DNA from: a virus
DNA length: 64,000 nucleotides
IMG/VR virus record: IMGVR_UViG_3300045738_001221
Location: 1-64,000 of that record
Direction: 5' to 3' (one strand)
A model generated the notes under the pieces. The model was not told where the DNA came from. It searched no databases and saw only the letters and a list, made by a program, of their open reading frames with translations. This document shows, piece after piece, positions 1-64,000 of this stretch. The position numbers were made by a program, and so were the translations under genes. Each line of letters starts with the position of its first letter. Position 1 is the stretch's first letter.

Positions 1-1
1 T

Positions 2-382
2 GATGGACAAAAACAAACAGTCAATCATATCTATCACTTCCTGCGTGACCTGCTTTATAAGTATGATACGGGAGACTTTCTATGTAATGGAATGAAACCC
101 TCACAGACAGACTTAAAGAGCATGATACGGTACTTAGAGACTAACTTCCCTCCAGACATGCTGGAGCATGAAATGGGAGATGAAGATGAGGAACAATTAA
201 GGTTATTTGAAAATGAGGGTGGCTCTACTTACTCAGAGCATATGCAAGATAACCTAGAGCCTATAGATGATTCGACAGCAATGGTATCAGGCTGTTGTGC
301 TGTGAAGATTCTTGATGGAGATATTTGCTCTGATTGTAAAGAGCATTGTGAGCCTATTCCAGAAGGAGATGAAGATGGCTAA
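2..382 (+). CDS. Acidic hypothetical protein with C-terminal Cys cluster, 5'-truncated by window edge
   Basis: Frame of ORF 92..382 stays open back to position 2; C-terminal GCC...CSDCKEHC putative Zn site. Confidence 0.6.
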   Translation, partial: DGQKQTVNHIYHFLRDLLYKYDTGDFLCNGMKPSQTDLKSMIRYLETNFPPDMLEHEMGDEDEEQLRLFENEGGSTYSEHMQDNLEPIDDSTAMVSGCCAVKILDGDICSDCKEHCEPIPEGDEDG

Positions 383-584
383 CTTCTGTTACGATTGTAC
401 TAAAGATATTCTTGGTGTAGACCCAACATGGAATGACTTTGCAAGGGGCAGCACGATTCCAGAAGATGAGTTCTGGAAGGTATTGTGTGAGGGTTGCGGG
501 GTAGTAGTTGTAGACAGCAACGGAAAGAAAGTTGATGATATGCTCCTTAAATTTTCACCAAGGATAGATGAAGATGAAAATTAG
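375..584 (+). CDS. Small Zn-binding phage protein (CxxC...CxxC)
   Basis: AAGGAG RBS at 363-368, ATG 375; FCYDC and LCEGCG motifs. Confidence 0.65.
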   Translation: MANFCYDCTKDILGVDPTWNDFARGSTIPEDEFWKVLCEGCGVVVVDSNGKKVDDMLLKFSPRIDEDEN

Positions 585-699
585 ATGCCCAAGATGCGAC
601 ACTTGTGGATTTGAAGAAGATGAAAACTATGAACATTCCACCTGTTCGGTTTGCTTGGGGATGGGATCACTAGAGATACATGGGGAAGATGAAGAATAG
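574..699 (+). CDS. 41-aa Zn-finger microprotein (not in ORF track)
   Basis: Manual translation MKIRCPRCDTCGFEEDENYEHSTCSVCLGMGSLEIHGEDEE; DnaJ-type CxxCxGxG motif; overlaps upstream gene end. Confidence 0.55.
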   Translation: MKIRCPRCDTCGFEEDENYEHSTCSVCLGMGSLEIHGEDEE

Positions 700-712
700 A
701 GTCATTTTATTC

Positions 713-741
713 TTGACTTTTTCATAGCAACATGGTATAAT
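713..741 (+). promoter_or_regulatory. Consensus sigma70 promoter with extended -10
   Basis: TTGACT (713-718), 17-nt spacer, TG-n, TATAAT (736-741). Confidence 0.85.
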
Positions 742-784
742 AGAGTATGGTGGTAGATTTCTTTTTATCAACAAGGAGTTCAGT

Positions 785-889
785 ATGAACTATCCAACTT
801 ATAGTAACTATAACTACTATTACGCTCCGCAAGGAGTGTACTACAGTTATTGGGGGTACTATCCATATTACGCAAGTAGGGGAATGTAA
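785..889 (+). CDS. 34-aa tyrosine-rich peptide
   Basis: AAGGAG RBS then MNYPTYSNYNYYYAPQGVYYSYWGYYPYYASRGM; first ORF after the strong promoter. Confidence 0.55.
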   Translation: MNYPTYSNYNYYYAPQGVYYSYWGYYPYYASRGM

Positions 890-891
890 AG

Positions 892-1062
892 ATGCTTAAA
901 TCTGTTGCAATAGACATGAATCCCCCATGCTCCGGCGAAATGATAGAGTATGTCGTCATCGAGATAGAGCATGAGGATGGACGCTGTGAGCATCTGTTCT
1001 TTGATGAAGAAGAACTAATTAATGCTGCTGCGTTGGCAGAGAAAGGCTGTTTACATGATTAA
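892..1062 (+). CDS. 56-aa hypothetical protein, paralog of next gene
   Basis: Manual translation ends ...FDEEELINAAALAEKGCLHD. Confidence 0.6.
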   Translation: MLKSVAIDMNPPCSGEMIEYVVIEIEHEDGRCEHLFFDEEELINAAALAEKGCLHD

Positions 1063-1213
1063 GAAAACTGTAATAGTTAACACTCCCGCCACCAATGAAC
1101 CGCACCTACAGTACCTGACCATAGAGTTTGACGATGGAACATACGTCAATCTTGATGAAGAAGAACTAAAGAACGCTGCTATACTGGCAGAGAAAGGGTG
1201 TTTACATGCCTAA
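1055..1213 (+). CDS. 52-aa hypothetical protein, paralog of previous gene
   Basis: Ends ...LDEEELKNAAILAEKGCLHA; ATG overlaps the end of the previous gene. Confidence 0.6.
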   Translation: MIKKTVIVNTPATNEPHLQYLTIEFDDGTYVNLDEEELKNAAILAEKGCLHA

Positions 1214-1529
1214 AGTAGAAGGAACATACTCACACAGCATGACTAAAGAAGAAGCTGTGGACGCATCTAAGAAAGCAATAACCAAGCTGTTTGCTTCTTT
1301 TGAAGCCACAGATACCAGCCTTGTCTCTGACGGTGAAGACAACGTGGGATTTTCCTGTCTCAGTAGAGGTATGAAAATTTCTGGAAAGATTACTGTCGGA
1401 CAGGATGAAGTTAAGGCAACCGTTGATCTACCAATGATGGCGTTTGCTTTTAAGGGATTGGTTCAGGCTGCTATTGACAAACATATTCCGAAACACCTAG
1501 AGAAAGGGATATTGGATGCCAACGAGTAA
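1206..1529 (+). CDS. Putative polyhydroxyalkanoic-acid-system (PHA_gran_rgn)-like protein
   Basis: ~100 aa; N-terminal HSMTKEEA, G-x-I-x-V strand and V-x-V-D-L-P...AFAFKG pattern typical of this family. Confidence 0.55.
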   Translation: MPKVEGTYSHSMTKEEAVDASKKAITKLFASFEATDTSLVSDGEDNVGFSCLSRGMKISGKITVGQDEVKATVDLPMMAFAFKGLVQAAIDKHIPKHLEKGILDANE

Positions 1530-1701
1530 AGATGAAGCAATTAAAATAAAGCAAATTATAGATGAATACTTAACTAAGGATGAGGCTGTGGAAATTACGC
1601 TTCGACTCTGTAATGAGGTTGGAAAAAACACTGACAATAATTCACTAAAGACCAGTCTATTTATGCTTAAAAAGTTATACGAAGGAGAGCAACGTGAGTG
1701 A
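1516..1701 (+). CDS. Hypothetical protein
   Basis: Overlapping start/stop with neighbours. Confidence 0.55.
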   Translation: MPTSKDEAIKIKQIIDEYLTKDEAVEITLRLCNEVGKNTDNNSLKTSLFMLKKLYEGEQRE

Positions 1702-2137
1702 ATCGCTAAAAAGAATCGTAGTGGACTGTGATGGTGTTATTGCCGGTAAAGACAATGGTGGAGACTATGCGAAAGCACCACCCTTGAAGCATGGCATAAA
1801 ACAGGTAAACAAACTATATGCTATGGGATATGAGATAGTTCTGTATACGGCACGATACGGCGATAGAGAAGGCGGGAACATTCACATGCAGTATGGTCGT
1901 GGGTATAGAGAGTGGACAGACTGGCTAGAAAAGCATGGGGTTAAATATCATTACGCCTTCATGGGCAAACCAGCGGGGGTTCTTTACATTGATGACAAGG
2001 CGGCTAGGGTCAGAGGAAATGACACAGATGGGTGGTCTGAGGTTTGGAAAGAAGTTGAGGACTTAAAGGGTAGGGATAAGTACGGAAATCACTATACCGA
2101 AGAACAAATAAGTTATTGGGATGGGTTTATTGGGTAA
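1694..2137 (+). CDS. Small HAD-superfamily phosphatase (capsule-biosynthesis-phosphatase-like)
   Basis: DCDGVI motif I, LYTAR motif II, GKP...YIDDKA motifs III/IV. Confidence 0.8.
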   Translation: MSESLKRIVVDCDGVIAGKDNGGDYAKAPPLKHGIKQVNKLYAMGYEIVLYTARYGDREGGNIHMQYGRGYREWTDWLEKHGVKYHYAFMGKPAGVLYIDDKAARVRGNDTDGWSEVWKEVEDLKGRDKYGNHYTEEQISYWDGFIG

Positions 2138-2154
2138 GGATAGGTGGTTTTGAA

Positions 2155-2337
2155 ATGGAAAATCTCTCAGCTCGGTTCGCACCAAATCAAGTTTTTTGGG
2201 ACGTTCAACATCAGGGCTACTACTTTTGGGATGAGTCCGAGATGCCCGTAGGATGGTGGGATACAAAAGATGAGGCGGTTCTCGCATACGAAGAATACTG
2301 CTACAGCCTCTCTAGGGACGAATCCCCCAAAGAATAG
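2155..2337 (+). CDS. Hypothetical protein
   Basis: AGGTGG RBS, aromatic-rich 60 aa. Confidence 0.5.
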   Translation: MENLSARFAPNQVFWDVQHQGYYFWDESEMPVGWWDTKDEAVLAYEEYCYSLSRDESPKE

Positions 2338-2339
2338 GA

Positions 2340-2411
2340 GGGGCGTTAGTTCAACGGATAGAACAGTGGCCTTCTAAGCCTCCGATACAGGTTCGATTCC
2401 TGTACGCCCTA
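2340..2411 (+). tRNA. tRNA-Arg (anticodon TCT, reads AGA); CCA not encoded
   Basis: Acceptor GGGGCGT/ACGCCCT; D-arm GTTC-AACGGATA-GAAC; anticodon loop CT-TCT-AA; T-arm ACAGG-TTCGATT-CCTGT. Confidence 0.92.
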
Positions 2412-2460
2412 CTTGTATCACCTAATCTATTTTCTTGCAAAGAATCCACCGGAATAATAC

Positions 2461-2802
2461 ATGAAGGCCGAAATATCAAGAGTCCAGCTAGACATTGACT
2501 ATAAATGTCCAAACTGTTACCTGCACTTTCGCCTGAGTAACGATGCGGTTCCCTATAAAGATGAAATCAGAATGGAGTGTGTAGAATGTCGTGAGAATTT
2601 GACGATACCCATTTTAAGCAAGCACAATAAAGAAAATAACGAAGTTAAATCGCGCGCCAGAAATGCTCTGGTCGCTCAGGGTTTTTCTTCTATCGAAGCT
2701 ACGCAACTTATTGATAAATCATATCTCCAAGGTATTTCCGTGGCTGATCTAATCAAGGAGTCAATTAAAAATGTCAGACAATCTTCGACCACAAAAGTTT
2801 GA
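2461..2802 (+). CDS. Zn-ribbon fused to RuvA C-terminal (domain III)-like helical bundle
   Basis: CPNC...CVEC, then ARNALVAQGFSSIEATQLIDK...SVADLIKESIK matching the RuvA-CTD pattern (A..ALVALG...EA......LIREAL); overlaps ruvB start. Confidence 0.7.
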   Translation: MKAEISRVQLDIDYKCPNCYLHFRLSNDAVPYKDEIRMECVECRENLTIPILSKHNKENNEVKSRARNALVAQGFSSIEATQLIDKSYLQGISVADLIKESIKNVRQSSTTKV

Positions 2803-3742
2803 TGATCTTATTGGTCAGAGTGAGATTATCAACAACCTGAGAATATCCGTCAAGTCTGCTATTGTTCGACAAGATGTGCTACCTCATTGTCTTTTCTATG
2901 GCGGTGCTGGTCTGGGTAAGACTACGCTTGCCAGAGCCTTGGCCAATGAACTTAATGCTCCCATCCAGATAGCTAACGGGGCAAGCCTCGCAACGAATAA
3001 GGACGTTCTTCCTTATCTTATGAAGGTGGAAAGGGGTTCTATATTCTTTATAGACGAGATTCATAGAGTAGGAAAAAAAGTTCAAGAGTATTTGCTTACC
3101 GTGATAGAGGATTTTAGACTAGACATGGTAATCCCTGCTAGTAAGAATAGTCAAGGAGAAACAATCAGCATTGATATACCTAAGTTTTGCTTTGTCGGAG
3201 CTACGACAGAGATGGGTGATTTAGTTCAACCTTTTCTTGACCGCTTCAAGTTAAAGCATTTCATCAGACCTTATAGTGGAGAAGAACTGTGTAGTTTGAT
3301 TTCTATAAATGCCGAAAAATTAAAAGTTGCCATTTCAGACGACGCAATAAAAATTATTTCTGGAGTTAGCAGGGGAGTGCCTCGAATAGCTAACAATTTT
3401 CTGGAGTGGACTAGAGACTATAAAATAGCGAACAATATAGACTGTCTGCAAGAATCAGAGGTAATTAAGGCTATAGAAATGCAAGGTGTTGACAAAAATG
3501 GACTGAATCCCATAGATAGAAACTACCTTGATGTTCTCAAAAAGTTGTCGCAAGAAGCGCCAGTCGGTGTAAGTACATTATGTAGTGCATTAAATATAGA
3601 CAGACAGACAATCGAGCAGAAAATTGAGCCGTGGCTTATTCAAAAAGGCTACATATCCAAGACGCCGAGAGGTCGCATATTGGTCGGAGAAAAAAAGAGT
3701 GAAAAAGAAAAACTCATTGAACGATTCATGGGACAACATTAA
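2771..3742 (+). CDS. ruvB: Holliday junction branch-migration ATPase RuvB
   Basis: LRPQKFDDLIGQ, Walker A GGAGLGKT, FFIDEIHR, GATT, PFLDRF, IEPWLIQKGYISKTPRGR. Confidence 0.95.
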   Translation: MSDNLRPQKFDDLIGQSEIINNLRISVKSAIVRQDVLPHCLFYGGAGLGKTTLARALANELNAPIQIANGASLATNKDVLPYLMKVERGSIFFIDEIHRVGKKVQEYLLTVIEDFRLDMVIPASKNSQGETISIDIPKFCFVGATTEMGDLVQPFLDRFKLKHFIRPYSGEELCSLISINAEKLKVAISDDAIKIISGVSRGVPRIANNFLEWTRDYKIANNIDCLQESEVIKAIEMQGVDKNGLNPIDRNYLDVLKKLSQEAPVGVSTLCSALNIDRQTIEQKIEPWLIQKGYISKTPRGRILVGEKKSEKEKLIERFMGQH

Positions 3743-3861
3743 TAAAAAAATTATCTTGGGAATGTTGATTCTTCTTCCCCTTGCTCTGCTTGCTATGCTT
3801 GTCTGCTCTCTTTTTATTCGGCTGAGTTAGACAATATAGCAACTTGCAAAGGAGATACAAC

Positions 3862-5097
3862 ATGGACTGGGAACAGTTACACAGTGAATCAACGATTGTT
3901 GACTTGCACTCTCATCCTTCTCTAAAGGCTTCTGTTTTTCATCGTGATCTTGGTAGCACTAAAGACAAGTTCCTTTCTAGGTTTTTTAAGGAAAAGTTCT
4001 GGCCGTTCAGTGGCAGGGTTACGTTCCCTAAAATGGAAAAAGGGGGCGTTGACGTTCTGCTGTCTACCGCATATATTCTAGAGCAGGGCTGGATAGATGA
4101 TATATCTCTAATTAAATGGCTGTTCTGGCTATTTCCTAGTGTGAGAGAAAGAATTGTAGACCCTTCATATTTTGACGCAACAAACAATATGATGGATGAC
4201 ATGGAAAACCAGATTTCTTCCTATAACATCAACAGAGATGAGGAGGCACGACACGCTACGCTTGCAACAGACAGAGAGGAACTAGCAGAGGCTATTGCTG
4301 CTGGCGACATGTGTGTCATTCACTCAATAGAGGGCGCACACAGTCTACAGGGAAACGAGGCAGGTAAGGTAATGTCCGATGAAATTATGTCTCATCCAGA
4401 GGCTATTGAGGCAGAAGTGCTAAATAATTTAGAGCATTTCTTTAACAGGGGCGTAGCCTACTTGGGTCTTGCTCATTTTTACCCAAACTATTGCGCATCT
4501 CCCGTTTTTCCTTATCCTGAATACGGGGCCACGCACCTCAAGTGGCGGGAAATCTTGGGAAGGTGGGACGAAACCGAGGGATTGACCCGACTGGGCGTAA
4601 AAGTTGTAGAAAAAATGCTTGAATTAGGGATGCTGATAGACATTTCCCACTGCACCCTTGCTGCCAGAAAGCAGATATATGAACTTGTTGCTCTACACGG
4701 CAAGTCAGAGTGCCTCATGGCTACCCATGTGGGGGCGTTTGAAATAAATCCTGTTTCCTACAACCTACAGGACTGGGAAATAAAATGGTTGGCAGAGCAT
4801 GGGTGTGTTGTGGGTATAATTTTTATGAACTATTGGATTTCTCCGGTTGATAGTGGACTGGGCTTAAAATATATAGAACGAACCCTCAACCATATAATTA
4901 ATGTATGCGGAACCGACACCGCCGCTATCGGCACAGACTTTGATGGATTTACCGACCCTCCCGATGAAATTGTAGATATATCCGAGCTTCCTCGCCTTAC
5001 GAGCTACCTTAAAGGGCTAGATTATAGTGATGATATTGTTGATAAATTTTTAGGGAAAAATGCTCTCCGATTATTGTATAATGGATGGCATCGTTAG
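3862..5097 (+). CDS. Membrane dipeptidase family M19 (amidohydrolase fold)
   Basis: IVDLHSH, SIEGAH, MLIDISH, IGTDFDG, KFLGKNALR; AAGGAG RBS before ATG 3862. Confidence 0.85.
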   Translation: MDWEQLHSESTIVDLHSHPSLKASVFHRDLGSTKDKFLSRFFKEKFWPFSGRVTFPKMEKGGVDVLLSTAYILEQGWIDDISLIKWLFWLFPSVRERIVDPSYFDATNNMMDDMENQISSYNINRDEEARHATLATDREELAEAIAAGDMCVIHSIEGAHSLQGNEAGKVMSDEIMSHPEAIEAEVLNNLEHFFNRGVAYLGLAHFYPNYCASPVFPYPEYGATHLKWREILGRWDETEGLTRLGVKVVEKMLELGMLIDISHCTLAARKQIYELVALHGKSECLMATHVGAFEINPVSYNLQDWEIKWLAEHGCVVGIIFMNYWISPVDSGLGLKYIERTLNHIINVCGTDTAAIGTDFDGFTDPPDEIVDISELPRLTSYLKGLDYSDDIVDKFLGKNALRLLYNGWHR

Positions 5098-5121
5098 TAG
5101 CCCAAAGACACTATAACAAGG

Positions 5122-5505
5122 ATGAAGAATATGAAATTTTTTTTGAATTACAGAAAAGTTTTTTTCTTTCTTCTGCTAATCCCTATTTTTGTTTTAGTTT
5201 ATGAAATAAGAACAACATTAATTGATACCAGACAAGCTCAAGGAGAGCTATTTATTCTCAATGCTCAAAGGGCTTCTAACCAACGTACAATTATGGGTCT
5301 GGAAACCAGAATACTTCATTATGTAGAAGATCACGAAGGTTCAGGCTATGTGATGGGTGGATGCCCCTTGTGTTTCAAAAATATGCTTATGGAAAAATAC
5401 GACCATGAGTTAATCAGAAAATTTCTAAGAGAAAATGGGGTGGACGTTCAGGGCTTTATGGATAATGAGTTTGACGAAGAAGAATATCAGGAATCTCTCG
5501 AATGA
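5122..5505 (+). CDS. Membrane-anchored protein with H..H..CxxC motif (paralog of 40368..40715)
   Basis: N-terminal hydrophobic helix; RILHYVEDH...GCPLC. Confidence 0.6.
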   Translation: MKNMKFFLNYRKVFFFLLLIPIFVLVYEIRTTLIDTRQAQGELFILNAQRASNQRTIMGLETRILHYVEDHEGSGYVMGGCPLCFKNMLMEKYDHELIRKFLRENGVDVQGFMDNEFDEEEYQESLE

Positions 5506-5807
5506 CATATGCTTACAGGGCAAAATTGATTAGGTGTGTGGATGGAGATACGGCAGACTTAGCAGTTGATCTTGGATTTTATTTAACAGCTAAAATAAGG
5601 TGTAGGCTCACTGGAATAGACACTCCCGAAAGAGGAAGGGAGGGCTTCACTGAGGCCACCAAAATGCTAGAGAGCCTAATATCAGAACAATCAGATGAAG
5701 AAGGATATTTTGAAATAACCACTGGGAAAACTGGCAAATATGGCAGGTGGCTCGTTACCATAGACGGAGTAAACACCGTCTTAGCAAAAAAATGGCCCTA
5801 TGTGTGA
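5502..5807 (+). CDS. Thermonuclease (staphylococcal nuclease)-like protein
   Basis: VDGDT, RLTGIDTPE, GKYGRWL. Confidence 0.85.
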   Translation: MTYAYRAKLIRCVDGDTADLAVDLGFYLTAKIRCRLTGIDTPERGREGFTEATKMLESLISEQSDEEGYFEITTGKTGKYGRWLVTIDGVNTVLAKKWPYV

Positions 5808-5967
5808 ATTTGATGAAAACTTAAAAGACCTTTTTGTTAATCTGCAAAAACTCTCCACAGAATATCCAGATAAGATAGATGTATATGTTGATGATGATGG
5901 AGAGATAGAATTTGAAGTTGAATTTGATTTCTTTTTTGAAAATTTAGAAAAAATCTTTGGATTTTAG
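5800..5967 (+). CDS. 55-aa acidic hypothetical protein (not in ORF track)
   Basis: Manual translation MCEFDENLKDLFVNLQKLSTEYPDKIDVYVDDDGEIEFEVEFDFFFENLEKIFGF; overlaps previous stop. Confidence 0.45.
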   Translation: MCEFDENLKDLFVNLQKLSTEYPDKIDVYVDDDGEIEFEVEFDFFFENLEKIFGF

Positions 5968-5988
5968 ATTTTTTTGACTTAAAAAACG

Positions 5989-6061
5989 CTACGGTTGGCA
6001 ACTCACTCGGGGCACGCGAGTTATCCCCTACGGTTCCGTCTTTTGATGGGGCACGCGAGTT
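5989..6061 (+). repeat. Tandem pair (39-bp period) of bipartite motif CTACGGTT-N12-GGGGCACGCGAGTT
   Basis: Copies at 5989-6022 and 6028-6061 in an intergenic gap flanked by T- and A-tracts. Confidence 0.85.
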
Positions 6062-6098
6062 TATATCAATAAAGGTCAAACAAAAAGAAAAGAAAAAA

Positions 6099-6106
6099 GG
6101 TATAAT
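6099..6106 (+). promoter_or_regulatory. Putative -10 element GGTATAAT
   Basis: TATAAT ~35 nt upstream of ATG 6142, preceded by an A-tract. Confidence 0.55.
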
Positions 6107-6141
6107 AGATTAGAAACCACTGAGTCATAAGGGACAAAATA

Positions 6142-6723
6142 ATGGCCGATTCACCAGTTACGACGACCGCCACGATAAAGGCAGACGTTGTCTTTAGTCA
6201 GCAACAAACCTACGGATTTTCAGCAAGCAACCTTATGTTACAAGGTTCTACAGATTACTCCGTATCACTTGTTTCAGGTTCTGGCATCGAAGTAAGAGAA
6301 ATAGATTCAATTTTTAACATAGGAGGCTTGTCGATAGCTAGTGGAGCAACCGGAGTATATGACCTGAGAAGTCTGTCTCAGTCCTCCTTCGGCACTTCAT
6401 ATTCTGTTCCTCTCAGCGGCCTTAAGGGACTAATTATAAGAAACCACGCAACTGGCGTGAACGAAATGCTAACATTAAAAGCAACGGGAACAAACGCTTT
6501 TACAAATTTATTTCACGGGGGAACTGGTGGCCCGGTAGGAGTTAAAATACCCCCCGGAGGAGCATATTTCTATAGCGATCCTTTCTGGGGAACGCCGGTA
6601 ACGGCATCAAACAGTGTTTTGAATTTGATTAATGTGGGAAGCGGCTCTGGAATCAATAATTACAATACCGGAATACAAGTAAGTATAATTATAGCCGGAA
6701 CATCCGGCACTGGAGGTTATTAA
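6142..6723 (+). CDS. G/S/T-rich beta-type protein, possibly a virion structural protein
   Basis: Composition typical of virion proteins; no recognised motif. Confidence 0.5.
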   Translation: MADSPVTTTATIKADVVFSQQQTYGFSASNLMLQGSTDYSVSLVSGSGIEVREIDSIFNIGGLSIASGATGVYDLRSLSQSSFGTSYSVPLSGLKGLIIRNHATGVNEMLTLKATGTNAFTNLFHGGTGGPVGVKIPPGGAYFYSDPFWGTPVTASNSVLNLINVGSGSGINNYNTGIQVSIIIAGTSGTGGY

Positions 6724-6725
6724 AA

Positions 6726-7343
6726 ATGAACGACAATAAAAAGACTGCGCTACCCAAGAAAGCGCCCCATAGCGGATACAAAGTATTTGTTTTACAAACA
6801 GATGAAGATGGCAAAAGGGCTATGGAAACCAGAGACAGCATTAAGAGGTACGAAAAAGACTTCAATGTGATGATTATAAAGGAACCCTATGGGCTAGAGG
6901 GCGTTAAGGGTCTAGCCGCAGTTCCTCTTCTTATAAACTTTAATGGAGAAGCGATTGTTGTCACCGATCAGGTTCTTTGTATTGGAAACTTTGCGCCTCT
7001 GTTCTTCAATAAGCCGACCATATCATTTGCTGCCGGTCTTTCTTACAATGTTTGCTTAGTGCAGCCGTGGGGAGGCGACCCGTTGGATATCCACTGGCAC
7101 TTCTCAGAAAAATATTTGGATCTATACAGAAAAAATACGTTAAGTATATTTGAACACATTAAAAACAACTATGACTTTTCAGACATATTCAAGTATAGAA
7201 ATCCTCCTCCCTCCCCAAAAATAGAAAAGCCAAAGGAAAAACCAAGCACCCTTTTCCAAGCCGATGCGAAAAGGAGCCCTGCGGTTGCAATAGAACCAGA
7301 GGTTAATGAAGAAAAGCCTAAGAAGAAGGGGTGGTTTAGGTAA
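6726..7343 (+). CDS. Hypothetical protein
   Basis: ORF track; K/P-rich C-terminus. Confidence 0.6.
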   Translation: MNDNKKTALPKKAPHSGYKVFVLQTDEDGKRAMETRDSIKRYEKDFNVMIIKEPYGLEGVKGLAAVPLLINFNGEAIVVTDQVLCIGNFAPLFFNKPTISFAAGLSYNVCLVQPWGGDPLDIHWHFSEKYLDLYRKNTLSIFEHIKNNYDFSDIFKYRNPPPSPKIEKPKEKPSTLFQADAKRSPAVAIEPEVNEEKPKKKGWFR

Positions 7344-7702
7344 TGAACGAAAATAGGAATTTTGTATCCAAAGGATGGGGATACGAGGATTGGATTGTTA
7401 ACAAGGGTGAATATTGCGGCAAAGTTCTTTTCTTTAAAAAAGGAAAGAAGTGCAGTTGGCACTATCATAAACTAAAGGACGAGACATTTTACATCCAGTC
7501 TGGGAAATTAGAAGTAATCTATGGATGGGATGACAGGAAAACAGAAAGTTTTGTTGAAAGGGCAATCTTGGAAGCGGGCGATAGCTTTCATGTCCCAGTA
7601 GGAATGAGGCATCAAATGACTGGGCTTACGGATGTTACTATGTTTGAGTTCTCAACACAGCACTTCGACAGTGACTCGATTAGGATCATGAAAGGGGATT
7701 GA
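7343..7702 (+). CDS. Cupin-fold sugar isomerase-like protein
   Basis: KGWGYE, SWHYHKLKDETF, HVPVGMRH, EFST. Confidence 0.85.
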   Translation: MNENRNFVSKGWGYEDWIVNKGEYCGKVLFFKKGKKCSWHYHKLKDETFYIQSGKLEVIYGWDDRKTESFVERAILEAGDSFHVPVGMRHQMTGLTDVTMFEFSTQHFDSDSIRIMKGD

Positions 7703-8547
7703 TGAAAGTATTATGGATCTCAGACTACGGACTTCATCATCATCAGGGCGGCGCACAAAGAAGTAATTCTTTAATTATAGAAGAAGGCAAAAAAAGAGGA
7801 CATTCTGTAATAGAATTTAATGTCGATAGCGACGACAGACTTCTTCACCCCGAATATGATCTATTGGTTTCTTCCAATCTAGAAGCTCTGTGCCAAAAGC
7901 CACGACTGGTAGAGTGGACATCAACTTTTCCTAACCATGTTAGGATTGAACATGATTCTAATCGCTATCTGTCTGCGAAGGACAGAAAGCTGTTATTTTC
8001 AAGCTGCAAAAAGAGTTTCTTTTTATCAAACTTTCATCTTCAACAATTCATATCATCATATGGAGATTATTTCACAAATGCTGAGATTATTCCAGACCCG
8101 ATTGATACGAATATGTTTTGCGATAAAAAATTAAAAAGAGAAGACAAAACTCTGTATGTGGGATTCATGCACGAACTAAAAGGAACCAACGAGTTCTTTG
8201 CCCATGTCATAGAAAATCCAGAAGACAGTTTTGTTGTTGCTGGATGGTCTAACGACCCTAAGTTTACCCAAACTTGTGAAATGCTTTCGAATGTTGAATT
8301 TCTAGGCAAAGTAGATTTCTCTAAAATGCCCATTCTTTATAATAAATACAGGTCTTTATTTTACAAACCCACCTTCTATGAACCATACTGCCGCTCCGTA
8401 GCAGAAGCAATATTCTGCGGAATGGAAGTAATGGGAAACGATCTAATAGGATGCCTGCACCACATGCAAGAAGTGGGAAAGGATGAAATGGTTTCGCAAT
8501 GCGGCAGGGCACGCGAGTCTTTTTGGGAGTCGGTAGAATGTCTATAA
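7699..8547 (+). CDS. Glycosyltransferase (GT-B, GT4-like)
   Basis: GGAQRS, YVGFMHELKG, EPYCRSVAEA. Confidence 0.8.
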   Translation: MMKVLWISDYGLHHHQGGAQRSNSLIIEEGKKRGHSVIEFNVDSDDRLLHPEYDLLVSSNLEALCQKPRLVEWTSTFPNHVRIEHDSNRYLSAKDRKLLFSSCKKSFFLSNFHLQQFISSYGDYFTNAEIIPDPIDTNMFCDKKLKREDKTLYVGFMHELKGTNEFFAHVIENPEDSFVVAGWSNDPKFTQTCEMLSNVEFLGKVDFSKMPILYNKYRSLFYKPTFYEPYCRSVAEAIFCGMEVMGNDLIGCLHHMQEVGKDEMVSQCGRARESFWESVECL

Positions 8548-9272
8548 CCGTCATACTTAATGGCTACAGAAGACCTAGAAATCTACCTCTCCAAATAGAG
8601 GCGGTTAGAAATCAGTCAGTAAAGCCAGAAGAGATATGGCTATGGATAAATCACCATGAGGATTTTTATGAAGGCCAGTGGGGGCAAGTAGATTACGACG
8701 TAGACAGGGTTATTAAAAATGATTATAATTGGAAATATTTTGGCAGATTCGCCTTAGCTATGCTTGCTCAAACAGATTTTGTCGCTCTTTTTGACGACGA
8801 TACTGTTCCGGGAAGTCTTTGGTTACAAAATTGCCTAGACACATACGAAAAACAACCCGCCATATTGGGAGGGGTCGGCCTACAGCTTAACAGCCCAGAG
8901 TACTACATGGAACACGATAGATTTGGATGGCCCTCGCACAATGAAGACACGGTAGAGGTAGACCTAGTGGGACACGCTTGGTTCATAAACAAATCTCACC
9001 TTAAACATATCTGGGCAGAGGAACCCTATACATGGGAAACGGGTGAGGACATTCACTTGTCGGCCATGGCTCAAATTCATGGCAATATCCCAACATATGT
9101 CCCTCCCCATCCCCCTCTCGAAACCAGTAAGTCTAGTTCTCTATATGGATATGAACTTGGCGTTGACGACAAGACTACCTCTGTAACGAACCAGCAGGAA
9201 TTCTTTTCTTTAAGAGATAAGTGTATCCAGCACTACATTAAAAGGGGCTGGAAGTTTGTAAAGGAGAATTAG
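8538..9272 (+). CDS. Glycosyltransferase (GT-A, GT2-like)
   Basis: ITVILNGYRR, LFDDD, GEDIHLS. Confidence 0.75.
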   Translation: MSITVILNGYRRPRNLPLQIEAVRNQSVKPEEIWLWINHHEDFYEGQWGQVDYDVDRVIKNDYNWKYFGRFALAMLAQTDFVALFDDDTVPGSLWLQNCLDTYEKQPAILGGVGLQLNSPEYYMEHDRFGWPSHNEDTVEVDLVGHAWFINKSHLKHIWAEEPYTWETGEDIHLSAMAQIHGNIPTYVPPHPPLETSKSSSLYGYELGVDDKTTSVTNQQEFFSLRDKCIQHYIKRGWKFVKEN

Positions 9273-9273
9273 T

Positions 9274-10149
9274 TTGAATCCACAAGATCCATGCCAATGC
9301 AGCTCTCCCGGATTCTGCGAACGCTATCTCATCGGAGTAGACGAGACAGTTTGGGCCCTGTGCAAAGAAAGAGAGGACTACAGGGAAAGATTTTATGAAT
9401 TGTCTCTGGAAAGGATTGATCTAAAGCGGGAAAGACTAGAGGAAGTAGACAGACTAAGGTCAGAAAACTACTCTTCTTCCGTTGCTGCCATCTTTATGTG
9501 CGATGGAATGTTTGACTTTCTTAGGTCTAGATTTTTTAAAAAAGAACTTTTACACTCTATAGACATATCAATAAAAGGACTTGAAAGATCCGGCACAGGC
9601 TTTATACATGCTTTGCTAGAAAAGAACCTCCTCTCTTCTTCTGTTGGGCAGTCCGAGAAACACCACTTTCCAGAAGATTCAAGCTGCACGGCAAGCAGAG
9701 TTGTTATATGCACCAAGAACCCCTACTCTTGGTATCTTAGCTTTCGTGACTTTGGGCAGACCGGTAGATCTGTAGAGAACGCCCGCAACTACACTTCCCC
9801 AGAAGACTGTATAAAATTATGGAACGACTTTCACAATTCTTGGCTTAATAGTGGGCATGATATTTTTTTGCTAAAATACGAGGATATTCTCGAAGATGAG
9901 CTTTCTTGGATCAAGAACATTGCTTGTTACTTTGGAGTCAGAAATACAGAAAATTATTTTGGAGTCAAAGTCTATGTAAATAACTATGTTAACAGGTTAA
10001 CAACCTTGTTGGCTGGCGATTTTAACAGAAAAGAATATTTTTTGTCAAAAAGTTATGTAAACGAAATGAGAGATGAGGATATAATTTCTATATACAACAA
10101 TTTAGACGACAAAGTTTTAGATATGCTAGGATATTCAAAGGAGCCTTAA
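9274..10149 (+). CDS. Sulfotransferase-like protein with N-terminal Cys-rich extension
   Basis: GLERSGT (5'-PSB-like), KNPYSWYLS (3'-PB-like), LKYEDI; N-terminal CQC...FCER. Confidence 0.65.
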   Translation: MNPQDPCQCSSPGFCERYLIGVDETVWALCKEREDYRERFYELSLERIDLKRERLEEVDRLRSENYSSSVAAIFMCDGMFDFLRSRFFKKELLHSIDISIKGLERSGTGFIHALLEKNLLSSSVGQSEKHHFPEDSSCTASRVVICTKNPYSWYLSFRDFGQTGRSVENARNYTSPEDCIKLWNDFHNSWLNSGHDIFLLKYEDILEDELSWIKNIACYFGVRNTENYFGVKVYVNNYVNRLTTLLAGDFNRKEYFLSKSYVNEMRDEDIISIYNNLDDKVLDMLGYSKEP

Positions 10150-10151
10150 AT

Positions 10152-11156
10152 ATGCTACTCATTTCTTTTGGAACTAGACCGGAATGGATTAAGATAAAGC
10201 CCATAGTAGACGAAATAGAAGGGGAAATTCCCTATAAGATACTGTTTACTGGTCAGCACACTTCTTTAGTTGAAGAGTACTTAGAGGATACTTTCATACT
10301 AAATGATATAGGGGACGGGGACAATCGCCTAGACTCTATTGTCTGCTCTTTGCTAAACAAGGATCACCTCTTCAATAATGTAACCCATGTTCTCGTTCAA
10401 GGTGACACCACTTCTGCATTTGCCGTAGCGCTCGCCGCCTTTCACCGCAAGATTCCTGTTATTCACTTAGAAGCAGGTCTTCGCACGTTTGACACAGACA
10501 ACCCCTATCCAGAAGAGTTTAACCGAACAGCTATTTCAGCCTTGGCCGATATTCACCTTTGTCCCACAGACACATCCGCCTCAAACGTCCTATCTATGGT
10601 TGGACACAATAGTAAAATATATGTTACGGGCAATACAGTTTTAGACAATCTCGTTGGGCTGGAGCCCACAACGAGCGATATTGTCTTGATAACTATGCAC
10701 CGTCGTGAAAACCACGCACGAATGCACGAATGGTTCAAGGCCATAAGCTTTCTTGCTCTCGAAAACCCAGACTTACAATTTGTCCTCCCCCTACACCCCA
10801 ACCCGAATGTTTGCAAGCACAAACACTTACTAACCGATGTAACCGTAATAGACCCCCTTTCATATGGTCAATGCATTGACCTTATAAGAACTTGCAAAAC
10901 TATTATAACAGATAGCGGAGGAATACAAGAGGAGTCCTCTTTTTTCAAGAAAAAATGCATTGTTTGCAGAAAGGTGACAGAAAGAGCAGAAGGAATTGGA
11001 ACTTTTGCTTACATTTGCAAAGAACCCCCAGAGCTAAAGCCCCTATTTGATAGTATAATTTCCAGTGGAGAATTTGTTGTAGAGGAAGAATGTCCCTACG
11101 GAAATGGGCACGCCGCCGACAAGATAATGAAAATATTTAGGCTAGAAAATATTTAA
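10152..11156 (+). CDS. wecB: UDP-N-acetylglucosamine 2-epimerase
   Basis: GTRPE, TGQH, QGDT, HLEAGLR, PEEFNR, HRREN, TDSGGIQEE, PYGNG. Confidence 0.95.
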   Translation: MLLISFGTRPEWIKIKPIVDEIEGEIPYKILFTGQHTSLVEEYLEDTFILNDIGDGDNRLDSIVCSLLNKDHLFNNVTHVLVQGDTTSAFAVALAAFHRKIPVIHLEAGLRTFDTDNPYPEEFNRTAISALADIHLCPTDTSASNVLSMVGHNSKIYVTGNTVLDNLVGLEPTTSDIVLITMHRRENHARMHEWFKAISFLALENPDLQFVLPLHPNPNVCKHKHLLTDVTVIDPLSYGQCIDLIRTCKTIITDSGGIQEESSFFKKKCIVCRKVTERAEGIGTFAYICKEPPELKPLFDSIISSGEFVVEEECPYGNGHAADKIMKIFRLENI

Positions 11157-12046
11157 TGAAAATTTTAGTTACCGGAGGGCGAGGCTTTATAGGAAGCCAC
11201 TTTGTAGAGGAAGCCCTTAAAAAAAACCATGTCATTGTTGACATAGACAAGATGGGATATGCTTCTCATAAAAAATTGCCGTGGGATAGCTCCTCACACT
11301 ATGAACTCATAAAAGAAGACATTAGCACTCTTTTTCACCTCCCGAACTCAGATTTGATCGTCAATTTTGCCGCCGAAAGCCATGTTGATAATTCAATTCG
11401 AGATTCAAGACCCTTCATAGACAGTAGCGTGCTAGGGGTTTGGAATTTATTGGAGTTACTTAGAGGCAAGCCTGAATACAACCGCCCTCTTTTTTTTCAC
11501 ATAAGCACAGACGAAGTTTACGGAGACCGACCGGTGGGCTCTTTTACAGAGAACGACTGTCTTTTACCGAGCAATCCCTACTCGGCTACCAAGGCGGCGG
11601 CAGAAATGCTGGTCGTTGCATACGCTAGAACTTACGGAATAGACTATATAATAACTAGAAGCAGCAATAATTATGGAGAAAGACAATATGAGGAAAAATT
11701 AATTTCCAAATGTATCTCTTCCTTACAGAATAATAAAAAAATTCCCGTTCACGGAGACGGCTCTTACATAAGAGACTGGCTCTATGTAAAGGACAACGTG
11801 GCAGCAATATTTCACATTATTGAAAGCGGAATTAAGAACGACTGTTTCAATGTGGGTGCAGAAAACTACATGACAAATCTAGAGGTAGTTCGTACTGTCA
11901 TCGAGTGGCTTGATAGAGAAGAAGACAGTATAGAGTTTGTTCCCAACCGGTGGGGTCAGGACGTTAGATATGCTATTGACACAACTAAACTGCGGAATTT
12001 GGGATGGTTTCCCTCTTGTCCGCAAGGTCTATTCAAATGGTTCTAA
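11156..12046 (+). CDS. rmlB: dTDP-glucose 4,6-dehydratase
   Basis: GGRGFIG, AAESHVD, HISTDEVYG, PYSATKAA, NNYG, RDWLYV. Confidence 0.9.
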   Translation: MKILVTGGRGFIGSHFVEEALKKNHVIVDIDKMGYASHKKLPWDSSSHYELIKEDISTLFHLPNSDLIVNFAAESHVDNSIRDSRPFIDSSVLGVWNLLELLRGKPEYNRPLFFHISTDEVYGDRPVGSFTENDCLLPSNPYSATKAAAEMLVVAYARTYGIDYIITRSSNNYGERQYEEKLISKCISSLQNNKKIPVHGDGSYIRDWLYVKDNVAAIFHIIESGIKNDCFNVGAENYMTNLEVVRTVIEWLDREEDSIEFVPNRWGQDVRYAIDTTKLRNLGWFPSCPQGLFKWF

Positions 12047-12047
12047 A

Positions 12048-13733
12048 ATGTGTGGAATTGTAGGATACTGCGGATCACCGGAAGCCCTTCCTTTTTTAAT
12101 TACTGGATTAAAAAGGTTGGAGTATCGTGGCTACGATAGTCGTGGCTTTGCAGTTCAGAACGATGGAGTTACATCCATTCATAAAACTGTAGACCTGCAA
12201 TCCGAAACTCCCCTCCTTGAGGGCGGCCTAGGGGTTGGGCACACAAGATGGGCAACCACAGGCAAGGTCACCGACACAAATGCTCACCCCCACCAACACA
12301 AGGGAATTTCGGTTGTTCACAATGGAATAGTAGGCACCTATAAGGATCTCAAAGAGGAGCTTTTAAAGTTAGGTCACTCTTTTTCTTCAGAAACTGATTC
12401 CGAGGTCATTCCTCATGCTATTTCAGAATGGGGCATCGAGGAAGCCATCAAAAGGCTAGGCGATGACTGTGGTGCATTTTTAGCGATAGACGATTCAGAT
12501 CCAAACAAGATGTGGGCCTACTCAGACGGCGCTCCTCTCCTAATATCCGGTAGATATATTGCTAGCGATATCAATGCGTTGTCAGGATACACCGATCAAG
12601 CGTATAGGATAATTCCCAAAAGACTTCTTGTGATCGAAAAAGACATGAAGACCAAAGACTTCAAAGAAATGTGGCTTAATAATCTTGATCGTGACAATCC
12701 CATAAAAACTTTTGATATGAGAGAAAACGACAAGGGGCCATTTGAACACTACATGCTAAAGGAAATACATGAGCAACCCAACTGCTTGAAAGATATGTCG
12801 GGACGCATGTGTCCTGCCTACATAACGGCTCCTAAATTGCAACGGGCCGTTATACTAGGCTGCGGGACAAGCTATTACGCAGGCTTACTTTTAAAGCGAT
12901 ATCTCAAGGAAACCCATTCAGTAGAAACCTCGGTAGACTATGCCAGTGAGTTTGAATATAATGGTATAGACGATGGCACATACTATATTGCAATAAGCCA
13001 GAGTGGAGAAACTAAAGATGTTATTAATTCCATTAAGGACATACCTGCCCACAGAGTAATAACCTTTCACAATTCGCCCAACTCCACAATTACTAACTAT
13101 TCAAAACATAATAATTACATTCAAGCCGGTCTAGAGATAGGTGTGGCGGCGACTAAAACCTTTACAGCTAGCTGTATGAAGATGTGGCATTTTACGGAAT
13201 GGCTTAAGGACGAGAGCTACCATAAAAACTACGAACTTGCAGAAGATGTTAATTCCGTAATCAACATGTCAGATACGATATTCCATATAGCAGAACAAGT
13301 TTATCAGTACGACAACTTCTTGATTTTAGGATCTAGATATCACTATCCAATTGCCCTAGAGACAGCTCTAAAGATAAAGGAGGTTGCATATGTCCACGCC
13401 GAGGCGATGCCAGCCGCAGAAATGAAGCATGGCCCTTTGGCGCTTGTGGATTCAATGATACCCTCCGTTGTTTTTTGTATGGAGGGAGATGCCCACCAAA
13501 GAATTAAACACAACATTGAAGAAATAAAGAGCCGAGAAGGAAAGGTCTTGGTGATAACCAACTTAGATGACGTTGAAGCCGACTGGGTTATTAAAGTTCC
13601 AAAGAACAAACCCCCTTTGCAGCCCATTATTTCAGTAACGGCAGCGCAATTGCTTTCTTATCATATAGCAACCCTCCGAGGATGCAACGTAGACAGACCA
13701 AGGAATTTGGCGAAATCAGTAACAGTTCTATGA
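12048..13733 (+). CDS. glmS: Glutamine--fructose-6-phosphate transaminase
   Basis: True start MCGIVG at 12048 (catalytic Cys1); GHTRWAT, HNG, SQSGET, VAATKT, KHGP, PRNLAKSVT. Confidence 0.95.
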   Translation: MCGIVGYCGSPEALPFLITGLKRLEYRGYDSRGFAVQNDGVTSIHKTVDLQSETPLLEGGLGVGHTRWATTGKVTDTNAHPHQHKGISVVHNGIVGTYKDLKEELLKLGHSFSSETDSEVIPHAISEWGIEEAIKRLGDDCGAFLAIDDSDPNKMWAYSDGAPLLISGRYIASDINALSGYTDQAYRIIPKRLLVIEKDMKTKDFKEMWLNNLDRDNPIKTFDMRENDKGPFEHYMLKEIHEQPNCLKDMSGRMCPAYITAPKLQRAVILGCGTSYYAGLLLKRYLKETHSVETSVDYASEFEYNGIDDGTYYIAISQSGETKDVINSIKDIPAHRVITFHNSPNSTITNYSKHNNYIQAGLEIGVAATKTFTASCMKMWHFTEWLKDESYHKNYELAEDVNSVINMSDTIFHIAEQVYQYDNFLILGSRYHYPIALETALKIKEVAYVHAEAMPAAEMKHGPLALVDSMIPSVVFCMEGDAHQRIKHNIEEIKSREGKVLVITNLDDVEADWVIKVPKNKPPLQPIISVTAAQLLSYHIATLRGCNVDRPRNLAKSVTVL

Positions 13734-14539
13734 AAAATTTCAAAGAAGAATTTTTTAAAATGCTATCTCTAGTTCAAGGGGGCACCCCTTTCGCCCTCTC
13801 TAGATTTTCTGATGGAGAGGTCACCGTACTTAAAAATAAAAGGCTTGTTCTCGCTGAAAATTATTTTATTCAGGGCGATGTTTATGGAGACAATGCAGTT
13901 CAAGCGCCAATACCCTACATGGAAGAGGAGAGAAAGGAATTTTGTCCAGACCAACATTCTTTTTATCAAAAGAAACTTATAGAATCTTTCAAATTTAGAA
14001 AGAAGAATTACTTCAAGGGAATTCCCGGCACGAACGAGTGGGGTAGCGATTCTTTTCACTACTGCGTAGCTCTTTACGAAGAGGGAGACACAGAGCACCT
14101 TACATTTGCTAATGTTTTGATCAACGGGAATTACGATCTCTTTATGAAGACGATGGTTCCTCAATTCAAGAACAGAAATATAGTAATTGTATGCAACGAA
14201 AATGCTAACTTTGAGGACCTACCCTTTGACATTCAAAAAGACTTTAGGGTGGGATCAAATTGTATGATAAATGACTATGCCCTTATAGATGAGATGAAAA
14301 ATTACATCAGAGAAAATAACATTAAAAACCATGTGTTTCTCTTCTCGGCCGCGACCCTAAGTAATTTTTTAATATATGAACTGTATAAAGAGTTTGACGA
14401 CAACCAATACATCGACATCGGCTCCGCCCTTTCACCCCTTCTCGGTTTGGAGGGCTGGCGAGGCACGCGAGTTTATTTACGTTGTTACTGGGAGGGTGAA
14501 AATAATTCTATCATAAGGCAGGAAGATTCATGGGGCTAA
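13730..14539 (+). CDS. DUF1792/GT-D-fold-like glycosyltransferase
   Basis: SRFSDGE N-terminal motif and C-terminal YIDIGS. Confidence 0.6.
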   Translation: MKNFKEEFFKMLSLVQGGTPFALSRFSDGEVTVLKNKRLVLAENYFIQGDVYGDNAVQAPIPYMEEERKEFCPDQHSFYQKKLIESFKFRKKNYFKGIPGTNEWGSDSFHYCVALYEEGDTEHLTFANVLINGNYDLFMKTMVPQFKNRNIVIVCNENANFEDLPFDIQKDFRVGSNCMINDYALIDEMKNYIRENNIKNHVFLFSAATLSNFLIYELYKEFDDNQYIDIGSALSPLLGLEGWRGTRVYLRCYWEGENNSIIRQEDSWG

Positions 14540-14910
14540 AATTAGTAGATTGCAGCAGAAAGTATTGGGATTTTGTAATGGAGCTTAGGAACGGCCTGAG
14601 AGAAGGGTTTGTTTGTCAAGGCTTAATTGAAAAAGAAGATCATTACAAATATATGGAAAAGTATTCTGATCATTATTACATATGTTTAGAGGGCGAGATA
14701 CCCGTAGGCTGGGTAGGAAGTATAGACCAAGACATTCGAGTGGCTACACATCCTGACCACCAAAAAAAGGGGATCGGTAAATTTTTGATTAACGAGGTAA
14801 TGGTTCGCCATCCAGATGCTTTTGCGAAGGTAAAATTAGATAACGAAGCTAGCATTAGACTGTTTGAATCCTGTGACTTTAAGAAAAAATATTATATCTT
14901 AGAAAAATGA
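14530..14910 (+). CDS. GNAT acetyltransferase (PseH-like)
   Basis: HPDHQKKGIG, NEASIRLFE. Confidence 0.8.
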   Translation: MGLKLVDCSRKYWDFVMELRNGLREGFVCQGLIEKEDHYKYMEKYSDHYYICLEGEIPVGWVGSIDQDIRVATHPDHQKKGIGKFLINEVMVRHPDAFAKVKLDNEASIRLFESCDFKKKYYILEK

Positions 14911-15827
14911 ATTACGACGGAAAGGAAACATACTCTTGTCACCCTACAGTACTTAATAAATTATTCATAGACTCTTTTGAGCAGCATAAAACGTTAAGAG
15001 ATGCTGACCTTTTAAACCCACGTCTGGTTGGTCCGCGTAAGAACGGATGTTCCTGCAAGGATTGCATAACGATAAACAGCTTTGATGATGATATATTTGT
15101 AGTAATTCAAGGCCACACAGAACACATAGCCGATATTTTACGAAGCTATGGCGGCTATAAAAATATCATTTGGGCTTTAGACGATAAATGTTCTATTAAA
15201 GATTACGATATGATTAGTTCCCATTCGCAGATAAATACTTGCGTGGCTGATGTTGGTGATTTCGGTGGGTTCGGCAATGTAAATTTTCAAACAAGATCGA
15301 CTGTCGCGGGTGTAAAATACGCTAAATCTTTAGGAGCAAAATATTGTATTAAAATACGTTCTGATATGGCGTTCTTTCCCTTGCATAAATTTATTAATAG
15401 TATGAATTTTGATAAATTAGGATTTTTATACCACTCCGATTTTGGATATTTTGATTTTGATAAGCCAGACTATGGCGTCCATCAATACAAAAGGTCTTTT
15501 GTTGAGCATTACGAATTAGAGGATAATCACAACATATCTAACGATTACGTGTGTGATTTCTGTGTGACTGGGCCAGTAGATGAGGTGATTGATTTTTTTG
15601 ATTGGGAAGAATCGACCCTCGTCCCATCTATTGTAGAGTTCAAGCTACTGTGGCATTACATGTTGAGAAAGGGATACTACATGGACACCAGTAAAGAATC
15701 TTTGTTTGAAAAGTTTTATTTTTTTATTGATATGTTACAAAAACAACAAATAGACTTAGTATCGTTTAAGCATAATTATAAAAATCTTACGAACCATAAA
15801 CGACCTCGTGGTTACCTGTATTCCTAA
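14907..15827 (+). CDS. WavE-like lipopolysaccharide synthesis protein
   Basis: IFVVIQG, NVNFQTRSTVAG, YCIKIRSD. Confidence 0.65.
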   Translation: MNYDGKETYSCHPTVLNKLFIDSFEQHKTLRDADLLNPRLVGPRKNGCSCKDCITINSFDDDIFVVIQGHTEHIADILRSYGGYKNIIWALDDKCSIKDYDMISSHSQINTCVADVGDFGGFGNVNFQTRSTVAGVKYAKSLGAKYCIKIRSDMAFFPLHKFINSMNFDKLGFLYHSDFGYFDFDKPDYGVHQYKRSFVEHYELEDNHNISNDYVCDFCVTGPVDEVIDFFDWEESTLVPSIVEFKLLWHYMLRKGYYMDTSKESLFEKFYFFIDMLQKQQIDLVSFKHNYKNLTNHKRPRGYLYS

Positions 15828-15850
15828 TATCACTGGAGTTCTCACTAAGT

Positions 15851-16462
15851 ATGCTTAGAAATCCATTCCAAATAGTCAGATGGTTTGAGGAAGAAATAGC
15901 CCACTACGCAGGGGCCCCTTATGCCATAGCAACCGATAGCTGCACGAACGCCATCTTCCTATCCTGTAAACATTTAGGCGTAGACGGACACACAGTAACC
16001 ATACCAAAGAGAACATACCTTTCTGTGCCACAATCAATTAGACAGGCTGACGGAATTTTACAGTTTGAAGATCTAGACTGGCAAGGAATTTATCAACTGA
16101 AACCATTCCCTATTTATGATGCGGCCAAAAGACTGACTTCCGATATGTACATACCCGGAAGCCTTATGTGTCTATCTTTTCATTTCAAAAAGCATTTAAA
16201 AATTGGGAAAGGGGGAATGATTCTGACTGACGACGTAGTGGCACTCGAACGTATAAAAAGGATGCGGTACGAAGGAAGAACAGAAGGAATTTCTTATCAT
16301 GAAGATATAATAGATGAGGAGGGATGGAATATGTACATGACTCCTGAGCAGGCAGCAAGAGGCCTAATATTGCTGAGTAACTATCCAGAGCACGCAGAGG
16401 ATCAAATTGAAAATCCTCCCTATAGAGACCTGACTGAATTCAATCTATTTAAAGGACTTTAA
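15851..16462 (+). CDS. Compact DegT/DnrJ/EryC1-family PLP aminotransferase
   Basis: FEEEIAHYAG, SCTNAI, YDAA, SFHFKKHLKIGKGGM; only 203 aa. Confidence 0.75.
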   Translation: MLRNPFQIVRWFEEEIAHYAGAPYAIATDSCTNAIFLSCKHLGVDGHTVTIPKRTYLSVPQSIRQADGILQFEDLDWQGIYQLKPFPIYDAAKRLTSDMYIPGSLMCLSFHFKKHLKIGKGGMILTDDVVALERIKRMRYEGRTEGISYHEDIIDEEGWNMYMTPEQAARGLILLSNYPEHAEDQIENPPYRDLTEFNLFKGL

Positions 16463-16463
16463 A

Positions 16464-17267
16464 ATGAAGAAGTCCAATCCGAAGAAGAAGGTTTCCATAG
16501 ACCTGAGCAACCGAAGAACCTTAGCCCAAAGTCTTAGCAATTCACTTCATGCCCTGCTCCAGCTCAACATCGTGCAGGAAGACCAGCGTGCCATCAACGC
16601 GCAACCGATTATCTACCCGTTCCCGGCGGTTAGTCAGATTTATTCTAAGAGCAGATGGGATCAGCTTTCTGAAAAGCAGCAAGAGCAAAGGATAAATCTG
16701 AGCAACCGAAGAACCTTAGTCCAAAGTCTCAACACAAAAGATTATAAAACAGCGGTTGAAGTCGGAGTTAGGCTGGGATGGTTTAGTAAATATATTCTTG
16801 ACCATACAAGCATGAAGGTATTTTGTATTGACCCTTGGGAAAATAATGCCCAACTTTCAAATGCTGAGAGTGCTTTAAGGGAGTGTTCAGAGAGGCTAGC
16901 TCCCTACGGAGAACGCGCGTCAATGGTAAAAGGTTATAGCCAGCAAGAAGCAGAAAAATTTTCAGATGAAAGTATTGATTTCGTTTATATTGATGGCCTT
17001 CATGATTACGAGTCGGTCAAGGGAGACATTAATGGCTGGTGGAGCAAAGTGTCACAAGGAGGCATTCTCTCAGGGCATGATTTCAACAGGAGAAAGTGGA
17101 AAGGCGTTGTTGTTGCTGTAGAGGAATTTTGCAATGAAAATAATACAAATTGTTATTTAACTGGAACTGTTGGAAATGCTATACAATCTTTTTCTGGAGA
17201 TATAGATGAATATGATGGGGACGAACTTAGTTGGGTAATTATAAAAGGAGACAGTGATGTTGTCTAG
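16464..17267 (+). CDS. Class I SAM-dependent methyltransferase (Methyltransf_24-like)
   Basis: VEVGVRLG, IDPW, DFVYIDGLHDY, GGILSGHD. Confidence 0.85.
   Translation: MKKSNPKKKVSIDLSNRRTLAQSLSNSLHALLQLNIVQEDQRAINAQPIIYPFPAVSQIYSKSRWDQLSEKQQEQRINLSNRRTLVQSLNTKDYKTAVEVGVRLGWFSKYILDHTSMKVFCIDPWENNAQLSNAESALRECSERLAPYGERASMVKGYSQQEAEKFSDESIDFVYIDGLHDYESVKGDINGWWSKVSQGGILSGHDFNRRKWKGVVVAVEEFCNENNTNCYLTGTVGNAIQSFSGDIDEYDGDELSWVIIKGDSDVV
16503..16729 (+). repeat. 32-bp direct repeat, 195 bp apart, in frame
   Basis: CTGAGCAACCGAAGAACCTTAG(C/T)CCAAAGTCT at 16503-16534 and 16698-16729. Confidence 0.9.
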
Positions 17268-18027
17268 AGAATGGCTTCAGAAAACTAAACTTTCAGAAAT
17301 AAAAGAGATACCTCCAGAATGTAACAAGTTGTTTATAGACGTAGGGACTGCAATAGACGCCCCTAATTCAGCAGCATGGATTTTTGACTATAAAGAAGCC
17401 TTTGTAATTGGAATAGAGCCAAGCCCTATCAATATGGAGATACTTAAGAAGGGTCGTCCCCATGTGGATAACTTACCGTACTTATGTCTGGACGCAGGGC
17501 ATGCCGTATTAAATGATCAGAAGAAAGAGATAGGAGGCCGGTTTCAATTATTGGAATGTGCTATAGGCAATGTAGAAGACCCTACTCTTTTACCTTTCTA
17601 CTTCACAAACGAAATAAACACAGGATGTTCAAGTTTACTAAAACCCACTATTAAGTTGGATCTAATCTTCGGCACTTCTTGTGTCGATAAGGTTTGTAAT
17701 GTTCCAGTGATTTCGCTAAAAGATGTTTTAGATAATATTCCTTTTAAAGAATTTGGATATGTTACTTATCTAAAAACTGATTGTCAAGGAACTGACCTAG
17801 AGGTAGTCAAAAGCTGCAAAAAATACTTGAAGAGCGTGCTATTAATTCAAATGGAAGTTCAGACAGGCGGACAATACGAAAAAGAACAAAGTATAGAAGA
17901 TATAGATTCTTTCATGCGGTCTGCTGGATTTGTCCAGAAAGCCGAGCACCCTTATGACCGAGTCTATATCAATGAAGACCTTGCAAGATCTGTAGAAGTC
18001 CCAGAAGTGAGATTCATATCAACATAA
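17254..18027 (+). CDS. FkbM-family methyltransferase-like protein
   Basis: FIDVG, GIEP, GCSSLL, YLKTDCQGTDLEV. Confidence 0.75.
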   Translation: MMLSREWLQKTKLSEIKEIPPECNKLFIDVGTAIDAPNSAAWIFDYKEAFVIGIEPSPINMEILKKGRPHVDNLPYLCLDAGHAVLNDQKKEIGGRFQLLECAIGNVEDPTLLPFYFTNEINTGCSSLLKPTIKLDLIFGTSCVDKVCNVPVISLKDVLDNIPFKEFGYVTYLKTDCQGTDLEVVKSCKKYLKSVLLIQMEVQTGGQYEKEQSIEDIDSFMRSAGFVQKAEHPYDRVYINEDLARSVEVPEVRFIST

Positions 18028-18028
18028 T

Positions 18029-18907
18029 ATGATTACATTTTACGAGCTTGGAAGTCTAGGTAGACTAGGGAACCAACTATTTCAATATGCTGCACTACGA
18101 GGACTTGGCCTAAAGAGGGGGTATGAAACTAAAATACCCGACCCCAGCAAACGACAATGGCACGGACAGGAGTGTTTGCTAGGCAACTTTAACATCCAGT
18201 CTCCTTATCTGGATGACAATGAAGAAGATTTGTTGCAAATACATAATATGTATTCTGAGCCAAATTCTATGGTTTTTGATGATGGTTTTTTTAATATTCC
18301 AGATAACACTAACCTTACGGGGTTCTTTCAAAGTATTTACTATTTTAAAGACCAACAAGAAGAGATAAAAAAAGAGCTTACTCCTAAAGATTGTCATTTA
18401 AAGAAGGCTACTGAAGAGTTTTTGAAACTAAAAGAGAAATTCCCTGAGCATGAGATCGTTTCACTTCACGTTAGACGGGGGGATAATACAGACAACGTAG
18501 ACCCAAACCAATATTCTTTGAGCGAGTACTACAGTCCTAGTGGGTTATATCATCAGTATTTAGGACAAGCGTTTGAATCCTTTGAAGGTCGTAAGGTCAG
18601 GTACTTGGTATTTACAGGTGGCAAGCGTGGTAGTGAAGACAATGTTAGCGATATTGAATGGGCAAAAGACAGCTTCAGAGGAGATGAGTTTATTTTTTCT
18701 GAAGGCAGAAGTCCTTTGGAAGATTTTTGTTTAATCATGAAATGCAATCATCATATTGTATCTCCTTCCAGTACTTTCGGTTGGTGGGCAGCTTACTTAG
18801 TAACAAGAAAAGAAAAAATTATAATTGCACCTCTTAAATATCAACCGGAACTGGTAGATATAAATTATAGGCCCGGTTTTTATCCAGAGGAGTGGAAACT
18901 ATTATGA
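18029..18907 (+). CDS. Alpha-1,2-fucosyltransferase (GT11)
   Basis: GRLGNQLFQYA, GFFQS, LHVRRGD, STFGWWAAYL. Confidence 0.92.
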   Translation: MITFYELGSLGRLGNQLFQYAALRGLGLKRGYETKIPDPSKRQWHGQECLLGNFNIQSPYLDDNEEDLLQIHNMYSEPNSMVFDDGFFNIPDNTNLTGFFQSIYYFKDQQEEIKKELTPKDCHLKKATEEFLKLKEKFPEHEIVSLHVRRGDNTDNVDPNQYSLSEYYSPSGLYHQYLGQAFESFEGRKVRYLVFTGGKRGSEDNVSDIEWAKDSFRGDEFIFSEGRSPLEDFCLIMKCNHHIVSPSSTFGWWAAYLVTRKEKIIIAPLKYQPELVDINYRPGFYPEEWKLL

Positions 18908-19845
18908 AAATTGTATCTGACATGAGTGGAGACTACGCAGATGGGGTCACCGCTAATCTGAAACTAGAATATCTTTCTGAAGACAATAGTGAGGAGGTAT
19001 TGTTCTGCGGCTATAACTCTATAATGAATTCTGATCTTCAAGAAAAGTATTCTTCGTACAAGAGAAAAGTGCTATTAAACCTATGGACTCCTACTGATTT
19101 TTTACTTATTGGAGATGACAGAGGAAGAAACGCTATCGAACAGCCAAGCTTTTTTGATGAAATTTATACTATCTGTCCTTATACGATTGACTGGCACCAC
19201 AGACACCACGGAGACAATAGGTATAAATATATTTTTCATCCCTTTGATGGAAGCCATGTGCCAGTGGACTACGAGAAAGATGCAGATGTCTGTTATTTTG
19301 GAGGAATTCATGGGAATGACCACTTAGAGATGATAGAGGGGATGAGGGGATTTAATTACCGCGTAATTTCTATGCTCAACAACCGTTTTGTAACTCATCA
19401 TAATATTCCTCACCATGAAAAATTAAACGTAGTGGCAAAGACTAAGATAAGTTTATGCGTAAACCTGCTGCCCTTAGAACCTAAGCATGTTTTGTATCTC
19501 ACAAATTACGACGCATGGGATAAAAATGTTGCGTTTAGGTCTTGTGAGCAGGGATTAATTCCCCAATATAAATGTAGGGCCGCAGAAGCTGCTTTTTGTA
19601 AAAGCTTACTGCTTGTTAAAAGAGATCCTTGGAATCTAATAGAACACTATTTTGTTCCTGATGAAGAGTTTATTTACTATAGTGATACGCAAGACTTGAA
19701 AGAAAAAATATTTTATATAATAAATAATTATGACCAATTCCAAGTAATGATAGAGAAAGCATATAAGCGATCTTTGAACTACACATCAAAACCCTTGGTT
19801 GATATAATCAAGAGCAAAAAAGAATGGAGACCTTTAAATGTATGA
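18904..19845 (+). CDS. Glycosyltransferase-like protein (CgeB/GT-B C-terminal type)
   Basis: DVCYFGG, RAAEAAFC, HYFVPDEEFIYY. Confidence 0.55.
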   Translation: MKIVSDMSGDYADGVTANLKLEYLSEDNSEEVLFCGYNSIMNSDLQEKYSSYKRKVLLNLWTPTDFLLIGDDRGRNAIEQPSFFDEIYTICPYTIDWHHRHHGDNRYKYIFHPFDGSHVPVDYEKDADVCYFGGIHGNDHLEMIEGMRGFNYRVISMLNNRFVTHHNIPHHEKLNVVAKTKISLCVNLLPLEPKHVLYLTNYDAWDKNVAFRSCEQGLIPQYKCRAAEAAFCKSLLLVKRDPWNLIEHYFVPDEEFIYYSDTQDLKEKIFYIINNYDQFQVMIEKAYKRSLNYTSKPLVDIIKSKKEWRPLNV

Positions 19846-20785
19846 TGTTGAAAATAAAAATATTTTAATAACTGGGGGCACCGGCTTTGTGGGGAAGAAT
19901 ATTGTTCCCCTTTTGGAAAAAGAAGGAGCCAACGTAACAGCAACGGGCAGAGATTACGACTTGTCAGTTTTTTCCGAGAGTGAAAAGCTCTTTACCTTAA
20001 AAAAATATGATTTGATTATTCACGCTGCTGCCTTTCAGGGCGCTGGGGATTTTCCTTTACGATATCCGGCCGACCAGTTTATGATTAATAACCTTATTCA
20101 TACTCACGCTCTCCATATGTGGAAGGAACATCAGTCGCAAGCGACCTTTGTAGGGATTGGCTCTACTTGTTCATACCCCGGAAATCTGGCTGTTCTTAGA
20201 GAAGAGGATTATTTTACAGGCCCATTGCATGAGTCGGTTGAAACATATGGGCTGACTAAGTGTGTGCTGCAAAAAGGTATCGAAGCCTATAAGAAACAAT
20301 ATGGTTTAAAAGGCACGACCGTGGTATTTGCTACATTATATGGTCCACACGATGAATTTGATCTGGAAAAGAGTCATGTCGTATCCGCTTTGGTAAAGAA
20401 ATTCTGCGATGCAAAACAGTTCGACTTACCAGAGGTTGAGATCTGGGGCGATGGCACCCAAACAAGAGAGCTTATCTATGTAGAAGATCAAATTAAGGGA
20501 CTTTTGGCTACTTGTGAATATGAAGGCGATCTTATAAATATTGGAACGGGAATTGAAACCACCATTAGAGACTTGGCGGAAACAATAAGTAACCTGACTG
20601 GTTTCGCAGGGAGTATAATTTATAATACAGACAAATTTGTAGGCGTTAAAAGAAAAGTGTTAGACGTTTCTAAAGCTGAAAGTTTATACGGGTGGACAAC
20701 AAAAGAGGGTTACGTCTTGATACCGCTAGAAGATGGGCTTGAACGTACTATCACATGGTATAGACGCAACTATCTGGAGAAATAA
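19838..20785 (+). CDS. GDP-L-fucose synthase-like epimerase/reductase
   Basis: GGTGFVG, GSTCSYP, YGLTK, LYGPHD, SHVVSAL, WGDGTQTRE. Confidence 0.85.
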   Translation: MYDVENKNILITGGTGFVGKNIVPLLEKEGANVTATGRDYDLSVFSESEKLFTLKKYDLIIHAAAFQGAGDFPLRYPADQFMINNLIHTHALHMWKEHQSQATFVGIGSTCSYPGNLAVLREEDYFTGPLHESVETYGLTKCVLQKGIEAYKKQYGLKGTTVVFATLYGPHDEFDLEKSHVVSALVKKFCDAKQFDLPEVEIWGDGTQTRELIYVEDQIKGLLATCEYEGDLINIGTGIETTIRDLAETISNLTGFAGSIIYNTDKFVGVKRKVLDVSKAESLYGWTTKEGYVLIPLEDGLERTITWYRRNYLEK

Positions 20786-20814
20786 ACAAACCCAAATTAC
20801 TGGGAAAATAAAAC

Positions 20815-21771
20815 ATGCCGAATATTAACAAAAACGATACAATAGTTGTTACCGGGGGAACCGGGTTCTTGGGTCGCGCAGTAGTTTCCAAGCTATCAGA
20901 GGAGGGGTATACGAACGTAGTGCCTCTTGGTTCATCTGACTATGATCTTAGAAAATTTGACTCGGTAGAAGCTATGTATAACCATAGGCAGCCTGATGTT
21001 ATAATTCATTTAGCAGCAACGGTGGGCGGCATAGGTGCAAATAAAAAAAACCCCGGAAGATTCATGTATGAAAATCTTATAATGGGGGCCAATCTAATTG
21101 AGGCTGGAAGGCATGAAGATTTAAAGAAGTTTATTATGGTAGGGACTGTGTGTGCTTATCCTAAATTTACTCCAGTTCCTTTTGAAGAAAAAGATATTTG
21201 GAATGGCTATCCAGAGGAAACAAATGCACCTTACGGAATAGCTAAAAAGACCTTGATGCAATTAATCATTTCCTACAAGGAGCAATATGGCTTTAACGGC
21301 ATCAATCTAATTCCAGTGAATATGTATGGGCCACATGATAATTTTGACCCTGAGATAAGCCACGTTATACCTGCTCTTATCCTTAAATTCCATCAGGCAA
21401 CCCTCTCCGATTTGCATTCTCCAATGAACATCTGGGGAACTGGGTCTGCCAGTCGAGAATTTCTGTATTCGGAAGATTGCGCAGAGGCCATAGCGTCCTC
21501 CATGTTGATTCATAATGACCCCCAGCCAGTCAATATTGGAACTGGCGTGGAGATTACTATTAAAAACTTGGCGCATTTGATAGCTGATAAAATGGGTTAC
21601 AAAGGACATATGATATTTGATACCACCAAACCAGATGGACAGCCCCGTAGATGTTTAAACACAGACAGGGCTAGGCGGGAGTTTGGTTTCGTTGCTAAAA
21701 TATCATTTGAAGAAGGCATAGAAAAAACTATAAAATGGTTTAGAAAAAACTATGACGGTAGATATGATTAA
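20815..21771 (+). CDS. fcl: GDP-L-fucose synthase
   Basis: HLAATVGGIGAN, GTVCAYP, YGIAK, NMYGPHDNF, SHVIPALI, KPDGQPRR. Confidence 0.9.
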   Translation: MPNINKNDTIVVTGGTGFLGRAVVSKLSEEGYTNVVPLGSSDYDLRKFDSVEAMYNHRQPDVIIHLAATVGGIGANKKNPGRFMYENLIMGANLIEAGRHEDLKKFIMVGTVCAYPKFTPVPFEEKDIWNGYPEETNAPYGIAKKTLMQLIISYKEQYGFNGINLIPVNMYGPHDNFDPEISHVIPALILKFHQATLSDLHSPMNIWGTGSASREFLYSEDCAEAIASSMLIHNDPQPVNIGTGVEITIKNLAHLIADKMGYKGHMIFDTTKPDGQPRRCLNTDRARREFGFVAKISFEEGIEKTIKWFRKNYDGRYD

Positions 21772-21827
21772 GTTAGGTTTTTTGGTTGGCAATTTGTGGC
21801 CCTCAATTAGGATATTATATTAGCAAA

Positions 21828-22793
21828 ATGAAGATATTAATAACCGGAGCCGGTGGCTACATAGGCTCGATGCTAACTTGGTATCTTAAGTCTATTGTTA
21901 CGAACGCTCAGGTCTTTGCGTTTGATAATTTTATATACGGTCAGGGAGCACAGCTATATCACTTGCTGACTAACAAGTCTAAATTTTATCAAGAAGATGT
22001 AAGGCATTTTAGCGACAATCTGAGACGCTGCATAAAAGAAGCCGACGTTATAATTCCGCTTGCTGCAATAGTAGGTGCTCCTGCGTGTGATAAAATACCA
22101 AAGTATGCGGTAGACATTAACTATAGGTGGTACGAGAGGCTTTTGGAAGAAAACATTTCAGAAAAATTAATTATTTATCCCAATACGAATTCTGGGTATG
22201 GCTCTACAGGAGAGGAAATCTGCACTGAAGAAACTCCGTCTAGACCCCTCTCTCTCTATGGGGAGACTAAGCAGAATACAGAAGACTTCTTGCTAAGAAA
22301 CCACCCCAACACAGTCTGCTTTCGCTTGGCTACAGTTTTTGGCTGGTCTTACAGGCCACGCCTTGATCTCCTAGTAAACAACCTAACATACGAGGCCAAA
22401 TTCAATAAACATATTGATGTTTTTGACGGTCACTTTAGAAGAAACTATATTCATATACAAGATATATGCAGGGCGTTTAAGTTTGCTATACGAAATTCCG
22501 AAAAAATGAAAGGTCAGGTATACAACCTTGGCAACGACGACGCCAACATGACCAAAAAGGAATTAGTGGAGCTGGTTTGTGGATTGACGGGGGCTTCCTT
22601 CTCGGAGATTAGCAATCGAACAGACCCGGACAAGCGAGACTATGTAGTAAGCAGCCAAAAGCTCTATGATTTAGGATACTATGCCGCCTTCGGCGTAGAG
22701 AAGGGAGTTAAAGAGATCATTGATTTCCTAGGATATCTATCGCTAGACAAGAAGACACGCCAGTTACAAATCTCCCATATGTTTAACTACTAA
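21828..22793 (+). CDS. NAD-dependent epimerase/dehydratase
   Basis: GAGGYIG, LAAIVGAPAC, PNTNSGYG, YGETK, RLDLLVN. Confidence 0.85.
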   Translation: MKILITGAGGYIGSMLTWYLKSIVTNAQVFAFDNFIYGQGAQLYHLLTNKSKFYQEDVRHFSDNLRRCIKEADVIIPLAAIVGAPACDKIPKYAVDINYRWYERLLEENISEKLIIYPNTNSGYGSTGEEICTEETPSRPLSLYGETKQNTEDFLLRNHPNTVCFRLATVFGWSYRPRLDLLVNNLTYEAKFNKHIDVFDGHFRRNYIHIQDICRAFKFAIRNSEKMKGQVYNLGNDDANMTKKELVELVCGLTGASFSEISNRTDPDKRDYVVSSQKLYDLGYYAAFGVEKGVKEIIDFLGYLSLDKKTRQLQISHMFNY

Positions 22794-23788
22794 TGATTAT
22801 CACCAGAGTACCCTTTAGACTCTCCCTGTTTGGAGGCTCTACAGATTATGAATCCTTTTACAGTAAGCACGGTTCCCTGTGTATTGGTGCAACTATAGAC
22901 AAATACGTGTACACTTCGATCAGGTTTCGACCCAAGGTTGTTGATCACGAAAGCGTAATAGCTTACTCTAAACTAGAGAGAACTCCAAACCATGCCTCGA
23001 TTGAAAATCCTCTCATTAGGGAATCTCTATTGAAGTTCAATGTCAACAGGGCTGTTGATCTGCACCTTTTCGCAGATATCCCAAGCAGAACGGGGCTCGG
23101 GGGCTCTTCTTCCTGTTGTGTGAGCCTTTGTTATTCAATAAGAAAGCTCCTAGGCCTTCCTGTGGACAAGCGATTGATTGCCCTTGATGCTATTGACATA
23201 GAAAGAAGGTCTCTGGGTGAGCCGGGAGGAATCCAAGATCAAATATGGGCTGCATACGGAGGACTAAACTCTATTGAAATAAAAAAAGATGGTAACTTTC
23301 GTGTTAAACCACTCCCCGTTACAAAAGAATTTATTCAAGACTTCGAGTCTTCTATATTTCTTGTTTATACAAACACGCAAAGAGACACCCACAACATAGC
23401 GGCAAGCCACGACTCAAGAGGCTCATTAAAAGCCAGACTTTTCATTAAAAAATTGGCCTTTGAAGCCTACAGGCTATTCTGCAAAGAAAACATCAAAGAA
23501 ATTGGCGAACTAATGCTGGAGACTTGGAACCAAAAAAAGAAAATATCCAATTCCATATGCACACCAGAGATAGAAAGGCTTGAGGGCTTCTTGTTGTCCA
23601 AGAAAATATATGGCATGAAGCTGCTAGGTAGCGGAGGGAGTGGATTTATTGCGGTTTTATGCAGGAAAAGAAATAAAAAAAGACTGATGAACGCTATAGA
23701 AAAAAAATATGAGGTGTTAGATTTGAGGGTAGAATTTAATGGAGCACAAAGCATCTTAGAGGAAAAAAATGACAACGTTATTTATTGA
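22793..23788 (+). CDS. hddA: GHMP kinase, D-glycero-D-manno-heptose-7-phosphate kinase-like
   Basis: RVPFRLSLFGGSTD, PSRTGLGGSSS, GIQDQ, KLLGSGGSG. Confidence 0.85.
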   Translation: MIITRVPFRLSLFGGSTDYESFYSKHGSLCIGATIDKYVYTSIRFRPKVVDHESVIAYSKLERTPNHASIENPLIRESLLKFNVNRAVDLHLFADIPSRTGLGGSSSCCVSLCYSIRKLLGLPVDKRLIALDAIDIERRSLGEPGGIQDQIWAAYGGLNSIEIKKDGNFRVKPLPVTKEFIQDFESSIFLVYTNTQRDTHNIAASHDSRGSLKARLFIKKLAFEAYRLFCKENIKEIGELMLETWNQKKKISNSICTPEIERLEGFLLSKKIYGMKLLGSGGSGFIAVLCRKRNKKRLMNAIEKKYEVLDLRVEFNGAQSILEEKNDNVIY

Positions 23789-24113
23789 CATTGATGGAAC
23801 TTTATTTAAACATCAAGGAACATTCAGTGACATTTGCATGAAAGAAGCCACCCTCCTGCCAAATGTTAGAGAAAAAATGAACGAATGGTGCGCCAAGGAG
23901 TATAAAATAATATTGACCACAGCTAGAAGAGAAAGCATGAGGTCAATAACAGAGACGCAGCTCTCTAGGCTTGGTGTACCTTATGATATATTAGTTATGG
24001 GTATTAGCAAGGGGCATCGAATAATTATTAACGACAGGCGTCCCAGTGGAGACAAGACGGCCTTTGCGATAAACGTTGGAAGAGATCATGGTCTTGGAGA
24101 TGCCAACGTATGA
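23769..24113 (+). CDS. Small HAD-family phosphatase
   Basis: DIDGT, LTTAR, IIND. Confidence 0.75.
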   Translation: MTTLFIDIDGTLFKHQGTFSDICMKEATLLPNVREKMNEWCAKEYKIILTTARRESMRSITETQLSRLGVPYDILVMGISKGHRIIINDRRPSGDKTAFAINVGRDHGLGDANV

Positions 24114-24550
24114 GGGTAGTAGTTATATCGGGATACTTTAATCCTTTACACGCAGGGCACTTAGACTACATTAAGGGCGCGTATGAATTAGGAGACAGGC
24201 TTGTTGTTATAGTTAATAACGACGCTCAAGTTGAGGTAAAGGGCTCTACGCCTTTTATGAACGAATCTGATCGCATGCGTATAGTAAGTGCCATTAAAGG
24301 AGTTGACCAAGTAGTTTTATCAAGAGATACTGATTCTTCTGTTGTCCAAACGTTAAGCGCGGTTTATGGTGAATACGCCATTGATTACTTTTTTGATAGT
24401 ATGATATTTGCAAACGGTGGGGATAGAACTAGAGTAGATTCCCCGGAGGAGTCTTATTGTCGGTGGAGAAAAATTAAAACAGTATACGGAGTGGGAGGTG
24501 AAAAGACAGAATCTTCTAGCAGCCTACTAAATAAAAAAATCACAAAGTAA
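24110..24550 (+). CDS. Cytidylyl/adenylyltransferase (TagD/RfaE-II-like)
   Basis: SGYFNPLHAGH (HxGH), FANGGDR, GGEKTESSS. Confidence 0.88.
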   Translation: MRVVVISGYFNPLHAGHLDYIKGAYELGDRLVVIVNNDAQVEVKGSTPFMNESDRMRIVSAIKGVDQVVLSRDTDSSVVQTLSAVYGEYAIDYFFDSMIFANGGDRTRVDSPEESYCRWRKIKTVYGVGGEKTESSSSLLNKKITK

Positions 24551-24565
24551 AATAAGGGGATTATA

Positions 24566-24838
24566 ATGACAATAAGTCTGCACGAGATGGGCGAAGGATA
24601 TATACAGAGTCTTAAATACAGAATAGAACGTAGCCAGCAGGAGGTACAGGAGCTTGTCCAACACCTTCAAGAGTGCGAAAATACCTTAAGCTTTGAAAAA
24701 AGTTCCAATCAATTCACCGAATGCTGCAATGCAGAATCTGATAAATACAATAGCACAGAAATCAAAGGGGGCGAAACGGCATCGACTGAGCATGTTGAAG
24801 AATATAAGCATGGAGTGGTTGATCAAGAGGCCACTTAA
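24566..24838 (+). CDS. Coiled-coil hypothetical protein running into the tmRNA 5' end
   Basis: AAGGGG RBS; last 72 nt overlap tmRNA. Confidence 0.5.
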   Translation: MTISLHEMGEGYIQSLKYRIERSQQEVQELVQHLQECENTLSFEKSSNQFTECCNAESDKYNSTEIKGGETASTEHVEEYKHGVVDQEAT

Positions 24839-25108
24839 AAACTTGATCAAACTAATAATTGCTGAAAAAGAAATTTTAGCGTTAGCTGCCTAGCAGCGGG
24901 GGTCGTGCCAACCCTCTTGCCAAATTGCACCGACTCCGATAATTCGGATAGAGTTCCCCCGCCTTGAATTAAGCAGGGGTGATAGCAATAATTTGCTTGA
25001 CTCAGATAACTCTGATAGCCTTGTTCATTGTGCGAATACAATGCACTAATCATGTAGAAAGTATTTGGATAATGTTACAGGACGCGGGTTCGACTCCCGC
25101 CGCCTCCA
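24767..25108 (+). ncRNA. ssrA: tmRNA; tag reading frame 24861-24893 encodes AEKEILALAA
   Basis: 5' GGGGGCG pairs with 3' CGCCTCC (G3.U70 Ala identity); 5' GGC-ATCGAC; T-arm GCGGG-TTCGACT-CCCGC; ATAATT-GCT resume context; tag ends ALAA-stop. Confidence 0.93.
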
Positions 25109-25120
25109 CTAAGGAAAAAC

Positions 25121-25306
25121 ATGAGCGACTATCAAAACAAACGGAAATTCAAAAAAAGGCAAAAGAAGAAAGAGGTGAGAAGAAAGAAGATGATGGCAAG
25201 AAGAAAGTCCATACTGGAAGAAAAGCAAGTGCAAAAGCTTATTGACAAAATGAACTATGAGTCTAGAGAAAGATTACGACCTATTAAAAGCCATAAGGAA
25301 GAATGA
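25121..25306 (+). CDS. Small highly basic protein
   Basis: AAGGA RBS; K/R-rich 61 aa. Confidence 0.6.
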   Translation: MSDYQNKRKFKKRQKKKEVRRKKMMARRKSILEEKQVQKLIDKMNYESRERLRPIKSHKEE

Positions 25307-25503
25307 TGCAAAAATTTTTGGTGCGATATCGGGTTGGCAATAAGGCTTTTGAAGAAGAGGTCTTGGCTTCAAGCGAAGGGGAGGCCTCCGACATGACTGA
25401 AGCTCAAGCCGGATGGGAGTTTCCAAAGAAAGAAATAAGGATAATCTCTACGAAGTCTCTGGACAAAACCATTACAAGACTTCGGCCCCCCAGCTTACCT
25501 TAA
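25303..25503 (+). CDS. Hypothetical protein
   Basis: ATGA overlap with previous gene. Confidence 0.55.
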   Translation: MMQKFLVRYRVGNKAFEEEVLASSEGEASDMTEAQAGWEFPKKEIRIISTKSLDKTITRLRPPSLP

Positions 25504-25595
25504 GAAAAAGCGACAACTCTTTATCTAAGCCTGAGGTTTCGGTGTATAGGACTATATGCTTATTAATATTACTATCCCGCAGCAAGGAGACCAAG

Positions 25596-25682
25596 ATGCC
25601 CCACGACTCAAAAGTAAAAAAGGCAGACCCGGCCCCGAAAAAGGCACCCAAAAAGATAGAGAAGCCCAAAGAAGACAAGTAA
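25596..25682 (+). CDS. 28-aa K/P-rich peptide
   Basis: AAGGAG RBS; MPHDSKVKKADPAPKKAPKKIEKPKEDK. Confidence 0.4.
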   Translation: MPHDSKVKKADPAPKKAPKKIEKPKEDK

Positions 25683-25692
25683 GGGTAGAGTA

Positions 25693-26001
25693 ATGCCTCT
25701 CAAAAAATGCTCCGACGACGATAAGAGTGGATGGAAATGGGGAGATTCTGGAAAGTGCTATACTGGTCGGGACGGTAAGAAGAAGGCTATCCAACAGGGA
25801 ATTTCTATTGAAGGCCCAGAGAAGTTTCAGAAGATGGCGTCTGCCGGGGATGTAGGTATTTCCGAATATGATACCCCCTTTGTCTCCTATGCTCTTCATG
25901 ATTTAGGGTATCCACTTGCAACTATAGTGGCTGTCGTAGCCACCATACGAAGAGGTCTATCAGAGGCCAATAAAGAATCGGGGTATCCCCTCTCAGATTA
26001 A
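25693..26001 (+). CDS. Hypothetical phage protein
   Basis: N-terminal C...GWKWG.SGKCYTG module. Confidence 0.6.
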   Translation: MPLKKCSDDDKSGWKWGDSGKCYTGRDGKKKAIQQGISIEGPEKFQKMASAGDVGISEYDTPFVSYALHDLGYPLATIVAVVATIRRGLSEANKESGYPLSD

Positions 26002-26146
26002 TATCTATTGATAATTAGGCGTCCTCCGGCGTTTTTTCTTATATTATCATTTTTTTCTGTGTATATAAGTGTAGTAAGCCACTGATATCTTGAGACAAGA
26101 AAAGCAAGATATTACCATAAAACTCTTGACGAAAGGGTCATAGGCT

Positions 26147-26812
26147 ATGTCAAATGATAGAAGAAAATTTTTACAGACTTGCGGTATAGCATCATTCATA
26201 GGAATAAATTTTTCACTTACTAGCGAATTACTGGCCGAGCCTCACAGGAAAAAGGGGGACTGTTTCTGTAATGTCGCCAAAATGGCTCAGGGAAACGCTA
26301 TCCTAGGCAAAGGAAGATGGGGTAGGAAACATCTTAGATACCTTATCTCAGACAGGGATGAACAGGATTTAACAAAAGAAGCTTGGGACAATGAATTTAA
26401 ACTCGCCTTTAGCGCGTGGTCTGAAATCACCCCCCTTACCTTTGAACAGGTCGATGAAGACGGCGTGTATGACATTGTAATATCGGTAGGAGACAAGAAG
26501 TGGGAGGGTTTTGGTCGAGAGGGAGGCATTCTGGCTTGGGCTCAAATGCCGCCGACAAGAAACTTTGATGGGATTCTTTTGTCAAAATTTGACCTAGCGG
26601 AAAATTGGATATTGCCAGAAACAAATGTCATTGCAATTTGGCCACCGACTGGAATTATTCTGAGATCAGTTGCTTGTCATGAAATAGGCCATTTGCTTGG
26701 TCTTCAACATTCCCAAGACCCAAACGCTTTAATGTATCCCTATATTAACAACTCTCTTAAACCGAAAGAAGATGATATTAAAAAGATTCAAAAGCTATAT
26801 GGTAAAAAATAG
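26147..26812 (+). CDS. Matrixin-like (M10) zinc metallopeptidase with Tat signal
   Basis: DRRKFLQ twin-arginine signal; AFSAWSEITPLTF; HEIGHLLGLQH; Met-turn ALMYP. Confidence 0.88.
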   Translation: MSNDRRKFLQTCGIASFIGINFSLTSELLAEPHRKKGDCFCNVAKMAQGNAILGKGRWGRKHLRYLISDRDEQDLTKEAWDNEFKLAFSAWSEITPLTFEQVDEDGVYDIVISVGDKKWEGFGREGGILAWAQMPPTRNFDGILLSKFDLAENWILPETNVIAIWPPTGIILRSVACHEIGHLLGLQHSQDPNALMYPYINNSLKPKEDDIKKIQKLYGKK

Positions 26813-26851
26813 CAATTCTCAATTTTTTCTTTCCTCTTTCGCCGCCTTCGA

Positions 26852-26859
26852 GGTATAAT
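26852..26859 (+). promoter_or_regulatory. Putative -10 element GGTATAAT
   Basis: Intergenic, upstream of 26915/ssb. Confidence 0.55.
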
Positions 26860-26914
26860 ACTGTGTAGTCGATAAGACACAATACTTAACAAGGATTTTT
26901 ATGAGGAGCGATTC

Positions 26915-27142
26915 ATGAGAACTGCCGAGACCATCAGTTGGTCAACCCTTCTTTCTACCAAGAAGTCTTCAAAGGTTATGTATAACTTTGCGACCGAACG
27001 GTACTCTGTTAAGGACGCCACCATTGCTTTTTCTGGAACAGTATATTCTGGAGAATTTCGTAGACTAGTAAGGACCCACGGAGCTTCCTATGCTCGTCGA
27101 CTGACGCGCAAGGCACTTCGTTATCGTGGTCTTTTAGCTTAA
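26915..27142 (+). CDS. Small basic hypothetical protein
   Basis: GAGGAG RBS. Confidence 0.6.
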   Translation: MRTAETISWSTLLSTKKSSKVMYNFATERYSVKDATIAFSGTVYSGEFRRLVRTHGASYARRLTRKALRYRGLLA

Positions 27143-27162
27143 CATTTTTAAGGAACTTTATA

Positions 27163-27600
27163 ATGAGCGATATTAACAAGGTTATAATCACCGGGCGAGT
27201 CACTAGAGATAGCGAGTTGCGCCAAACGCCAAATGGAACCTCAGTTACTGATGTTAGTGTGGTTTCTAACAGAATCTGGAACAAAAACGGAGAGCGCCAA
27301 GAAGAAGCAACCTTCGTAGATGTTACCGTCTGGGGCAAACAGGCAGAAACCCTTTCTCCCATGCTTACCAAGGGTCGCCATATTATGGTAGAGGGAAGAA
27401 TGAAGCTTAACAGTTGGGAAACTGACGAGGGCGTGAAGAGAAGTAAGCTCACTGTTGTAGCTGAAAATATCAACTTGACCCCCAATAACCCTAATCCGCA
27501 GGGAAACCAAGGCGCTTCGTCGTCTCGCCAATCCGTGGCGGCAGAGGTCGTGGCGGCAGGGGCCGGGGCATCAGTGACTGAAGAAGAGACCCCGTTTTAG
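27163..27600 (+). CDS. ssb: Single-stranded DNA-binding protein
   Basis: INKVIITGRVTRDSELR, VWGKQAE, VEGR, acidic tail EEETPF. Confidence 0.95.
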   Translation: MSDINKVIITGRVTRDSELRQTPNGTSVTDVSVVSNRIWNKNGERQEEATFVDVTVWGKQAETLSPMLTKGRHIMVEGRMKLNSWETDEGVKRSKLTVVAENINLTPNNPNPQGNQGASSSRQSVAAEVVAAGAGASVTEEETPF

Positions 27601-27618
27601 TTTCTGAAATCTATCTAT

Positions 27619-27659
27619 AGAAGAGGAAGGAGTGGGGTTCACCCTCCCCTCCTTTTTCT
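27619..27659 (+). terminator. Probable intrinsic terminator after ssb
   Basis: Imperfect purine/pyrimidine hairpin followed by T-run. Confidence 0.6.
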
Positions 27660-27677
27660 TTGCAGCAAGGAAATAAA

Positions 27678-27782
27678 ATGTTTGATATTCTTTTCTGGTT
27701 TTGTGCTTTAGAAACGGAATATGAACTAGAGGAAGAGCAATATTACGATGAAGAATTTGAATATAATGACTCCGATCAATGA
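27678..27782 (+). CDS. 34-aa very acidic peptide (not in ORF track)
   Basis: AAGGA RBS; MFDILFWFCALETEYELEEEQYYDEEFEYNDSDQ. Confidence 0.35.
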   Translation: MFDILFWFCALETEYELEEEQYYDEEFEYNDSDQ

Positions 27783-28815
27783 TCTGGGTTATGGCGTAGC
27801 AGGAAGAAACATCTGCAAAAGCCTAAGTTCAAAAGGATACAACCTCTCCCTTTTCCCCATTGGAAATCCATCGTTTTCTTCTCAGGAGGAAGCCAATTTT
27901 TTCAGCTACATGGTTAACAACGGGGCATCTTTCGATGTAGATGCACCATGTTTAAAAATATGGCATGAGTTCAGCATGGCTGAACGCGTCGGAAGGGGAA
28001 GGTTTATTGGATTCCCTTTCTTCGAAATAAATAAATTTAATGATGTAAGAAAGAATCACTTAGCCTCATGTGATGATATTTTTGTTGCCTCTAAGTGGGG
28101 ACAGAATATATTAAAGGAAGAAGTTCCATCGGTCAAATCTCACGTAATTCCACTAGGCGTAGATACAGAATTGTTTGTATCGTCCGACCACCCCTCACCT
28201 CAAGATAAGTTCATTTTCTTCAATTGCGGAAAGTGGGAAAAGCGTAAGGGACACGACCTGCTGTTGCTGTTCTTCCAGCAGGCCTTTAAAGACGAACTCG
28301 ACGTTGAACTTTGGATGATGTGCGACAACCCATTCTTACCGCCAGAGGAAGTCGCTAAGTGGACTATGGCCTACGCCCAAGACCCTCGGGTAAGGTTGAT
28401 TAACAGAGTTCAGTCCCAAGAAGAAATGATCCCCATCATGAACCAAGTGCATTGTGGGGTTTTTCCGAGTAGGGCAGAAGGGTGGAATCTTGAGATTCTG
28501 GAACTGATGTCTATGGGGAAGCATATAATAGCAACAGACTATTCGGCACATACCGAATACTGCAACAACAACAACAGTATGTTGGTTAAGCCAGCAAAAA
28601 CAGAGGCTGCCGAAGACGGCCTTTGGTTTGATGGCTCTGCTGAATGGGCTTCCCTAGAGAATGTCGAAGAGCAGTTTATAGACCACATGAGAGCCATATA
28701 CAGTACATGGAAAGAGGGTAAGTACCAAAAGAATTCGGCAGGTATAGAAACGGCCCACAGATACAGGTGGGATGTCTGCGCAGAAAAAATAAAGGAGGTA
28801 TTAAATGAAAGTTAA
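27748..28815 (+). CDS. Glycosyltransferase GT4
   Basis: LGYG, GKWEKRKG, SRAEGWNLEILE. Confidence 0.85.
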   Translation: MKNLNIMTPINDLGYGVAGRNICKSLSSKGYNLSLFPIGNPSFSSQEEANFFSYMVNNGASFDVDAPCLKIWHEFSMAERVGRGRFIGFPFFEINKFNDVRKNHLASCDDIFVASKWGQNILKEEVPSVKSHVIPLGVDTELFVSSDHPSPQDKFIFFNCGKWEKRKGHDLLLLFFQQAFKDELDVELWMMCDNPFLPPEEVAKWTMAYAQDPRVRLINRVQSQEEMIPIMNQVHCGVFPSRAEGWNLEILELMSMGKHIIATDYSAHTEYCNNNNSMLVKPAKTEAAEDGLWFDGSAEWASLENVEEQFIDHMRAIYSTWKEGKYQKNSAGIETAHRYRWDVCAEKIKEVLNES

Positions 28816-29227
28816 AGTGCAGAAGGTGTGCCCGCACATTCCACTCCCCACAAAAAGCCACTCTTCGGATGCTGGCTGGGACTTATATGCGAACGAAGAC
28901 TGCTGCATCTCTAGTAGAACAAGGAGAACCATTGACACCGGAATCAAGCTAGAAATTCCCGATGGTCATGTTGGTCTTATATGGCCCAGATCTGGAATTG
29001 CCACCAAGAGAGGAATAGATGTATTCGCTGGTGTCGTTGATTCAGGATACCGGGGAGTCGTTAAGGTTTGCCTATACAACTCAAGCGACGAGGACTTTGA
29101 AATTAACAGACACGACAGGATTGCTCAAATTATTTTCCAAGAGGTATCTCCATTCTTGATAGAAGAAGTAGAAGAAACCGGGGACTCCTCTCGTAAAGAA
29201 GATGGCTTTGGGAGTACCGGTAAATGA
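28805..29227 (+). CDS. dut: dUTPase (trimeric)
   Basis: AGWDL, PRSG, GVVDSGYRG, RIAQ, GFGSTG. Confidence 0.96.
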   Translation: MKVKVQKVCPHIPLPTKSHSSDAGWDLYANEDCCISSRTRRTIDTGIKLEIPDGHVGLIWPRSGIATKRGIDVFAGVVDSGYRGVVKVCLYNSSDEDFEINRHDRIAQIIFQEVSPFLIEEVEETGDSSRKEDGFGSTGK

Positions 29228-29775
29228 ATCGCCTGAACGGTATGAGGACGTATTTGGCAGGAGCTATGGATAGAGTCCCTGACGGTGGAGTAGAGTGGAG
29301 ACAAAAAATAACACCAACCCTTAATGACTTTGGCATCACGGTGCTAGACCCGTGCGATAAGCCAGCAGAGATTGGAATTGAAGATGACGAGACACGCCTA
29401 GTAATAGACAAGTACAAAAGGGCGGGCGAGTTTGGTAAAATACGAGAAAACTACGGAGTTATTCGCACCCTAGATCTTCGATGTGTAGATATATCCGACT
29501 TTATTATAGCATCCATAGACATGAACGTTCACGCCTGTGGCACCTATGAAGAAATTTCAGTGGCAAACAGTCAGAAAAAACCTGTACTGGTCTGGTGCCA
29601 ACAGGGAAAAGAACGTGCCCCGAACTGGCTTTTTTTCATGCTTCCTCATCAGCATATATTCGGGTCGCTTGGCGACCTCATTGAATATTTGTCTAGCGTA
29701 GACTCAGGAGAAAATAAAAAACACTACAAAAGATGGTTCTTTTTTGATCAGTCTAAAATGTCATGTACGCAATAA
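29224..29775 (+). CDS. Nucleoside 2-deoxyribosyltransferase-like / nucleotide N-glycosidase
   Basis: YLAGAM, WR, LDP, DLRCVDISD, GTYEE, KKPV. Confidence 0.75.
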   Translation: MNRLNGMRTYLAGAMDRVPDGGVEWRQKITPTLNDFGITVLDPCDKPAEIGIEDDETRLVIDKYKRAGEFGKIRENYGVIRTLDLRCVDISDFIIASIDMNVHACGTYEEISVANSQKKPVLVWCQQGKERAPNWLFFMLPHQHIFGSLGDLIEYLSSVDSGENKKHYKRWFFFDQSKMSCTQ

Positions 29776-29927
29776 CAGCAGTATCAGTTACAATCGTTTG
29801 TTACCTTATAGCCTCGTTTAGCTGCATAAAAGACAAGGATTATCCACATTCCTTAATGTGGTTCGCCTACTCTTTAGCTAATGTCGCGCTACTCTGGTAT
29901 GAAATTAACAAACAAAAATCTCAATAG
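29763..29927 (+). CDS. 54-aa two-TM membrane protein (not in ORF track)
   Basis: MYAITAVSVTIVCYLIASFSCIKDKDYPHSLMWFAYSLANVALLWYEINKQKSQ. Confidence 0.55.
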   Translation: MYAITAVSVTIVCYLIASFSCIKDKDYPHSLMWFAYSLANVALLWYEINKQKSQ

Positions 29928-29950
29928 CCACCCATGAGGTGGCTCTTTTT
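29926..29950 (+). terminator. Intrinsic terminator
   Basis: AGCCACC-CATGA-GGTGGCT then CTTTTT. Confidence 0.75.
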
Positions 29951-29962
29951 ATGTATAAAAGG

Positions 29963-29970
29963 GGTATAAT
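29963..29970 (+). promoter_or_regulatory. -10 element directly before ATG (probable leaderless transcript)
   Basis: GGTATAAT ends 5 nt before ATG 29976. Confidence 0.55.
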
Positions 29971-29975
29971 ATTAT

Positions 29976-30410
29976 ATGAAAGACCTTATGCGATACATAA
30001 AAAATTTGATCAAAACAAAAAGGGTAAAGCCCGAAGAGGACTCTCCCCCAGAAAAATCACTAGAGGACTCTCCCCCAGAAAAATCACTAGAGGAAGAATA
30101 CCCCTCTGGCACAATGAAATTGATGTGGGACAGTTCCACCGGAGACTTCGCAGTTGACTTTGATATTTCAGATGCTAGCGACGAATCTTCATACACACTA
30201 GCCCTCCTTCTCTTTTATCTTCAAGGCGGTGAGCTAAACACTTTCATATTAAAATCCCTTGAGCATAGAGACGAAGAGCTACCAGAAGACTTTTATGAAA
30301 GCGTGGTAGACAAATGGAGCGGTATGGTTAACATGGAAGAGCTAATTTCCAAAGCAGGAAGGGCTGTCGTAAGTGCCTCTGAGGTATTTAATTTTAAGAA
30401 CATAAAATAA
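29976..30410 (+). CDS. Acidic hypothetical protein
   Basis: ORF track; contains duplicated EDSPPEKSL. Confidence 0.65.
   Translation: MKDLMRYIKNLIKTKRVKPEEDSPPEKSLEDSPPEKSLEEEYPSGTMKLMWDSSTGDFAVDFDISDASDESSYTLALLLFYLQGGELNTFILKSLEHRDEELPEDFYESVVDKWSGMVNMEELISKAGRAVVSASEVFNFKNIK
30035..30094 (+). repeat. 27-bp perfect tandem repeat (2.2 copies)
   Basis: AGAGGACTCTCCCCCAGAAAAATCACT x2 plus AGAGGA. Confidence 0.9.
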
Positions 30411-30440
30411 TTGAATAAATCCAGCGAATGGAGGCCTCAG

Positions 30441-30917
30441 ATGATGTCAGAAAATATACCGATCCCCAGCGGATATAACGTTTATTGGGAAAAGTGGGTA
30501 GATGCTTACGAAACAGATGTCGAGAGTCTAGACAAGGAAGAAGAAGAGGAGGACTTTGGGGTTGAAGAGCTAGAGGTTTCCTTTGGGGCTCCTGAAGAAG
30601 ATTTTGAAAACAATATTAAAAATATTCAAACTATCTTCACGCCGTTCGGAGTTCTACCGCTAACAGAACATTCCTTGGCCAGCAAGTACTTTAAGTTTTG
30701 GGTTGGTCACACAAACTTCAAAATAACACAGCCATTTAATTCTATCATATCTAACATAGAGGGGGTTGAGACACTGGACGTATTCACCCCCTACCGCTTC
30801 CGGATCTCCGTAGGAAAACTTTTCAGGGACAGAGATGTAATGGTTAGCATCAAAAATTCTATGGTAAGCCATATGGGAGGAACAAAAGACAACGGTCTCC
30901 CAACGGGGGAGAATTAG
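30441..30917 (+). CDS. Hypothetical protein
   Basis: GGAGG RBS; acidic N-half, then WVGHTNF...EGVETLD...YRFRI. Confidence 0.65.
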   Translation: MMSENIPIPSGYNVYWEKWVDAYETDVESLDKEEEEEDFGVEELEVSFGAPEEDFENNIKNIQTIFTPFGVLPLTEHSLASKYFKFWVGHTNFKITQPFNSIISNIEGVETLDVFTPYRFRISVGKLFRDRDVMVSIKNSMVSHMGGTKDNGLPTGEN

Positions 30918-30941
30918 AATTGTCAGAAAAGATATAGAGAG

Positions 30942-31598
30942 ATGCATCTTGAATACTGCTGCTACAACAAAAGGTTAGTTGGCAAAACAGAAACAGAAAC
31001 ACTGGAGATTTTCAAGTCCATAGGTCTTAATTTTTCAGGAGTATGTCTGCCACTGTGCCTGCTCAGGGAGATCCATAGAGACCTAGTTTACTTAGAAAAC
31101 TTTACTATAGCGTGTCCAATCGACTATCCTCTTGGAATTGGAGACCGAAAGGTGAGGCAGCATGAAGCTCTCGTAGCCCTGAAGGGAGGAGCAAACACGC
31201 TAGATCTCGTAATGAACCCCTACTTGGCAAAAAAAGAAAAACACAAATTAATTAAAAAAGATATTTTGCCCATAATAGATATATCCAAAAGCCGCAATGC
31301 CCAAACCAGACTAATTATAAACTATGACCTATACGACCTACAGGATGCCATGCAAATAGCTGAGACAGCCAGAGACGCGGGCATAGATACCATAATACCT
31401 TCCGGTGGTTTTAGAAACGACGACATATTTGATAACTTGCTTTTTTGTAATTCCGTAGAAGAAAAGCTAGGAGTCAACGCCATTTGCAGTGGAGGAATGT
31501 GGCTCAAAAAGCATTATGACGCCGCAATAAAATCAAAAATATTCGGACTTAGGATCTATTCCTTACACAACCAATTCAGTTTAGGTGTAAGTAATTAG
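30942..31598 (+). CDS. Degenerate deoxyribose-phosphate aldolase (DeoC)-fold protein
   Basis: IDYPLG, EALVALKGGANTLDLVMN; IPSGGF and AICSGG replace KTSTG and KASGG. Confidence 0.7.
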   Translation: MHLEYCCYNKRLVGKTETETLEIFKSIGLNFSGVCLPLCLLREIHRDLVYLENFTIACPIDYPLGIGDRKVRQHEALVALKGGANTLDLVMNPYLAKKEKHKLIKKDILPIIDISKSRNAQTRLIINYDLYDLQDAMQIAETARDAGIDTIIPSGGFRNDDIFDNLLFCNSVEEKLGVNAICSGGMWLKKHYDAAIKSKIFGLRIYSLHNQFSLGVSN

Positions 31599-31668
31599 CA
31601 GGACAGGACTTAAAGTGTTTGGAAATACAGGAATATAATTCACCTCTATAATAAAAAAGAGGTATATT

Positions 31669-32283
31669 ATGGCTTTTGTTACTAATCTTGCAGGTACGCT
31701 TAAGTACAACACTTATGTAGACGGCTCCCCTAGCGGTGTCGATAATGATCAAGGCAATATCAGAGCCGGAGGGACGATTGCTGAAACCGACCTCTGGACA
31801 TCGTCCGCGCTTGGAGAAGAGGACCGTTTTGTTATCCTTTCTTCCGGGGCAGGCGGCACAACGGGTGTTATAGCTCCCAGCACAACAACCACCTTCAATC
31901 AATACGATCAATTTGAGGATATTGTTAAGGTTACCACCAGCTTGGCTGGAGTTTCCAACAATGCCCTATTGTTTGGTTCGAGTGATTCGGCGGAGGGCCC
32001 CTCCATTAATCAGCTTGCTGTTATGCGTATATCCGCATATAAACAGGCCATTGTCAATAACAAGTGGAATGAGTACAGTGGGGCGTGGGATACTGGCTAT
32101 CCAGTTAACGCTACGTCTGGTGCTTTAAATATCATTGGTGGCGTTGATCAGTCGTCCAACCTAGTTGGCAACAAGACCGATAAGGCTGCTAATCCTTCGG
32201 CTGCGGAGCCGGGACACCTTACTTACACGTTTGGCGCTCCCCTTCCGACGACCGGTCTCTACGCAAGCAGAAGTATTTGGTAA
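31669..32283 (+). CDS. Probable virion structural protein
   Basis: GAGG RBS; G/S/T/A-rich; followed by strong terminator. Confidence 0.55.
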   Translation: MAFVTNLAGTLKYNTYVDGSPSGVDNDQGNIRAGGTIAETDLWTSSALGEEDRFVILSSGAGGTTGVIAPSTTTTFNQYDQFEDIVKVTTSLAGVSNNALLFGSSDSAEGPSINQLAVMRISAYKQAIVNNKWNEYSGAWDTGYPVNATSGALNIIGGVDQSSNLVGNKTDKAANPSAAEPGHLTYTFGAPLPTTGLYASRSIW

Positions 32284-32292
32284 AGTTTTGAC

Positions 32293-32328
32293 GCGCCCTC
32301 ACCCCCTTCGGGGGGTAGGGTGTTTTTT
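32293..32328 (+). terminator. Intrinsic terminator with cUUCGg tetraloop
   Basis: GCGCCCT-C-ACCCCC-TTCG-GGGGGT-AGGGTGT then T-run. Confidence 0.85.
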
Positions 32329-32351
32329 AAACCCATAAACGAAAGGCAAAC

Positions 32352-32672
32352 ATGAAGAGCGCTTTGCTAGCATTTTTACCTCCGCTGTTAGCAGCCTCCG
32401 ATGCAATCCCCGGCTTTCAGTGGGGGACCATTTCTGCAACGGCTCTTCTGGGTTGGTATTTGTGGTACACAACGAAGGTTGTTTTCCCCCACCAGCGCAA
32501 AGAAGTTTCCGAAATGCAAGAAAAGTATGTCGAGCAGCTTACCTCGCAAAGAGGCCACTACGAAGACCTCCTAGAGGACTTGCAGGCTCGACATGACGGA
32601 CGTCACCAGCAAATAGTGGATACTCTTGACAAAATAAGTCAATGCTTAGAAACGAAAAAGAGAAACCAGTAG
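32352..32672 (+). CDS. Membrane protein with coiled-coil tail (holin/BhlA-like candidate)
   Basis: Hydrophobic N-half and C-terminal coiled coil. Confidence 0.5.
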   Translation: MKSALLAFLPPLLAASDAIPGFQWGTISATALLGWYLWYTTKVVFPHQRKEVSEMQEKYVEQLTSQRGHYEDLLEDLQARHDGRHQQIVDTLDKISQCLETKKRNQ

Positions 32673-32721
32673 TATAATTATAAAAGGTACCGATTTTTAA
32701 CCTTCATAAGGAGAATTAGAG

Positions 32722-32895
32722 ATGGTAGATAAGATCAAGGCGATGCTGAAGTCTCGCCGGTTTTGGGCGGCTGTAGGCAGCGTCCTAGTTGTATGTCTAC
32801 AGGATACTCTCGGTCTTCCTGAGGGAACGGCCAATACCATTGTTGCCGTTGGCGTCGCATGGATAGTTGGCGACTCGCTCAGGTCAACAGAATAA
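32722..32895 (+). CDS. 57-aa holin-like two-TM protein (not in ORF track)
   Basis: AAGGAG RBS; MVDKIKAMLKSRRFWAAVGSVLVVCLQDTLGLPEGTANTIVAVGVAWIVGDSLRSTE; KSR(K/R)FW motif common in small phage holins. Confidence 0.6.
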   Translation: MVDKIKAMLKSRRFWAAVGSVLVVCLQDTLGLPEGTANTIVAVGVAWIVGDSLRSTE

Positions 32896-32909
32896 AATGG
32901 ACTTTATAT

Positions 32910-32947
32910 AAAAGAGAGGGGGGGGGATTTTCGTCTCCCCCTTTTTT
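32910..32947 (+). terminator. Probable intrinsic terminator
   Basis: G-run/C-run hairpin followed by TTTTTT. Confidence 0.65.
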
Positions 32948-33006
32948 ATTCCCAACCAAATTTTAACACAAAAATAACCTTAAGAGTATCCTAATGATTG
33001 TTCCGA

Positions 33007-33016
33007 GGTGTATAAT
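33007..33016 (+). promoter_or_regulatory. Putative promoter GGTGTATAAT
   Basis: Identical 10-mer also at 36121-36130 upstream of the first DUF1501 gene. Confidence 0.55.
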
Positions 33017-33020
33017 ATGT

Positions 33021-33197
33021 TAGATCAGAGACCATAAAGAACGGAAGTCGCACTTCTTCAAAGTAGCGATCTCTTGTTAAAGCGGCACACCTCTGATTTA
33101 AAGTCTATTCTCAGAACCACATAGTAAAAGATAGAACGTAGATGTTACATACAGTACAGCGTGGTTTCGGCAGAATGGTAAAACGTGCCGCTTTTTT
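33021..33197 (+). ncRNA. Candidate structured RNA/leader with long-range pseudoknot
   Basis: TAGATCAGAG(33021-30)/CTCTGATTTA(33091-100); AAAGCGGCAC(33079-88)/GTGCCGCTTT(33185-94); CTATTCT/AGAATGG; AACCAC/GTGGTT; ends in T-run. Confidence 0.55.
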
Positions 33198-33229
33198 AAA
33201 TCTATTAAACGACGACTTTTAGAGGAACA

Positions 33230-33442
33230 ATGATGTTTGATAAGGAGAAGGACAAGCTGTCGCCCAAGTTTGAAATAAATTTTATACTGAGAGACAAAGA
33301 TGGAAAGCCTACCGGTAAAACAAAGACCTTCTCCTCTGAAGAAGGTAATGAATTAGCTAAATTCTACAATAGGCATCAAGCCTACAAAGCTAAAGGTCGC
33401 AAGGGGCGTAAGGGAACTGGAAACGGAAAAGGCAAGGGGTAG
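33230..33442 (+). CDS. Small basic hypothetical protein
   Basis: GAGGA RBS; G/K-rich tail. Confidence 0.6.
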   Translation: MMFDKEKDKLSPKFEINFILRDKDGKPTGKTKTFSSEEGNELAKFYNRHQAYKAKGRKGRKGTGNGKGKG

Positions 33443-33528
33443 GCAAGGACGCTTTCTCATAAAAATTCAACGGAAGCCGCGTGGTTTATATAGTAGTTAG
33501 TGGGAATTTTATATGAGGACAATGGTGG

Positions 33529-35712
33529 ATGTCAATTAGATCGCTGATGGATTACAGCTTCGTTTCTAAATATGCAAGGTGGATACCAGAAAAAAGCAGA
33601 AGGGAGACTTGGCGGGAGTCAGTTAACCGAGTAATGGATATGATGTACGAAAAGTACCCCGAAGTTAACGGGGATATTGCTTGGGCATACAGCATGATGC
33701 ATAAAAAAAGGGTGCTTGGTTCCCAGAGGGCGTTGCAGTTTGGCGGAAAACCAATCTTTAAGCATAACGCTAGGATGTACAACTGCATTGCTTCGTACAT
33801 CGACAGGGTGAGGTTTTTTCAAGAGTGCATGTATCTGCTTCTTTGTGGCTGCGGAACTGGATTCTCTGTTCAGCGACACCACATTGACAAGCTTCCCAGT
33901 CTAGTTAAGGAAAAATCTGGGACAAAAAAGTTTACTATTCCTGACAGCATAGAGGGCTGGTCTGATGCCATTGGGGTGCTTGTTTCTAGCTATTTTCAGC
34001 AAAAAGATTTATTCCCAGAATACAAGGGTAAAAATATAAGCTTTGATTTTTCTCAGATTAGACCAGCGGGGTCGTTTTTAAGCTCTAGTTCAGGAAAGGC
34101 TCCCGGACCAGAGCCCCTCAAGAATGCCCTCTCCAATGTAAAAAGGGTTCTGGATAGGGCGATCAAAGAGAGCAGCCCCGGATCGAGGAGACTAAAGCCC
34201 ATTGATGCATACGACGTTGTTATGCACAGTGCAGACGCTGTAATCAGCGGTGGAGTTCGACGCAGTGCAACGATATGCTTGTTCTCCCCACAAGACGAGG
34301 AAATGGCTAAGGCTAAAACGGGAAACTGGTTTCACGAAAATCCACAGCGCGGAAGATCAAACAACTCTGCACTCCTCCTTAGGGAAAAGACAACTCAAAG
34401 GCAGTTTTCCAAATTGATGCAATCCGTTCGTGAGTTCGGGGAGCCGGGTTTTGTGTGGTCAGACTCCACAGAACTTATCGTCAATCCCTGTGTTGAAATT
34501 GGACTCTACCCAGTAGACGAAGAGACCGGAGAGACAGGCTGGCAGGCGTGCAATCTAAGTACAGTCAACTGCTCTAAGATAGAAACAGAAAGCGACTTCT
34601 ACGAATCTTGCCGAGCCGCAGCAATCATAGGGACGCTTCAGGCAGGCTTTGGAAACTTTCCATATCTTGGTGAAGTTAGTGAACGTATTATATCCAGAGA
34701 GGCTCTGCTGGGGGTTTCTATGACAGGAATTATGGATTGCCCCGGAATATGTCTTGACCCAGAAGTTCAGGTGCGTGGTGCCAAAGTGGTAAGAGATGCC
34801 AATCGAGAGATGGCAAAAAAGATAGGAATAAATATAGCCGCTAGAACAACTTGCATCAAACCAGAAGGCACAACGTCATGCGTACTCGGAACCAGCAGTG
34901 GAATACACCCTCACCATGCCAAGAGATACATAAGGCGTGTTCAAACAAACAAAATGGAACCAATATATCAATACTTTAAAACCGTGAACCCAAGGGCTTG
35001 CGAAGAATCTGTGTGGTCTAATAATGACAGCGATGAAGTGATAGAATTTTGCATAGAGGTTGCTCCGGGGTCTAAAACAAAAAACCAAATCAGCGCACTA
35101 GAGCTATTGGACTATGTAAAGTCGGCCCAAAAAAACTGGGTAATTCCCGGCACGAACAAAAGCAAATGCGTAAAGCCTTGGATTACACACAATGTATCCA
35201 ATACAATCAATGTTAAGTCCGACGAATGGGATGAGATAGAGACTTTTATATACAAAAATAGAAACTTTTTTTGTGGCATATCACTCCTTCCAATCACTGG
35301 AGACAAAGACTATCCTCAAGCACCATTTACTGCAATTTACTTGCCAAGCGAGCAAGTGGGACACTATGGGGACGCATCATTATTCGCTAGCGGCCTAATA
35401 GAAGTGGCCTTGGATCTATGGGAGGACAACCTGTGGGCAGCCTGCGACGCACTGCTCGGCCGGGGGAAAAGACCAAAGGGTGCATCCAAAAAGAAATGGA
35501 TAGCAAGATGCAAAAAGTTTGCCGATAGATACTTTGAGGGAGACATAAGGAAGCTAACTTATTGTATGAAGGATGTTTACAACTGGAAAGAATGGGTTGA
35601 TCTCAACAGAGAATACAAAGCCGTGGATTATACACAGGTAATAGAAAAAGAAAACAACGTTGTACCGGAGCGGGAATGGGCCTGTGCCGGAGGAACTTGT
35701 GATATAATTTAA
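33529..35712 (+). CDS. nrdJ: Class II (adenosylcobalamin-dependent, RTPR-type) ribonucleotide reductase
   Basis: MYNC, GCGTGFS, VRRSA, NPCVEI, ACNL, TCIKPEGTTS, C-terminal CAGGTC; no beta-subunit gene nearby. Confidence 0.85.
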   Translation: MSIRSLMDYSFVSKYARWIPEKSRRETWRESVNRVMDMMYEKYPEVNGDIAWAYSMMHKKRVLGSQRALQFGGKPIFKHNARMYNCIASYIDRVRFFQECMYLLLCGCGTGFSVQRHHIDKLPSLVKEKSGTKKFTIPDSIEGWSDAIGVLVSSYFQQKDLFPEYKGKNISFDFSQIRPAGSFLSSSSGKAPGPEPLKNALSNVKRVLDRAIKESSPGSRRLKPIDAYDVVMHSADAVISGGVRRSATICLFSPQDEEMAKAKTGNWFHENPQRGRSNNSALLLREKTTQRQFSKLMQSVREFGEPGFVWSDSTELIVNPCVEIGLYPVDEETGETGWQACNLSTVNCSKIETESDFYESCRAAAIIGTLQAGFGNFPYLGEVSERIISREALLGVSMTGIMDCPGICLDPEVQVRGAKVVRDANREMAKKIGINIAARTTCIKPEGTTSCVLGTSSGIHPHHAKRYIRRVQTNKMEPIYQYFKTVNPRACEESVWSNNDSDEVIEFCIEVAPGSKTKNQISALELLDYVKSAQKNWVIPGTNKSKCVKPWITHNVSNTINVKSDEWDEIETFIYKNRNFFCGISLLPITGDKDYPQAPFTAIYLPSEQVGHYGDASLFASGLIEVALDLWEDNLWAACDALLGRGKRPKGASKKKWIARCKKFADRYFEGDIRKLTYCMKDVYNWKEWVDLNREYKAVDYTQVIEKENNVVPEREWACAGGTCDII

Positions 35713-35737
35713 TTATTTATATAGGAAAAAACAGAGC

Positions 35738-36199
35738 ATGACCGTCAGGCCCCCGTGGGATCAATATTTTATGGGGCTTGCCCACTACACCTCTATACGA
35801 AGTCACGACGAACAAACCAAGGTTGGTTGTGTCATTGTAAATAATGAAAACCATGTCCTAAGCATGGGGTATAACGGTTTCCCAAAGGGGGTTGATGACT
35901 CCGATCTACCCACGAAAAGGCCCGAAAAGTACCCATTTATGGTACACGCAGAGGAAAACGCCGTGTCCAATCTAGTTACAATTAGCGGGGATGAGCTTAA
36001 AATATATCTCACTCACTATCCGTGTCATCGCTGTGCAAAGCTTTTATGGCAAAATAATGTCAAGAAATGGTTCGTCGAAGAGAAAAATCTGGTTGTTTCC
36101 TATACAAACGACGATAGAAAGGTGTATAATTTATTGGTGGATAACGGTTTGAAAATCGTTGAGATATGCACACATTCCTCTTTAATCATAGGAAGCTAA
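35738..36199 (+). CDS. dCMP deaminase
   Basis: WDQYFM, GYNG, HAEENA, PCHRC. Confidence 0.92.
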   Translation: MTVRPPWDQYFMGLAHYTSIRSHDEQTKVGCVIVNNENHVLSMGYNGFPKGVDDSDLPTKRPEKYPFMVHAEENAVSNLVTISGDELKIYLTHYPCHRCAKLLWQNNVKKWFVEEKNLVVSYTNDDRKVYNLLVDNGLKIVEICTHSSLIIGS

Positions 36200-36200
36200 A

Positions 36201-37451
36201 ATGCTAGACTTTTATTCAAACAGACGTGACTTTCTAAGGATAGGCAGTATTGGAGCAGGGATGTCCGCTCTAGGGCTTTCTGATATTGCTATGGGTCAGG
36301 AAGAGGCGCAAGAACTTAAAGATAGCTCTGTCGTGTGGGTATGGCTTGGGGGAGGCCCAACACAATTTGAAACATTCCACGCCCCAAAGGAAGACAGTGT
36401 TCCCTCTGAATACAGATCTGTGGGCGGCGCTTTGGTGGACAAGCCAACCGGAATGGCCTTTGGTTCTCATTGGCAAAACCTGATTAAGCAGGCCCCCAAG
36501 CTGAATGTAGTAGACTCCTTCACTCACGGAGACTCTTCTCACAGGCAGGCTACTCACTGGGTAATGACTTCCCACTACAACAAAGAACGAAGTCAAACAT
36601 CTAACTCTATGTTCCCATCTCATGGGTCTATTGTGTCTGCTGTCTATGGTGCCAACAACCCCAAAAACGGAGTTCCTACATATGTTAAACAGGGCAGGAT
36701 AGAAGGTGAAGATCCAGCGTGGTTGGGCGGAGCATACAAACCCTTCGACCCTTCAAATAAAGACAACCTAACCCCCAGAGTAGACATTGAGAGATTTACA
36801 AATAGAAATGAACTATTAAAGTCTCTTGCGGGTGTTAATATTCCTAGTCCATCAGCAGACTCTGTTACCAAATTCAATCAGCAGGCATTTGATGTAATCC
36901 TTGGAACAGCTAAAGACGCATTCAACTTGGACAAAGAAGATACAAAAATGAAGGAGGCTTATGGCGACACCCCAATTGGGAAACAACTCCTTCTTGCTCG
37001 GCGTCTATGTCAGTTTGGAACAAGGTTTGTTACTATCAATTATGGTGGTTGGGACATGCATGGCAACATCGCAAACGCACTTAAGGGAAGAGTTCCCCCT
37101 ATCGACAAAGCTCTTGCGGCTTTTGTAGAAGACGTGCAGCAAAGAGGTCTTAATGAAAAGATTCTCTTGATTGTCACTGGTGAATTTGGCCGTACCAAAC
37201 TTAACGCCAATGCGGGCCGCGATCATTGGCCCTCGATTTCCACAATGCTTATGTCGGGTGGAAGATATGACAGCGGTAGGGTTATAGGGAAGGCCGATAA
37301 GTCTTATACTCCATCGGAAAGTCCCTTTGGGCCTATCGATGTAGCTGCTACTATGTTTGATCATTTTGGCATTAATAAGAATATTCAGAGGGTTGACAAT
37401 GGGGGTCGTCCAAGATATTTGCTGGAAGGTGAAGCGAAAGTTATTTTATAA
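36201..37451 (+). CDS. DUF1501-family protein with Tat signal
   Basis: NRRDFLRIG; WLGGGPTQFETF; LLARRL; GWDMH; GEFGRT; GRDHWP. Confidence 0.9.
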   Translation: MLDFYSNRRDFLRIGSIGAGMSALGLSDIAMGQEEAQELKDSSVVWVWLGGGPTQFETFHAPKEDSVPSEYRSVGGALVDKPTGMAFGSHWQNLIKQAPKLNVVDSFTHGDSSHRQATHWVMTSHYNKERSQTSNSMFPSHGSIVSAVYGANNPKNGVPTYVKQGRIEGEDPAWLGGAYKPFDPSNKDNLTPRVDIERFTNRNELLKSLAGVNIPSPSADSVTKFNQQAFDVILGTAKDAFNLDKEDTKMKEAYGDTPIGKQLLLARRLCQFGTRFVTINYGGWDMHGNIANALKGRVPPIDKALAAFVEDVQQRGLNEKILLIVTGEFGRTKLNANAGRDHWPSISTMLMSGGRYDSGRVIGKADKSYTPSESPFGPIDVAATMFDHFGINKNIQRVDNGGRPRYLLEGEAKVIL

Positions 37452-37621
37452 TGAATAAATATATGCAAGCTGTCTATGAATATGTAAAGTCCAAGACTTA
37501 CTATGCGTATGAAGACCCTAGAACTGGGGAGATTTATTATTATAAAAGAAAGGGAGTATACAGAAAGAATGGGCGTGTCCTTGTTCTAGCAAAAGACTCC
37601 GAAGGAGGATCTAGTAAATGA
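37451..37621 (+). CDS. 56-aa Tyr/Lys-rich hypothetical protein (not in ORF track)
   Basis: TAATG and ATGA overlaps with both neighbours. Confidence 0.55.
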   Translation: MNKYMQAVYEYVKSKTYYAYEDPRTGEIYYYKRKGVYRKNGRVLVLAKDSEGGSSK

Positions 37622-37833
37622 CAATTATGCTAAGAAAAGCAGCACTTCTGCTTGGTGTGTTTGGCGTCGGTGCGTGGCTAATGTACTCAGCCCAAAATGG
37701 AAATTATGAAAGGCAAGACCTTCTCAAAGGAATAGCCTTGTGGTCACTTATTGGTTCCTTTGGACTATACATATGTTCGACGGGATTACTCAAGTTTCAT
37801 AGTCGAACTGTTGATAGGAAGGATAACCAATGA
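37618..37833 (+). CDS. Two-TM membrane protein
   Basis: AGGAGG RBS; two hydrophobic helices. Confidence 0.6.
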
Positions 37834-38153
37834 CAATTAAGTTAACAGAATCCGCAGGAGCAGAGGCTAAGAAATATCTTGAAGATACCGAAGAAAAGTA
37901 TCTAAGGATTGCCGTGGAGGGCGGTGGATGCTCTGGCTTTCAGTATAATTTAACAGTAGTCGATGACTACGATGAAGAAAAAGATACACTGTCTAATCAA
38001 CATGGCGTAGACGTTATCGTAGACAAGAAAAGCGATCTATACTTAGATGGCACCACCTTAGATTATTATACCGACATTTCCAAGCGTGGTTTTATGTTTG
38101 ACAACCCAAACGCAGTTAAATCCTGTGGTTGCGGAAGCAGTTTTCAGGTATAA
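37830..38153 (+). CDS. iscA: A-type Fe-S cluster carrier (IscA/HesB family)
   Basis: [28 protein letters not shown]. Confidence 0.93.
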
Positions 38154-38188
38154 ATTTAATTTTTAAAAGCAAAAATGGGAGATATACA

Positions 38189-38359
38189 ATGGTAGAAAAA
38201 AAGAAAAGAAGCAAGTTTAAGATCATGCTTATAGCATTGGGAATTGCCGCAATTATAATCTTTAGTAGTCCCAAATATAAGGCTAAGTTCTTAGAGATAA
38301 TCGGAATGGGTGGAGATACTTCCGGTGAAGTGGAGGCCCCAGAGGAAAACGAGGAATAA
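38189..38359 (+). CDS. Small single-TM protein
   Basis: GGGAG RBS; basic N-terminus then hydrophobic helix. Confidence 0.55.
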   Translation: MVEKKKRSKFKIMLIALGIAAIIIFSSPKYKAKFLEIIGMGGDTSGEVEAPEENEE

Positions 38360-38383
38360 AAGAAACCTAAAAGGAGATAAGTT

Positions 38384-38668
38384 ATGGTTAAACTAGGAGA
38401 TTGGTTACAAAGAACGGAATGTCCGCTTGCGGGGAAAGCTCCGTTTGACTGACATGAATATTCTATCGCACAGGTTGTGCGTATTGACAAGGAGTATGTT
38501 GAGGTCAACTTTGCTTGTAACTGCATGACCTTCGACAGTAGTAATACAAAAATGTGGTATCATGGAGAATATAAGCCCATCGACGACGAATCTTATGTAA
38601 CACATAAGAAATCCCACGATAGTTGCTGCCTATTTGATAAAGAATTAGAGATTGAATATGCAGCGTAG
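38384..38668 (+). CDS. Candidate selenoprotein (94 aa, in-frame TGA at codon 23), or else a pseudogene
   Basis: AAGGAG RBS 7 nt before ATG 38384; TGA at 38450-38452 in frame with ORF 38477..38668; SECIS-like hairpin 38464-38483. Confidence 0.55.
38450..38485 (+). promoter_or_regulatory. Candidate bacterial SECIS element
   Basis: UA-(bulged U at +17)-CGCACA-GGU-UGUGCG-UA shortly 3' of the UGA. Confidence 0.5.
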
Positions 38669-39878
38669 AAATTTTATCAAGCACTTATCCTTTCTTCCAG
38701 CTATACCCTTGGTGGAATCCATACGCGCCAACCAGAAGGATATAAAGAAGAGGGGTAAGTCTGCTATTCTTTTATGGATGGGAGGTGGTCCATCTAGTAT
38801 GGATATATGGGACCTGAAGCCGAGAGCCCCTACTGGGGGGCCATTCAGACCTATTTCAACTTCTGGAGACTTACAAATTTGTGAGCACATGCCCCACATG
38901 GCAAAGCAGATGCATAACATGGCCGTCATTAGGTCCATGAGTACTTCTGAGGCCGACCACACTAGGGGCAGCTACTACATGCACACAGGCTACAAGCCCA
39001 ACCCCACCATGGAGCACCCAAGCTACGGAGCTGTAGTATCGCATGAACTAAAGCCGGAGAACTTAAGCATACCCCCCTTTATATCAGTGGGCGGCAATAG
39101 TCTCGGTGGGGGCTTTTTGGGTGTTCGACATGCCCCCTTTGTGGTAAATAGCGACGGTCGCATCAGAAACCTTAACATGAAGGTAGATGCTCGTTTTCAT
39201 CAAAGAGCATTTGCATTAGATGTCCTTGAAGATAACTTTATTAACCAGAACAGAGGGTCTATGGCAAAAGACCATAGAGATATTCTGAAACAAACCTTTG
39301 AGGTTCTTACGAGTGAACAAATGAATGCCCTAAAGGTGGCAGAAGAGCCAGAAAACGTTAAGGAGAGGTACGGTGACAATAGCTTTGGCAAGGGATGCCT
39401 GATGGCAAGAAGGCTTGTTGAGGCGGGTGTTCCGTTTGTTGAAGTAAGTCTAGGGGGATGGGATAATCATCAGAATATTTTCCCAACTTTAAAGGACACG
39501 AAGCTTCCAATGCTAGACCAAGGCATGAGCGCCCTTATTGAAGACCTTGAACAAAGGGGCCTTCTGCAAGACACTGTTATTATTTGGATGGGAGAGTTCA
39601 GTAGAACCCCTCGCATCAATGGTAATGCCGGTAGGGATCACTGGGCCCGAAGCTGGAGCCTTGCTGTGGGGGGCGGTGGAATGAATACTGGCATTGCAAT
39701 TGGAAAAAGCAATGAAGATGGAACGAAGGTAGAAACGACACCATATATGTCACAAGATATTATGGCTTCCGTATGCAAGGCCCTCGGAATACCCCTAAGC
39801 ACAACCTTTACTAGTAAGAATGGTAGACCCATGAAGATAGCTAATTCAGGTAAAATTATTGGAGATTTATTTTCATGA
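38658..39878 (+). CDS. Second DUF1501-family protein with Tat signal
   Basis: QRRNFIK; LWMGGGPSSMDIWD; LMARRLVEAGV; GWDNH; GEFSRTP; GRDHW. Confidence 0.9.
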   Translation: MQRRNFIKHLSFLPAIPLVESIRANQKDIKKRGKSAILLWMGGGPSSMDIWDLKPRAPTGGPFRPISTSGDLQICEHMPHMAKQMHNMAVIRSMSTSEADHTRGSYYMHTGYKPNPTMEHPSYGAVVSHELKPENLSIPPFISVGGNSLGGGFLGVRHAPFVVNSDGRIRNLNMKVDARFHQRAFALDVLEDNFINQNRGSMAKDHRDILKQTFEVLTSEQMNALKVAEEPENVKERYGDNSFGKGCLMARRLVEAGVPFVEVSLGGWDNHQNIFPTLKDTKLPMLDQGMSALIEDLEQRGLLQDTVIIWMGEFSRTPRINGNAGRDHWARSWSLAVGGGGMNTGIAIGKSNEDGTKVETTPYMSQDIMASVCKALGIPLSTTFTSKNGRPMKIANSGKIIGDLFS

Positions 39879-40354
39879 TAAGCACATTAAAATGCGCTTG
39901 CGTAGCGCTAATGCTATTCGCATTCCCCGTTAGCCATTTGAGCGCCCAGCAAACCCAAGCCGAAGCTCGCATTGACTTACAGATGGAGATAAGCAAAACC
40001 GTTCAAGCCATTAGAGCGGTTACAAGACCAAAAGAAATATCCGACAGATCTAACCTTATGCAGGAGTTCAAAAACTTAGAGTATTCTCCAGCCGCTAGAG
40101 AGCTTGCGGTTGCGCGTAGGAAAGCCTCGCTCGACGGTAGGTTCCTCGGCCAAATGAGGAACTCTGTTGGCTATCGCCCCATTATTTCCTTTTTTCCTCA
40201 AGGAGACATGATGACAGTGGGACCAGTCATCGTTTCACCAGATCGTCGATATGTTAGAATAGGCATTTCAGCGGCCAGAACAGGCATAGGTCATGTCCAT
40301 ACATTTAATTTCTCTACAGGAGAATACCGGAGACTAGACAATAGAGCACCATAA
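39875..40354 (+). CDS. Secreted protein with secretin-like C-terminal beta motif
   Basis: Signal peptide; GYRPIISFFPQG...VIVSPDRRYVRI. Confidence 0.5.
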   Translation: MISTLKCACVALMLFAFPVSHLSAQQTQAEARIDLQMEISKTVQAIRAVTRPKEISDRSNLMQEFKNLEYSPAARELAVARRKASLDGRFLGQMRNSVGYRPIISFFPQGDMMTVGPVIVSPDRRYVRIGISAARTGIGHVHTFNFSTGEYRRLDNRAP

Positions 40355-40367
40355 AAAGGGTGAAAAC

Positions 40368-40715
40368 ATGCGCAGCAAACTAATAATTTTTTTACTATTA
40401 TTGAATCTTATTACTACTTTAACAGTCGGCTATACTCTCTATACCAACGATTCCGAATCGCGTGTCTTGAAAGTCCAACAGGAACATGAAAAATTTAGAA
40501 ACAATGTATATCAAGGGTTAGGTCTTTTGATGAGTGGTCAATCCCAACTAAACATGAATCAAGATAGACTAAATATAGCCCTTTTAAGGATACATCATTT
40601 TGCAGAACCTCACGCTGATGCATTTTATGAAAATTGCCCAGAATGCCAACTGGAAAAGCAAAAAATTCTAGAGGAAGAAAAGGACAGAATTACCGCCAGC
40701 TTAGGAGGAGACTAA
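40368..40715 (+). CDS. Membrane-anchored protein with H..H..CxxC motif (paralog of 5122..5505)
   Basis: N-terminal TM; RIHHFAEPH...NCPEC. Confidence 0.6.
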   Translation: MRSKLIIFLLLLNLITTLTVGYTLYTNDSESRVLKVQQEHEKFRNNVYQGLGLLMSGQSQLNMNQDRLNIALLRIHHFAEPHADAFYENCPECQLEKQKILEEEKDRITASLGGD

Positions 40716-40918
40716 TGGACTTTTTAAATATTACTAAATTTTTAGTTATCTTTGCCTTTTGCACCATCTTCATCTGGGATGTTGCAGTTATGCTTTTTGC
40801 TAAAGACTTAAGTGCTACAATTAGCTATGCAATATATACAATATCTTGTGAACATCCTATAATATCCTTTGCAATTGGCGTTTTATGTGGTCATGTTTTT
40901 TGGCCTCTCAAGTCGTGA
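40715..40918 (+). CDS. Small two-TM membrane protein
   Basis: AGGAGG RBS, TAATG overlap; ends GVLCGHVFWP. Confidence 0.6.
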   Translation: MDFLNITKFLVIFAFCTIFIWDVAVMLFAKDLSATISYAIYTISCEHPIISFAIGVLCGHVFWPLKS

Positions 40919-40925
40919 GAAATAT

Positions 40926-41921
40926 ATGGTTAAAGTTGGCGTAGTCGGATATGGAACAATAGGAAAGCGTGTAGCCGATGCAATACTTCTACAGGACGAC
41001 ATGGAGCTTGTCGGAGTTACTGCAAATACTTATAATTATAGAATTAAAACGGCACACAAAAAGGGAATAAAAATATTTACAATTGATTCCCTTTTACCCA
41101 TATGTTGGCACAGCATAGATATAGCTGGTAACTTTGATGATCTAGTTAAGCGGTCTGATATTATTGTAGACTGCACACCAAAAGGCACTGGCCGCAACAA
41201 CAAAAAACGGTATAAATATTATGGAACTAAAGCCATTTTTCAAGGAGGGGAAGACCCCGACATTGGCAAAAGCTTTGTTTCTCAATGCAACTATGATGAA
41301 GTCGTTGGATCGGACTTCATCCGGGTAGTTAGCTGCAACACTACGGGGCTTTGCCGAACCCTTTATCCCATTGATCAAAACTATGGCATAGATAAAGTCC
41401 ACGCCACCATGATCAGAAGGGCCGCTGATCCTTGGGACATATATCATGGCCCCATCAACGCCCTTGTTCCACATTTGATAGTCCCATCACATCATGGACC
41501 CGATGTTAGAACTATCATTCCCGACTTGGAGATATTTACCACCTCCATATCTGCTCCCACGACGTTAATGCACATGCACAGCATTACTGTTGATCTCAAA
41601 GTGGAACCTACCGTCGAGGAGACCATAAGACTATTTGAGGACACAACAAGGGTTCGCGTCGTACACAATTCCGATGGAATACGGTCAACAGCCGAAATTA
41701 TGGAATATGCTAACGATCTTGATAGGAGCAGGGGCGATATGCCGGAAGTGTGCGTATGGAGCGACACTATTGGGGTGTGGAACAAGAAGCTGTTATATAT
41801 ACAAGCAGTCCATCAAGAAAGCGATGTGATTCCAGAAAACATTGATGCAATCAGGGCGTCGATGGGAATCTGTAATAAAAACGAAAGCATTAGATTAACA
41901 AATTCCAGCTTGGATATATAG
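40926..41921 (+). CDS. gap: Type II (archaeal-type) glyceraldehyde-3-phosphate dehydrogenase
   Basis: GYGTIGKRVADA, DCTPKG, FQGGE, RVVSCNTTGL, RRAADP, SHHGPDV, QAVHQES..PENIDAIRA. Confidence 0.92.
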   Translation: MVKVGVVGYGTIGKRVADAILLQDDMELVGVTANTYNYRIKTAHKKGIKIFTIDSLLPICWHSIDIAGNFDDLVKRSDIIVDCTPKGTGRNNKKRYKYYGTKAIFQGGEDPDIGKSFVSQCNYDEVVGSDFIRVVSCNTTGLCRTLYPIDQNYGIDKVHATMIRRAADPWDIYHGPINALVPHLIVPSHHGPDVRTIIPDLEIFTTSISAPTTLMHMHSITVDLKVEPTVEETIRLFEDTTRVRVVHNSDGIRSTAEIMEYANDLDRSRGDMPEVCVWSDTIGVWNKKLLYIQAVHQESDVIPENIDAIRASMGICNKNESIRLTNSSLDI

Positions 41922-41930
41922 GGAGACTAA

Positions 41931-42605
41931 ATGGCACGAAGAAACAACGGCTCAGTATCGCACCCTAGAAGAAAGCAATTAAAAGCAAAGACGCCCAATC
42001 AAGCCGAATACATCAATGCCATGGAAACATCTTCCGTAACATTTTGTTCAGGGCCTGCTGGTTCGGGAAAAACAAGCGTAGCGGTTGGGCTTGCCTGTAA
42101 ATACCTGCTTTCAGAAAAAGTTAAAAGAATAATAATTACCCGACCCGTGGTTGAATCTGGCAGGGGTCTTGGACACCTTCCGGGCACTATGCTTGAGAAA
42201 ATAAATCCCTACCTAATACCTATACTTGAAGAAATGGACATGTATTTAAGCAATAAAGAAGTTCAGAATTATATGGAAAAAAATATAATAGAACTTTGTC
42301 CCCTTGAATATATGAGAGGAAGAAACTTTCATGAATGCTTCATGATTCTTGATGAGGCCCAAAATGCAACATTCGATCAAATCAAAATGTTTGTTACCCG
42401 AATAGGAAGAAAGTCGAAGGCGGTTATCAACGGTGATCTCAGACAATCTGATTTAGGTAAAATGAGCGGAGGCCTCCACACTTGCATGGGTCGACTTGGG
42501 AACATTGAGGACGTAAGCATCTGCGAGCTTGACTATTCAGATATCGTCCGCAGCGATATCGTTGCTAAGATTTTAATGTCTCTAAATAATGTCCCCCAAG
42601 AATAA
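41931..42605 (+). CDS. phoH: PhoH-family ATPase
   Basis: GPAGSGKT, TRPVVE, LGHLPG, YMRGR, LDEAQN, GDLRQSD. Confidence 0.95.
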   Translation: MARRNNGSVSHPRRKQLKAKTPNQAEYINAMETSSVTFCSGPAGSGKTSVAVGLACKYLLSEKVKRIIITRPVVESGRGLGHLPGTMLEKINPYLIPILEEMDMYLSNKEVQNYMEKNIIELCPLEYMRGRNFHECFMILDEAQNATFDQIKMFVTRIGRKSKAVINGDLRQSDLGKMSGGLHTCMGRLGNIEDVSICELDYSDIVRSDIVAKILMSLNNVPQE

Positions 42606-42631
42606 TTTTTTGGCCGGTAATCCCGTTTCAG

Positions 42632-42640
42632 TGGTACAAT
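42632..42640 (+). promoter_or_regulatory. Extended -10 promoter TGGTACAAT
   Basis: Intergenic, ahead of the replication module. Confidence 0.5.
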
Positions 42641-42673
42641 ACTGTATGGACCTCTTGATGTTAGGGTAGACAT

Positions 42674-43054
42674 ATGCCAGAGTATAGTTATTTGTGTAAA
42701 ACATGTGATCACAAATGGTCTGTTTTTACCACTCTTTCCAAATACAAGGACAGGATTAAGTGCCCTAGTTGCAAAAAAATAAAAAACGTTCACAGGGACT
42801 TCTCCGAAGACAATGTGTATGGAGGATATAGTTATTCCCTCAGCGAAACACAAACTCTGGGCCATTATGCCGACAAGCAAACAAAAAAATATGGTAAGTG
42901 GAAGTGCGAAGACTTAAAAAGAAGTTTTAAAACAAAGAAAGTTGAAGGGGGCGGAGAGCTACCACAAGGAATGAGTCGTATGGAAAAACCTAAGGAGAGG
43001 CCGCAATGGACAAAGAACGAGAAACCAAAAAAGAGAAGGAACAAGAATAGATGA
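42674..43054 (+). CDS. FmdB-like Zn-ribbon protein
   Basis: MPEYSYLCKTC...CPSC. Confidence 0.8.
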   Translation: MPEYSYLCKTCDHKWSVFTTLSKYKDRIKCPSCKKIKNVHRDFSEDNVYGGYSYSLSETQTLGHYADKQTKKYGKWKCEDLKRSFKTKKVEGGGELPQGMSRMEKPKERPQWTKNEKPKKRRNKNR

Positions 43055-43455
43055 GTAATTTTAAGATAAATCCAGACAAGCCTGTGGAAATAACCAACGA
43101 GGACACCGAAGAGGATGTATCCTGTCTTTATTCCGTCATAGGCAAGCACGACTGGCTTGATGAAGAAGGCTTTCCAAGGCTAAACTCAGAAAATTTCGAT
43201 GCCGGACAGGTTCATGCTAAGGTAGTTAGGGCGAAAGACAGAACCCCAAAGTTCTATGTAAAAATGGGCAGGTACGGCAGGTTTTTTAACCCCATTGGAA
43301 TCTACAGCGAAGGCACTGAATACAAACAAAAACGTCACGCTGGACACCCAGAGTGGGAACTCAAGTCGGTTCCTCAAAAGGCGTTCAGCTTTTATATAAA
43401 TTTTTTAAAGACAAAAAATGCCGCTTGGCTTAGTAATGCAGAAAGGGAAGTTTAA
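43051..43455 (+). CDS. Hypothetical protein
   Basis: ORF track, coupled start. Confidence 0.65.
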   Translation: MSNFKINPDKPVEITNEDTEEDVSCLYSVIGKHDWLDEEGFPRLNSENFDAGQVHAKVVRAKDRTPKFYVKMGRYGRFFNPIGIYSEGTEYKQKRHAGHPEWELKSVPQKAFSFYINFLKTKNAAWLSNAEREV

Positions 43456-43456
43456 A

Positions 43457-43762
43457 ATGGGCAAGTTATCTAAAGCAAAATCTCTCACTGAAGCGGAAAA
43501 GTACTGCATAGAGGGCATGTTATATAATGGAATGGGTGCTTCGGAAATTTCAAAAACATTAGGAAGAGACGAAGTCCTCATAGAGGAATTCATCAAGCAA
43601 GAAGAAGAGGGTGGTGGCCCAATGACCATTAATGAAACCGCCTCTGGCAGCAAGGGGGTTACTATTATGACAGAGGCTGGCTCCTATAGGGTAGACGAAG
43701 CAAAGAAAAAAGACTTACCGAAACCCAGCACCGAGACTACCATCCATAAAATTCATGAGTAA
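43457..43762 (+). CDS. Hypothetical protein with HTH-like N-terminus
   Basis: GMGASEISKTLGR. Confidence 0.55.
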   Translation: MGKLSKAKSLTEAEKYCIEGMLYNGMGASEISKTLGRDEVLIEEFIKQEEEGGGPMTINETASGSKGVTIMTEAGSYRVDEAKKKDLPKPSTETTIHKIHE

Positions 43763-44186
43763 AAAAAGAAGCGACAAAAGCAACTATCCCTCTAGGTACT
43801 CCCCTCAGGGATGGGTTTCTGCGCCCCAATACATCACAGAATTTGTCTGCGAGAAAAAGGCAAGAAAAGATAACATAGATCTACCCATTAAATTCTGGGA
43901 GATCAAGGAATGGAAAAATTATTTTCGCTACCAAATTACGTTAGCGAATAAGCTCCTAAAGGAGTTCTCGGAAGACGCTATTATGGCTGCCCTCAAAGAC
44001 AACAGGTGCTGGAAAACCTATTCCTTGCGTTCTCCGTTTCTCCGTAGCATAATTGAAGAGAAGCAAATCGCCACAAAAGAAAGACACTCGGCTGACTATG
44101 AAATTATAGACAAGCAGGAAGTAAGCCACAAAACAAACAACAATAAGAAATCTATTATATCAAAGCTAAGGGAACTCGATGGATAA
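43755..44186 (+). CDS. Hypothetical protein
   Basis: ORF track, overlapping neighbours. Confidence 0.65.
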   Translation: MSKKRSDKSNYPSRYSPQGWVSAPQYITEFVCEKKARKDNIDLPIKFWEIKEWKNYFRYQITLANKLLKEFSEDAIMAALKDNRCWKTYSLRSPFLRSIIEEKQIATKERHSADYEIIDKQEVSHKTNNNKKSIISKLRELDG

Positions 44187-45165
44187 AGACATTATCAAAG
44201 AATATGGTAATGTTCTTCACGACGCTAGCTCAATTACCGAAAGACCTCTAAAGGTAATTTCTATCGGGCCGAAGCTAGACATTGCCTTGGGCGGGGGTGT
44301 CCCTGAGGGGTCTCTCTTCATAATGACAGGGCCAGAAAAGGTTGGAAAAACAGTCACCGCCTTAAGCTTTTGTGCAAACGCCCAGAAGAATCACCAGAGA
44401 GTTATCTATTATGCCAACATAGAGGGAAGGCTGCGGAAGCGTGATTTGGAAGGAATTTCCGGACTTGACCTCGACCCAGAAAAATTGCAAATTATTTCCT
44501 CAACGGAGGGAAATATCCTTTCGGCAGAAAAATATCTGAGCATTGTAGATAACATAGTTCACACGAAGCCCGGCGCTGTAGCTGTTGTTGACTCCTTTTC
44601 CGCACTGTCAAGCGAATCGGAATTGACCGGAGATCTCGAAGACGTTCAGGTCATGAGCGTGCAAAAAATACTTGCAAAGTTTTGCCGACGCATATCAAAC
44701 GCTCTCCCCATCAATAGAGTAACAGTAGTGGGGGTTACCCACCTAATGGCAAACATACAGCGGTTTGGGAGAGGTAAGTCAAAAATTGAAAAGTCTGGAA
44801 GCGCGCTCAAATATCAGGTTGACGTTAAGCTTCACGCAACCCACTCGGTCCCTCTCATGCAGGGGAATACCCAGATCGGCCAAACCATTCATTGGCAGAT
44901 AGCTACTTCGGCCATTGGCCCTCCGGGTCAAAAGGTTGAAAGTCACATTCTTTACGGAAAGGGTATCTGGAAAGAAATGGAGATTGCAGATTTGCTTGTT
45001 GACTTTGGCATAATTTCAAAAGCGGGGGCTTGGCTTAAGCTACCCAACGGTGAAAAGATTCAAGGCAAGACGAATTTAGCAAAATATTTAGAGGATAACC
45101 CAAAGGAATATAACGACTTCAGATCGCAGGTCTTTAAAATGGTGGGATTAAAAGATGAAGGTTAA
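44179..45165 (+). CDS. RecA/UvsX-like recombinase
   Basis: LDIALGGGVPEG, GPEKVGKT, VVDSFSAL, SGSALKY, KAGAW, QGK. Confidence 0.9.
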   Translation: MDKDIIKEYGNVLHDASSITERPLKVISIGPKLDIALGGGVPEGSLFIMTGPEKVGKTVTALSFCANAQKNHQRVIYYANIEGRLRKRDLEGISGLDLDPEKLQIISSTEGNILSAEKYLSIVDNIVHTKPGAVAVVDSFSALSSESELTGDLEDVQVMSVQKILAKFCRRISNALPINRVTVVGVTHLMANIQRFGRGKSKIEKSGSALKYQVDVKLHATHSVPLMQGNTQIGQTIHWQIATSAIGPPGQKVESHILYGKGIWKEMEIADLLVDFGIISKAGAWLKLPNGEKIQGKTNLAKYLEDNPKEYNDFRSQVFKMVGLKDEG

Positions 45166-45529
45166 AACGAAAGAAACTTGTGAGTTCAGAATTTATATAG
45201 GCTCTATTTACGAGCCCAATGGAGTCCCCTTCTATGAGAGTAAGCTGCTTATGGAGATAGGTAAGTTCCAAGACAACTATGGGATACAAATACCCGTCAG
45301 ACTAACTAGAACGTCTTTTGTTTGCGGCCTAGAGTACGGAGAAGATGGCTGGGAAATAGCCATTATAAACTATCCGAAACTGAAAGCTGAGATTGAAGAC
45401 ATTGAATTATTTTCTGAAAGATTAGCAGAATACCTATTGGATGTTTTTCAACAAAAAATAGTCACTCTCGTAACCCCCTTGGTATCTATCATGTATGAGG
45501 AAGATCGTGTGGCCCAACCGATGGAATAG
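45155..45529 (+). CDS. Hypothetical protein
   Basis: ORF track. Confidence 0.6.
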   Translation: MKVKTKETCEFRIYIGSIYEPNGVPFYESKLLMEIGKFQDNYGIQIPVRLTRTSFVCGLEYGEDGWEIAIINYPKLKAEIEDIELFSERLAEYLLDVFQQKIVTLVTPLVSIMYEEDRVAQPME

Positions 45530-45531
45530 CA

Positions 45532-45948
45532 ATGAAAATAAGAGACCTAGACAATCAGGTCCAAAACTGGAGGCTCCACGGACACATAGTTCGGGCCAAC
45601 GACAGCAGGCCTAAATCAAAGCTTCATCTGAGGGCAAGAGACCTACTCGTACGGCTATTTCCCACGGTTCAAATTCTAGAAGAGGTAGGCATCCCCATAG
45701 CTAGAAACGAAAAACTGTTTTTGGATTTTTATATCAACACCCTTAAGCTAGCTGTTGAAGTTCACGGACAGCAGCACTATGAATTTAACTCCCTTTTTCA
45801 CACTTCAGCACAGGATTTTCTGAATCAAAAGAAAAGAGACGCCAGAAAACGTGAATGGTGCGAGTATAATAATATTACATACGTGGAGTTACCTTATAAT
45901 GAGGACGCCGTCCAGTGGCATTACAAGATCGAGCAAAGGAACGCCTAG
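45532..45948 (+). CDS. Vsr/DUF559-like endonuclease
   Basis: LFLDFY, AVEVHGQQH, RDARKREWC. Confidence 0.75.
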   Translation: MKIRDLDNQVQNWRLHGHIVRANDSRPKSKLHLRARDLLVRLFPTVQILEEVGIPIARNEKLFLDFYINTLKLAVEVHGQQHYEFNSLFHTSAQDFLNQKKRDARKREWCEYNNITYVELPYNEDAVQWHYKIEQRNA

Positions 45949-46400
45949 AAGCCGTCGATAGGGTTCTGGACGAATATGAGGGGTCTCTAGGGCTCCCCTC
46001 TTATACGGCAGACTTCCACGACCCTTCTGTGCGAGAATACCTGAGTATGCCCAGAGAGCAAATGGAAAAACTTACGGTAGAGGAATGTGCCGAAGCTGCT
46101 CTCTTGCTGGGCGGCTTCTCTTTCTACTTACAAAGATCCTATAATAGAGAAGTAGCAAGGGTAAATTGGTGTGCTTCCTCAATAAAGACAATGATTTCTG
46201 GCAGAGAGAGCCAGTACTCTGGGTCTTGGGATAGCCAATACCAGCAGGCTGTCCGAGAAGATAGTTACGCATCCAAGATGAACAGAATTAAAGTGTATGC
46301 GCAACAAAGAGCAGACAGGATTACTTATTTGGCCAATTCTGTTAGAAATTTTAGCGACTTATTTGTTAACCTTCAGAAAGCAAAGATAAGCAGGACATGA
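45915..46400 (+). CDS. Helical hypothetical protein (possible recombination mediator)
   Basis: Coiled-coil character; located in recombination module. Confidence 0.55.
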   Translation: MALQDRAKERLEAVDRVLDEYEGSLGLPSYTADFHDPSVREYLSMPREQMEKLTVEECAEAALLLGGFSFYLQRSYNREVARVNWCASSIKTMISGRESQYSGSWDSQYQQAVREDSYASKMNRIKVYAQQRADRITYLANSVRNFSDLFVNLQKAKISRT

Positions 46401-46876
46401 ACAAAGAAGATTTAAAAAGAGCATTAAAAGAGATGTCCAAGAAAGAACTCATGGAAGTCATTGCAGAAATGCAAGATGATAAAGCTTCTCCCGATCTACA
46501 TTCTATTGACAAAACCAAAAAGAACCGCCGCCGAGGAAAAGGTGGAAGAAAGAAGAAGGCTCGTTCCACCAAGACGTTTGGAGCAAACAAGGGGGATAAA
46601 GCTCGCACCAGTCGTGTTGATACCTCTGGCAATCGTCCTAACAAGTTCGAGGAATTTATGAATAATACGGTTTTGTCGGGAACAGAAATGCGGGAGCTTG
46701 AGGAGGCGACCACCTCAGACAAATCAAACATAGACACCAAAAGGTCTCCACGGGCACGACATTCTTCTATGGTAGAGGTTAAGTGTAGAATATGTGAAAA
46801 AGAAGAAACCGTAGCCTCATCTCTGGTTCACGAAGCTGATCGCTATTTATGCAACAGTTGTTGCTCAAGGAAATAA
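46397..46876 (+). CDS. Basic protein with C-terminal Zn finger
   Basis: CRIC...CNSC. Confidence 0.6.
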   Translation: MNKEDLKRALKEMSKKELMEVIAEMQDDKASPDLHSIDKTKKNRRRGKGGRKKKARSTKTFGANKGDKARTSRVDTSGNRPNKFEEFMNNTVLSGTEMRELEEATTSDKSNIDTKRSPRARHSSMVEVKCRICEKEETVASSLVHEADRYLCNSCCSRK

Positions 46877-46877
46877 C

Positions 46878-48320
46878 ATGATTCTACAAGACTTGCCTGC
46901 CGAAAGAGCTATTCTAGCAGGCATCTTTCGCTATGGATCTGATGCCTATCTTGACACGGTAGACATCATTGACGAAAACAGCTTTACGCTAGAGTCGAAT
47001 ATGTCCATATACTGTTGTCTTAAACATATTTTAGATAAAGACGATTCTTCAAAAGCCGACATTCCCTCGATACTCTCCACAGCAAAAGAAATCGGTCTAG
47101 ATGATTTCTTTAATACTCAGGAAGTATCACACCTGTCTTCTATCATGAAGTTCCCGGTCCTTCTTGGAAACGTAAGGCGCTTTGCAGCCAAAGTAAGAAA
47201 GCTACAAATAGCCAGAATGATGTATGATCAGCTAGAGCTGACCAAAGAAAAGTATACCGAAATCAAGGGTGACGAGCCCATATCTCAAATACTGGGAATT
47301 GCTGAAGAATCAATATTTGATTTCACCTCAATTCTTTCCGACTCAGACGAAGCCCCCGGCAAGATGTTCGACAACATATCCGAATATCTAGAAGACCTTG
47401 CTAATGACCCAGTGGACCAGATAGGTATATCTACAGGATTCAATAGATACGACTTTGCTATCGGGGGAGGTCTTCGGAAAGGAACAGTCAGTGTCATTGG
47501 GGCTCGTCCAAAGGTAGGAAAAACTCTTTTGGCAGACAATATGGGAGTACACATTGCACAACGAGGAATTCCAGTCCTCAACCTAGATACCGAAATGAGG
47601 AAAGAAGATCATCTTAATCGGCTTATGGCAATGCTTACTGGGGTTCAAATTAATGATATCGAAACTGGCGCGTTTTCCAAAAGTCCGCTCCTGAAACAAA
47701 AGGTTTTCGATGCAGCTCAACATATTAAAGATATCCCCTACTACTTTAAGTCCATTGGGGGAATGCCCTTTGAGGATCAGATTTCCATCATGCGTCGATG
47801 GCTTGCCAAGGTGGTAGGCTTAAATGATAAAGGCAAAGCAAAGGACTGTGTCATAATTTATGATTATTTAAAGCTAATGGACTCCGCCGAGATCAAGGGG
47901 GACATGAAGGAGTTTCAGGTTCTGGGATTTATGATGACGGCACTTCATAACTTTGCTCTGAGATATGAGATTCCAATTTTATCATTCATTCAGTTGAACC
48001 GGGACGGCATCAATAAAGAAACTACAGACACTGCCTCCGGGTCTGATAGAATTATCTGGCTGTGTTCAAATTTCAGCATTTATAAGTACAAGTCGGACGA
48101 AGAGGTCGCAAAGGATGGCCCCGAAAATGGAAACAGAAAGCTTGTTCCCGTCATTTCTAGGCACGGAGAGGGGCTTGAGGACAGAGACTATATCAACATA
48201 AGAATGAACGGAGCCTACGCTAAAATAACCGAGGGTAAAACGGCATTTGAACTAGAGGACAATACACACGAAGATGACCCAGAACAATACTCAACAGAAC
48301 AAGACGTTCCATTCGTATAA
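46878..48320 (+). CDS. dnaB: Replicative DNA helicase
   Basis: AERAIL, STGF, GARPKVGKT, DYLKLM, QLNR, SGSD. Confidence 0.92.
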   Translation: MILQDLPAERAILAGIFRYGSDAYLDTVDIIDENSFTLESNMSIYCCLKHILDKDDSSKADIPSILSTAKEIGLDDFFNTQEVSHLSSIMKFPVLLGNVRRFAAKVRKLQIARMMYDQLELTKEKYTEIKGDEPISQILGIAEESIFDFTSILSDSDEAPGKMFDNISEYLEDLANDPVDQIGISTGFNRYDFAIGGGLRKGTVSVIGARPKVGKTLLADNMGVHIAQRGIPVLNLDTEMRKEDHLNRLMAMLTGVQINDIETGAFSKSPLLKQKVFDAAQHIKDIPYYFKSIGGMPFEDQISIMRRWLAKVVGLNDKGKAKDCVIIYDYLKLMDSAEIKGDMKEFQVLGFMMTALHNFALRYEIPILSFIQLNRDGINKETTDTASGSDRIIWLCSNFSIYKYKSDEEVAKDGPENGNRKLVPVISRHGEGLEDRDYINIRMNGAYAKITEGKTAFELEDNTHEDDPEQYSTEQDVPFV

Positions 48321-49446
48321 ATATGGCGACTTTGGCAAATTAAAACAGTTGTCTAGCCTCGCCGCCCAACACATAGATCAGATCTATGAGTACTTCGGGA
48401 TCAAGACCGGGTACAAAAACGAAATATTAATGAAGTCGTGCTGCCCTATTCATGGTGGCGACAATCCGACAGCCCTTAATATGTATTATAACGGGGACTA
48501 TAAGGTTCACTACAAATGTAGGACACACCAATGTGAAGATATATTTGGCAACAGCCTAATCCACTTTATTCGGGGGTGTCTCTGCAGATTTAAGTATAAC
48601 TGGGAAAAGGAGGGGGACAAGGAGGCCACCTTCGCGGAAGCGGTGGAGTTCTTGCTTGCGTTTCTTAAACAAGACTTTGACTCCCTCAAAAGCGAGACAG
48701 TCAATATAGAAAAAATGAAGTTTGGAAGTCTAGTAAATTCCATATCTTCAAAAAAAGCAAGAGGACTTGGCATAACACAAGAACAATATCGAGAAAAGCT
48801 CCCGACCGTTGCTCAGTACTACATAGATAGGGGTTTTGATGTAAGCATATTAGAAGAATATGATGTGAGGTATTGTGATAACCCCAGAAAACCCATGTAC
48901 CAAAGGGCGGTTGTCCCTGTGTATGATAATGATCACAAATACATAGTTGGCTGCACGGGTAGAAGCATATTCCCAAAGTGTGAACAGTGCAACAATTACC
49001 ACAATCCTAATGAAAAATGTAGACACTTTCCCAAGTGGCTCCACAGCAAAGGGTTTCAAAAGGAAAAGTGGTTGTATAATTACTGGAAGGCCAAAAATCA
49101 TATCCTAGACACTGGAGTTGTTATTCTTGTTGAATCGCCCGGAAACGTATGGAGACTTGCCGAAGCCGAAATACATAATACTGTTGCAATTTTTGGAACA
49201 GCTTTCAACAATGACCAAAAACACTTACTAGATGAGTCAGGAGCGTTGTCTATTGTTTGTCTAATGGACAACGATGAGGCAGGAAGAAAGGCTGCCGCCA
49301 AGATAGAGGATATATGCGGGAGACTTTATCGGCTATATTTTCCCACCTTCGATGCAAATGATATTGCAGAACTGAATACGGACAAAATAACATCTGACAT
49401 TAGACCATGGATAGAAAAAGCTAAAGAATTATATAAAGGAATTTAA
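48274..49446 (+). CDS. DNA primase (Zn-binding plus TOPRIM)
   Basis: CPIHGGDNP, CRTHQC, GCTGR, LVESPG, MDNDEAG; extra CEQC insertion. Confidence 0.85.
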   Translation: MTQNNTQQNKTFHSYKYGDFGKLKQLSSLAAQHIDQIYEYFGIKTGYKNEILMKSCCPIHGGDNPTALNMYYNGDYKVHYKCRTHQCEDIFGNSLIHFIRGCLCRFKYNWEKEGDKEATFAEAVEFLLAFLKQDFDSLKSETVNIEKMKFGSLVNSISSKKARGLGITQEQYREKLPTVAQYYIDRGFDVSILEEYDVRYCDNPRKPMYQRAVVPVYDNDHKYIVGCTGRSIFPKCEQCNNYHNPNEKCRHFPKWLHSKGFQKEKWLYNYWKAKNHILDTGVVILVESPGNVWRLAEAEIHNTVAIFGTAFNNDQKHLLDESGALSIVCLMDNDEAGRKAAAKIEDICGRLYRLYFPTFDANDIAELNTDKITSDIRPWIEKAKELYKGI

Positions 49447-49447
49447 A

Positions 49448-49678
49448 ATGAATGACGTAAAGGCGTTTGCGGTTAGTTACCTGTTTCACAAGGCCATTTC
49501 CGATCAAGAGAAGGCAAAGCTGTCCCTTGAGTTGCTAATGAATAGGTCGGCTGGAATTGGCGACCACTCAACTGGTGATTTTCATCAGAATTTAGACGAA
49601 GCACTCGACCTTCTGGTGGATTCTCGGGATCGTCTAGAGGTGCTACACAGTAGTTATCCAGATTTTTTAACAGATTAA
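49448..49678 (+). CDS. Conserved small phage protein
   Basis: AGIGDHS motif. Confidence 0.6.
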   Translation: MNDVKAFAVSYLFHKAISDQEKAKLSLELLMNRSAGIGDHSTGDFHQNLDEALDLLVDSRDRLEVLHSSYPDFLTD

Positions 49679-49691
49679 GAAAGGAAGATCC

Positions 49692-50540
49692 ATGACGCAA
49701 ATCTTAGGCTTTGCGGGTAAGAAGCAAAGCGGAAAAAATACAGCGTGTAATTTCATTCTTGCCATGAAGCTCGCAGAGATTGGTGTCTGCAAAACATCTA
49801 GGCTCTCTGATGAAGGAATGGTGGAGATCACAGACATCTTTGGGGAAAAGCCCCCAAATGTTTCCTCAGATTTCTTTCCCTTTGAAGATCCGTATGTAAA
49901 TGTAGGCAGCCTCTTTGACAACGAGCTTGGGGGTTTTGTTAGGCTCTATGCTCTCGCAGACACCCTTAAAGAAATATCGGTTAAGATACTCGGATTGCGT
50001 GAAGAGCAAGCCTTTGGGACAGACGAAGATAAAAACAGCAAAACAAATTTGAGGTGGGAAGACATGCCCGGCATCATATCGCCGGGAGAGTTGAGAAAAA
50101 AGGGATTTACAAAAGACCAAGCGGGCTCCTTGGGACTAACGGTTCACGCAAAGGGAAAAATGACAGCAAGGGAAGTCTTGCAGTATGTTGGTACGGACAT
50201 ATTTAGAAAGATGAATCACAACGTATGGCTAGACTCTTTCGTATCCAAAGTTAATTCGGACGGCTCCGAACTTGCGTTAGTATCTGACGTTAGATTTAAA
50301 AATGAAATAACGGGCATTCAAGACAGAGGCGGCTTTGTGGTGGGCCTCTCAAGAGACATCTACAGCGGTGGAGACCCACACTCTAGTGAATCGGAGTTAG
50401 ATGAAGCACTGTCTTTCTGTGATGCAACCGTGGACAATGGGGACCTAACCATTCCAGAACAAAACGAACAAATATACTATTCGGTAGAACATCTAAAAGA
50501 TGTAATACCTAGGTTTGTAGAGCCTAAGGTAGAAGGCTAA
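49692..50540 (+). CDS. Deoxynucleoside monophosphate kinase
   Basis: GKKQSGKNT, LADTLK, AREVLQYVGTD, DVRFKNE, HSSE. Confidence 0.88.
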   Translation: MTQILGFAGKKQSGKNTACNFILAMKLAEIGVCKTSRLSDEGMVEITDIFGEKPPNVSSDFFPFEDPYVNVGSLFDNELGGFVRLYALADTLKEISVKILGLREEQAFGTDEDKNSKTNLRWEDMPGIISPGELRKKGFTKDQAGSLGLTVHAKGKMTAREVLQYVGTDIFRKMNHNVWLDSFVSKVNSDGSELALVSDVRFKNEITGIQDRGGFVVGLSRDIYSGGDPHSSESELDEALSFCDATVDNGDLTIPEQNEQIYYSVEHLKDVIPRFVEPKVEG

Positions 50541-50542
50541 AC

Positions 50543-51604
50543 ATGGGAATTCCGATAGTTTATTTTAGAAGCAGTTCCTTCAACTGCCATAGAATGTGCC
50601 CCATGCAATATTACATAGAATATGGCTTGGGATGGAGGGGCATCTCCGGCAAGAAGGCTGACAAAGGAACTATCGTCCATAAAATTCTTGAGATAACGGC
50701 GGTTTCCAAGAAGGCCCTACAGGAGGGGAAAGCAACAATTAATGATAGCGAAATAGGCAAGATTGAGGTTGCTAATTATGAACCTGACTACTTAGATGGA
50801 ATAATAGACAGGGTTTATGAACATTATACATCAAGGCTCAAGCATCATAAATGGATTCCTAGCGACAAGAAGCATTGTCACGAGTGGGTATGGAAAATAT
50901 TTAATGACCACGACGGAATGTTCGATCCCAAAAACAGAAATATTATAGATGCAGAGCCGCATTTTGATTTCGAGATAAACGAAGAGTGGGCTTCTTACGA
51001 CTATGCTCTTCACGACGGAACTAAGCTTCAAGGTAACCTAGCTTTAAAGGGAACCGTTGACCTTATAACAGACGTTGGTGATGGAGTGTACGAGATCATT
51101 GACTGGAAAACTGGCAAGCGTCTTGACTGGGCAACGGGTAAGGAAAAAACGCCAGCCAAACTGCAAAAGGACATTCAGCTAAGGATGTACCACTTAGCGG
51201 CCAAGAAGCTCTATCCCGATGTAAAAACGTTTCTTGTTACCATCCACTTTATAAACGACGGGGGGCCATTTACAATACACTTCCAAGACAGCGACATATC
51301 GACTACTCTCGAAATGATACGCAAGAAGTATGAGTTAATTAAAGAGACAGAGCTTCCCCAACTTAATAAAAGCTGGAAGTGTACCAAGCTTTGTCCGGCA
51401 GGAAAGAGCACGTTCGAGGGAACCCATATAAAACCCCTAATAGAAAGAAGGTTTGGCGCGGTCACTAAGTATGGAGAATATATGACCAAATGCGAGCAAA
51501 CTAAATATCTCATTGAGAAGCACGGAATTGGATGGGCAACAGAAAATTTAATGGAACCTGATCACGCAATAGGAAAGTATAATGCCCCCGGAGAACTATC
51601 GTGA
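50543..51604 (+). CDS. PD-(D/E)XK exonuclease, Cas4/RecB-like with probable Fe-S cysteines
   Basis: SSFNCHRMCP, GTIVH, GTVDL, IIDWKTG, QLRMY, CTKLC...C. Confidence 0.8.
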   Translation: MGIPIVYFRSSSFNCHRMCPMQYYIEYGLGWRGISGKKADKGTIVHKILEITAVSKKALQEGKATINDSEIGKIEVANYEPDYLDGIIDRVYEHYTSRLKHHKWIPSDKKHCHEWVWKIFNDHDGMFDPKNRNIIDAEPHFDFEINEEWASYDYALHDGTKLQGNLALKGTVDLITDVGDGVYEIIDWKTGKRLDWATGKEKTPAKLQKDIQLRMYHLAAKKLYPDVKTFLVTIHFINDGGPFTIHFQDSDISTTLEMIRKKYELIKETELPQLNKSWKCTKLCPAGKSTFEGTHIKPLIERRFGAVTKYGEYMTKCEQTKYLIEKHGIGWATENLMEPDHAIGKYNAPGELS

Positions 51605-52092
51605 TAGAAATTGAAATAACAAAAGAAATGAAAAAACGGGCTTGGAAGAAGGCACGCGAGATGGGAGTCATCTACAACTCCATTATGAAGGGAGGGGGCA
51701 ATATTGCAGGCTTCCTAGGAGAAGAGATTGCAAATTCTCTAATAGAAGGCACAGTAAATAACACCTATGACTACGACATAACTTCCAAAAGCGGAATCAA
51801 GTATGACGTTAAAACTAAAAGGTGTACATCTGCCCCCAAACCCAACTACGAATGCTCTGTTGCAAACTTTAATACCAAACAGAAGTGTGACAGGTACGCA
51901 TTTGTTAGGGTAGAATTTAAAAGCGGAAGGTGGGGAAGGGCTTGGCTTCTAGGCTGGCTAACTCACGAAGAATATTTTGAGAAATCAAAGAAGCTTACTA
52001 AAGGACAGATTGACTCATCAAATGGCTTTGTTGTGCGTGCCGATTGTCACAATGTTGCTATTTCGGAGTTGAGAAAATTTAGGAGAAAGTAA
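51601..52092 (+). CDS. Restriction-endonuclease-fold hypothetical protein
   Basis: GFLGEE, YDYD, DVKTK. Confidence 0.6.
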   Translation: MIEIEITKEMKKRAWKKAREMGVIYNSIMKGGGNIAGFLGEEIANSLIEGTVNNTYDYDITSKSGIKYDVKTKRCTSAPKPNYECSVANFNTKQKCDRYAFVRVEFKSGRWGRAWLLGWLTHEEYFEKSKKLTKGQIDSSNGFVVRADCHNVAISELRKFRRK

Positions 52093-53957
52093 TGAACCTC
52101 TACGTTCCTCTTCATGTGCATAGCGAATATTCATTGCTTGACGGCCTTTCGCAAACAAAGCACATTGCAAAGCGTCTCGAAGAAATTGAAATTGATACTT
52201 GCGCACTTACGGATCATGGCACGGTGTCCGGCGCTGTAGACTTTCATAAAACAATATCGAATGGCTTCAAGCCCATTTTGGGGTGCGAATTTTATCTTTC
52301 TGAACAAGAAGCTACCTTAAAAGATCCAACCAATTCCAAACTAATGCATCAGGTTGTTCTTGCGAAAGACCTAGAGGGATGGAAGAAGCTCTTGTCTATT
52401 GTTTCTGAATCCAACAAACCAGAGCACTTTTACAAGAAGCCAAGAATTGGATTTGAAAAATTCCTTGAGTCTGCGGCAAGTTCAAGAAAAATAGTTTCTT
52501 TTAGCGGCCACCTAGGATCTCATCTCGCAAACGTTGTTTCGGATAACCCGAACTGGAAAAAGGATGGCATCCGAGAAGCACAGAGGCTTCAGGAGGCATT
52601 TGGAAAAGGAAACTTCTATATAGAAATTCAGCTTATTGATTCTTTGATAAACGAAAAAGCAAAAGAAGTGGGCGAAAAACTTCGTGAAATTTCTATCGCA
52701 ACCGGAATACCCTCTGTGGCAACGCCAGACGCACACTATTGCCGCCGAGAAGACGCGCACGATCAGCGAGTGCTTCTTTGTACCGCCATGAGAAAAAGCA
52801 TTGGACAGATTCAGAGTGAAATCAAACAGGGGAAGTCAAAAGTAATGAGTTCGTTCTTCGAGTCAAACAATTATCATATCCCAACCTATGATGATATGAA
52901 ACAATTTCACTCAGATGAAGAACTCGATGCCACTTTGGAAATAGCAAACATGTGTTCTGTTTACGATATACTCGGACCCCCCAACCCCCCTACCTTTGAC
53001 TGCCCCGGAGGCATATCCCCCAACGATTACCTTCGCCACCTGTGCCGTGAGGGGTGGGCGGAAAAAATGGAGCACATAGACAAAGACCATGACATGTTTG
53101 ATGAGTATGGCAAGAGAGTTAATAAAGAAATCGAGATTTTCACAGAAACAAACCTATCGAGCTACTTTTTAATCGTTAGAGATATCTTGCGATATGCCGA
53201 CTCAAAGGGCTATCTTACAGGCCCCGGTCGTGGAAGCGCAGCGGGATGTATTGTATCATATCTCATGGACATAACCAAGATTGACCCCGTTCGCTATAAT
53301 TTAATCTTTGAAAGGTTCTACAATGCCGGAAGAAATTCAGGAAACCGAATATCTATGCCTGACATTGATATAGATGTTCCTAAGTGCGGTAGGTCAGATA
53401 TAATTGAATATATCAGAACGAAATACGGCAAAGACAATGTTGCTCAAATCGTTACATTTCAAACGCTAAAGGGTCGCGCGGCACTCAAAAGGGTCATGGC
53501 AGCCCGTGGAAATATCGGCTTTGATGAACAAAATTCTATAACATCCCACTTACTAGATGAATCCAAAATCGTAGATGAATTACAAGACATGAAAGACGAG
53601 CTAGGAACATCCTCTGTTATCCTTTGGGCCCTTGAGAACAGGAGCGACAAGCTGAGTGATTGGTGCTATATTGATGATGATGGAAATTTGCAGGGACGCT
53701 TTGCTAAAATTTTTGAGCAGGCTATTCGCCTCGAAGACACAAAGATCATTCAGTCTAAGCACGCGGCGGGAGTCGTAGTTTCCCCTCAGCCAATCTCCGA
53801 AGTGTGTCCTATGGTTTTAGACCGCGAGGAAAAAGGCTTACTGGCAGGCTTTGAGGGCCCCAGTTGTGAAGATGTAGGTCTTTTAAAGCTAGATGTCTTA
53901 GGAATTAAGATGCTAGATAAGATCATGGAAGTTCCCAATATTTTAATGGGGGCATAG
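52092..53957 (+). CDS. dnaE: DNA polymerase III alpha, N-terminal part (PHP plus palm)
   Basis: HVHSEYSLLDG, TDHG, GPGRGSAAG, FERF, MPDIDID, HAAG, KLDVLG. Confidence 0.93.
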   Translation: MNLYVPLHVHSEYSLLDGLSQTKHIAKRLEEIEIDTCALTDHGTVSGAVDFHKTISNGFKPILGCEFYLSEQEATLKDPTNSKLMHQVVLAKDLEGWKKLLSIVSESNKPEHFYKKPRIGFEKFLESAASSRKIVSFSGHLGSHLANVVSDNPNWKKDGIREAQRLQEAFGKGNFYIEIQLIDSLINEKAKEVGEKLREISIATGIPSVATPDAHYCRREDAHDQRVLLCTAMRKSIGQIQSEIKQGKSKVMSSFFESNNYHIPTYDDMKQFHSDEELDATLEIANMCSVYDILGPPNPPTFDCPGGISPNDYLRHLCREGWAEKMEHIDKDHDMFDEYGKRVNKEIEIFTETNLSSYFLIVRDILRYADSKGYLTGPGRGSAAGCIVSYLMDITKIDPVRYNLIFERFYNAGRNSGNRISMPDIDIDVPKCGRSDIIEYIRTKYGKDNVAQIVTFQTLKGRAALKRVMAARGNIGFDEQNSITSHLLDESKIVDELQDMKDELGTSSVILWALENRSDKLSDWCYIDDDGNLQGRFAKIFEQAIRLEDTKIIQSKHAAGVVVSPQPISEVCPMVLDREEKGLLAGFEGPSCEDVGLLKLDVLGIKMLDKIMEVPNILMGA

Positions 53958-54031
53958 TGCCGTGGGCAACAATCGCGGCGATAAGAGCATATTATAGAGA
54001 CCTATGCTCCTGATTCCAAAGAAATTAGCGG

Positions 54032-54040
54032 TGGTATAAT
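54032..54040 (+). promoter_or_regulatory. Extended -10 promoter inside the dnaE split
   Basis: TGGTATAAT upstream of AAGGA-GTG 54083. Confidence 0.6.
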
Positions 54041-54082
54041 TGAATAAGCAACAAGCGGTATCGGAGATAAAGGAACTAAAAA

Positions 54083-54754
54083 GTGAACAATAGATGGATT
54101 ATAGTATTCGACTGGGAAACCGATAGCCCAAATCCCCAAACATGCAATCCCGTTGAACTTGCTGCCGTACCGGTAGACCCCAGAACGCTAGAAATAAAAA
54201 AGGATCAGGCGTTCAGGGCGACAATACGACCAGACGGAATCGACAGCGAGGAGTATTTCACAAAGGAGCGTCAGGACACAATTGCGTGGCACTCTAAACA
54301 GCGAGGGGTCAAGACAGAGGAAATTGTCAAGGGCTGGAAAGCGGGGCAAAGCGAGAAGGTGGTGTGGAAAAATTTCTGTAACTATTGTGCTAAATATGAA
54401 GTTGACAAAAAGGCCGGTCAGTGGTATACCGAGCCAATTCCTTCTGGCTATAACATCATAGGGTTTGACCTTGTCATTGCCAATAGGCTCGCTGAAAAAT
54501 ACTCAACAAAATCCCCCTTCTCGAAAGTAACTAAAATTGATATGATGGACATTTTATTTATGTGGTTCGAGAATTTAGATGAGCCGAGTAGCATGAAGCT
54601 CGATGCTTTTCGCAAGTTCTTTGGAATGGAAGCTGCCCAAGCACATGAAGCCCTGTCGGACGCCCTTGATGAGGCCGAGCTTATGGTTAAGTTCATGAAG
54701 TTTCATAGGCGGCAATCTACAGTGGAAAAATTTAAAGGGGCTTTTGCTAGATGA
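54083..54754 (+). CDS. DEDDh 3'-5' exonuclease (epsilon-like)
   Basis: FDWET, GYNIIGFD, HEALSD. Confidence 0.85.
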   Translation: MNNRWIIVFDWETDSPNPQTCNPVELAAVPVDPRTLEIKKDQAFRATIRPDGIDSEEYFTKERQDTIAWHSKQRGVKTEEIVKGWKAGQSEKVVWKNFCNYCAKYEVDKKAGQWYTEPIPSGYNIIGFDLVIANRLAEKYSTKSPFSKVTKIDMMDILFMWFENLDEPSSMKLDAFRKFFGMEAAQAHEALSDALDEAELMVKFMKFHRRQSTVEKFKGAFAR

Positions 54755-56385
54755 AAAAATTTGCCTGCGGCTGTGAGTTCGAGGAAGTCAGCGACGGAAT
54801 CATTTTCAAACCAAAAATTACAGAGATCACCCTTGAGTGTTCAGCTACTTGGGATTTAATTTGCGAAGGAAACACAAAGGGTGTTTTTCAGTTAGAATCT
54901 CAGCTTGGCAGGTCTCTTGCAAAACAAACAAAGCCAAAGAGCATAGAGGAGCTATCGGATCTTATTGCTATCATGCGTCCGGGGTGCTTGGAGGCGATGG
55001 TCAAGGGAAAGAGCCTGACCATGCACTATATTGACCGCAAACATCATCGTGAACCACTTGAATATCTGCACGAATCTCTTGAGCCAATACTAAAAAGCAC
55101 GTATGGAATTTTAGTATATCAAGAGCAGGCAATTCTTATAGCCACAGAGATTGCTGGATTCGATCTCCAAGAGGCCGACATCCTCCGCAAAGCCATCGGA
55201 AAGAAAAAGGCAGACGTTATGGCAACGGTAAAGAAGTCTTTCCTAAAGAAGTCGGTTGATAAAGGGGTCGTTACTAGAGAGCAGTCGGAGGAGATATTTA
55301 GCTGGATAGAAAAATCCCAAAGATACTCCTTCAATAAATCACACGCAATTAGTTATGCTCATAACTCCTATCTAACCGCCTACACAAAGGCACATTTTCC
55401 ACATGAGTTTTTTACCTCATACCTAAAGCATGCCGTTGGAAAACCCGACACATTTTGGGAAGTACATGAACTCGTAAACAATGCCAAAATCATGGGCATT
55501 CAAGTCATGCCGCCCAACATCATTCATATGAATGAAGAGTTTAAGCTGATTGGCAAAAACCCAACCTATGGAATGACAAATGTAAAAAATGTAGGGTCCT
55601 CTGTTTTCAAGAAGATGGTAAACCATATCAAAGATAATAATATAAACCTGAGTGAGTGTGACTGGGATTGCTTTCTAATTCTTATATCTCCATTTGTAAA
55701 CAAAAAGGCTTTTGAGTCCCTGATCTTGGCGGGTGTATTTGATTGCTTTAAAATGCCTCGCTCCAAGATGCAGCATCATTTCAATTTAATTAAAGAGTTT
55801 ACCAAAAGAGAAATAGAATGGCTACGTCTCTATAAAGAAAAAAATGACAAAGCCACTGCCCCAGAAGCAATCGGACGCATGATAGAAGAGTCAAGGGTCA
55901 AGAGCAAGAAGCGTCCCATCTTTAGGCAGGACAGAATATCTATAATCGAAGATCTGCTGGCGACTTACAATAATCCCGGATATGAACTATATGATTCCCC
56001 CTCTTGGACCTCGAAGATAGAAGAAGAGCTTTTAGGGATCTCGTTGACATGCAACAAGGTAGACGAATACGATACCAGCAAGTCTAACTGTTCATGTAAA
56101 GAGTTTATAGATGGATTTAACTCAAAGGGCGGCATAGTTTTAGCAGTTAAGATAGACTCAGTGAGAGAGTGGAAAATCAAAAAGGGAAGGTCCAAGGGTA
56201 TGACAATGGGATTTGTCACAGTTAGTGACACAAGTTGCTCTCTTGATAACGTAACAGCCTTTTCTGATGAGTGGGAAAAGTATAAAAAGGTCCTGCACGA
56301 AGGCAATACCGTTCTCCTGAGGGGAATGAAAGACAAAAATAGAGGAAGTTTTTTGATAAAAAAGGTAGAGCAACTAACAAGTTAG
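54751..56385 (+). CDS. dnaE: DNA polymerase III alpha, C-terminal part (fingers, HhH, OB)
   Basis: GVFQLES, MRPG, TYGILVYQEQ, ADILRKAIGKK, YSFNKSHA, OB fold MGFVTVSD. Confidence 0.92.
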   Translation: MKKFACGCEFEEVSDGIIFKPKITEITLECSATWDLICEGNTKGVFQLESQLGRSLAKQTKPKSIEELSDLIAIMRPGCLEAMVKGKSLTMHYIDRKHHREPLEYLHESLEPILKSTYGILVYQEQAILIATEIAGFDLQEADILRKAIGKKKADVMATVKKSFLKKSVDKGVVTREQSEEIFSWIEKSQRYSFNKSHAISYAHNSYLTAYTKAHFPHEFFTSYLKHAVGKPDTFWEVHELVNNAKIMGIQVMPPNIIHMNEEFKLIGKNPTYGMTNVKNVGSSVFKKMVNHIKDNNINLSECDWDCFLILISPFVNKKAFESLILAGVFDCFKMPRSKMQHHFNLIKEFTKREIEWLRLYKEKNDKATAPEAIGRMIEESRVKSKKRPIFRQDRISIIEDLLATYNNPGYELYDSPSWTSKIEEELLGISLTCNKVDEYDTSKSNCSCKEFIDGFNSKGGIVLAVKIDSVREWKIKKGRSKGMTMGFVTVSDTSCSLDNVTAFSDEWEKYKKVLHEGNTVLLRGMKDKNRGSFLIKKVEQLTS

Positions 56386-56414
56386 TTTGAGAAGTACTAT
56401 AATAAGGAAGAGAC

Positions 56415-56864
56415 ATGGATGATTTGATAGAAAAAAACATGGGGCTCGTTGTCTCCGTGGTCAATTCTTTTAAACCTCAGAATCCGACTGAGCGTGAAGA
56501 CTACATACAGGCTGGCAGAATAGGCCTCTGGAAGGCGCTTAAAAAATACGATCCCTCTAAGGGAGCGGTATTGTCTACATATGCTTGGAACCCAATAAGG
56601 TGGGAAATAATAAAGGAAATCAAGTCTGCAAAAAAGGGAAGATATACCACCCTCACGAGGGCCCGATGCCCTATTTATAAAAGGAGAGACGAGCTGTGGG
56701 AGTTCTTGCCTAGTATACTATCCGAAGAAGAGGTCAATTTTTTAGAATTGAGAAAGATGGGATACAAGCTGGCTGAAATGGCAGACATTACAGGGAAAAC
56801 AAGCTCATATGTAAAAAGAATTTTCTACAGGGCCGTTAAGAGAATAAGGGAAAAGAATGAGTAA
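56415..56864 (+). CDS. Phage sigma70-family sigma factor (regions 2 and 4)
   Basis: NMGLV, DYIQAGRIGLWKA..YDPSKG..LSTYA; C-terminal HTH. Confidence 0.88.
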   Translation: MDDLIEKNMGLVVSVVNSFKPQNPTEREDYIQAGRIGLWKALKKYDPSKGAVLSTYAWNPIRWEIIKEIKSAKKGRYTTLTRARCPIYKRRDELWEFLPSILSEEEVNFLELRKMGYKLAEMADITGKTSSYVKRIFYRAVKRIREKNE

Positions 56865-58494
56865 AAAAAAGGTTTTGTTTGTTACCGAATCCCACAAGCT
56901 GGCGTCTGGATTTGGAACATATGCAAAACAAGTTCTTCCCAGACTAGCTGCCACGGGCAAATATGAATTAGCCGAATTTGCAAGCTATGGCGATTTTAAT
57001 TCAGTAAATAATTTAGATTGGCTATTCTTTAGCAACTCGCCCAACACTGACGAAGAGAGAAAGCTTTTCGACCAACACCCAGCAAATCACTTTGGTTTGT
57101 GGAGATTCGATAAGGTCGTAATGCACTTTCAGCCTGACATAGTTATTACATACAGAGACCCTTGGATGGATCAGTGGATATCTCAATCTGCAAATCGTCC
57201 CTATTTCCATTGGGTCTGGATGCCGACAGTGGACTCTGCGCCACAGCGGAGAAAGTGGATAGAAAATTTTGGGGAGTGTGATGCTCTGTTTGCATATTCT
57301 GAATTCGGGGCCAAAACACTACTGGAACAATCCAACAACAAGCTAAACGTTATAGGGTGCGCTTCTCCAGCTATAGATCCAACCGTTTACAAGCCGGTTC
57401 CAAGCAAAAAAAGCCTACGAAGATCTCTTGGAATTGATCCAGAAATAAACATTGTTGGAACCGTCATGAGGAACCAAAAAAGGAAGCTGTTTCTAGAGCT
57501 TATGAGATCCTTTAGAATGTTCTTGGACAACGCAGACCCCGAGATAACAAAAAAAACGTTTCTATATCTACATACAAGCTATCCAGAAAAGGCGGGGTGG
57601 GACATATCAGCGGGGGTGCAGGAGTTTGGCCTTCAGAATAAAGTTTTGACTACTTACATTTGCCGGGCATGCTCTCGTTTTTCTTGTGCCTTATTTCAGG
57701 ATGCCATTACCACATGCAAGCACTGCAACGCTCGTTCAGCGGTCATGCCCAGTGTGGCACTAGGGCTTGAAATACCGGACTTAATAAAAATATACAATCT
57801 GTTTGATCTTTATGTTCAATATGCTATATGCGAAGGCTTTGGAATGCCACAAGTCGAGGCCGCCGCCTGCGGCGTTCCGGTCGCCGCTGTGAATTATAGC
57901 GCAATGGAAGATGTAATCAAGTTTACCAAGGGATATCCCATAAGGGTAAAGAGCTTATATAGAGAAATAGAGACTGGGGCCGACCGAGCGCACCCAGATA
58001 ACGAACACTTTGCAAAAATTCTAGCAGAACATTTTTCTCTGTCGGAAAGCAAAAGAAACAAGAAAATGCTAGAAACAAGAAGAGCAACCCTCAAGAGATA
58101 CAACTGGGATCAAACGACCAAAGTGTGGGAAGACTATATTGATTCCTATATACCCACGGGCACTCAAGGCAGGTGGGACGCCCCATACATACACCTTGAT
58201 ATCCCAGAAAAAAGGCCGGAGGAGCTAGCCCCCGAGAACTTGGTTAGGTGGTGCTATGGCACCCTTCTGAAAGATCCGCAGGCTGCATACTCTTATGAGG
58301 CAATTGAACTTACGCAGTCCCTTGCTTTTGGTGCGCACGTAGAGAGCCTAGAGCCCTTTACCGTTAATAGCGTTTGGGAAATAATGATTCAAAAGGCTAG
58401 GAATAAGCTGCTTTGTGAACAAATAAGGACAGGGCAGCAGAAAATGGTTGTTGATGAATTCATCAAGCAAGCCTACCAAAGGAGAAAACAATAA
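56857..58494 (+). CDS. GT4 glycosyltransferase with CxxC-CxxC insertion
   Basis: SGFG, RNQKRK, CRAC...CKHC, EGFGMPQVEAAACG. Confidence 0.85.
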   Translation: MSKKKVLFVTESHKLASGFGTYAKQVLPRLAATGKYELAEFASYGDFNSVNNLDWLFFSNSPNTDEERKLFDQHPANHFGLWRFDKVVMHFQPDIVITYRDPWMDQWISQSANRPYFHWVWMPTVDSAPQRRKWIENFGECDALFAYSEFGAKTLLEQSNNKLNVIGCASPAIDPTVYKPVPSKKSLRRSLGIDPEINIVGTVMRNQKRKLFLELMRSFRMFLDNADPEITKKTFLYLHTSYPEKAGWDISAGVQEFGLQNKVLTTYICRACSRFSCALFQDAITTCKHCNARSAVMPSVALGLEIPDLIKIYNLFDLYVQYAICEGFGMPQVEAAACGVPVAAVNYSAMEDVIKFTKGYPIRVKSLYREIETGADRAHPDNEHFAKILAEHFSLSESKRNKKMLETRRATLKRYNWDQTTKVWEDYIDSYIPTGTQGRWDAPYIHLDIPEKRPEELAPENLVRWCYGTLLKDPQAAYSYEAIELTQSLAFGAHVESLEPFTVNSVWEIMIQKARNKLLCEQIRTGQQKMVVDEFIKQAYQRRKQ

Positions 58495-59543
58495 TGGACA
58501 TTCTTTTCATTGGTCCTTACAGGCAATCCGACGCATGGGGAGCATCCAGCCGAAGCCTAATCAAGTCCATGTCTCTTATTGAAGGGGCAGACTTAACTAC
58601 TAGGCCAATATTTTTGTCAGACAGTATCGAGTCCAGTCTCGACCCGAGCATTTTTAAATTTGAGTCAAATAAAAAGGCAAGCTATGACGTTTTGGTTCAA
58701 CACATGCTCCCTCCTTACATGATATATAGCGGGGATTTTAACAGCGTTGTTGGCATTGCAAACTTTGAAACGAAAGGGAACAGCCAGTGGGATAGCCATC
58801 TTCACCTTCTTGACAAGATACTTGTATCGACTAAAGCTGAAAGACAGTGCGTGTCAGACAATTTAAGGGAAAAAACCTACTCGATAGGGGTTGCCCAAGA
58901 GTCCGACTCTACCAAAAAGAATCCAGCAACCGACAGGTTCGCTTTCTATTCCATAGGAGGAGGCCTAGAGAGCCGGGGAGGGGCAAGGGAAAGCCTTCAA
59001 GCTTACCTTACAGAGTTTCATTTAAACGAAAATGTAAGCTTTATACTGCAAGCAAATGATCCAGAAAGGGCGCAGCTTCTAATTAATGAAGTAACACAAG
59101 AGGTGGGCCTTTATGGACTACCCTACTACCCCCACGTACATCTGGTAGAAAGCGAAAGCGACCTTCACGATAACTGCCATTGCTTTGTAGATGTAGCCTG
59201 TTCTATAGGATTTAATCCGGAAACCGCCAAGGCTCTCCTAAAGGGAAATGCTCCTATAGTTCTTAGAAACTCAGGTAGAGACGAATATGTAAACGACGAA
59301 AACGGTTCTATCGTAGATTCCTTTGAGGATATTTTAATATGCCCAGACCGACCTTTGAGAGATATATTTACTGCTAGAGAAAGTTGCGTTAGGCCCAATA
59401 TCACATCCTTGATGAAGGCCATGAGGGAGAGCTTTGATAACAAAATTGGACTTCTTAGAAAGTCAAGAAAGGGGAGTGAGTCGAAGGAGGCACTGTCCCA
59501 CCAGAGGCAATCCAAAACAATTGAGGAAATACTATGCTCATAA
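58494..59543 (+). CDS. Divergent GT-B glycosyltransferase
   Basis: FIGPYRQSDAWG; degenerate donor-binding motif IGFNPETAKA. Confidence 0.6.
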   Translation: MDILFIGPYRQSDAWGASSRSLIKSMSLIEGADLTTRPIFLSDSIESSLDPSIFKFESNKKASYDVLVQHMLPPYMIYSGDFNSVVGIANFETKGNSQWDSHLHLLDKILVSTKAERQCVSDNLREKTYSIGVAQESDSTKKNPATDRFAFYSIGGGLESRGGARESLQAYLTEFHLNENVSFILQANDPERAQLLINEVTQEVGLYGLPYYPHVHLVESESDLHDNCHCFVDVACSIGFNPETAKALLKGNAPIVLRNSGRDEYVNDENGSIVDSFEDILICPDRPLRDIFTARESCVRPNITSLMKAMRESFDNKIGLLRKSRKGSESKEALSHQRQSKTIEEILCS

Positions 59544-60496
59544 CCTCCAACATAATAAGATCCGCTACCAGAGCTTCTGATAGCCGACCCAAATGTATAT
59601 CTTTTTGCAGAGAAAACGAAAAGTATCTAAAGCTCTTGTCTAAGTGTGACTGCGATATTTATGTGGTTAAGTACGAAGGGCTATCCGACTGGAAAGAGTC
59701 TATTACGAGTTCGCCCGAAAACCTGTTTGTGCTAAATAAAGAGTTACATGAGTGCAATATTTCATTCTTTGATTTTGTAATATGCAATGGGAGGCTCCAA
59801 GAATTCGATGTAGCAGACAGCCTTGCAGCCTCCCTACACGTCCCCCTCATTACGGTGGACCACGTAGGCAAGGGTATCTTCCAAAAACTTCCTCTACATT
59901 CGTCTGTTTCACCTCCGATACCCCTAGAATCAAGAGTGGGAAAAATAAATGTAGCCTTGTCGGATGACATTAAAAAGTCTTGGGAAGCATCTACATACGG
60001 AATATCTATTACAATACCAACAACCGTTGACAGTCGTTTCTTTGAAAAGAAAAAAAAGGAAAAAGAGTTTCTTTTAGACAATAATGTCCCAATGGAAATC
60101 ATGACACACCTTCAGGGGCTTGTTAGTGAGTTCAATTGCTCTCCACGATTTTATCCAGACAAACAAGAAGACCCTCTAGATTTTAAGTTTTATATAAATA
60201 CTTGGAATAACATTGACAATAAAACATTAGAGGCCATGGCCGCTGGATGTATCTCCCTATCCCCCCGTACTCCCGAGACAGAAAGAATAATCACACATGA
60301 GGAAAACGGTCTTTTATTCTCGGACACACAAGACCTGAGAACCCTAATGGAAGATTGTAAAAATGGTAAGTATGCCGAAGTTGGAGACAACGCCCGAGAG
60401 CACGTATCAAATATTTGTTTAGACGAAGAAACGTTTATTAAGAAATGGAAGCAAGTTTTCTCTTACGCTTCCGACTCTTTTTTTATGAGGAATTAA
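59534..60496 (+). CDS. Divergent GT-B glycosyltransferase
   Basis: LEAMAAGC, IITHEENGLL. Confidence 0.7.
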   Translation: MLITSNIIRSATRASDSRPKCISFCRENEKYLKLLSKCDCDIYVVKYEGLSDWKESITSSPENLFVLNKELHECNISFFDFVICNGRLQEFDVADSLAASLHVPLITVDHVGKGIFQKLPLHSSVSPPIPLESRVGKINVALSDDIKKSWEASTYGISITIPTTVDSRFFEKKKKEKEFLLDNNVPMEIMTHLQGLVSEFNCSPRFYPDKQEDPLDFKFYINTWNNIDNKTLEAMAAGCISLSPRTPETERIITHEENGLLFSDTQDLRTLMEDCKNGKYAEVGDNAREHVSNICLDEETFIKKWKQVFSYASDSFFMRN

Positions 60497-60497
60497 A

Positions 60498-60914
60498 ATG
60501 AAAGCCATTGTTTATGTAGACGGAAAATCCTCTCCACCGTTCGAGAATGAAAAAGAATCTATCTCGCTAGTTAACAGTCTAGAAATAGATTCGCTACCAG
60601 ATGCCGTTTTTGAAGAGGTAGAACTACTAGATGTTCTTGAATTTAGCGATGAGCCAAACATACTAGAGATAGCTATCAAGAAAATCCGTCACGGAGGCAC
60701 ATTAAAGATAACAGGAACAGACGCGTTGCAGGTAATAAAGGGCGCTGCCTTTGGACTGTGCGATCTCCAGCACGCTTCGGAAGCACTGCTTAATGGTCGT
60801 AACAAGCTTGTTTCTGCTCACGATTTAAAGAACAAGCTTTCTTCATTCGGATTAAATGTGTCCTTGGTTGGAATAGTTGGCTATAAATATATTGTGGAGG
60901 CCCAGAGACAATGA
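60498..60914 (+). CDS. Degenerate methyltransferase-like fragment
   Basis: DVLE...IRHGGTLKI. Confidence 0.45.
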   Translation: MKAIVYVDGKSSPPFENEKESISLVNSLEIDSLPDAVFEEVELLDVLEFSDEPNILEIAIKKIRHGGTLKITGTDALQVIKGAAFGLCDLQHASEALLNGRNKLVSAHDLKNKLSSFGLNVSLVGIVGYKYIVEAQRQ

Positions 60915-61744
60915 AAAAAAATAAAATACATATAGCGGAACCCACAATAAACGAACTGCACACGGCCTGCTTGGGCTGTGTATTTTCCATAAAGGACAAA
61001 CAAACCCAGACTGGGTGTGAATTCAACCGACTGGAGGTCTACAGAAAGGTTGGGGCTGACATAATTAAGGCCTATGACGCTCACAACAATGAGTTTAACG
61101 TGATAAACATGCGTATTTGTATGTACAAGCGGGGAGAAGAGTGGGGATCAGAAGTACCAAAGTCTGAGAGAGAGGAAACGGTTCTCAGGGAACTGCGCAT
61201 CAAATACCATGCCATGATTTATTTTGGGGAGAACGACCCCCTAGAAGGTCTAGATAGATCTATGGTGTCTCTGGAGAATCAAGAAAACCCCCCACGAGTT
61301 GTGAGCATTATAAATAAAAGGAAAGACATCTCCCAAAAAAAACTTGTGGAACATATATCGGCCGCTGATTATAAAAAGATTGAGTGGCGTCTTCAAACGT
61401 TTTTTGATGAAGAGATGGCAGATCGAGAATGCGTTGACATGGTTATCGACAACACAAAGAATGATTATAAAATAATATTTTATATTTGTTTTAATTCTGG
61501 ATTTGAGATTCCTAGCGTCCTTAGTCAAGAGTTACAAAAGTTTTTTGTAGAAGACATGAGTCGTGCGGGATATGCCCATCCCACCAAAGAAGGTAATGGG
61601 GAATTGGTCAATTCTGTTTTGCATCTTAAGCACGGTGGAAATTGCTTCAACATACCTATCGTAGAAAAACTCAAAGAATTTGAAGAAGGAGCTGAAGAGT
61701 ATATACTTAATATAGAAGACATATGTCCAAGCTTAAAAATATAG
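60911..61744 (+). CDS. Hypothetical protein (Cys-rich N-terminus, possible degenerate GT-A domain)
   Basis: CLGCVF...C...C; cluster context. Confidence 0.55.
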   Translation: MKKNKIHIAEPTINELHTACLGCVFSIKDKQTQTGCEFNRLEVYRKVGADIIKAYDAHNNEFNVINMRICMYKRGEEWGSEVPKSEREETVLRELRIKYHAMIYFGENDPLEGLDRSMVSLENQENPPRVVSIINKRKDISQKKLVEHISAADYKKIEWRLQTFFDEEMADRECVDMVIDNTKNDYKIIFYICFNSGFEIPSVLSQELQKFFVEDMSRAGYAHPTKEGNGELVNSVLHLKHGGNCFNIPIVEKLKEFEEGAEEYILNIEDICPSLKI

Positions 61745-62115
61745 GGGTGGTGAGTCACGTATTGAGGTTGCCAATGCAAGACTACAGCAACATCATTACA
61801 TATTATAATTTACAAAATGAAGATGAAATGCTGATAAAGATTTTTAATAGTCCGACATTTGATATTTTTGGATATCTGCCGCCCGGATTTTTCTTTTCAA
61901 TGCCCGACAACACCCAAAAAATTATGGATGCATTTAATAAAGAGGAAAATTTGAATGTTGTTTTTGCAAGCAACGAGCAAGACGTAAGGCCGTTCTTCAT
62001 AAATAAAAGGACTACTAGATCAAAGGTTTTTTCTATTAATGATATCTTAGATATTGCCAATGATAAAAATCTAAACAGAAGGGTGGTAAACGCTAAATTT
62101 ATTTATGAGCATTAG
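61723..62115 (+). CDS. Hypothetical protein
   Basis: ORF track. Confidence 0.5.
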   Translation: MSKLKNIGVVSHVLRLPMQDYSNIITYYNLQNEDEMLIKIFNSPTFDIFGYLPPGFFFSMPDNTQKIMDAFNKEENLNVVFASNEQDVRPFFINKRTTRSKVFSINDILDIANDKNLNRRVVNAKFIYEH

Positions 62116-62827
62116 ACATACTAAAAAAATAAAGAAGGCGCTCAAGACCATTGGCGACCTAGATATATTGATACCGGCAGCGGGCCTTGGAAAAAGAATG
62201 AAATCTTACGGGCCCAAGTCATTAATAACAATAAAGTACGGGCAGAGCATATTAGGGAGGCAACTCTATCTTATAGATAGTTCTTTCAAAGATTATAATC
62301 TTGTGCTTGTTTGTGGGTTTCAGGCCGACAAACTAATGGAAAGCTCTCCAGCAGAAATAATAAAGGTAGAAAACGAACTATACGAAAGCACAAACGTTTG
62401 CAGAAGCATAGGCTTAGGACTTAGGTCTATACCACGAACAAAGAGACTTTTAATAATAAATGGGGACTTGGTGTTTACTGAGAATACAATTGGCTCCATG
62501 AGTTACGATGGCTCTTGTGTGTTTGTATCAAAACAATCCATGAATGACGGTGAGGTGGGGTGCATTATAAACTCAAAGAGCAACTTGGAGAATTTGATGT
62601 ATGACCTCCCCACTAAATGGTGTCAAATTGCTTACTTTGAGGGAAAGGAGCTTGAAGCCCTAAAGGATATTGCTTGGGACAGGAACAATAAAAAGCTTTT
62701 TGCTTTTGAAGTAATAAATAAAATAATTGATCGTGGAGGGATATTTAAATGTATTGATAATCCTGCTGCAAAAGTGGTGGATGTAGATACGTCTAAAGAC
62801 ATAAAAAGAGCGAGGGAAATAATATGA
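62105..62827 (+). CDS. Sugar/choline-phosphate nucleotidyltransferase (LicC-like)
   Basis: PAAGLGKRM, PKSL, NGDL, DVDT. Confidence 0.85.
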   Translation: MSIRHTKKIKKALKTIGDLDILIPAAGLGKRMKSYGPKSLITIKYGQSILGRQLYLIDSSFKDYNLVLVCGFQADKLMESSPAEIIKVENELYESTNVCRSIGLGLRSIPRTKRLLIINGDLVFTENTIGSMSYDGSCVFVSKQSMNDGEVGCIINSKSNLENLMYDLPTKWCQIAYFEGKELEALKDIAWDRNNKKLFAFEVINKIIDRGGIFKCIDNPAAKVVDVDTSKDIKRAREII

Positions 62828-63618
62828 AGATACTTGTGCAAGCAAAGATTGGCAGGATTGGAGACGGCATAGCCTCTTCCTTATCGTGGGTTCCGGATTT
62901 CCACGTCTCTCAGTGGAGTCGTGAGGAAAAACCGATTATGGATATGTTTGACGAGGTCTCCCCGGATTTTTTGATCGTAACATCTGATGTGCTGGACGAC
63001 AAGGCTTTTAAAATAGCTTCAGGAAGATACCCCCAGACAAAAATTATTTCTGTCGGAGAAGTTAACAACTCAACGGGGGCCCATTTAAGCATATGCAAGA
63101 AAGGCTCTCCCCATCTTCCCTCCATTGTTTTTGAAGACGGTGCCATGCTGGGCAGAATAGGAAGTCCGGCCCCAGAACCGTCGCTAGCGTCTGACGTACT
63201 GTGCATAACAGACTACATAGAAGGCAACTCAGAAGAGATTGGAATTTTGCAGTTTCTTTGCTCAAATTATAACACTAAAATATTCGGAAATCTCCACGTA
63301 AGCGTTCCTAGTTATCTTGGCATCGTCTCTGATCAAGTGAGGGCAAGCGCAATGGCATCTACAAGGGTTTATGTTGATTTGGATGGGGGATCACACTACG
63401 ACCTAGAGTGGCTAAGGAAGAATACGATATCTAAGTTTGAGAATATTCTTGACCTTAAGGGCAAAATAGATGCGGCGCTGAAAAAGGGGGATCAGGAAAT
63501 ATATAGAATATCTGTAAAAAACCAAACATACTTTGATTTATGCAGTCAAATACTGGGTTTCTTCGGGCTAGAAAAAGAAAGCGCCCATCTTATAAAAAAG
63601 AAAGGAGAGCTATCGTGA
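62824..63618 (+). CDS. Hypothetical protein (possible degenerate GT-B)
   Basis: ORF track; cluster context. Confidence 0.55.
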   Translation: MKILVQAKIGRIGDGIASSLSWVPDFHVSQWSREEKPIMDMFDEVSPDFLIVTSDVLDDKAFKIASGRYPQTKIISVGEVNNSTGAHLSICKKGSPHLPSIVFEDGAMLGRIGSPAPEPSLASDVLCITDYIEGNSEEIGILQFLCSNYNTKIFGNLHVSVPSYLGIVSDQVRASAMASTRVYVDLDGGSHYDLEWLRKNTISKFENILDLKGKIDAALKKGDQEIYRISVKNQTYFDLCSQILGFFGLEKESAHLIKKKGELS

Positions 63619-64000
63619 TAGGTATACTACTGGGACATGCATTTGATGACCATGTTGTTGAGAGCATCTACAAGAATAACGAAGACTATTGTCTGTTTAG
63701 CACGGGGGCGGTTTCGCAAAAGTATCCCGTACCCTATCTGCAAACCTTGCGCATTTATGACTTTGCGGGCACTGTAATTTCCACAGACATACCAACTTCG
63801 ATACTCACGTCTAAGCTTAAAATGCCATCCAAGAAATACTTTTACATTAGATCTTTGGAGTGGGTTGGATTTCAGCCCCTTATGTATGAAGAACTAAAAA
63901 GTATTTATCTTAATGAAGAGCTAGAGCTTATTGTATCTAATAAAAAAGACTATGATCTTATCAAAAATCTATTTAGAGAACCGAAATATATTGTAAAAGA
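63615..64000 (+). CDS. Hypothetical protein, 3'-truncated by window edge
   Basis: AAGGAG RBS, GTG 63615, frame open to end of window. Confidence 0.6.
   Translation, partial: MIGILLGHAFDDHVVESIYKNNEDYCLFSTGAVSQKYPVPYLQTLRIYDFAGTVISTDIPTSILTSKLKMPSKKYFYIRSLEWVGFQPLMYEELKSIYLNEELELIVSNKKDYDLIKNLFREPKYIVK

Follow-up and report, generated by a model that had tools for sequence, protein, structure and literature searches.

Can a bacterial virus carry a selenocysteine (Sec) gene of its own? Known cases of selenocysteine insertion come from cells and from a few poxviruses with stolen host genes. The question is raised by a short gene in the IMG/VR virus record IMGVR_UViG_3300045738_001221, of which positions 1 to 64,000 were analysed (hereafter the window): its frame meets a TGA at codon 23 and stays open beyond it, and a first-pass annotation of the DNA proposed that the phage borrows the Sec machinery of its host to decode this UGA. 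The features of the locus are as follows.

38371..38376, + strand: Shine-Dalgarno sequence AAGGAG, 7 nt ahead of the start codon
38384..38668, + strand: candidate Sec ORF, 94 codons from ATG to TAG (38666-38668), with the Sec candidate at codon 23
38450..38452, + strand: UGA in frame at codon 23, where Sec is proposed to be inserted (TGA in all 63 family members)
38467..38481, + strand: SECIS-type hairpin CGCACA-GGU-UGUGCG, 14 nt past the UGA (CGCACA 38467-72, GGT 38473-75, TGTGCG 38476-81)
38658..39878, + strand: downstream DUF1501 gene with a Tat-type RR signal (Pfam DUF1501, E = 3e-104)
36201..38153, + strand: upstream context, comprising a DUF1501 paralogue (36201-37451), two small ORFs and an IscA-type Fe-S assembly protein (37830-38153; Pfam)

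The coordinates given in the first-pass annotation for the AAGGAG, the ATG at 38384, the TGA at codon 23 and the open frame to the TAG were all verified, as was the overlap of the gene with the start of the next one, which amounts to 11 nt onto the DUF1501 ATG at 38658. In relatives, AAGGAG or AAGGAA is found at the equivalent place.

The record is taken to be viral on the basis of its IMG/VR classification, its PHROG matches (which include phage-type helicase, primase, and recombinase genes), the dense packing of genes on the same strand, and the confinement of the candidate family to viral and marine contigs. With PHROGs, no structural genes could be recognised in the record, and the large ORFs at 64-76 kb had no match. 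Relatives of the helicase among isolates are all below 30% identity, so cultured phages provide no clue to the host. At the end of the record lies an ORF of 1625 residues (L206:4498-9375; G000 68498-73375, minus strand), which, like its neighbours, has no PHROG match; these may be novel structural proteins.

Conservation of the UGA and the reading of database homologues

A search with the read-through product recovered full-length homologues from public protein collections (P0002-P0004, P0007, and P0012), which aligned on both sides of the stop and all had a "W" at column 23. Tryptophan in homologues was among the findings that the first-pass annotation had listed as telling against Sec. Every DNA copy that we recovered has TGA at this codon, however, and, judged from these copies, the "W" in the databases is an artefact of gene calling with table 4; P0002, for instance, is locus L007 read through both the codon-23 TGA and the true terminal TGA into the next gene. 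DNA for P0012, the most distant of the "W" homologues, was sought in viral and metagenome contigs and not found there. Called with table 11, genes of the family appear as stubs of 45-75 residues that begin just past the hairpin (e.g., P0006, P0010, and P0014). The table-4 and table-11 miscalls are a systematic annotation artefact for phage UGA-recoded genes: standard gene callers split them, leaving 63-residue stubs, or mistranslate them as table-4 "W" proteins.

The family as assembled from DNA consists of the window, 10 IMG/VR loci (the nine found first and the more distant L011), and 52 marine metagenome loci (Tara Oceans and JGI). TGG or TGY was never seen at codon 23 in any of these, and the TGA persists down to about 48% amino acid identity; L011, put at 43% identity, also has it. 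A sequencing error, against which the first-pass annotation had cautioned, is excluded by the presence of TGA in 63 independent assemblies. The following base is also largely retained, with a UGA-C context in 59 of the 63 members. No indels were found across the family, and both the 22-codon upstream part and its frame relation to the remainder are invariant in all copies. In the codons on either side of the UGA, changes are mostly in third positions and replacements are conservative; at codons 24-26, close relatives differ by third-position, synonymous changes only, and distant relatives by conservative swaps (E/D, Y/F/W, and I/V). From this pattern of substitution we conclude that both sides of the UGA are under coding selection in one frame.

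Elsewhere TGA is an ordinary terminator, as the first-pass annotation had maintained. It ends 23 of 98 crude ORFs, many of them in ATGA overlaps, and in L007, L009, and L160 it ends the Sec-gene homologue itself, so that any recoding would be specific to the site. A scan of the viral record gave no credible second case of a gene with a read-through TGA. No tRNA-Sec or UGA suppressor tRNA was found in the window and four related viral records (45-125 kb), and neither selD nor selB was found in the partial viral records searched. The GTG at 38477, which the first-pass annotation had considered as an alternative start and discounted for its lack of a ribosome binding site, proved to be a moot point: one subgroup has GCG there, so the start is not conserved.

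Pairs of Sec and Cys homologues are the usual hallmark of selenoprotein families, although they are not strictly defining. Homologues with Cys at codon 23, which the first-pass annotation had led us to expect, were not found in protein collections (4 hits in 5.8e9 proteins and 14 hits in 1.84e9 representatives), in 185k genomes, or in viral or metagenome contigs. Family members of any kind were absent from 185,579 prokaryote species genomes and from 50,697 deposited phage genomes, and the family appears to be small and phage-only. The method used for the GOS selenoproteome requires Cys homologues (PMC2398784), so screens of this type would miss the phage family by design; a later reanalysis of GOS placed few or no viral sequences in selenoprotein families.

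Three long profile matches (P0009, P0013, and P0016) were set aside as TPR or beta-propeller repeat proteins, probably spurious, and alignment A4, the broad one, proved too divergent to be scanned for patterns. One 63-aa protein from ENA, P0005, is 94% identical to the candidate C-terminus over its C-terminal 34 residues and has an unrelated N-terminus; it may be a frameshifted or recombinant copy.

The hairpin and its counterpart in Pirellulales selD

Folded as a single sequence, the hairpin is unremarkable (z = -0.13), and the case for it therefore rests on comparison. Stem cells are paired at a level of 98.7% in 38 distinct 45-nt segments, and two of the pairs show compensatory change: pair 18-32 is C-G in 22 segments and U-A in 15, and pair 21-29 is A-U in 31, G-C in 4, and G-U in 3. 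Having G-C at pair 21-29 costs a Val-to-Ala replacement. The GGU loop, at +21 to +23 relative to the UGA, is invariant across the family. None of 500 shuffles matched the observed pairing values, slid controls collapsed, and RNAalifold returned exactly the CGCACA-GGU-UGUGCG hairpin and no other. When amino-acid-invariant codons were compared among the ten closest sequences, synonymous variation was seen in only one of the six codons 27-32, versus 37 of 41 elsewhere (Fisher p = 4.5e-4). On these comparative grounds, we conclude that the hairpin is under selection as RNA.

The hairpin described in the first-pass annotation is accordingly present, conserved, and covarying. Its UA...UA lower stem with a bulged U17 is a different matter: it is not conserved, position +33 being U, A, or C, and the analogy drawn from the bulged U to the E. 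coli fdhF element fails with it. An Rfam scan of 38300-38700 gave nothing relevant, bacterial SECIS elements being poorly represented in Rfam. According to the bacterial SECIS consensus of Zhang and Gladyshev, the apical loop reportedly lies 16-37 nt from the UGA and has a G in its first two positions, usually as GU. The phage element, with a stem of 6-7 bp and a GGU loop 20 nt past the UGA, has a geometry that fits the consensus as so reported.

The same hairpin occurs in the selD genes of Pirellulales. In 16 of these genes, a Sec-UGA at the catalytic position is followed by it; the position (...CAG-U-AGK...) is the known catalytic Sec/Cys site. As in the phage, the element lies downstream of the in-frame UGA and takes the form (Y)CGCACA-GGU-UGUGCG(R), and the variants UGCACA/UGUGCA and CGCGCA with a G-U pair occur in phage and selD alike. 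The selD hairpin of genome G009, ATCGCACAGGTTGTGCG, is identical to the phage hairpin at 17 of 18 nt, and that of G005 is a UGCACA...GUGCA variant also found in the phage subgroup L011. The selD hairpins covary on their own (e.g., CGCUCA/UGAGCG in L110), and the hairpin is absent from two selD genes of the Cys type. Each of two ~5-Mb genomes contains a single copy of the 13-mer GCACAGGTNGTGC, located within selD.

A covariance model (R1, 19 nt) was made from 14 Pirellulales selD hairpins only. Run blind, it gave a single plus-strand match in each of 11 viral sources (the window and the ten loci), always to the hairpin after the in-frame UGA, with scores of 21.6-30.8 bits and E from 1e-3 to 2e-6; the match in the window is at 38465-38483 (28.6 bits, E about 1e-5). 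Over the 419 kb of five whole viral records, R1 matched once per record, at the Sec gene. In G005 and G009, the real selD sites scored 27-32 bits and the next best match no more than 20 bits, and none of the weaker matches in host genomes stands beside an in-frame UGA, selD excepted. Because a model drawn from selD alone finds the Sec gene alone, the phage hairpin is, as far as R1 can discriminate, indistinguishable from a true SECIS of the host lineage.

The two elements differ in their surroundings. The spacer between the UGA and the stem is 14 nt in the phage versus 26 nt in selD, a difference of 12 nt, and the selD hairpin sits behind an additional covarying hairpin and within a basal stem, both of which are absent from the phage gene. 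The proteins are unrelated, the selD product being a PurM-like kinase of ~350 aa and the phage product an SH3-like protein of 94 aa, and selD has Cys forms, whereas none was found for the phage family. Both genes encode IAQVV(R) at the hairpin, and part of the nucleotide identity could stem from this shared peptide; the freezing of synonymous positions, together with the covariation, argues that the RNA rather than the peptide is the constraint. It is possible, though in our view doubtful, that the phage hairpin is a captured or mimicked host selD SECIS, by which phage protein synthesis would be wired to the selenium status of the host and would compete with selD mRNA for SelB. If that were true, a bacterial virus would both make a selenoprotein and tap or throttle the selenium pathway of its host.

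Two observations concern selD itself. The SECIS of Pirellulales selD (L090, L091, and L113-L126) is apparently three-part, with a basal stem, GGGCAAG...CUUGCCC, enclosing a first covarying hairpin (e.g., AUUGCC-UCAGAC-GGCAAU in one form and CUUCC-ACA-GGAAG in another) and the GGU-loop hairpin; we know of no description of this architecture. Residues 16-20 of the phage product (AGKAP, encoded at window 38426-38440) resemble the AGKLP just past the selD Sec. An origin of the 5' end of the phage gene in selD was considered and rejected, as AGKAP is not conserved in the family (consensus PLxGxxPFD) and the resemblance is probably a coincidence.

Probable host lineage and the proposed decoding of the UGA

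Marine Pirellulaceae and other Planctomycetota have proteins 63-72% identical to the product of the downstream DUF1501 gene and account for 55 of its 57 hits. This one host-like gene suggests that the host is probably a marine Pirellulales planctomycete. The first-pass annotation had made its proposal dependent on Sec machinery in the host, and the lineage is divided in this respect: the machinery is present in some marine Pirellulaceae and absent in others. Five genomes with DUF1501 homologues were checked. G005 has a full set, with tRNA-Sec (63.6 bits), selB (366 bits), selA (546 bits), and a selD whose frame contains a TGA; in G009, tRNA-Sec and a Sec-type selD are present; and G006 has selA, selB, tRNA-Sec, and a fused selD of the Cys type. 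The Sec trait is absent from the two further Pirellulaceae genomes, which have close DUF1501 homologues. More broadly, selD was found in 49 of 121 sampled Pirellulales genomes (~40%), with an in-frame TGA in 24 selD matches. The match of a phage SECIS to a host gene would represent a new kind of phage-host linkage signal.

We estimate at roughly 80% the probability that the product of the gene is a selenoprotein of 94 residues, from a phage-only family, with Sec inserted through the host machinery. In an infected host that is competent for Sec, and is probably a marine planctomycete of the Pirellulales, SelB.GTP.Sec-tRNA(Sec) of the host would bind the GGU-loop hairpin 14 nt past UGA-23, and Sec would be delivered at this codon in place of termination by release factor 2; the other UGAs of the genome, which have no such hairpin, would still terminate. 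The conserved UGA, the single coding frame, the covarying hairpin, the match to selD, and a host lineage that bears Sec genes favour a selenoprotein. Its weak points are the missing Cys homologue, the mismatch in spacer length, the lack of a CxxU motif, a host deduced indirectly, and P0012, whose DNA was not traced. The proposal made in the first-pass annotation thus gains support. It had named Trp in homologues, a hairpin that is not conserved, an error in the reads, and a host lineage devoid of Sec machinery as grounds for abandoning it, and none of these was encountered, the last in the sense that some genomes of the lineage have the Sec genes.

The same frame could also be completed without selenium, if the hairpin slowed termination and a near-cognate tRNA (Trp, or Cys/Arg) decoded UGA-23; the gene would then yield the 94-residue protein alongside a 22-residue peptide. 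The conserved TGA, the one frame, and the conserved hairpin fit such programmed readthrough equally well. Cys homologues were not found, an aromatic residue would suit the FD-x-HEY surroundings, and the prevailing UGA-C context is in keeping with it. We nevertheless consider it unlikely, as it leaves unexplained the identity with the hairpin at the selD Sec codon and the invariant GGU loop, and as TGG would be expected in at least one of the 63 diverged copies if Trp were tolerated. To our knowledge, SECIS elements apart, stimulation of readthrough by a downstream hairpin is not established in bacteria.

Other readings deny that the frame is continuous or that the UGA is special. The locus might hold two cistrons, a 22-codon leader that ends at the UGA and a 63-residue protein whose re-initiation is controlled by the hairpin, which may still bind SelB in the manner of the SECIS-like element that autoregulates E. 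coli selAB. Table-11 gene callers output exactly these cistrons (P0006, P0010, and P0014), and GTG 38477 lies within the 3' arm of the hairpin, so that unfolding could gate the start. Codons 24-31, from the UGA to the GTG, evolve as coding sequence, however, and the length of the leader and its frame relation to what follows, free of indels in 63 copies, are not what two separate cistrons would lead one to expect. The L162 subgroup, to which 8 of the listed loci belong, has GCG in place of the GTG, and the first ATG to follow in frame is codon 48, within the conserved CxCM motif; moreover, the N-terminal 22 residues are conserved, and the structural model puts a strand at residues 7-10 in the same barrel as the rest. 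Taken as a whole, these findings make two cistrons very improbable. We give almost no credence to a broken or mis-assembled gene, or to a genome in which all UGAs are sense codons (table 4 or 25), a notion to which the public translations of some copies with TGA as W (P0002-P0004) lend a superficial appeal. The identical TGA is under purifying selection in independently assembled copies, which speaks against damage or error. Reassignment is at odds with the use of TGA to end 23/98 ORFs, often in tight ATGA overlaps, with a table-11 map that is at least as compact as the table-4 map (71.8 vs 70.5 kb coding), and with the table-4 reading of P0002, which overruns the true stop and enters the gene that follows; a search for UGA-decoding tRNAs found none, and there is one credible internal TGA only.

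The product, its genomic setting, and known systems

Read as a selenoprotein, the product has invariant residues in the family alignment that include Sec23, Cys45, Cys47, Cys82, and His78. An AlphaFold model made with a 27-sequence alignment (pLDDT 87) has a five-stranded SH3-like barrel and a C-terminal helix. Its fold matches are generic, with a best E of 0.012 in Foldseek and a best Z of 6.4 in VIA, where the matches are PsaE, NdhS, KOW, and HspQ-like barrels. The protein has no Pfam or PHROG match, and Sec23 lies outside any CxxU/UxxC redox motif. Going by the model and the invariant residues, the product is likely a small metal-binding or selenylsulfide redox protein, its role being a guess. 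The gene is translationally coupled to a DUF1501 gene in most relatives, and its product may therefore act in the service of the DUF1501/IscA island encoded with it.

In the window and in L004, a related 125-kb viral contig, the candidate gene is part of a DUF1501 paralogue island, and it overlaps the DUF1501 gene that follows; IscA is also present in the window. The genes that neighbour the Sec gene are different in the distant L011 lineage. L004 (2182-6492) contains DUF1501 paralogues in a tandem array of three; the Sec gene separates the second from the third, and the third is followed by a 1132-residue ORF that has no Pfam match; the set is a notable phage expansion of an exported enzyme family typical of planctomycetes. 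In L011 (245-1480), a 411-residue ORF with a Cas12f1-like TNB domain (TnpB-like) lies ~3.5 kb upstream of the Sec gene.

E. coli fdhF is the prototype of bacterial selenoprotein genes that use the SECIS/SelB system. It shares with the phage gene a stem-loop within the ORF directly 3' of the UGA, an apical G-U about 20 nt after it (G23/U24 in fdhF and G24-G25-U26 in the phage), and a similar upper stem (GCA-GGUC-UGC in fdhF and GCACA-GGU-UGUGC in the phage). The phage element differs in having neither a conserved bulged U17 nor a long lower stem, and its loop is 3 nt, or 5 if the closing A-U pair opens; the protein families are unrelated, and the phage gene is viral. In phage Qbeta, the A1 protein arises by readthrough of the UGA of the coat protein gene, through leaky near-cognate decoding by Trp. 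There, too, an in-frame UGA is decoded to extend a product, but Qbeta has no SelB-type hairpin and the readthrough portion is a C-terminal extension, whereas in the present gene it forms the body of the protein. Among viruses of eukaryotes, molluscum contagiosum and fowlpox viruses encode glutathione peroxidase homologues as viral selenoproteins (PMC6769590, PMC8310308). These resemble the phage gene in being virus-encoded UGA-Sec proteins that depend on host Sec machinery; they differ in that they are captured host GPx genes with a eukaryotic SECIS in the 3'-UTR, whereas the phage gene has a bacterial SECIS within the ORF and no cellular homologue was found.

Full-text searches over about 8 million papers found no published selenoprotein encoded by a bacteriophage. 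The mechanism proposed here is the known bacterial one; what would be new is the bacteriophage carrier, a family with no cellular member or Cys form, and a SECIS that matches selD. The sequence comparisons suggest that Sec genes without a cellular counterpart can exist in bacterial viruses and be read with the aid of the host SelB. The element is very short and well defined (a UGA, 14 nt, and a 15-nt hairpin), and it offers a natural system in which the spacing requirements of SelB-dependent recoding could be examined.

Two further features of the window deserve mention. A phage-borne tmRNA gene, with the tag peptide AEKEILALAA, was identified by ARAGORN at 24767-25109, and an ORF at 40869-41921 that resembles a type II (archaeal-type) GAPDH adjoins a PhoH-like gene.
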